Of a DNA stretch of 64,000 nucleotides, positions 1 through 64,000 are shown piece by piece (the stretch's first letter is position 1; each line of letters opens with the position of its first letter). Made by a program: the position numbers and the translations under genes. The DNA lies in assembly GCF_023055435.1 (NCBI RefSeq), contig NW_025963957.1, forward strand, positions 4,402,001-4,466,000, given 5' to 3'. Below the pieces are notes generated by a model. It saw only the letters and a program-made list of their open reading frames with translations, was not told the DNA's origin and made no database searches. This stretch comes from Haliotis rufescens. Lineage: Eukaryota.

Positions 1-599
1 GCACAATTGAAATCAATGGAGATGCATACTTCTTGTCTAAATCTCCTATCCACAAATTTGTCCAGCCTTTATACTGCAGGTTTAACGCAAGAATGACATC
101 ATGTTAAATGTACATTTAAAAGTACATTGAGAAGAATACAAAATATTTAGAAACGCATGTAATATGCATGTGGCACGGTGTTCAAAGGTTTGCACACGAG
201 ATGAGCACCCGTTTAGCATCCATGTGCAACGTGTGACCAACGGGCATGCCATACATGTTACACTGGACCGGGTTTCGGTCGCATTTGACAAATAGAACAA
301 TGAACAGTGAGATGAATCGGAATTGTGTGCATGAAACCTTAAACATAAGGTCGGCCCGTCTTAATTAGGTTTTGCTTGCTTGACTAAATGCATGAATGAT
401 TCAACTAGGCTCCAGACGGTGTCGGCCCGGTTGAGCCACATATGGTATTCAGGAGGAAAATTCATGGTTGCGCTCCCGGGACCAGTAAGGGCGTAGTCTT
501 CACGGGCATAGACTATCGGCATCCTCTGCATAAAACGAAACACTGTCTATTCCATCTTCTATGAGTTATCAGATATCCCTTCATCAATAAGTAGCCCTT

Positions 600-1190
600 A
601 GGTCCAGAGGACACTGATAGCCTGTTTCTTCATTAGACACACTGGTACATATTCCTCGTTTAATGTTCTGAGGTAAACTTCTTTTGGTGTGGCTGGGATG
701 AAAGGGGGAAAACTTGAGGTACTGGTACAGTATCCACTCTAGTGTCATTCTTCATAATCTCAGTGTCAAGATTTAATTTAAATCCGTTTCCATAGTAAAT
801 TTGTATCTATGTTGTTTAGCAGTGTCCTAAATGTATCTCAATTGTCATGAGTTGGACGCTGCCGCTTGTTTGTGATTCTAAAAGGGATGCAAGGTTTTGC
901 AAACATCTATCTAACACACATCATGGAAACTTTCCAAACTCTTGACCACATGTTTTAGTCACAACATCTGCAAACCTTCTTCTTGATATCACAGGACAAA
1001 TGTTACACATGTTGGTGCCATTTTCGAACCCATTGCAGCCCCTTTAATCTGTTTGTAGATATTTCCTTAAAAGTAGTAAGTATTGTTTTGAAGTATAAAG
1101 TGAATACTCTCGAAGTTTCAATTTAAATCATAAATAGACAGAATGTGTCAAAAGTATCTTCAAGGGAACGTTTGACACTATATCTTGTGG
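600..1190 (-). mobile_element. Degenerate Penelope-like element reverse transcriptase fragment (second copy ~61010-61570)
   Basis: Manual minus-strand translation gives FILQNNTYYF*GNIYKQIKGAAMGSKMAPT and QYLKFSPFHPSHTKRSLP, typical PLE RT and thumb motifs, with many stops. Confidence 0.75.
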
Positions 1191-1206
1191 GTCAACCCCT
1201 TAAAGA

Positions 1207-1288
1207 GTGAGTGAGTGAGTGAGTATGGGTTTACGCCGCTTTTAGCAATATTCCAGCAATATCACGGCGGGGGACACCAGAAATGGGC
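1207..1288 (-). mobile_element. 5'-truncated tRNA-type SINE with (ACTC)n tail and 12-bp TSD
   Basis: TSD accccttaaaga at 1195-1206 and 1289-1300; single-copy empty site near 61581. Confidence 0.9.
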
Positions 1289-1344
1289 ACCCCTTAAAGA
1301 ATAGAGGCACCAATTTCCCACATGCCTTCCGTGAAAAGTGTCTA

Positions 1345-1530
1345 TGCTGGTCGTAAGAGGCCACAAACGGGATCGTGTGATCAGGCTCGCTGTCTTGGCT
1401 GATGTATGTCATCGTATCAAAATTGCGTGGATCGATGCTCATGATGTCAATCACTGGGTTGTCTGGTCCAAACACGATTATTTACAGACCGCCGTCATAT
1501 AGCTGGAATAATGCTGAGTGCGGCGTTACA
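1345..1530 (+). mobile_element. Structured-head SINE-like element, 5'-truncated
   Basis: Matches the family body ...gtctggtccaaacacgattatttacagaccgccgtcatatagctggaata...gcggcgtta. Confidence 0.8.
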
Positions 1531-1594
1531 CAAGTAACACACAAACAATATGGTCGTATGGCAAATTATATTTAAAACATACTTTGGCCAAGAT

Positions 1595-1938
1595 TGGTAT
1601 GCGGGAGGCATTAAAATGGACCCTGTCCGCTCGCACCACGTGCGTCCGTCGGTGCAAGATGTCGTTTCCGTAGCAGATCTTGAAAACTGTACAATTTGAA
1701 AAATATATTTTTCAAGTTTCCATGGTAACAACTTTGAGTTAGGTTGGAAATGGTGGTAGTGCTCGTCTCCGGGGCAAATCTTGAGGACCGTTCTATATTT
1801 CTTCACAAAACTTGGTACAAAGATAGGTCTAGTGGTGAACTGGTGCTTTTCGTTTGTTTTCTGATTTTTTCAAGTTTCATTAATTGATTCACAAGTAATT
1901 ACCGTTGCGAGGGACACTGGTGACTTTGTCCTCTTGTT
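1595..1938. repeat. Probable non-autonomous Helitron/Helentron-associated (HINE-like) repeat
   Basis: cgtccgtc motif, aaacttggtaca motif and a cttgtt end resemble common molluscan non-autonomous repeats; family assignment is tentative. Confidence 0.3.
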
Positions 1939-2103
1939 TATATACTAGTATACGGTGGGCCTTAGCATTTACAATATATTTATGAATTGTGTACAATAGA
2001 ATATCAACAGAAATCAGCTTTTTTTCTTGTCTTCCTTGCTTGTTTAGAGTCCTTATTAAAGAATGAGGTATGGTTGTGTGTATTTGCAGAGGATTTAGAA
2101 ATA

Positions 2104-2504
2104 TACTCAATGACAAAGGTTCCCGTGACACCAATATTGTAGTGTATTTTTCAAAAAAAGTAAAGTTAGGTTTTCAATATTATAGTACATGTATGGAATC
2201 AAGTCACAAAAACGCAACTGCTACAGAAAAGCATGCAGTTCATGCAAAAGTTGACTTTTTTGCAAGTCACATGCATTTCACTACCCAAGAATGGGTATAA
2301 AAACATGTGCGTTAACGTGGCTCCATATGCATTGTTTAGCATCGTGCTGACAACAACAACTCAGAAAAACAACAACATTACGCAATTATTCAACATTACG
2401 AAATGCCACACCTGTCCTAAAATGAGCGTCTACGAGCCATTGGTATGCTTGAAGCAGGATCGAGTCAACGTGATATTGCAAGACAATTTAACGTCCACAT
2501 AAAC
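2104..2504 (+). mobile_element. Tc1/mariner 5' fragment (same family as 9515-10955); paralogous copy 62051-62425
   Basis: TA followed by TIR tactcaatgacaaaggttcccgtgacacca; colinear with 9515-9915, then truncated near the Polinton end. Confidence 0.85.
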
Positions 2505-2523
2505 ACCATTATTAGTTGGGTGC

Positions 2524-3010
2524 AGTACTACAGGACCGCTCCTGGCTTCTGATTGGTCGAGAGGGCCACGTGACCTCTGATGACGTCACTCCCGGTTTCG
2601 GTTTGGTCACGTGACTGCGCATCCGCGCAGGGCATGATGGGTCCTGCGTGCGCTTCCAAGGTGGCGGCACATCCGTTTCCGGTGGCGTGCGCATCCAAGA
2701 TGGCGTCGCATCCGTTTCCGGTGGCGTGCGCATCCAAGATGGCGTCGCATCCGTTTCCGGTGGCGTGCGCACCTCCAAGAGGGCTGCACATCCGTTTCCG
2801 GTGGCGTGCGCCTCCAAGAGGGCGTCGCATCCGTTTCCGGTGGTGCGCGCCTCCAAGAGGGTGGCGCATCCGTTTCCGGTGGCGTGCGCACCTCCAAGAG
2901 GACGTCGCATCCGTTTCCAGCCGGAGGCGCGCACCCCCGGAAACGAATGCGACGCCCTCTTAGAGGCGCACGCCACCGGAAACGGATGTGCAGACCTCTT
3001 GGAGGCGCGT
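2524..3010. mobile_element. Collapsed Polinton/Maverick remnant: one TIR with GC-rich ~40-bp subrepeats joined to an inverted piece of the same subrepeats
   Basis: Near-identical to 62446-62803, which leads into pPolB. 2925-3010 is the reverse complement of the subrepeats. Confidence 0.75.
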
Positions 3011-3255
3011 CTCCTCCACAGACACAGGGTGTAACCCACGACAAACAAGTTGCCTCTTATGACTAGCAATAGGGTCATGGCGACACATGTCACCCCAGGT
3101 ACACACATGGTATCTAAAAGTAGAACATTTCTATTGTAATATGAATATTTGACGCAACAGTTTGGCAACTCCTGAAAAAGACACTGTTGTCTAATAGCCT
3201 ACAGTTCATATAAATTCTGCCTCAAGACATTACTTACTTTTTTGCACGTTTACAG

Positions 3256-3465
3256 ATGCGTCTGCTGTACACGTGGTGTGCTCTGGCCTGTGTGCTACTG
3301 TTCACCGGGGATGCAACTGCCTTTGGGTGGAGACGGAGACAGCACCGGGCCGGGATCTGTGATCGCAACCATTTCGTCAATGGCTGCACATTGCCTGTCA
3401 AGTGGTTACCCTACAAGAACACGTTCAAATCTGCTTGTAACAAACATGATGTTTGCTATACATGT
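3256..3465 (+). CDS. Secreted phospholipase A2 (conodipine/group IX-like) gene A, first coding exon
   Basis: Signal peptide MRLLYTWCALACVLLFTGDATA, VNGC loop and catalytic ACNKHDVCYTC; tacag acceptor directly before the ATG, GTAAGT donor at 3466 (phase 0). Confidence 0.9.
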
Positions 3466-4169
3466 GTAAGTGTTTCAGATATATTTTGTCATTTGCAATT
3501 GCCATTGATTGTGCAAGATGCTGTATGGGGACCTGTTCGTCAGGTTACATCAAACGTTCTGCGATTTATGTCCATCATCTACAATCTAAGTGATTGAAAA
3601 GTACCTTCCTCAAGCAGTTGTGATTATAAACATGTTAAGTTGACTAGTTTTCGGTCACTTTGAACAAAACTGCTTATTGGGGTTTGGCTACATATGGTGT
3701 TGTAAAAAATGCTTTTATACCAAATAAAAATGATTTATTATACCCAAAACACTCGGCCCCTAAAAATGAAGAAAAAACTAGAATCTACACCTCTGCATAA
3801 GCCTATAGTCAGAGGCTGTATTCTTTCACAACATTCACTTTTCAGAACGTATCGCGTCTGGAGGATTGAGGTTACTGTTGGTGTTTCCTTAATTCAAATC
3901 GACCACCTACTAAAACAGTGGACTATTGTTGTCATGGTTGACCGTTTATATCATAAAGCAATACCGACCCGGCTTTGAGAGACATCCTACTGAAATCCGA
4001 TATCTTAAGATACGTATTACCAAGCCGTAAATGTGTAACAGGTAACAATAATGGCTATTTTCTATAATGAAGAACCTGACCTTAAACTTTTGACTGACCA
4101 CGAGTTAAAAACAAGCTCACTGAATGAACTGAACGGGAAGGCCGTGTGTCTGCTGGAAGAACTTATTAT

Positions 4170-4660
4170 GCCACTGGTTACCCACTACTAATCAGACATC
4201 TTTGTGACCAGCTTTGAAGAATTTAACCTAGCCACATCCCCCTACCCGCCAGCCAGTCTTGGGTAGAGAAATGTTGACGACGCCTTCGCCATATCCTTGC
4301 AGAAAACTAAGTTCCAACCACCCTTTTCAACCACCTCAATAACCATGGTAACTCACTAAAACTCCCGAATACCCTTCCTTGACATTTTCTGTCAACGTCT
4401 CTGAAGTCATCACCACCTGAGTATACATGAAACCCCATCTCACAGATCAGTACATACACTACCTATGCAACCATCTCCCCTAGATAACAGTGCAATTGTT
4501 GCAACTCTCAACAGAGGAGCCAAGTCCGAATGCAGCCCTGTGAACACCTCCAGCCTACTCTTCAACATCTCAACCTCACCTTGCAGCATACGCCTTAAAG
4601 AACCCAAGTCATCCACCCAGAAAGAAGACATGAAATCAGCCCTGACAAACATTCACAAAC
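4170..4660 (+). mobile_element. Degenerate Penelope-like RT fragment in the gene A intron (mirror copy ~13330-13815, minus)
   Basis: Translates with frameshifts to SDIFVTSFEEFNLATSPYPP, RNVDDAFAI, PFLDI and TDQYIHY, PLE RT motifs. Confidence 0.7.
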
Positions 4661-5141
4661 ATAGGGTGGTGTGTGCAATAAATGTATCCTCTTAAAATAA
4701 TAAGGGCTCATGAAATAGAAATGTTTGTAGCGCCACACACATGCCTGTAGTGACATTCCTGATTTTAAGTTAATTTTAAGTTATTTCCGAGTATCCACTA
4801 CTTCCTTTGAAGAGTGCATAAGTCTTTCTATGATCTCTGGCTTCAAACGTATGCTTGCAGCAACATTTGACTTTAAATCACACACAGCGTTCATATTACA
4901 GAACTACAAAAAATACACCCATGGGGTTTAAAGCCATCAACATCATCGCTGGTTGCTTCCTGCTATAAAAACCAACTGGTTTGTCCTCTTTCTTGAGGTT
5001 ATTTGAATACTACGCTTTTGATATATGATTTGCACAATGGAAATTATTGCAACATGTCGAACTGACGATTAGTCATGAGCGTTTAATAAATATCAGTTAT
5101 AATTCTATACACATTCTACACTAATGTTACTGTTTTCACAG

Positions 5142-5339
5142 GCTGCAGCTTATGGAATATCAAGGGCAACATGTGATTACAAGTTTTACCACAATATGAG
5201 GGAAATTTGCGGGAGACGGTGGCTTTGCAAAAAGGCGGCTAAAGCTTATGTTTGGGGAACGAAGAAATACGGAAGAAAATATTTCCATCAACGAGCTTCA
5301 CCCGGCTGCCGTGATCATTGGGTGATACAGTGTCTGTGA
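5142..5339 (+). CDS. PLA2 gene A, last coding exon (spliced protein 135 aa, very basic)
   Basis: ttttcacag acceptor ending 5141; AAAYGISRATCDYKFYHNMREIC...GCRDHWVIQCL*; AATAAA at 5379. Confidence 0.9.
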   Translation, partial: AAAYGISRATCDYKFYHNMREICGRRWLCKKAAKAYVWGTKKYGRKYFHQRASPGCRDHWVIQCL

Positions 5340-7699
5340 TTGTGTGTTATCACATCACGCCATGCATTTCATGCATTCAATAAAATGATATTGGCATCAA
5401 TAGTATGATTGTTCTTCATTCTATGGTGTTATATTTGGTGCTATTTTTGTATGAAAAGAAAATTCGTTCAAATGTGACACGTATAATACGTAGAAAAGAT
5501 TATACCCTGACGTCATTTACACGAACGTGTAGATACCCTTCTAGCATATAGCACTTGCATTTCGCGCTCGCTCACACAAATAATCAATCATTTTGAGAAA
5601 TAATGTTGGTACACAACCATTGTATCATGCAAAGCCTTCATAGTTACCGAAGTTTAATTTAATTTATTCAAGAAATAATGTGAAGTCTACTTACTCAATT
5701 ATGGTGAACTCTATCGATATCTATAAAAGTCTTCTGGAAACTGGTCTTAGACTAGTTTTGGTCATGTGGCCTGTTGTTTCGCTACAACCGTTGGTTTAGG
5801 CTGGTTTATGTGTTGACATTTGACATCCTTTCTGAAGAGAAAGACATCTGAAAACCAACCATATATCTTTGGTAAAACATCCTTACTTTGAACATCTCTT
5901 TTGACATCGTCGTTGTCAACTGACTTTTTTTACCATCGTATTTAAACCGTCATTAATATTAAAACATGTAGTTTTATTCTGAACCAGGGTTTGGCTTCCT
6001 AGGTATAAGAAACTTGTCTATAAATAGGCGATCTGCGAATTCCATGACTAATTAAACGTCCAACTTCAATATACTTATCGATAGAACTAGATGCATAATC
6101 AATGGTACGAATGTACTGCAGCTCTTATCAATAAAACGTTAATTTGTCAAAGAGTTATACTGGATTTTTCGCCATGAACAATATTTTGCCACGAATGTTT
6201 TGCTGAAATTAATATTAGTGTGCAACAACAGTTATGGATGCCTGGTGACAGTAAACGCTTACAGATGATTTGAATTTTTGTATGAGGATTCTGGTGCTTG
6301 AAAGAAGAGACTATACATAAGAGCTACAGATGGCTGAGAAAGTTATCATTTTAAGCCAAAGTAAACTTTTCAAGTTTTAATCTATGTCTCTCTATTGCAA
6401 ACAGTTTGTAAACTGTTCAGCAAAAGTAAAGACAAGTGTTAAGTCAGCGAAGGCAGCATGCGTCCTGAATATCACAATCATAAGGGAAGTCGGGAACTGG
6501 AATCTTGTCGGATGAGAGCCAGGTGTTCCATATTCTTCTCGCGGTACAAAAGCTTCAGACTGTCACACCTAAATAAAGATATCTTACCATACCGGGATTT
6601 CGTGTTTCTATATTGAACATCGTTTATCTGAGTATAGGTTTGTATAAAATACAGAAACACTCCCCCATATATTTAATCTTTAATTTAGAGAAACAAAATC
6701 TTAGAATTTCATTTTGAAATCGTCGAATTCTTAATGTCTTTTACAGGAAATGTGTTTTCAATTATCCCAATTTGACAAATTTTCAAGAATAATTTATCGG
6801 CTTCATTAAGGAGATAAACAATTCGTTCTGTACGATTTGCAAGATGCTATGTTGAATTGATGAACGGAGCTTTTCAGTACATCTAGTTAGCATAACACCA
6901 CGCAAATCTTAGAAAACGAAGTATCTATAAACATTGTAACATGAAAGTTATTTGAAATCAATGTTTAGGAGGACCCCATTTAATCAGCGCATGAGCCAAC
7001 CGATCTGTCGTTAGCAAAACGTCTCCTCGTGCTTACCTTCGGCAGCATCCATGACATGGGGTGCCGCGAAACCGATCACTGGTTTCAAGGTACCCTTGTC
7101 ATGATGGTTCATTTTACCAAAGATTTGGTCACGTTTCCACGCCAATTTGTAAGAAAGGAAATAACAAGACAAAACTTTCATAAATTCAATTCTTTAACGC
7201 AGTTCCTTTTTTCATTTGCAATGTGTAAGCACGAGTATCGTCAAAACAGAAATAATCAAATTAAGAAAGACGAATAATATCGTTGGACCCTTATCCAAGA
7301 TAGTGTCATCTCGCCTGAAATGGAGGTGGAGACAGAAACAAGTAAAGTCAAACACATGCAAGTTTTAAACGTTCAATATTTACACCAAGGGTCCTCGTGG
7401 TGTACTATTCAGTGTCGTCGGAGTGACTCGTCTCTTGGGAGCCTGACTCAAAACCTCGGACATCAAGCCATTATGGATGTGACAGGATGACCTTGTTCAG
7501 GGTACAATTGTAAGAATAGGTGGTCCTATGTTTTTTAATGCATGTTAACTATATTACCACCCAATGTTACGATTAACTTGTAAGATTTTGTAAATTTCCT
7601 TATATTATTGTAAAATTTGACCACGCTCCACACTGTCTGTCAATGGTGTAAGGGAGGTAACTCTCACTAGAGTTAGTCGTATATGCGTTTGTTTATTTG

Positions 7700-7948
7700 A
7701 TTGTTTAACGCCATAATAGCAATATTGCAGCCATATGAAGGCGGTCTGTGAATAATCGAGTCTGGACGAGACAATCCAGTGATTGACATCATGAGCATCG
7801 AAAAACGCAATTGGGATACGATGACATTCATCAACCAAGTCAGCAAGCCTGACCACCCGATCCGGTTAATCGCCTCTCACGACAAGCATAGTCGCCTTTT
7901 ACGGCAAGTATGGGTTGCTGAAGATATATTCTACCCGGATCTTCATAG
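7700..7948 (-). mobile_element. Structured-head SINE-like element (further copies: 8468-8643 -, 24389-24632 +, 34478-34668 -, 43158-43424 -, 43466-43690 -, 45061-45330 +, 45790-46015 +, 47008-47435 +, 59605-59725 -)
   Basis: Recurrent ~240-bp consensus cccgtgaagatccggggtagaataggtcttcagcaacccatgcttgtcgtaagaggcgactaacggg...gcggcgttaaacaacaaac. Confidence 0.85.
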
Positions 7949-9514
7949 GAATATAGACAATAATCGGTTTCAGAGCTTAAACAGCACCAGCAAAGACCAT
8001 CAATTTATCTTTCTAGTCAAATGAGAAAACATTTTCTGTACGAGGAGGTCAACAATATTCTCTTTTCTACTTACATGTCTAATGCGGTACAACGTAGCCC
8101 CATCCCTCTGGATTTAATCTGTAAAACACTTGCTAAATACAAGTCCTATTCCTGTAAATAAAAGCGAGACAAAACATTTCCATAATCATTCCGACAATAT
8201 TGAAAGCAAGGTTCTAAGTACTTTCGATTTAATGACATCATTTCTGGTTTCGGAAGACAAATGCCCATTGCAGTACAACTTTTCACCTCCTGTAGCAACT
8301 TTAATAAAAACGTTATAATCACTTCCGGTGTGGGAAAACACATATCTAATGCAACACAACTTGGGAACAGAAAATCTTATGCCCCAAGCTACGTAAACCT
8401 TAATCAGAAAGTTACATAAATATGAAGTCAGATGAAATCGAGTTTTAGATCGCGTGTTGACAAAAGATTGTTTGTTGTTTAACGCCGCAATATTCCAGCT
8501 ATATGAAGGCGGTCTGTAAATAATCGACTCTGGACCAGACAATCCAGTGATTGACATCATCAGCATCGATCCACACAATTGTGATACGTTGACATGCATC
8601 AACCATGTCAGCGAGCCTGACCACCCGATCCCGTTAGTCGCCTGTTTGACTATAGATCTCAAAACGTTTTATGGTAGACATGTGGAGGACATTCCATATT
8701 TGACGTTACACTGACAAAATCATAAATAGTGGATAATGCAATTTCTTTCAGATGAATAATTGACTTGGATTTGCATGTGTTTGTGACGGGTGATACTGGT
8801 GGGGCAGCGTAATCTCACCTCTTCGCAAACTCAAGTTTCATCACTATTTTATACTTTGGGAATAACCAGCCATACTGTGTTTTCAGTTTTTTCTCAGAAT
8901 ATTTAACCTATATTCTGATACTGTGTTGCAAAACGAACATATATCTTAAATATTTGTCTGTAGTTAAATGAAGGAGAATCTCTGCACTTGTATACAGCAG
9001 TCGTAATTAAGGCTTCTTGCACTACACTTCTACACTAAAAGCCTACTGGATATGAACAAAGCCACACAGGTTGATATACAGCTACTAAATTTTCCCGGCA
9101 TGAGACCTTACACTAAAAGTTGTCTAATTTAGTTAAATTGTCTTAAATTTAGTTTAATACTGGCAGATAACTGCTGCATTTGAAACGCGAACGAGACAAA
9201 CATCTTTCACATTGGATATACTACATTTTCATGACTACATTTCCTATCTTAAACCGACATTTGGTAGTATCTAGTATATGGAATCACCTGCTCATCTACC
9301 CACCTAACCATCACCTAACCTGTGATTATTCAAGACATTGAAGGTAAATGATATTTACTTTATACTCTTAATTATACAATTATTAACATGAATGAAGTAA
9401 GTATTTTTGCTTGGACCTGACTAAAGGAGGAAAAACAGAGCAAAAACAGTTTCTAAGGGAGAAAACGTGTTCTATCTACAATAGTTAAGACTTTTATACA
9501 CCCACCTAATTATA

Positions 9515-10955
9515 TACTCAACAACAAAAGTTCCCGTGACACCAATATTTTAATGTATTTTTCAAACAAGTAAAGTTTGGTTTTCAATATTGTAGTGCAT
9601 GTATGGAATCAAGTCACAAAAACGCAACTGCTACAGAAAAGCATGCATTACATGCAAAAGTTGACTTTTATGCAAGCCCCATGCACTTCACTACCAAAGA
9701 ATGGGTATAAAAACATGTGCGTTAACGGGATTCCATTTGCATTGTTTAGCATCGTTCTGACAACAACCACTCAGAAAAACAACAAAATTACGCAATTATT
9801 CAACATTACGAAAGGCCACGCCTGTCCTAAAACGAGCGTCTGCGAGCCATTGGTATGCTTGAAGCAGGATCAGGTCAATGTGATGTTGCAAGACAATTTA
9901 ACGTCCACAGAAAACATTTGGTGTTTATGGCAACGTTGGCAACATACGAATACAGTCAGAGACCATCCTCGGAGTGGCAGGCCACGTGTAACCAATAATC
10001 GTCAAGACGATTGGATTCGAACAACACACCTACGAAATCGATTCCAGCCAGCAACAGTGACTGCAAGAAGCATCCCTGGCCTTCAACGAATATCTGCACA
10101 AACCGTACGTCGCCGCCTCAGATGTGCAGGGATTGTCGCCAGAAGACCCGCCAGACATCCAATTTTGACAGGAAACCACTGTCAAACACGTCTACAGTGG
10201 TGCAGTGGTGTTTTCACCTCAGCCAAAGCGATGGAGGGATTCGAGTGTACCGACGTCGAGGTGAACGTTACGTCAATCATTGTGTCATGGAAGATGATCG
10301 GTTCGGGGACGGCAGCGTTATGGTATGGGGTGAGATTACAGCAAGACAGAGGACCCGTTTGATAGTGGTAGAGGGAAATCGCGACGAGATCATCGGCCTT
10401 ATTGTTGTACCGTTTTTGCGTCGTCATGGCCCAGGCATTACTTTTCAACATGACAACGCCCGGCCTCATATTGCTCGACTTGTTCAGGATTCGCTTCAAC
10501 AAAACAACGTGAATGTCATCCCCTGGCCGGCTCACTCCCCTGATCTCTCACCAATCGAGCACATGTGGGATGAGATGGATCGGCGCCTTAGACGTCAACC
10601 ACGTGTTCCACAGACACTCTAGGAACTTCGAAACATGCTCCAGCTGATATGGACAGATATCCCGCAGGACTTTGTGCAACGCCTTGTCCATTCCATGAGA
10701 CGAAGATGTGTTGCTTGCATCGCAATCAGAGGAAGACACACACGCTATTGATTTGTAAATTGACATTTTGGCATGTTCATATGTTTTTTTTAATGAAATC
10801 ACGCATTTTCCGAAGTCAGTTTGACAAATTAAAACCATTTGAACACTTACAGGAGTCTTTTATCTGTTGCAAACTGAAATTGTTTCAGATTTGGTAAAAA
10901 ACATAACTTTGCATTAAATATTATTCAATGCCACAGGAACTTTTGTTGTTCAGTA
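9515..10955 (+). mobile_element. Tc1/mariner DNA transposon with decayed transposase
   Basis: TA TSDs; TIRs tactcaacaacaaaagttcc / ggaacttttgttgttcagta; motifs PRSGRPR, FQHDNARPH and WPAHSPDLSPIEHMW; frameshifted. Confidence 0.92.
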
Positions 10956-12645
10956 TATAATAATTACGCCGTAATATGGCTGGAATATTGTTATTATGGC
11001 GTTAGTCAATCAATCAAACAAACAAACAAACGCATATACGACTAACTCTAGTGAGAGTTACCTCCCTTACACCATTGACAGACAGTGTGGAGCGCGGCCA
11101 AATTTTGCAATAATATAAGGAAATTTACAAAATCTTACAAGTTAATCGTATCATTAGGTGGTAATATAGTTAACATGCATTAAAAACATAGGCCCACCTA
11201 TTCTTACAATTGTACCGAGAACAAGGTCATCCTGTCACATCCATAATGGTTTGATGTCCGAGGTTTTGAGTCAGGCTCCCAAGAGACGAGTCTTTCCGAC
11301 GACACTGAATGGTACACCACGAGGACCCTTTGTATTTTATACAAACCTATACTGAGATAAACGATGTTCAATAAAGAAACAACAATATCCCTGTCTGGTA
11401 AGATATCTATATTTAGGTGTGACAGTCTGAAACTTTTGTACCGCAAGAAGAATATGGAACACCTGGCTCTCATCCGACAAGATTCCAGTTCCCGACTTCC
11501 CTTATGATTGGGATATTCAGGACGCATGCTGCCTTCGCTGACTTAACACTTGTCTTTACTTTTGCTGAACAGTTTACAAACTGTTTGCAATAGCGAGACA
11601 TAGATTAAAACTTGAAAAGTTTACTTTGGCTTAAAATGATAACTTTCTCAGCCATCTGTAGCTCTTATGTATAGTCTCTTCTTTCAAGCACCAGAATCCT
11701 CATACAAAAATTCAAATCATCATTAAGCGTTTACTGTCACCAGGCATCCATAACTGTTGTTGCACACTAATATTAATTTCAGCAACACATTCGTTGCAAA
11801 ATATTGTTCATGGCGAAAAAATCAAGTATAACTCTTTGACTAATTTTATTGATAAGAGCTGCAGTACATTCGTACCATTGATTATGCATCTAATTCTATC
11901 GATAAGTATATTGAAGTTGGACGTTTAATTTGTCATGGAATCCGCAGATCGACTATTTGTAGACAATTTTCTTATACCTAGGAAGCTAAACCCTGGTTCA
12001 GAATAAAACTACATGTTTTGATATTAATGACGGTTTAAATACGATGGTAAGAAAAGTCAGTTGACAAAGACGATGTCAAAAGGGATGTTCAAAGTAAGGA
12101 TGTTTTACCAAATATATATGGTTGGTTTTCAGATGTCTTTCTCTTCAGAAAGGATGTCAAATGTCAACACATAAACCAGCCTAAACCAACGGTTGTAGAG
12201 AATCAACAGGCCACATGACCAAAACTAAAACTAGTCTAAGACCAGTTTCCAGAAGACTTTTATAGATATCGATAGAGTTCACCCAAATTGAGTAAGTAGA
12301 CTTCACATTATTTCTTGAATAAATTAAATTAAACTTTGGTAACTATGAAGGCTTTGCATGATACAATAGTTGTGTACCAACATTATTTCTCAAAATGATT
12401 GATTATTGTGTGAGCGAGCGCGAAATGCAAGTACTATATGCTAGAAGGGTATCTACACGTTCGTGTAAATGACGTCAGGGTATAATCTTTTCTACGTATT
12501 ATACGTGTCACATTTGAACGAATTTTCTTTTTATACAAAAATAGCACCAAATATAACGCCATAGAATGAAGAACAATCATACTATTGATGCCAATATCAT
12601 TTTATTGAATGCATGAAATGCATGGCGTGATGTGATAACACACAA

Positions 12646-12843
12646 TCACAGACACTGTTTCACCCAGTGATCACGGCAGCCGGGTGAAGCTCGTTGATGG
12701 AAATATTTTCTTCCGTATTTCTTCGTTGCCCAAGCATAAGCTTTAGCCACCTTTTTGCAGAGCCACCGTCTCCCGCAAATTACCCTCATATTGTGGTGAA
12801 ACTTTTCATCACATGTTGCCCTTGATATTCCATAAGCTGCAGC
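12646..12843 (-). CDS. PLA2 gene B, last coding exon
   Basis: AAAYGISRATCDEKFHHNMRVIC...GCRDHWVKQCL*; acceptor and polyA signal conserved. Confidence 0.85.
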   Translation of the reverse strand, partial: AAAYGISRATCDEKFHHNMRVICGRRWLCKKVAKAYAWATKKYGRKYFHQRASPGCRDHWVKQCL

Positions 12844-14549
12844 CTGTGAAAACAGTAACATTAGTGTAGAATTTGTATGAAAATTATAACTGATATTCAT
12901 TAAACGCTCATGACTAATCGTCAGTTCGACATGTTGCAATAATTTCCATTGTGCAAATCATATATCAAAAGCGTAAGTATTCAAATAACCTCAAGAAAGA
13001 GGACAAACCAGCTGGTTTTTATAGCAGGAAGCAACCAGCGATGATGTGGATGGCTTTTAACCCCATGGGTGTATTTTTTGTAGTTCTGTAATATGAACGC
13101 TGTGTGTGATTTAAAGTCAAATATTGCTGCAAGCATACGTTTGAAGCCAGAGATCATAGAAAGACTTATGCACTCTTCAAAGGAAGTAGTGGATACTCGG
13201 AAATAACTTAAAATTAACTTAAAATCAGGAATGTCACTACAGGCATGTGTGTGGCGCTACAAACATTTCTATTTCATGAGCCCTTATTATTTTAAGAGGA
13301 TACATTTATTGCACACACCACCCTATGTTTGTGAATGTTTGTCAGGGCTGATTTCATGTCTTCTTTCTGGGTGGATGACTTGGGTTCTTTAAGGCGTATG
13401 TCTGCAAGGTGAGGTTGAGATGTTGAAGAGTTGGCTGGAGGTGTTCAGGGCTGCATTCGGACTTGGCTCCTCTGGTGAGAGTTGCAACAATTGCACTGTA
13501 ATCTAGGGGAGATGGTTGCATAGGTAGTGTATGTACTGATCTGTGAGATGGGGTTTCATGTATACTCAGGTGGTGATGACTTCAGAGACGTTGACAGAAA
13601 ATGTCAAGGAAGGGTATTCGGGAGTTTTAGTGAGTTACCATGGTTATTGAGGTGGTTGAAAAGGGTGGTTGGAACTTAGTTTTCTGCAAGGATATGGCGA
13701 AGGCGTCGTCAACATTTCTCTACCCAAGACTGGCTGGCTGGTAGGGAGATGTGGCTAGGTTAAATTCTTCAAAGCTGGTCACAAAGATGTCTGATTAGTA
13801 GTGGGTAACCAGTGGCATAATAAGTTCTTCCAGCAGACACACGGCCTTCCCGTTCAGTTCATTAAGTGAGCTTGTTTTTAACTCGTGGTCAGTCAAAAGT
13901 TTAAGGTCAGGTTCTTCATTATAGAAAATAGCCATTATTGTCAGTTTCGAAGGCATTGTTACCCATTATTGTTACCTGTTACACATTTATGGCTTTTGGT
14001 AATACGTATCTTAAGATATCGGATTTCAGTAGGATGTCTCTCAAAGCCGGGTCGATATTGCTTTATGATATAAACGGTCAACCATAACAACAATAGTCCA
14101 CTGTTTTAGTAGGTGGTCGATTTGAATTAAGGAAACACCAACAGTAACCTCAATCCTCCAGACGCGATACGTTCTGAAAAGTGAACGTTGTGAAAGAATA
14201 CAGCCTCTGCCTCTTACTATAGGCTTATGCAGAGGTGTAGATTCTAGTTTTTTCTTCATTTTTAGGGGCCGATTGTTTTGGGTATAATAAAGCATTTTTA
14301 TATGGTATAAAAGCATTTTTTACAACACCATATGTAGCCAAACCCCAATAAGCAGTTTTGTTCGAAGTGACCGAAAACTAGTCAACTTGACATGTTTATA
14401 ATCACAACTGCTTGAGGAAGGTACTTTTCAATCACTTAGATTGTAAATGATGGACATAAATCGCAGAACGTTTGATGTAACCTGACGAACAGGTCTCCAT
14501 CTTGCACAATCAATGGCAATTGCAAATGACAAAATATATCTGAAACACT

Positions 14550-14756
14550 TGTATAGCAAACATCATGTTTGTTACAAGCAGGTGTGAACGTTTTCTTGAA
14601 GGGTAACCACTTGACAGGCAATGTACAGCCATTGACGAAACGGTTGCGATCACAGACCCGGGCCCGGTGCTGTCTCCGTCTCCGCAAAAAGGCAGCTGCA
14701 TCCCCGGTCAACAGTAGCACACAGGCCAGAGCACACCACGTGTACAGCAGACGCAT
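14550..14756 (-). pseudogene. PLA2 gene B, first coding exon; 6-bp deletion removes Cys70 and the canonical donor
   Basis: Gene A reads tat aca TGT GTA agt gtt; gene B reads tat aca agt gtt. HD catalytic pair retained. Confidence 0.75.
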
Positions 14757-15022
14757 CTGTAAACGTGCAAAAAAGTAAGTAATGTCTTGAGGCAGAATTT
14801 ATATGAATTGTAGGCTGTTAGAGAGCAGTAAGTTTTTCAAGAGTTACCAAACTGTTGAGTCAAATATTCATTAGAAGTGTTCTACTTTGATGTACCCTGT
14901 GGGTAGCTGGGGTAATATCTGTCATAAGTTATGGTGGCTCATGGGACTTCTGTTCTTCTTTATAAACATTTTATGGGTCAAACCAGCCTGACATATATTC
15001 TTTTCAATCTCATAACTTTTCG

Positions 15023-15188
15023 AGGGCGGTGGGGTAGCCCATTGCTTAAAGCATTTGCTCATCACAATGAAGACCCTGGTTCGATTCGACACATGGGTAC
15101 AATGTGTGAAGCCCATTTCTGGTGTCGTGATATTGCTGGACTACTGCTAAAAGTGGCGTAAAGACATATTCACTCACTTACTCACTCA
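15023..15188 (+). mobile_element. Short tRNA-derived SINE with (ACTC)n tail (other copies 42147-42370, 52751-52901, 58326-58453, decayed 29230-29350, 56610-56680 -)
   Basis: A-box and B-box-like head (ggggtagcc...ggttcgattc) plus shared body and tail. Confidence 0.85.
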
Positions 15189-15252
15189 TCAACTTTTCAA
15201 GACTTTATAATATACTGGAACTTAACACCTTTGTATCCCTGGCGTTACAGGC

Positions 15253-18200
15253 CCTCATGAAGAGCAAACCACGTGGTGAGTGCTGGGTAACGCTAATCGC
15301 TCTTCCCCCGTGTGGACCCGGGGTAGAATGTGTGCTCAGCACCCAATTGCTTGTCGTATGAAGCGACTAAATTGGGAAGCCCGTTTGCCGTGGGTTGCGT
15401 CCCTGTGTCGGGGGAGGAAGGGAGTCTGGTAATTAAGGGCACTGGTTCCTGGAACTGTGTTCCTTTGCCCAACACACCACTTTGACCCTTACTTCGCCTA
15501 GACGGGTGGTAGGATGGGCCTGGTCTTATCAATCGACTGGTCACGCTAAGCCCTGTGCGTTATAGTGTATATGCACACGTGTGTTATATTTTAATGTATA
15601 TTTTGGTCTTGGTCATGCATAACTCTATGAATTCACAATTTTGGATGGAATAAATTGCCTACAGTCTTATGCCAGAAGGCGGTGGCTCATGGGCCAATCT
15701 GGTGATGTTGACCTCTGTATTCTGTATGTCTCAACTTTCTTGTCATGGACTGAGCCAGCCTGGCACTACATCTGGTAGACAAATATAGCTATTCAAGTCA
15801 TATTCGCTGGAGTATAACATCCATGTATCCCTGGTGTTTGCATGCTGGAAATCCGATTTGCTTACAACACTGTCCTTGTTGACACTTGATGGTGGGTGGG
15901 GAGCAGGTATGCTGAAACACTTTTCTTTCACCATGCCAACCCAACAATCTGGTTCAATTCGCAACGACAAAAAAAAAGACGTCTTGAAGATGATGATTCT
16001 GGGAACATTCCCAACAAATACGATTCATGGGCCCGATTCCTGGTGATCGAGGCTGGTGACAAACAACCTTTAAGATTGAATCATTTGCTATTTCAAAAGC
16101 TATGAACGGACATTGTGGAGAAGTGAAAAATGTAACCCGACTCCGTAGTGGTTCCATTCTTGTTGAATGTGTGAAGAAGCAGCAATCTCTTAATCTCTTG
16201 TCCAACAGTCAGACTGCCAATGTTGAGGTTGCTGTTTCAGCACATAAGACTCTAAACTCCAGTCAAGGCACTGTTCGTGACAGAGCTCGATGTCCGAACA
16301 AGAAACTGTTACAGAGTTGAAGGATCAAGCAGTGACATCTGTGAAACGTTTTACTAAAAAGATCGATGGTGTTATCACTCCCCTGAACACCTATCTCTTC
16401 ACATTTGATCGAACAACTATTCCTCGTTCAATTAAAGCTGGTTATGTTAACATCGGAGTGGAGGTGTATGTCCCCAATCCACTCTGATGTTATACTTGCC
16501 AAAAGTTTGGCTATGGTTCCAAATCCTGTGATTGCCCTAAGGTTTGCCAGCGTTGTGGTGGTAAACATGACAGCAACGAATGTAGGGCAGATGTGAAGTG
16601 TGTCAACCGTAATGACCAACTTGAAGCCTGGTCAAAGTCCTGTCCTGTATGGAAAACTGAGTCCCAGATATTAAAACTGAAACTCAACAACAATATTTCG
16701 TATCTGGAAGTAGAAAAAACAAGTAACTAACCAGTTACCATCAACTATTACTTATTCTGCTGCAGTGTCTCGTTCTGTTTCCACTTCATCAATCGAATGT
16801 CAGACTGAATTGACATGGGTTCACTCTGATCAACCAGTAGAAACAACATCTGTCATTCAGCCCCACAAATCAGATTGTCAGCCCAGTACCACATCTTCAG
16901 AATCACAGACTGATTCACAATCTTTACCAGTTATTGACAAACCAGGCAATGTTCATATGAGTAAGACAGAAAGAAAACAACTAAAGAGACAACATCTCAG
17001 GAGACCCTCTCCTTCAGAGGTGCCTGTCCATAATTCCTTTGGACCTTTGGATATGGAGGTAACTCCGTCTTCACAGGCCAGTGCTAGGAGCTCATCTTCT
17101 TCACGCTCGCGTGTGAGGTCACCTATTGAGCCACCATGCCTCATATGATTCAGTGGAATTACAGAGGACTCAGGAAAAACTTTAATGAGATAGTTTAGGA
17201 CTTTAAACCATCAGCACTGTATCTCCAAGAGAGTATAACAATGTATTTCGTTTTCGCCCCAAGGTGATAAAGCTGCTGGATCAAGGCATCATCCCCTCAA
17301 TACAAATCTTCAAGCTGTAGCTGTCCGACTTACATTGCACTTACTTTGTGCTCCTTGTATATTCTTCCTTCAAATACTCTTCAGCAGGCTGATCTTCAGA
17401 ATCTCTTTGATCAGTTACCAAAGCCCTGTATCATCATGGGCGATTTAAATGGGCATAACCCCCTATGGGGAAGTCCAAATACAAACAGTAAGGGAAAAGT
17501 GCTTGAAGACTTTATTTCTGACAATAATCTCTGCATATTTAATGACGATTCAAACACTTATTTACATATTCAGCACTGGATCTGTCAATCACAGATTCAA
17601 ACCTTTACAAGGAATTTGAATGGTCAGTTCATGATGACCTCTGTGGGAGTGACCATTTCCCTACCATCCTTAAACCTGTTAACCCTACTGACCATCCAAC
17701 AACAACAAGGTGGAATTTTACATTATATGAATTATTATCCACTGAAAAACTAACACCTGACATTTTTCAACATGTTCAAGATCCGATACAGTTGTTTTCG
17801 GACATGCTGAATGAATTTGCTGATGAAACAATTCCCAAGTCCTCTGCAAATCCACGTATTCGTAAACCATGGTTTAACAACGAATGCAAACAGGCACGAA
17901 AATATAGGAAAAAAGCGGAAACATATTTTCCCCGCCATCCTACAGTCCATAATTTAGATAATGTTAAAACTACAAATGCAAGGCACGAAGTGCTTTTAAA
18001 CAAAGTAAGCGTCAGTCTTGGAGGAACTATGTCTCCAAAATACATTCCCGCACGCCTATATCCAAGGTGTGGAATATGATACAAAAAATAAAAGCCAAAG
18101 GTTCAAAATCATCTGTTCACCATTTTAAGGAAGGTGACACGTCGTTTTTAACGGATAAAACTGATATTGCAAATATGCTTGGAGAAACGTTAGCAAACCA

Positions 18201-20399
18201 TTCTTCAACGTCTAATTATGTCCCGGTGTTTCAAACAATTAAGAAACAACAGGAAAAGATAAAAGTAAATTTCACTTCTGATAATTGTGAAGACTATAAT
18301 GAAGTCTTCTCATTACATGAGCTACATACCGCCCTTGGGCAAGCTCATGACACACCAACGGGAGCTGATAACATACACTACCAGCTTTTCAAACATTTAC
18401 CTGAATCATGTCTGGAGACACTTTTAGATATATTTGATCAAATATGGACATCAGGGAATTTTCCTCCTTCATGGCATAATGCCATTGTAGTCCCAATACC
18501 AAAGCCTGGCCGGGATCATACAGATCCCTCTAACTATCGACCTATATCCTCAACCAGTCGCGTGTGTAAAACCATGGACCGAATGGTGAATAATAGATTA
18601 ATTTGGTAATAAAACCAATAATCTGATTACAAATATACAATGTGGTTTCCGAAAAAATCGAAGTACTATCGACCATTTAGTACAATTAGAATCCTTAGTA
18701 AAACATGCTATTGTAAACAAACAACATGTAGTGTCACTCTTTTTCGATCTTGAGAAAGCCTATGCTACTACTTAGAAGCATGGCATTCTAAAGGATTCAC
18801 ATGATTTTGGTTTGAGAGGCAGTTTGCCTCAGTTGATGGTTCTTTATTTGTGGACGATTTTAACATTTCTTGTCGCGGGAAAAACATGCACACTTTTGAG
18901 AAACAACTGCAATTGTGTCTCAATAAAATCCACAAATGGTCGCTTGGTAACGGCTTCAAATTTTCTAAAACTAAAACTAATTGTATACACTTCTGCAGAA
19001 AATATAGACAGCACAAAGACCCAGAACTATTTCTATCTGACACACCCATCAAAGTTGTTGAGGAGACCAAGTTCTTGGGGCTTATTTTTGGCCGCCACCT
19101 GACGTTCTTGCCACATATAAAATATCTCACGGCAAAGTGTCTGAAAGCACCAGACTTGCTGAAAGTCGTATCACACTCTAAATGGGGTGGGGATCAGACA
19201 ACCCTCCTCCATTTGTACAGATGTTTGATCCGCCCAAAATTGGACTACGGTTCCATCATTTATGGTGGAGCCTGAAAAAGTAACTTATAGAAACTAGATT
19301 CAATTCATCACAAGTGCTTGAGGCTCTCCTGTTGATAGTCTGTATGTAGAGGCTGATGAGCCTCCGTTGAAACAACGTCGTTTAAAACTTGCACTACAAT
19401 ATATCACAAAATTAAAATCAAACCCGTCAAATCCAGCAGTTGATTGCATTTTTAATCCTCACTACGAGGCATTATTCCAAACTAAACCGAAGCTGGTTCC
19501 ACCTCTGGAGATCAGATTACAACCGCATATAACAGCAGCTCATATTGACCTTGATCTTATTGCAACCTACCGATTACTGTCTGCGGCTCCTTGAAAATTA
19601 GTCAAACCAAAAGTAGACCCTACGCTTACTAAATTTAAAAATTCTGATACAAATCAGCTAATTTTTCAACAAGAATATGTCCAGTTACGCTCTAAATTCT
19701 CACCGCTCCATCTTCACAAATGGATCGAAGCATATTTTGCTTGACTGTACAGACCTTTCTCTCACAAGGGATACCTGTTATCATTTGACTTCTTTAAAGG
19801 CTCTTTTTATAACTATAAATGCTCGTTTAATTCTCAATTTGTTAAAAGAAATAGATTTATTTGATAAATTTTGAATTTTGAATTGTTTTTTAATTAGTGT
19901 GATGTTATTAACAATTGAGATTTTAAAGGCTGTGCCACTCAGGGGGTTAAAGTAGTGTAAAATTATTGTCCAGTGGCACGTGAGTCCTTCTTTGTTGAAG
20001 TGTATAAAATCAACTAGTGTTTTAATGTATTGATTGTGCTTCTATTTTTTAATTTTTGTTAGCAATACATACAACCACTGGTGACCAAACTGATGGTATA
20101 AATCCTGCCGGGAATCATGCAGGAAGCAAAACCACTGTAAGTCCCCATGATTCCCAGTTAGGTGGTCTAGCTTTGGTTGCTAGTGGTCTATAGCCTAGTT
20201 TTAATTTTTAGGAACTTATCTACTAAAAATTCTTTGTTTTATAATTGCTTGGGTTTGTTTTATATCTAAACCCTCATATTTACCTGACTGTTTTACTGTC
20301 CTTCGTCGACAGGTCTTTAATTATAGTAACTACCTTGTTCTCATCGCGATATGGCAGCAATATTGCCGATGCTATGTACACTTTTAACTCACTCACTCA
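15253..20399 (+). mobile_element. Full-length decayed non-LTR retrotransposon, I/Nimb-like (gag-like ORF1 ~15920-17148; APE-RT-RNase H remnant ORF2 ~17147-19874)
   Basis: 16-bp direct repeat ccctggcgttacaggc at 15237-15252 and 20400-20415; (ACTC)n tail; ORF1 RLRSGSILVEC and YVPNPL followed by a CCHC-like stretch; ORF2 GDLNGHNPLWG, PSNYRPIS, FFDLEKAY, VDDF and IRPKLDYGS. Confidence 0.9.
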
Positions 20400-20415
20400 C
20401 CCTGGCGTTACAGGC

Positions 20416-22460
20416 TGACTCCACTGCAAAATCGTGCTTGTTGACACTCGGTGATGGATGGGGAACTAGTTTATCCCGCCATGTTTTAAAGGAACTCTTC
20501 AGGTTCTAGCAAACTAAACATCTACATCTGGATTCGAATTTGTCCAATGAAGAAGTTTCTTCTGTAGTTAAATATGCTTGGCCTATGTTCAGTGTAATTG
20601 CATCTGCGGATGGAAATCATTTGAACTTAAATCCTTTCGCTATCGGAAGCTTTGGACTGATCCAAATTCAGTGGAATGTACACGAAGATAGCAATATGTC
20701 AATCTGCTGGGACACTGAACTAGTGTTGTTTCGTCATCAGAGAATAGGTTGTTTCAGCGCAGAAGAAATTGTTGATGAATTAAGATTCCAGTGTGTCATC
20801 GCTGTCAAGCATTTCATGAGAAAACAGGCAGGATCACACAATTATCAAAACAAATACTTGACTTTTTACTTTTCCACTTTCAAATCTGCCAAATTCATTA
20901 AAGCTGGTTACATCAAAATTGGAGTGGACCATTTGACCTGGTCCAAATTCTGACTTAATATCGAACTCCAGTCAGACATAGAAGGATCAGCAGATGCTAG
21001 ATGAATTTTATCAAACTACTCAGAATGACACAACCATGTCAAACTCGGCCTCACAGACAAAGATCAAACAATCAAAAGACAGGAAAAAGCAAATGAGGAG
21101 AAGGGTCAGGTCACTCCAGTACTTGGAGATCTTCTTATTTGTCAAAGCCCTGTGTGGAGTCGTCGTCCTTATGAGCATCTATAGATGGAGGTCACTCCTA
21201 TACTGCCTGCCAGTCCATGGCCAACAGACGTTCTTCCCGATCAAGTTCTCCAGTTGAGCCCTCGTGGACAGCTTACGTGAATTCATTCAGGGGATGTGCA
21301 CAGGACTACGGAAGACTCTTAATGATTTGCGGTTATTTATACACTTGAAAGTTTTACCTCCAGATGCTTAAGCTACTGGGGGATCTTCAGCACGGATGAG
21401 GGTGGGTGTTATACGCAACCCTGTTCTTCTCAATGCCCCACTTGAAGCGGATGCAGGTTGTGTAACCTTGCAAGAAGCTTTAAAGTTGTGCTTTCTTAAT
21501 ATGTCAATAATAGACACAAATCTGCTGATTGAATTCGAATGGTCAGTCCACAATGACCTGTCTGTTGAAGATGGAATTTTTCAAAGAGAAATGTTGTCTT
21601 CAGAAAAATAACACTTGATCTTTATAGTGACGTTTTTTTTATCAATGCAATAATTTTCTGATGCGCTGAATTTTAGGGCGGGCTTCCAGTTGTCCATATC
21701 CATCAGAGCTAATTACTGTAAAGTGTTCGCTTCCACTGTCTTTTGCTAATCACTTATCAGCGGCAATTATCTGTTGGCCTCCCTTGTTAGTTTCCAACTT
21801 TTGTCTTGTTATTACTTCTGTTGTCCTTTCATGTACATATATATGCTCTCTGCCTCATAGCATTCATTCACCTGAAGGAGTAAGCATATACTCCAAAACG
21901 TTGTGTATCCTCATAATATAGAAGTTGACATCCATAAATTCTCTTCCTTAAATTAACTTAAGCCTGTATTTCTAAGTCTTTTGCAAATCACCACATCCGT
22001 ACACCAAGCTTTAATATAATTATAATGACTCTAACAATTAAGGCAAAACAAGGAAATGGCTGATTTCTGTCGCCATTCTGTGGTATATAATTTATGGATA
22101 TATTGTAAATGCTAAAACCCAGCGTACATTTGAAACAATATAGACGCCAGGCAAAATAATGTTTAATAAAAACATTCACGTGAATGCAAGGTATGGAACA
22201 TGATCCAGAAGATGTTAAGAATAGGGATGCATTTTTAAATAGTATATGGCACATTGCAACAAACTTTGTGAAACATTGGAAAACCATCCTTCCTCATCAA
22301 ACTATGTACCTCAATTTTTTATTTTTTTTAAACAGCAAGTAAAGAAAAGTATTGATGTTAATTTTTGGATAATGTGTACGATTAAATTGAAATATATTTA
22401 ATCCATAAGGCATTTGGAAAAACTCGTGATACTGGTACAGGAGCTGAGAATATAGATATA
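20416..22460 (+). mobile_element. Older, highly decayed LINE of the same family
   Basis: KYAWPMFSVIASADGNHLNLNPFAI and FIKAGYIKIGV resemble the upstream ORF1; EFEWSVHNDL and the 22180-22460 segment resemble ORF2. Confidence 0.7.
21670..21975 (+). mobile_element. Penelope-like terminal repeat with a degenerate minimal hammerhead motif (21871-21903)
   Basis: cctgaag GGAGTA agcata TACTCC aaaacgttg resembles CUGANGA-stem II-GAAA with core mutations. Confidence 0.5.
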
Positions 22461-23289
22461 AACTATATGGTCCTTGACGCGTGTAAGGGGCGGTAGTGTA
22501 TTACCATTTTACGGCTGTAACAAAATATTTCTATATAATTCATTTTCGACTTCTATCGGGAGAACCATAGCAAAATTCAGCCAAAAAGGCTTTAAAAGAG
22601 CTTCAGTAAAACTACATTGGGAAATGACGTGCAAACATACTCTTGAATTCTCAGCTACCCAGTGACCTAAACATGTGCGAGTGCAGTGAACGATGTGAAT
22701 CCTAGAAATCTTAATTCATCACCTCTCAGGACGCATTTTCTGAGTGCAGTTTAACAATTGCACGCCTGACTTGATCCCTCTGAAAACTGTCTAATTTATC
22801 AACCTTGCGTGGTTTTGACATGTTCCCTACCTCCTTGGCCTGACTATTTGTATCTCGTCGACTAACAACATTTTAAAGTTTCTGAGGGGACATACCAAGA
22901 GCTTTTGAAGCTCGTTTCAAGAATTTATTAATTGCATAAAAAGGGTTTGCTCTTTCTGCTTCACTTCTAAAGAAATCATACACATTCACCATCAACGGTT
23001 TAACATCTGCTGAGTAGCGCATCTTGTCATTGAATGAACACGGTCACTGTGTAGCACGTGCAGACAGTGATTGCGCTGTGCCTTCAACGGTTTGTCCCCC
23101 TACGTGTCATGTACACATTTCTATACACAATTACATGATAGTTTCTTAAAGAACTTCATCCTACATGGGTCTTAAAAAAAATAAATTCAGATTTTGTTGG
23201 GTACAGGTTATTCATGGTCAAGTACCGTATTGATGTTTCATACACTTTTCTGGATTTCGAGTTATTTTGCAATTCGTCGTTCTCATTTG

Positions 23290-23570
23290 GAGTCAAACGG
23301 ACTGTAAAAGATGGTACTTGTTGTTACCCAGTCTGGCGCTCGGCATTAAGGGGCTAAAACAAGGACTGGTCGGCTCGGAGTCAGTATACTGTGTCTGAGT
23401 GGGGTTTTTCATGTTAAACTGCGGCATGGTATCTCAGTCAGCTAGCACTATAAATCGGCATCAGTCCGGACTAGTACAGGCAGCCACACAAACACACACA
23501 CACATGCACGTCGCTATATAAGTGCAATAATCTTGGACGCGACGCAAAACCCCATTTCACCTCACCTCCT
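23290..23570 (+). mobile_element. Meta/MESC-domain-like tRNA SINE, 5'-truncated
   Basis: Homologous to 36460-36899 and 40648-40983. Confidence 0.8.
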
Positions 23571-23695
23571 TGATGTAACGTTTTACCAACACTAAAAGAA
23601 TGTTACAGAGAACACGTTTTAGTCGATGGACAATCATAACTTACATGTATTAACGAACATAAGATAAGAAAATGGAAGAACATCTGTACCAATTT

Positions 23696-23759
23696 ACTTA
23701 CCATGTGCGGGGCTGTTCCAAGTGATATGATTTAGTTGTTTTCGAATGCATATTTTATA
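23696..23759 (-). promoter_or_regulatory. Putative promoter and non-coding exon 1 of PLA2 gene B
   Basis: Minus-strand TATAAAA (23759-23753), Inr-like TCATATC 31 nt downstream, ~27-nt exon, GTAAGT donor at 23701; homologous to 60000-60063. Confidence 0.65.
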
Positions 23760-25849
23760 CAGTATAAGTGTGAACAGGACAATAGACTCAATTTAAGGCG
23801 GGTGTGAATATGTTATATGGGAGTGTAATAGAGTTGACACGGCTGCAAAATGATAATGTCACGCATAGTGGATTCACACCTAAATCTACGTCTGCTGCAG
23901 TCGTGTAACGGAACAGTAAACTTTCCCTCCTGTTCTGTGTGTGATGTTGTCACTTGTTGAATGCACCAGCTGAAAAACAGGAAACAGAATTGAAAAAAAC
24001 TTATTCTGTCCCAACCAACTGTCATCCAAAGTTTGGCTGCTTCACATGGAAAGTTTGTATTTGTACTCACCATTAGGACATCAAAAGACAAAACCATCAC
24101 ACATTACATCACACGAAGCGACAGTGGTTCCCACATTTATGCATGTTTGGAAATCAACGTGTCATCCGAGGCCTATATGACAAACGTTGAAATGTAGGTA
24201 TAATTTAGCCGCCAAACTAAATTGAAATATATTTCGCAGGTCATGAAACAAAGAACTTTTAAGTCACTATGAACATATATGACGGAGGTCTGTGAACATG
24301 GCCATCGTTTTCATGTATTTTCTAACGTGTGAAATAATCGTAAATGTCGTTCATGGATGACATGATTCCATTGACATCGTGTGTGGCAGACCCGTGAAGA
24401 TTCCGGGGTAGAATAGGTCTTCAGAAACCCATGCTTGCCGTAAAAGACGACTATGCTTGTAGTAAAAGGCGACTAACGGGACTTGGTTGATGCATGTCAT
24501 CGATCCCAATTGCGTGGATCGATACTCATGATATTAATCACTGGATTGTCTGGTCCAGACTCGATTATTTACAGACCGCCGTCATATAGCTGGGATATTG
24601 CTGAGTGCAACAACAAACTAACCAACAAACCAATCGTGTGTGGCAAGGATAAGATTGATCCTGTTTCATACGCTTCTGCTTGTTCGGGATTAGATAAATG
24701 GAAGATTACCATATTGACAAAAAATTAGCATTTATTTCAATGGTTCGGTAAAATAACTGCGTTTTATTACCAGCATTGCCTCATTAGTGTGCAGCAACCA
24801 CGTCAGTGACGTTATAAAGTAATTAGTAACATATGGCGAGGATATCCACTTTACAACAGACCATTGAAGTTTCCTCAGTATTTGTTAAACCAGACGCACT
24901 GCATTGAGTTGCTATCAGGTTTAAATTTACAATGGTTTAAATGGAGTATAATGTAAAGGTTGTGAATATGACGTGTGTTTGTCCAGACCATATCTCCAAA
25001 ACTGATAGGTATTCTTTCATGACACTTTGCACACAAAAAGACCAGTTTGCCTTTTGCTACTTAGGGGTGTTTAGAAAAAAGAAGAATTATGTTTCCATGG
25101 CAACAACTTTGATTTTGACTGTTCATATTGGTGTGTATCTGACATAGAAAAACAAAGTTCAGAATCCCAATTCCATGGAATTCCACTACTCTTGTATACG
25201 GACAGACAGATTAGAGAGAAATACTCTCATCAAGTTTGACTTAATGTGACAGTCAGATGATTTGTGCTTTCGAATCTGTGGGGGCCGAGGGATTGTCATC
25301 TTCTGATGACTTTTGTTCGTTTTGGGGACGATTTCGCCTGTTTTACGCTATTTTCTTATTACCCATCTAATTTTGGTCAAGCATTGAGGTTCCGCGAAAC
25401 GTGTGTAGTCGACTAGGACCGCAAACGGAGGGGCCGAGGTTGTTGCAGGCTCAAGCAAAGACATATATCTATATACGTCTTTAGATCAAGTCTGTACTTT
25501 TGGAGGACCTCAAACTGAGATCATATATGGGACCTCTATCCTCTATCTAGAATTTGATAGACAGGACTAAAGTGAAAATTTACCATATTAACGCGCCGCT
25601 TTCAAAGTTTTGAATACTATATTTGCACTCAGATTGGCATTTTTAGAATTTGATAAGTAGCTGTGAAGACAAGATATTTTATGGATGACAACTTATTTAT
25701 TCTATTATGATGCGATGTTCCTTAATATATCTAATCTTTATTTCACATACTGAAGAGGCCACAGGCCTCTAGTACAAGTTGAAGAATATACAGTTTTATA
25801 CAGTTTATGTACATATCTCACCAGATCACCTCACGTCATTCCACCTTGC

Positions 25850-26430
25850 ATTTCAACGCAGTCACATAATTTCACACATTCAGTACAATACCATACCCTG
25901 TAATTTCATAATTTCTATATTACCATATCACAACTTGTTATATCATACAACATATTCTATAACATCATATCATATTGTATCATTATTATAAGATCATACT
26001 ATATAGTATTATTTCATATAACATTATCATAACATACTATACATACCATCGTACCATATATCACAACTATATTGTATCACATTTCAACATGTCATATCAC
26101 ACAACACATTAGCAATGTCATAGCTTGTCCCATCATATCTTATCATATCATACCATATAATGCCATGTCATTCCATGCCAATTTATTTCATATCAATTAA
26201 TCAATATTTATTCAACACTGGAAGACCGCAAGCCATATAATATGTACACTAAAAAACAGTATTTACACAATTTCTATAATACACATAATATATTGCATCA
26301 TATCCCCTCATGTATCATATCACACCACATCACTTCATATCATATCACATCATGTCATGTCACATCATATCATTTCATATACATATAACTATACTTAACC
26401 ATTTGTAATATCACGTCCCACAATATCATA
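25850..26430. repeat. Degenerate (ATATC/CATAT)-like low-complexity repeat
   Basis: Dense catat/atcat pentamers. Confidence 0.7.
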
Positions 26431-28880
26431 TGACAGCCTAGTAGTTTAATACCATTTCTAACTCTTTTGTTTGTAGTTTATTCAGATGGCAAATATCTAT
26501 AAATATGTACTTAATGTATATACACAATAGTTTCCTAATACCAAGCAGCTAAGATTATTCTTTCATAAGGTTCTGTTGGTATAAAGAGGCATAATATATG
26601 AACATGGGCACATTTTGTAAGATACTTCTTTTTGTGTTTGACAGCAATGTAACAAATTTAATAATATTAGGGTACCTGTAATAATAAGCTTGCAGGTATT
26701 TTTCTCTAAGGTGTAAATACACTGGACATACAAGTAAGAAATGAAATTCATCTTCTACTGAGTTTAAACTACATAGATTACAGATTCATTCTTCACGAGG
26801 AATGTTTACATAGCGCCCTGTTTCTATTAAAAGGTCGTGAGAAGAACATCTAAAACGTGAAAGAGCCGTTCGAAATTTTTTAACATTAACTTTTGATAAA
26901 TAATCTTACATAATTATTTCTGATTTAAACATTTTGTAATAAAAGCATTTGTTTGTTAGAGTCAATGATGCAGTCCAAGATTGTAAATAAATATCCTTTA
27001 ATCTCTGGGTTAATGAAAGTATAAACATTGGTTTGGAATACACATTTTGGTTTTGCCAAATATCACCAAAGCCACAACTGAAAAGTAATTCTCTAACACC
27101 TGTAACCCAGTTTCTTTTCCCATTATTATCATAAACTATCATCATATTATAACACTTTTTTGGCAATCCATATGAGGGCATGTCAATAAGTCTCAGCCAG
27201 TATTTAATAACTTTTATATTTGAATATACATAGAGAGGGAATCTTCCACATTCCCCATACACCACCAAGCTGGAAGTGTTTATTTTAACACCTAAATACT
27301 TTTTGCAAACATATAAATGAATCCTTTCTATGGCATCAAAGTGCTGTAAACCCCAGACTTCTGCCCCATACAACAAAATGGGGAGTATCTTTATATCAAA
27401 TATTTAAAAAAAAGATTGATGAGAAATGGTTTCTAAAACTTTCAAACTCTTATGGATACTCACAAAGACCTTTCTTGCTTGTAAAGCAGCTTGATACAAA
27501 TGTTTATGCCATGACAAGTTTCTACTGAAGTAAACACCCAGATATTTATAAAATCCTGTAGTTTCTATTTTTTGTCCTTTGAAGGACCAATATTCTTTAC
27601 TTGCTAAATGACCTCCATTCTTAAATACCAAAACTTTTGTTTTACTCATGTTAACTGTTAGCTTCCATTTATTGCAGTAACTTTCAAGTTCATTAATTTG
27701 ACACTGCAGTCCTTTGATTGTTGATGAAAAGAGAGCAATATCATCTGCAAATAAAAGTAAAAATATCTTTGTAATATCTGGATGGAGCTGAACACCATAA
27801 TTACAGTTGGTATTTATTTGCACAGCCAGTTCATTTATGAAAAAAGTAAAGAGAAAGGGGCTTAAGATGCATCCTTGTCTTACTCCTAACTGACTAATAA
27901 ATGTTTCTGAAATCTCATTATTGTTTCGCACACACACCTTAATATTCTCGTAAATGCTACCCAATAGTTTGTTCATCTTAAAGCTGAGGCCATGTGATCT
28001 TAAAAGGTTCCATAGTTTATGTCTCTGCACTGAGTCAAATGCCTTGGCAAAGTCAACGAAGAGCACATAAAGTTTCCCACCCTTGACACTGAGGTATTTG
28101 TTAACTAAAACTTGAAGGATAAAAATGTTGTCAATAGTTGAATAGCCCTCTCTAAATCCAGCTTGTTCTTCATTGATTTTGTCGAGGGTATCTGCCCAAA
28201 ACACTAACCTTTTATTTATTATGTTTGTGAATAGTTTACCAAAAATACTTAGCAGTGAAATACCTGTGTAATTGTTTATATTATTTAGATCAACTTGTTT
28301 ATGTATTGGCACAATTATCCCTATTGACCATGCATCTGGAAATGTTCCATTTTCTAATATAACATTAAATATAAGTTCAAGGTAAGGTACAATGATATCT
28401 GAGGAACGTTTAAAAAACTCGGGAATAATCTGATCCATTCCTGGTGATTTGTTGCATTTAAGATGGTGTATACTCTCTAAAATCTCATCTCTGGTAATAG
28501 GGGAATCCAGTATATCATTTGCAAACTGAGTATCTGTTTGAGTCTGAGTATTATCTTGTGACTCCTGGAACTGATTTTCAGGGCTCTGATCAGTATCTGT
28601 GAAAGTAAATAATTCTTTAAAGTAAATGTACCAATCCTTAATGTTGATATTATTTGTCTTTTGATGTTTGCTTAGACTTTTCAGTTCTGACCAAAATAGT
28701 TTAGAGTCATGAATGTTATTTTCTAAGGATTGTTGCTTATCATGTAAATATTCTTGTTTCTTTTCTTTGCACACAGCTATATATTTGTTTCTTATGTTAT
28801 GATATTCTCTAAGTGAGTCCTTATCTTTACATCTCCTGAATTTATTTAGTGCCCTACATCTTTTCTTTTTAAGAAATTAC
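26190..28880 (-). mobile_element. 5'-truncated non-LTR retrotransposon (RT, possibly RTE-X-like)
   Basis: 456-aa ORF with KSPGMD, QAGFR, FVDFAKAFDSV, GVRQGCILSP, LFADD and YKYLG; next ORF has YGECGRFPL; polyA-signal-like end near 26207. Confidence 0.88.
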
Positions 28881-29680
28881 ACTGTAGTCAATTACACTGG
28901 TACCTTAACATCCTTATACCGGTCTCAAACAAGAGAGTCGAGGGTATAAGGATCTGTACCGAATAGAGTAAAGAAGTTTTCATCCACAAAGTATCTTGTC
29001 TTTGCTGATATTTATATTAACAATGTGCACGATCCAATTCTGTACCTACTCATGAGACTTGCTCTTTGAGCGTCAGATATATTGATGATCACCGACTTAC
29101 CCACCCATTGAGGAGATCAGTAACCTCGCCTCATCTGTTTACTATTCAGAAGTATGCATATTGTTTCAGGGTGACACAAAACGTACCACAAGATTGTGTG
29201 ACATGAGGGATGACTTCAACTTTCCCTTCATATCGTGTCATGCCGAGGGCCCCGGCTCGATGTCCCACGTGGTTAGAATGTGTGAAGCCCATTTCTGTTG
29301 TCCTTCGCCATGATATTGTTGGAATATTGCCCAAACCACACTCACTCACTCTCCCACTCCCTCCAAGTCGAGCAATATTCCAGCAGCTACAACCTTTGGT
29401 GATACATCAGAGATTTATGATTTCTGATTCTGGAAAAGGGTTTTGTAATCTTTATTTATTAATCGATATTTCAACTGCTGAATTTACATCCACATCCTTT
29501 ACAAACTGTGGGTGGTCAGTGCATAATCTGATTAATACAACAGAGTAGGTACATAATGTCGTAGCGCATAATGCTGTTTCACGCATTAGGAAATCAATCA
29601 GTAAGACAAGATTGTTTGTGGGGGATTCATAGCTCCGAAACAAAGCTCATTACCCCTGAATCCCAGCCTAGGCCTGTCTC

Positions 29681-30969
29681 GGTTATCTCCTAAAACCCCT
29701 ACATCCCATTTCCCCAACAACCCAGTTCCCCTACAATTAGTTAAAACAACACACGGCATTTACCTGTCTGGCATTATGAACTCACCTAAAGGAGAGATTA
29801 AGGTCTGGAGTAGAGGTAGTAGAAATGAAAGGGGCAGAGCTTTAGGGGATAAGGGGACTTAAAGGAAAGTTTGAAAAAAGAAGAATTAATGTAAGTGTAA
29901 TGAAAGATGCCTGTATGATGAGAAGACAATTTTTAGAAATTACGAAAATAACAGTAGGAAGAAACAAGACGGTAATGATGACAAGATTCTGGCGTTTGGC
30001 AGTCTAGAGAGTCTAGAGGCCTTGCAGTCATCTGAGATTCTATACATGGATGGAACGTTCACTGCCTGCCCTGGACTGTGTCATGCATCCAGACAGACTT
30101 CAGCCAATGGCTGCTATTTGTGCTGTCAAAGTCGTGTTTCTTACTGCCGATGTGAAGGGATGTTTCTTCCATTACTGCCAGGCTATATGGAGGAAGGTCC
30201 AGGATCTGGGACTAGCTGTCGCGTATCGAGAAGATCCTGAAGTCTGCAAGTGGATAAGAAGAGCAGCTGGCCTACCCCTACTCCCCCAGAACAAGATCCA
30301 GGACACGTGGATTGACGTAATGGACAACACACCAGATGTACTAAGAGCTGTCGCCTTCAACGACTACATCGTCACTACCTGGGTCGACCACGGAGCACGA
30401 TTCCCCCTACCACTGTGGAACCATCACGGTATTACAGGTCCCAGGACGAACAACAGCCTTGAAGGCTTTCACAACCGACTCAACCGAGGTCTCCCTCACC
30501 AACATCCCAACATCTACCGATTTGTGGAGGTAGTCAGGAAGGTGGAACAGGCAGAACGAGCTAAGTTTTTAGCAGCTCCAAGAGCCAGGAAGAGAGTGTA
30601 CAGAGAGGTGGAGAACCGTCTCTGCCGCCTGAAGGACGAGTTGAATAGAGAGGTGAAATCCCCAATGCAGGTTTAAGATGCGGTTGGCCATCTCCTCAGG
30701 CTGGGATAAAGAGTGCACTGAACATTTGAGATGAAATTTATTATAATGTATTATGAATTTTGAAAAATGAACATTTTATTATAATGTATTATGAATTTTG
30801 AATAATATCGTAATCGTAATTAAATATTTATCTCAATCTATTCGTGTTTCTTGGGTTGTTCCACTGTATGAAATAGGTAACAGACTAGGGATTAGCAGTG
30901 CCATGGACCGTGAACTTTGTTGTCTTAAGCTGTAGGGGAAATGGGATGTAGGGGTTTGGGGAGGTTACC
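29681..30969 (+). mobile_element. Mutator-like (MULE) DNA transposon, internally deleted
   Basis: TIRs ggttatctcctaaaacccctacatcccatttcccc / ggggaaatgggatgtaggggtttggggaggttacc; TSD cctgtctc (29673-29680, 30970-30977); motifs YMDGTF, GCFFHYCQAIWR and RTNNSLEGFHNRLN. Confidence 0.88.
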
Positions 30970-32102
30970 CCTGTCTCGGAAGCTTCAGTACTGCTGAGTA
31001 AATATATACTATTATCACAGCCTGTTGCTATCAACACTGTATGTTTGTATTTGACACTGCCCACTGCCATCATGTTATATACTGCCATTGAATATTCTAC
31101 TACCACTCTATTGTTTACTGTCACTGTAATGCTGTACTACCACTCTATTGTTTACTGTCACTGTAATTGCTGTGCAGTAATTTGTATTGATTTGCAAACT
31201 TAGTGAATTTTGTGATACATTTGTTTATTGTATATCACTGATGGTTTCACACTGATTTCTTTTACAAACAGATTTCTGGATTGACATATTGTTTCAATTT
31301 CGACATTTAACAACTGTCATCTGTATAGTGCGGCGTTAAACAACATTAAAAAGCTGCCTGCCTGGTATAACGTAGGTGTACGCGTGATGATGGAACATGT
31401 AGATATTACAGCCTTCACGGACCTAACGCTCATGGTAATCGATTTTGTCACGTGAAAGTTGGCTGTCAAATCATCAGTTGGCACCACCTGTCAAAGTGTT
31501 TTAGTAATCCGCGGGTAATAGGTACGCTCTCTTTCCAGTATAATGTTGAAGCACACACACAGATACTGTTGACACAGGGGTTTTTCACGAAATACATAAC
31601 ATTTATCACAAACATGATTCACGGTGGTATATCAGTCCTTTTGCAATTTGCCATCCCCTGGTATCGATATGTAACGTGAAGTGTATGCGAGTATGTATGG
31701 CGTTGTATATAACACGAATAATTCACTAGGGTTCCAGTAATGTAATAACTTACTCAATTCATGATTCCTGGATATATGAAGACCCGTGTCAATATCTCAT
31801 TAGTTTGTTTTTTTCTAAACCAATAGATGAAAATATAACCTAATGATTAATATGTACGTTTGTGTTTGTGTGTACCTAATATGTGACCGTCATGCTTGTA
31901 TCTGTACGTCCTCACTAACTGCCCGTCAATATGCTTGCCAATGGAGAAACGATATGTATGTATTGAATCGAGCATCGTATATGTAGGTTCTGTTATCAAT
32001 AGCTACTTGGAATCGGAGAGAACCACTGGAGCTTGTGCCATATCGTGTTTTCTCTGTATCATATGTTGTGCTGCTGACGTGACAGCCGTGCCAGGGCGGG
32101 CG

Positions 32103-32468
32103 TCCTCTTCGAGGTCCCCCCTGCCACGATTAGACCCTGCTGCTTTCCTCTTTGTGGTGGCATCTGAAGGGGCATCCTCTTCGAGGTCCCCCCTGCCACG
32201 ATTAGACCCTGCTGCTTTCCTCTTTGTGGTGGCATCTGAAGGGGCATCCTCTTCGAGGTCCCCCCTGCCACGATTAGACCCTGCTGCTTTCCTCTTTGTG
32301 GTGGCATCTGAAGGGGCATCCTCTTCGAGGTCCCCCCTGCCACGATTAGACCCTGCTGCTTTCCTCTTTGTGGTGGCATCTGAAGGGGCATCCTCTTCAT
32401 GGTCCCCCCTGCCACGATTAGACCCTGCTGCTTTCCTCTTTGTGGTGGCATCTGAAGGGGCATCCTCC
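32103..32468. repeat. 72-bp minisatellite, 5 units
   Basis: (tcctcttcgaggtcccccctgccacgattagaccctgctgctttcctctttgtggtggcatctgaaggggca)n. Confidence 0.95.
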
Positions 32469-33514
32469 CCTAGTATTGCGACCAGAAGTAGTTTCACAGC
32501 AAATGAATGCGAAATACGTCATATTATATACTGCCATTGAATGCTGTACAACCACTCTATTGTGTACTGCCATTGTAATTGCTGTGCAGTAATTTGTATT
32601 GATTTGCAAACTTAGTGAATTTTGTGATACATTTGTTTATTGTATATCACTGATGGTTTCACACTGATTTCTTTTACAAACAGATTTCTGGATTGACATA
32701 TTGTTTCAATTTCGACATTTAACAACTGTCATCTGTATAGTGCGGCGTTAAACAACATTAAAAAGCTGCCTGCCTGGTATAACGTAGGTGTACGCGTGAT
32801 GATGGAACATGTAGATATTACAGCCTTCACGGACCTAACGCTCATGGTAATCGATTTTGTCACGTGAAAGTTGGCTGTCAAATCATCAGTTGGCACCACC
32901 TGTCAAAGTGTTTTAGTAATCCGCGGGTAATAGGTACGCTCTCTTTCCAGTATAATGTTGAAGCACACACACAGATACTGTTGACACAGGGGTTTTTCAC
33001 GAAATACATAACATTTATCACAAACATGATTCACGGTGGTATATCAGTCCTTTTGCAATTTGCCATCCCCTGGTATCGATATGTAACGTGAAGTGTATGC
33101 GAGTATGTATGGCGTTGTATATAACACGAATAATTCACTAGGGTTCCAGTAATGTAATAACTTACTCAATTCATGATTCCTGGATATATGAAGACCCGTG
33201 TCAATATCTCATTAGTTTGTTTTTTTCTAAACCAATAGATGAAAATATAACCTAATGATTAATATGTACGTTTGTGTTTGTGTGTACCTAATATGTGACC
33301 GTCATGCTTGTATCTGTACGTCCTCACTAACTGCCCGTCAATATGCTTGCCAATGGAGAAACGATATGTATGTATTGAATCGAGCATCGTATATGTAGGT
33401 TCTGTTATCAATAGCTACTTGGAATCGGAGAGAACCACTGGAGCTTGTGCCATATCGTGTTTTCTCTGTATCATATGTTGTGCTGCTGACGTGACAGCCG
33501 TGCCAGGGCGGGCG

Positions 33515-34026
33515 TCCTCTTCGAGGTCCCCCCTGCCACGATTAGACCCTGCTGCTTTCCTCTTTGTGGTGGCATCTGAAGGGGCATCCTCTTCGAGGTC
33601 CCCCCTGCCACGATTAGACCCTGCTGCTTTCCTCTTTGTGGTGGCATCTGAAGGGGCATCCTCTTCGAGGTCCCCCCTGCCACGATTAGACCCTGCTGCT
33701 TTCCTCTTTGTGGTGGCATCTGAAGGGGCATCCTCTTCGAGGTCCCCCCTGCCACGATTAGACCCTGCTGCTTTCCTCTTTGTGGTGGCATCTGAAGGGG
33801 CATCCTCTTCATGGTCCCCCCTGCCACGATTAGACCCTGCTGCTTTCCTCTTTGTGGTGGCATCTGAAGGGGCATCCTCTTCGAGGTCCCCCCTGCCACG
33901 ATTAGACCCTGCTGCTTTCCTCTTTGTGGTGGCATCTGAAGGGGCATCCTCTTCGAGGTCCCCCCTGCCACGATTAGACCCTGCTGCTTTCCTCTTTGTG
34001 GTGGCATCTGAAGGGGCATCCTCCCC
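33515..34026. repeat. 72-bp minisatellite, 7 units
   Basis: Same unit as 32103-32468. Confidence 0.95.
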
Positions 34027-35553
34027 TGGTATTGTACTCACATCTTCCTGGGTGTTAAGCTCTTGTTCTGCAAGTACTTGATCACTGCAAGTTACTCGAG
34101 TGTGTCAACTTCCTCAAGTTTGTCAAGTTTGTTATAGATGCTTTTTTTAATTTACTGACTTGACTCAGCGAATCAGTTTGCTCATTTGACTCACATTTAC
34201 ATGCACTTGGGAAGCTTGGATGTGTACCAATAACACCCCGAATTGCTAAATGTGTGATGATACGTGCGATGGCATAGTCCAACACCCATAACTATATTGT
34301 AAAGCCTCAGCTAAACTGAGGAACCCCTTTATGAACATATATTCGACATTCCCTATTGTATACGTGAGCCCTGGTTGAATGGCTGAGCCCTGGTGTTATC
34401 CCTATCAAGAGCAATACGCTCCTGGAATCTAAGATCTCGATCTATCTATGGATAATACAACGAGTCTTACCACTGTATGTTTGTTGTTTAACGCCGCACT
34501 CAGCAATAGTCCAGCTATAGAGAGGCGGTCTGTAAATGATCGCGTCTGGACCAGACAGTCCAGTGATTAACATCATGAGCATCGATTCAATGACATGCAT
34601 CAACCAAGTCAGTGTGCCTGATCAGCCGATCCCGTTAGTCGCCTCTTACGACGAGCATAGTCGCCTGTTCTTACGTTCATAGTGATGTACAACGCTATAA
34701 CTGTACACAGACAACATCCTCCTCCTCACAGTCGACCAGAAGTAGTTTCACAGCAAATGAATACGAAATACGTCATCCGAGGAATGTGAGAAATATATCA
34801 ATATCTATCTTATACAACAGCAATGTCACAGTATGTCACAACTGGTCATTTTGACAGCATGTAACAATAATAGGTGTTGGAGAAACCGCGTTGGAGCATT
34901 CACCATTTTTGACAATGTCGTTATCGAGTGGGCCCCTGGTGTGTATTGGTTAGCATAAGTACCCAGCAACCTCTGCCGGAAGATGAATTGGGTGTGGGCT
35001 CGGTATCTTGGTTGATCATTGCAACCTAACGACGTGGAACTTATATCATGATATAGATTACGTCACATTTTTCCTTATATAGAAAATATATTTAGACATC
35101 TTCAAACCATCGACAACGGGCATGGTGTTCAGAAACGGTGAAACATAATCATATCCACATTCAAACTCACAGCGAAATGAGGAGCCTTAGACGAGTGGGT
35201 CCCGCGTGCTCATATTGGTGTAGAATGGGAACGTAATCGACAGTACAATTAACGCGGATGAGAAGGAGCATTCTGATTTCCTCACGATGTTGCTCGCTCC
35301 AAGGCTCACTATGGGGTCACAAGTCAGATTACATGACGGCTCTCTTAGGTAAAAATTATCTGAGGCGATAGCTCGATTATAACTGATATCACGGTGCCAA
35401 TGTTTATGGTCATTTCATTTGTTGCCTACAAGCTAAAGAACTTATTTCAAAACATAAACAAGTGTTCAGAAAAATGATGAACTTATGGCAAAAGCCGGTA
35501 GTGACCACCGTTATATTATGTTACAAGTTCTTTCTGTGTCTGCATGCGTATTA

Positions 35554-36086
35554 GTCAGTTGGCAACCAGCGGAAAAGAGGCTTAGTTCAAATTTTCGTTC
35601 CCACATTTTCCTGTATACCTTAAACCTTTTCTATTGCATAAAGGAGGTATCTGTACACAATGTTCATTGGGGAGTAAGCTTGCAAGTGTGTGCGTGAGTT
35701 TTCAGGGGGTCAAAATTGCATAACTTGAAGGAAAAATGCATAATTTGACAAAATTGGCTGTAACATTTTTATTAAGTCATTAAACTATCCAAATTATGTT
35801 TTTGATTACAGGTAATGTGTTCGGTTATCTGAATTTGGCAAACATTTTGTTTCATTTAACTGTTATTCTCATTCTCAGTGGAAACATTGATTAACAGTTA
35901 ACAGTTAAATGAAACCAAATGTTTGCCAAATTCAGATAACCGAACACCAAAATACAAGCATACACTTGCAAGCCTACTACCCAATGAACATTGTGTACAG
36001 ATACCTCCTTTATGCAATAGAAAAGGTTTAAGGTATACAGGAAAATGTGGGAACGAAAATCTTGTTTTCCCCCCTGGCCAACTGAC
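35554..36086. mobile_element. Foldback/MITE with nested inverted repeats
   Basis: ta-gtcagttggc...gccaactgac-ta ends; 35591-35695 inverted at 35956-36060; 35817-35865 inverted at 35899-35947. Confidence 0.75.
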
Positions 36087-36459
36087 TATTTATGGTTACA
36101 TAAATATGTTTGCTTCAGTCAGGGTTGCTCAGATTAGTATGTCTATGCCATTCTGTTTTTGTTAAGATCAATCCAAGACTGACAATAACAGATGTTAAAG
36201 TGTAACAGTGCTGCATTTCTATTTGTAAACAGTAGTTCATCTTTCTTTCACCTTTTCAGAATGCTTTTCTCTGTAGAAGGTGACTGTCACAACAGGGAGT
36301 AATACCAAAGCCAGATAAGAACTAATAATCAATTTGCGAGCCAGCATCTTTCATTCACCTTTTCAGAATGCTTTTCTCAGGTTTCTCAGGTGACTGTCAC
36401 AACAGGGAGTAATACCAAAGCCAGATATGAACTAATAATCAACTTATTTACCCTTGCTA

Positions 36460-36759
36460 GACCGCCTCCGTGGGCAAGTGGTAGAGCACCTGTACTGAGA
36501 CCGGAAGGTCAGGGTTTGATACCCAACCGCGTCATACCAAAAGACATTAAAAGATGGTACTTGTTGTTACTCTGTCTTGCGCTTGGCGTTAAAGGGCTAA
36601 AACAAGGACTGTCGGCTCGGAGTCAGTATACAGTGTCTGAGTGGGGTATGCATGTTAAACTGCGGCATGGTATCTCAGTGGGCTAGCACTATAAAATCGG
36701 ACTAGTATAAGAGCGCGCGCGCACGCACGCTCGCACGCACGAACGCACATGCACAAATA

Positions 36760-36842
<83 letters not shown>

Positions 36843-36899
36843 GTCGCTATATGAGTGCAATAATCTTGGACGCGACGTTAAACCCCACCTCAACTCACC
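36460..36899 (+). mobile_element. Meta/MESC-domain-like tRNA SINE with internal (CA)n expansion (36760-36840)
   Basis: tRNA-like head, aaaagatggtacttgttg core, LINE-like 3' tail. Confidence 0.8.
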
Positions 36900-37285
36900 A
36901 ATTTACTAACAAAATATTCACTCACACTAACTGACTTCAGCCCACTGTTACTCTGCCACACATATCATACACACGCATACGTTCACTTACTAACCAATCA
37001 CTTCGCTCCTTCCCCTCAACCCTGTCCCCACTGATACATGTTGATACTAAAACCACACCAAATCATAATGTAAATCATCAATCAATACAGCAATGCATAT
37101 TACATCAGGTATCAGGTTGGTGATGCAGTCTAGCATACACCACACACAGTGTGTTATAGAACATCACTGTCACCCTCAAGGTGAATCCAGCCACTGCGGT
37201 AATGCTATACTGTTTCCACAGATGTAACTCCAACTCTCACAGTAAACGTCTCACATCGGCTCTATCTTTCTCTCATCCCTATAAA

Positions 37286-37409
37286 ATACTGTTTTGGCTA
37301 AATTTCGCGTTCTCGCGATCTCTCATTCTCGCACTTTGGGCATATTTAGCTCGTTTCCTAAGATAGAGATGGCAAGAATGCGAGATCGCGAGAATGTCCC
37401 TTACAGTAT
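37286..37409. mobile_element. Small MITE-like inverted repeat
   Basis: atactgt...ttctcgcgatctctcattctcgc versus gcaagaatgcgagatcgcgagaat...acagtat. Confidence 0.55.
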
Positions 37410-37545
37410 TCCATACATCACAGGCGTTTGCCGGGTCTCGGTCGTCATCACTTCCTCGCTTTCGATCACACAGTCCAGCTGCCTTAACGTTAAAGTTCAT
37501 TTTGCTCACATTAGGCTTCCCTCTGATCCGGACACTATAGAATCC

Positions 37546-37817
37546 AATGTAAACACCTCAGTACACACTACCATTCATCCTCCAATGTAAGCACCTCAGT
37601 ACACACTACCATTCATCCTCCAATGTAAACACCTCAGTACACACTACCATTCATCCTCCAATGTAAACACCTCAGTACACACTACCATTCATCCTCCAAT
37701 GTAAGCACCTCAGTACACACTACCATTCATCCTCCAATGTAAGCACCTCAGTACACACTACAATTCATCCTCCAATGTAAGCACCTGATCAGAACACACT
37801 ACCATTCATCCTCCAAT
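37546..37817. repeat. 38-bp tandem repeat, ~7 copies
   Basis: (aatgtaaRcacctcagtacacactaccattcatcctcc)n. Confidence 0.95.
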
Positions 37818-38049
37818 AAGCATGAATACGCATATTCAGAATGGTTGTACTTACATGAGTAATTCAACACACAGTCGAGCATGCAACTTGGTTAGAATAT
37901 CTAACTAAGAGATGTTGCACTATGATATATGCTTCACATTGCATTCTACAATGTTGGTGATAATTTTACACACGTACAATGACGACAGCCAACACATTGT
38001 CATGTATAGCTTACTTCGTGTGAGATGAAACGGGGTTTAATGTCGCCAG

Positions 38050-64000: not shown

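What the first reader, a model, noticed from the sequence alone, without database searches (positions are those of the whole stretch)
15303..15378. Structured RNA module shared by the LINE 5' UTR and a tRNA-less SINE-like family: candidate ribozyme or processing element
The SINE head (for example 39726-39792, 45063, 24391) folds as a four-way junction: P1 cccgt/acggg, P2 tgaagatc/ggtcttca with loop cggggtagaata, P3 gca/tgc with loop accca, P4 gtcgt/gcgac followed by taa. The P2 and P3 loops are complementary (gggt/accc), and the 47008 copy changes both to ggttt/aaacc. The LINE carries the same loops and P4 but a different closing stem (ttccc/gggaa). Full-length copies begin at the base of P1, which suggests a defined 5' end from self-cleavage, a nuclease block or an internal promoter. 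The fold does not match the HDV, hammerhead or twister consensus as I read it. HDV-like ribozymes at LINE 5' ends are established precedent. The sequence may already be in repeat libraries without a described function.
Basis: partly seen in the sequence, partly recalled or inferred. Interest (0 to 1): 0.8.

Follow-up and report, generated by a model that had tools for sequence, protein, structure and literature searches.

The report
LINE-derived folded head of a SINE
A roughly 75-base leader segment shared by a LINE and a very abundant tRNA-less SINE is the already published "LP" SINE head; one of its hairpins is kept by compensating changes, but the LINE's start is set by a small HDV-like ribozyme just upstream, not by this module.

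Summary
Window 15303-15378 is a decayed copy of a ~73-nt module. The module lies 56 nt inside a full-length, TSD-flanked LINE (15250-20400). It also forms the first ~70 nt of a very abundant non-tRNA SINE.

SINEs with such a LINE-derived head were published in 2016 as "LP-SINEs", including Haliotis families (PMC4758252). That paper proposed a promoter role and gave no structure in the passages I read.

New here:
- Only helix P2 is supported by compensatory change, at three pairs across about four lineages.
- P3, P4, P1 and the loop-loop pairing are invariant or only broken.
- The cited 47008 "double change" is private to one insertion.
- In intact LINE copies the 58 nt before the module are a P4-less HDV-like ribozyme. 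Its best Rfam match has E = 0.001, below the gathering score.
- 32 of 35 aligned LINE copies begin exactly at its G1.
- All 100 LINE-type modules listed keep this ribozyme upstream, so the module does not make the LINE's 5' end.

Best reading: an RNA-level 5' leader element captured by the SINE, not a ribozyme. Function is untested. Earlier agents of this scan reached similar readings on other pieces of this genome.

The parts
15238..15249 (+). 5' copy of the LINE's target-site duplication (cctggcgttaca). The next two bases, gg, are also repeated at the 3' site, so the TSD is 12-14 bp.
   Evidence: Read directly.
15250..20400 (+). Full-length but decayed LINE. Order: ribozyme, LP module, rest of the 5' UTR, ORF1-like frames (about 15900-17150), endonuclease (17346-), reverse transcriptase (to about 19275), and a (CACT)n tail.
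   Evidence: 26 of 26 unrelated loci start aligning at 15245-15250. Multi-copy similarity ends at about 20400. Pfam gives Exo_endo_phos_2 at E = 1.2e-14 and RVT_1 at E = 3.2e-4, the latter below Pfam's cut-off.
15250..15305 (+). Decayed copy of a 58-nt, P4-less HDV-like ribozyme. P1a is 15250-15256 and the P2 3' strand is 15299-15305. In this copy P1 has a mismatch and L3 is partly deleted.
   Evidence: Alignment to 32 intact copies. Intact copy L035:1502-1558 matches RF02682 at E = 0.00099, RF00094 at E = 0.25 and RF01787 at E = 4.9. The window copy itself gives no Rfam match.
15306..15378 (+). LP head module inside the LINE 5' UTR, which is the finding. P2 arms are 15311-15317 and 15332-15338 (5 of 7 pairs left in this copy). 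The invariant loop L2 is 15318-15331. P3 is 15339-15341 with 15348-15350. The C-run L3 is 15342-15347. P4 is 15353-15357 with 15363-15367. The 3' G-run is 15374-15376.
   Evidence: The covariance model R1 scores this copy 87.6 bits.
20401..20412 (+). 3' copy of the LINE's target-site duplication.
39725..39952 (+). SINE copy with a single P4. The head is about 39726-39795, and its P2 has one mismatch (GGTCTCC).
   Evidence: R1 scores it 91.2 bits.
45063..45325 (+). SINE copy with the P4 hairpin duplicated.
24390..24621 (+). SINE copy with P4 duplicated, flanked by a 13-bp TSD (atcgtgtgtggca). The first element base is G, before ACCCGTG.
43159..43424 (-). SINE copy with head.
43463..43690 (-). 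SINE copy with head.
7696..7945 (-). SINE copy with head.
45793..46016 (+). SINE copy with a mutated head.
47008..47427 (+). SINE copy with an internal insertion. It carries the private GGTTT/AAACC loop changes.

Best explanation
IDENTITY. The flagged stretch is a decayed copy of the 'LP' head module. This is a ~73-nt segment of LINE leader that an abundant non-tRNA SINE carries as its first ~70 nt.

HOW THE LINE'S 5' END IS MADE. In this genome's LINE the module lies directly behind a 58-nt HDV-like ribozyme that lacks P4. That ribozyme, not the module, sets the LINE's 5' end. Shown: copies begin at its G1. Inferred: it cleaves itself out of a longer transcript.

HOW THE MODULE WORKS. The module acts as RNA. 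A 7-8-bp hairpin (P2) keeps its pairing through compensating substitutions between lineages. It presents an invariant loop that begins CCGGGGUAGAAU. An invariant C-rich loop and a second hairpin (P4) follow.

Most likely (inferred) it is a cis-acting 5' leader fold of the retrotransposition template. It would give a stable 5'-proximal structure or protein platform that protects or marks the RNA's 5' part and so favours full-length copies. The SINE captured it by recombination with a LINE RNA that began at the module. The same DNA may also carry the SINE's internal promoter, which is the published proposal and is untested. It is not a self-cleaving ribozyme.
For: IDENTITY.
- The SINE head and the LINE module align over about 70 columns with 82% mean column identity.
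- There is no tRNA by ARAGORN, no Rfam match at E up to 10, and no A or B box better than chance: 902 and 1813 of 2000 shuffles do as well.
- The LP-SINE description matches: a head of about 70 bp from the start of LINE 5' UTRs, with Haliotis families named (PMC4758252).

RIBOZYME.
- 32 of 35 aligned LINE copies start GGCACTC right after unrelated flanks.
- Three HDV-type Rfam models all hit L035:1500-1559, each with the P4 positions deleted.
- G1 pairs with U, and P1 and P2 have 7 bp each (read).
- Among 32 copies (9 distinct sequences), changes shared by several copies lie only at ribozyme nt 43 and 51, which are linker positions.

RNA-LEVEL CONSTRAINT ON THE MODULE.
- In P2, three pairs show changes on both sides: AU/UA/GC, GC/AU and UG/CG/AU.
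- 0 of 500 shuffles reach the covariation score of 0.147 (shuffle mean 0.061).
- Slid controls score 0.095 or less.

NOT A 5'-END MAKER.
- 100 of the 100 listed LINE-type modules keep the ribozyme's 3' end directly upstream.

PRECEDENT.
- Stable folded 5' modules raise the insertion efficiency of R2 templates, probably by limiting decay from the 5' end (PMC11331408, abstract).
Against: - No experiment bears on function.
- Only about four related lineages of one genome were compared, so the shuffle control overstates significance.
- P3, P4, P1 and the loop-loop pairing have no compensatory change.
- RNAalifold finds only a weak consensus, -3.1 kcal/mol.
- The SINE and the LINE prefer different minimum-energy folds.
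- A SINE variant with a P2 mismatch (GACGATC) is common among the 475 matches.
- A SINE this successful needs a precise transcription start, which a promoter explains more simply.
- The reads I could lay gave no information on 5' ends.
Confidence: 0.5

Rival explanations
1. A purely DNA-level internal promoter, probably for RNA polymerase II, as proposed when LP-SINEs were named. The ~70 bp would bind transcription factors and fix the start site at the element's first base. Any RNA structure would be incidental.
For: The SINE begins precisely at the module in 33 unique full-length copies. It has at least 6,335 exact-head copies, which calls for an internal start signal. The published LP hypothesis draws an analogy to Pr77 (PMC4758252). 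The loop and P3/P4 sequences are invariant, as expected for binding sites.
Against: Compensatory changes at three P2 pairs are not expected for a DNA motif. In the LINE, no copy among the 100 listed starts at the module, so a start site there does not feed LINE propagation. No Inr-, DPE- or A/B-box-type motif was recognised; only A/B boxes were tested formally.
Confidence: 0.3
2. One reading: the module is itself a self-cleaving ribozyme, or a processing signal such as a tRNA-like RNase P substrate, that generates the 5' end at the base of P1.
For: SINE copies start at the base of P1. The topology is cloverleaf-like and about tRNA-sized. HDV-like ribozymes at LINE 5' ends are established, and one sits next door.
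Against: 100 of the 100 listed LINE-type modules retain the upstream 58-nt ribozyme. Efficient cutting at the module's 5' edge would strip it from new copies. There is no match to any Rfam ribozyme or tRNA model at E up to 10 and no ARAGORN call. An extra hairpin is tolerated in 14 of 33 SINE copies. Covariation supports only P2.
Confidence: 0.05
3. The module is a strongly diverged tRNA-derived head with a polymerase III promoter, later copied into LINE leaders.
For: It has four helices in tRNA order and is about 73 nt long. The loop contains GGUAGA, which by my recollection (no call) resembles a D-loop. The consensus-like SINE copy has no run of four or more T.
Against: ARAGORN finds no tRNA in a window holding at least 8 heads. 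The Rfam tRNA model gives nothing at E up to 10. The best A and B box matches are no better than shuffles. The same module sits in a 5-kb LINE behind a ribozyme.
Confidence: 0.05

Closest known systems
LP-SINEs ('LINE promoter' SINEs) of gastropods and bivalves, including Hdi_LP and Hmi_LP of Haliotis (Matetovici et al. 2016, PMC4758252)
   Same: The head is not tRNA-derived. It is about 70 bp homologous to the start of LINE 5' UTRs, with homology limited to that segment. Copies are TSD-flanked and end in a short tandem-repeat tail. Function is unknown.
   Different: Nothing essential. I could not compare letters with the published consensus because figures and supplements are not held. The passages I read give no secondary structure for the head and mention no ribozyme upstream of it in a LINE.
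Pr77 / L1TcRz hallmark of trypanosomatid L1Tc, ingi, NARTc and RIME
   Same: A 5'-terminal segment of about 77 nt is shared by LINEs and their short non-autonomous partners. It is linked to 5'-end formation by an HDV-like ribozyme and to an internal promoter (listings and abstracts; cited in PMC4758252).
   Different: There, one and the same 77 nt are both promoter and ribozyme, and the short elements carry the ribozyme. Here the ribozyme (58 nt) and the shared module (~73 nt) are separate neighbours, and the SINE carries only the module.
HDV-like ribozymes at the 5' ends of non-LTR retrotransposons (R2, L1Tc), and 'minimal' HDV-like ribozymes that lack P4
   Same: This applies to the 58 nt upstream of the module, not to the module. 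The element starts at G1. There is a G-U at the base of P1, and the L3 and J4/2 core aligns to Rfam HDV models. P4 is absent, as in minimal variants (PMC10879173 passage).
   Different: The score is below Rfam's gathering thresholds (28.5 bits against 44). Activity was not tested. That paper's introduction leaves open whether minimal variants are eukaryotic, bacterial or viral in origin. This one heads a eukaryotic LINE.
tRNA-derived SINE heads
   Same: Position at the SINE's 5' end, size and cloverleaf-like topology.
   Different: No tRNA model match, no A or B boxes, and the segment is shared with a LINE leader.
Structured 5' modules of R2 templates
   Same: A stable fold at the template's 5' end that affects the yield of full-length insertion (PMC11331408, abstract).
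   Different: That module is the HDV-like fold itself. A role of this kind for the LP module is only inferred.

Membership tests
LP-SINE (Matetovici et al. 2016) | The head is homologous to the 5' part of a LINE 5' UTR, and homology is limited to about 70 bp. | tested here: met
   The SINE heads align with LINE modules over about 70 columns. A full SINE query finds no further LINE similarity in the window.
LP-SINE (Matetovici et al. 2016) | The head is not derived from tRNA, 5S or another small RNA. | tested here: met
   ARAGORN finds none. Rfam finds none at E up to 10. A and B boxes are no better than shuffles.
LP-SINE (Matetovici et al. 2016) | Copies are TSD-flanked, some are 5'-truncated, and they end in 3' short tandem repeats, as expected for LINE-dependent mobilisation. 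| tested here: met
   The copy at 24390 has a 13-bp TSD, and the tails are (CAAA)n-like. 34 of 70 hits are 5'-truncated.
LP-SINE (Matetovici et al. 2016) | Sequence identity to the published Hdi_LP or Hmi_LP consensus. | not testable with these tools
   The consensus is in figures and supplements that are not held. That the host is an abalone comes only from earlier notes of this scan.
HDV-like ribozyme (the 58 nt upstream of the module) | A nested double pseudoknot of P1, P1.1, P2 and P3, with the conserved L3 and J4/2 core that includes the catalytic C. | tested here: met
   Rfam alignments of three HDV-type models cover P1, P3, L3 and the GCUAA of J4/2. P2 (GAAGAGC/GCUCUUC) and P1.1 (CC/GG) were read by me from the same letters.
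HDV-like ribozyme (the 58 nt upstream of the module) | The cleavage site 5' of G1 (a G-U pair at the base of P1) coincides with the element's 5' end. | tested here: met
   32 of 35 aligned copies begin GGCACTC after unrelated flanks. G1 pairs with U37.
HDV-like ribozyme (the 58 nt upstream of the module) | Reaches Rfam's curated gathering score. | tested here: not met
   RF02682 scores 28.5 bits against 44, and RF00094 scores 22.1 against 50. The shortfall goes with the missing P4.
HDV-like ribozyme (the 58 nt upstream of the module) | Self-cleavage activity. | not testable with these tools
   This needs in vitro transcription.
Known self-cleaving ribozymes (the module itself) | A match to an HDV, hammerhead, twister, twister-sister, pistol, hatchet or hairpin model. 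| tested here: not met
   No Rfam match overlaps the module at E up to 10 in the SINE, the window LINE or the intact LINE copy.
tRNA-derived SINE head | A tRNA-like sequence with A and B boxes. | tested here: not met
Exoribonuclease-resistant RNA (xrRNA) | A ring-like pseudoknotted fold that stalls Xrn1. | not testable with these tools
   No Rfam match was found. The loop-loop pairing is possible in all lineages but has no covariation.

The most novel reading that the evidence does not exclude
The LP module would be a new class of structured 5'-terminal RNA. It would comprise a covarying hairpin with an invariant loop, a loop-loop pseudoknot and a second hairpin, conserved from molluscs to insects and vertebrates. 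It would define and protect retrotransposon RNA 5' ends by stalling 5'-to-3' exonucleases, as xrRNAs do. Read-through transcripts would be trimmed back to the base of P1. That would explain the precise SINE start without a promoter. It would also explain why LINE copies whose 5' end is already shielded by the HDV-like fold keep the extra 58 nt.
Probability: 0.12. Interest if true: 0.8.

Novelty: already known. Interest (0 to 1): 0.4.

Why it matters
How SINEs without a small-RNA head are transcribed and get a precise 5' end is an open question. So is why one ~70-nt leader recurs at the start of unrelated LINE clades in several phyla; both were posed in 2016 and found unanswered in my searches.

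This locus adds three testable facts. One hairpin of the module is maintained as RNA. The module is not what cuts or starts the LINE RNA. A P4-less HDV-like ribozyme does that job in a eukaryotic LINE. [quoted passage not shown]

Tried and rejected
- **Rfam.** At gathering thresholds on the whole window the only match is a tRNA-like hit at 40652-40722.
- **Minimum free energy.** Folds of the window copies are not distinguishable from shuffles.
- **RNAalifold.** On the 22-copy alignment it gives a weak consensus and does not recover P2.
- **Alternative helix.** Pairing the P3 loop with the G-run after P4 gives 66% of cells paired, with only single-copy double changes. A check on 20 copies of the third lineage did not uphold the compensating pair I had suspected.
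- **More LINE or SINE lineages with the module in this genome.**
  - One search found the third lineage.
  - One search found only uncompensated SINE variants.
  - One search found 4 mutated ribozyme copies and no second ribozyme family.
  - Model R1, run over the 264 kb I held, gave 104 matches and no robust new lineage. It gave two single decayed variants and a two-copy variant head at window 1289-1381 and 61581-61673.
- **Other species.** One metagenome scan gave 0 matches. One viral-contig scan gave a single chance match inside a phage gene. I did not use the second metagenome scan because exact patterns cannot reach diverged heads.
- **Reads.** The only raw RNA runs offered are small-RNA libraries. 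They show few reads, mostly antisense, and nothing about 5' ends. The contig runs show only that SINE sequence is abundant and embedded in many flanks.
- **LINE clade.** I did not determine it. The window copy is too broken after the RT domain, and I ran no further search on it.
- **Literature.**
  - 'LP-SINE', 'LP SINEs', 'LINE-derived head' and 'Nimb-17' occur in only one paper of the library.
  - The search for HDV-like ribozymes with Nimb, mollusc or SINE listed 20 of 176 papers; by title and abstract none describes this arrangement.
  - The xrRNA search listed 10 of 94 papers. The word retrotransposon occurs in only one of the ten, a general review.
  - The library holds open-access papers only. 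The figures and supplements of PMC4758252, which hold the published consensus sequences, could not be seen.
Full report
WHAT IS AT THE COORDINATES. It lies in a eukaryotic, repeat-rich genome of 1.33 Gb. Earlier notes of this scan call the genome an abalone; I did not verify the species. The loop motif GGGGTAGAATAGGTC occurs 10 times in the window at up to 3 mismatches, against 1.07 expected by chance.

THE LINE.
- The stretch belongs to a full-length but decayed LINE at 15250-20400.
- The same 12-14 bases, cctggcgttaca(gg), flank it at 15238-15249 and 20401-20412.
- 26 of 26 unrelated genomic loci begin to align at window 15245-15250.
- Multi-copy similarity ends at about 20400.
- Inside are ORF1-like frames, an endonuclease (Exo_endo_phos_2, E = 1.2e-14) and a reverse transcriptase (RVT_1, E = 3.2e-4, below Pfam's cut-off).
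- The tail is (CACT)n, which is not the SINE's tail.
- The module therefore starts 56 nt inside the LINE, not at its end.

THE 56-58 nt BEFORE THE MODULE ARE AN HDV-LIKE RIBOZYME.
- In an alignment of 35 distinct 5' ends, 32 begin GGCACTCGTGAAGAG directly after unrelated flanks. The window copy and its paralogue L033 are mutated there, and L034 is truncated.
- The window copy gives no Rfam match.
- The intact copy L035:1502-1558 matches RF02682 (HDV-F-prausnitzii) over the whole model at E = 0.00099 (28.5 bits, gathering score 44). It matches RF00094 (HDV ribozyme) at E = 0.25 and RF01787 (drz-agam-1) at E = 4.9.
- In each of these matches the P4 positions are deleted.
- From those letters I read: P1 with 7 bp, with G1 opposite U; P2 with 7 bp (GAAGAGC/GCUCUUC); P3 with 3 bp closing a 7-nt loop; P1.1 with 2 bp; and a GCUAA aligned to the J4/2 core.
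- Among 32 copies (9 distinct sequences), the only changes shared by several copies are at nt 43 and 51, which are linker positions. Changes in helices or in L3 are singletons.
- HDV-like ribozymes without P4 ('minimal' ones) are known from metagenomic samples, and their origin was left open (PMC10879173, passage read).
- Activity was not tested here.

THE SINE.
- A SINE of 230-260 bp gives 21 BLAST pieces in the window, 8 of them with heads.
- Across the window and the fetched loci, 36 of 70 hits are full length, giving 33 unique copies. All 33 align from the same first bases, (G/A)ACCCGTG, after unrelated flanks. The other 34 hits are 5'-truncated.
- The copy at 24390 has a 13-bp TSD.
- One head variant alone has 6,335 exact matches to a 35-place pattern in the genome.
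- No tRNA is called. The A and B box consensus motifs, which I recalled from memory, match no better than shuffles, and the consensus-like copy has no run of four or more T.
- 14 of the 33 full-length copies carry a 22-nt tandem duplication of the P4 hairpin.

IT IS A PUBLISHED KIND OF ELEMENT.
- Matetovici et al. 2016 (PMC4758252, passages read) describe 'LP' (LINE promoter) SINEs in Littorina, Haliotis (Hdi_LP, Hmi_LP) and oysters.
- Their first ~70 bp are homologous to the first 68 bp of the 5' UTRs of Nimb-17_LMi, I-3_DR and RTE-9_CPB.
- The authors propose a promoter role, note the Pr77/L1TcRz analogy and call for experiments.
- In the passages I read they give no secondary structure for this head.
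- The published consensus sequences are in figures and supplements that I could not see, so identity by letters is untested.
- The terms for this element occur in no other paper of the library.

IS THE FOLD REAL?
- Energy. The intact LINE module prefers a different fold with two hairpins (z = -2.64). The window copies are near chance.
- Comparison. I aligned 22 chosen copies from about four lineages: the SINE; the main LINE form and a subform; the window's own older LINE lineage; and a third, old lineage found.
Only P2 has pairs that change on both sides: columns 9-32 (AU 7, UA 7, GC 4), 10-31 (GC 12, AU 8) and 13-28 (UG 8, CG 7, AU 6).
- P3, P4 and the loop-loop helix never covary and depart only through broken cells.
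- 0 of 500 shuffles reach the covariation score (0.147 against a mean of 0.061), and slid controls stay at 0.095 or less. With so few related lineages this control is generous.
- Several lineage-level states break the model. P3's A-U is lost in the LINE subform. P4 has a C-A mismatch in the commonest SINE form. The loop-loop U-A exists only in the SINE.
- P1 has 5 Watson-Crick pairs in the SINE. In the LINEs it is 3 G-C pairs plus wobbles, and there the same G-run can instead pair with the P3 loop. I could not decide between the two.

THE 47008 'DOUBLE CHANGE'.
- Its exact form occurs 3 times in the genome, all on contig C179 about 140 kb apart. These are segmental duplicates of one insertion.
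- In the first 100 of the 6,335 heads of one subtype, 13 have a changed P2 loop, 7 have a changed P3 loop and none has both (my count of the listing).

WHAT THE MODULE IS NOT.
- A pattern that displays the 12 bases before LINE-type modules has 443 matches. All 100 listed show the ribozyme's 3' end directly upstream. The pattern's first place excludes C, so a quarter of any unrelated flanks would be missed.
- If the module cut at its own 5' edge, were cut there, or fixed the transcription start there, new LINE copies would lack the ribozyme. None was seen.
- No ribozyme family of Rfam matches the module.

BEST READING AND RIVALS.
- The module is an RNA-level leader element with a maintained hairpin and an invariant loop. 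The SINE took it over from a LINE whose RNA began at the module, as the published Nimb and RTE consensus sequences do.
- I take its most likely role to be a stable 5'-proximal fold or protein platform of the retrotransposition template. This is inferred. The precedent is that stable 5' folds raise R2 template efficiency (PMC11331408, abstract).
- A DNA-level promoter in the same bases remains likely for the SINE and is the main rival.
- A self-cleaving or RNase P-type role, and a diverged tRNA origin, are disfavoured.
- The boldest reading not excluded is an exonuclease-stalling fold that defines the SINE's 5' end.

READS.
- The run search offered only small-RNA raw libraries plus contig sets of uncertain type.
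- I laid them on L012:300-2900, which holds one LINE 5' end and two SINEs, all on the minus strand.
- The small-RNA runs gave 9 and 186 reads.
- Reads begin in numbers at 1563 (63 of 74) and at 834 (21 of 22), both on the plus strand. They are therefore antisense to a SINE and to the LINE leader, and look like piRNAs.
- The contig runs show very deep SINE coverage that runs on into many different flanks.
- None of this speaks to 5' ends.

EARLIER NOTES OF THIS SCAN. The scan has flagged this module on at least eight other pieces of this genome. The follow-ups there reached the LP-SINE identification, the upstream HDV-like ribozyme and 'only one helix supported'. I re-derived all three from my own calls. 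One note's claim of two pseudoknots conserved across animals could not be tested here.

Noticed in passing
window 15250-15305, and L035:1502-1559: A 58-nt HDV-like ribozyme without P4 heads this LINE family. [quoted passage not shown]
   Followed up: yes
whole window (G000:C179:4402001-4466000): Stretches of the window recur at 100% identity elsewhere on the same contig. The SINE locus recurs at C179:4362804, 4503031 and 4582796, and the LINE 5' end at 4557418, with offsets of about 61, 79 and 140 kb. This is either a large segmental duplication or uncollapsed haplotypes.
   Followed up: no
window 40652-40722 (+): An Rfam tRNA match (32.3 bits, just above the gathering score of 29) that ARAGORN does not call. 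It may be the tRNA-like head of another SINE family or a tRNA pseudogene.
   Followed up: no
G000:C13:43989870-43990088, and L026:1409-1577: Tandem arrays with a 48-bp period, built from the first part of the SINE head (P1 to P3). The head has seeded minisatellites.
   Followed up: no
window 45063-45152, 24390-24480 and others: 14 of 33 full-length SINE copies have a 22-nt tandem duplication of the P3 3' arm plus the P4 hairpin. Both the single and the duplicated form are abundant.
   Followed up: partly
L012:1563-1593 and L012:834 onward (+ strand): Small-RNA reads of run X20 pile up antisense to a SINE body (63 molecules) and antisense to the LINE leader (21). They look like piRNAs.
   Followed up: no
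window 9577-10622 (+): Broken Tc1/mariner-type transposase frames. The motif ...HDNARPH...SPDLSPIEH... is my own reading; I ran no family search.
   Followed up: no
window 1289-1381 and 61581-61673 (+): Two SINE copies share a different, G-run-less 5' part ahead of the duplicated P4 region. This may be a subfamily with a replaced or strongly diverged head.
   Followed up: no
window 38001-40000: Extreme GC skew (-0.64) in a 2-kb bin. I did not inspect it.
   Followed up: no
window 3034-3111 (-): A second, heavily decayed copy of the LINE leader module, scoring 14.2 bits with model R1.
   Followed up: no
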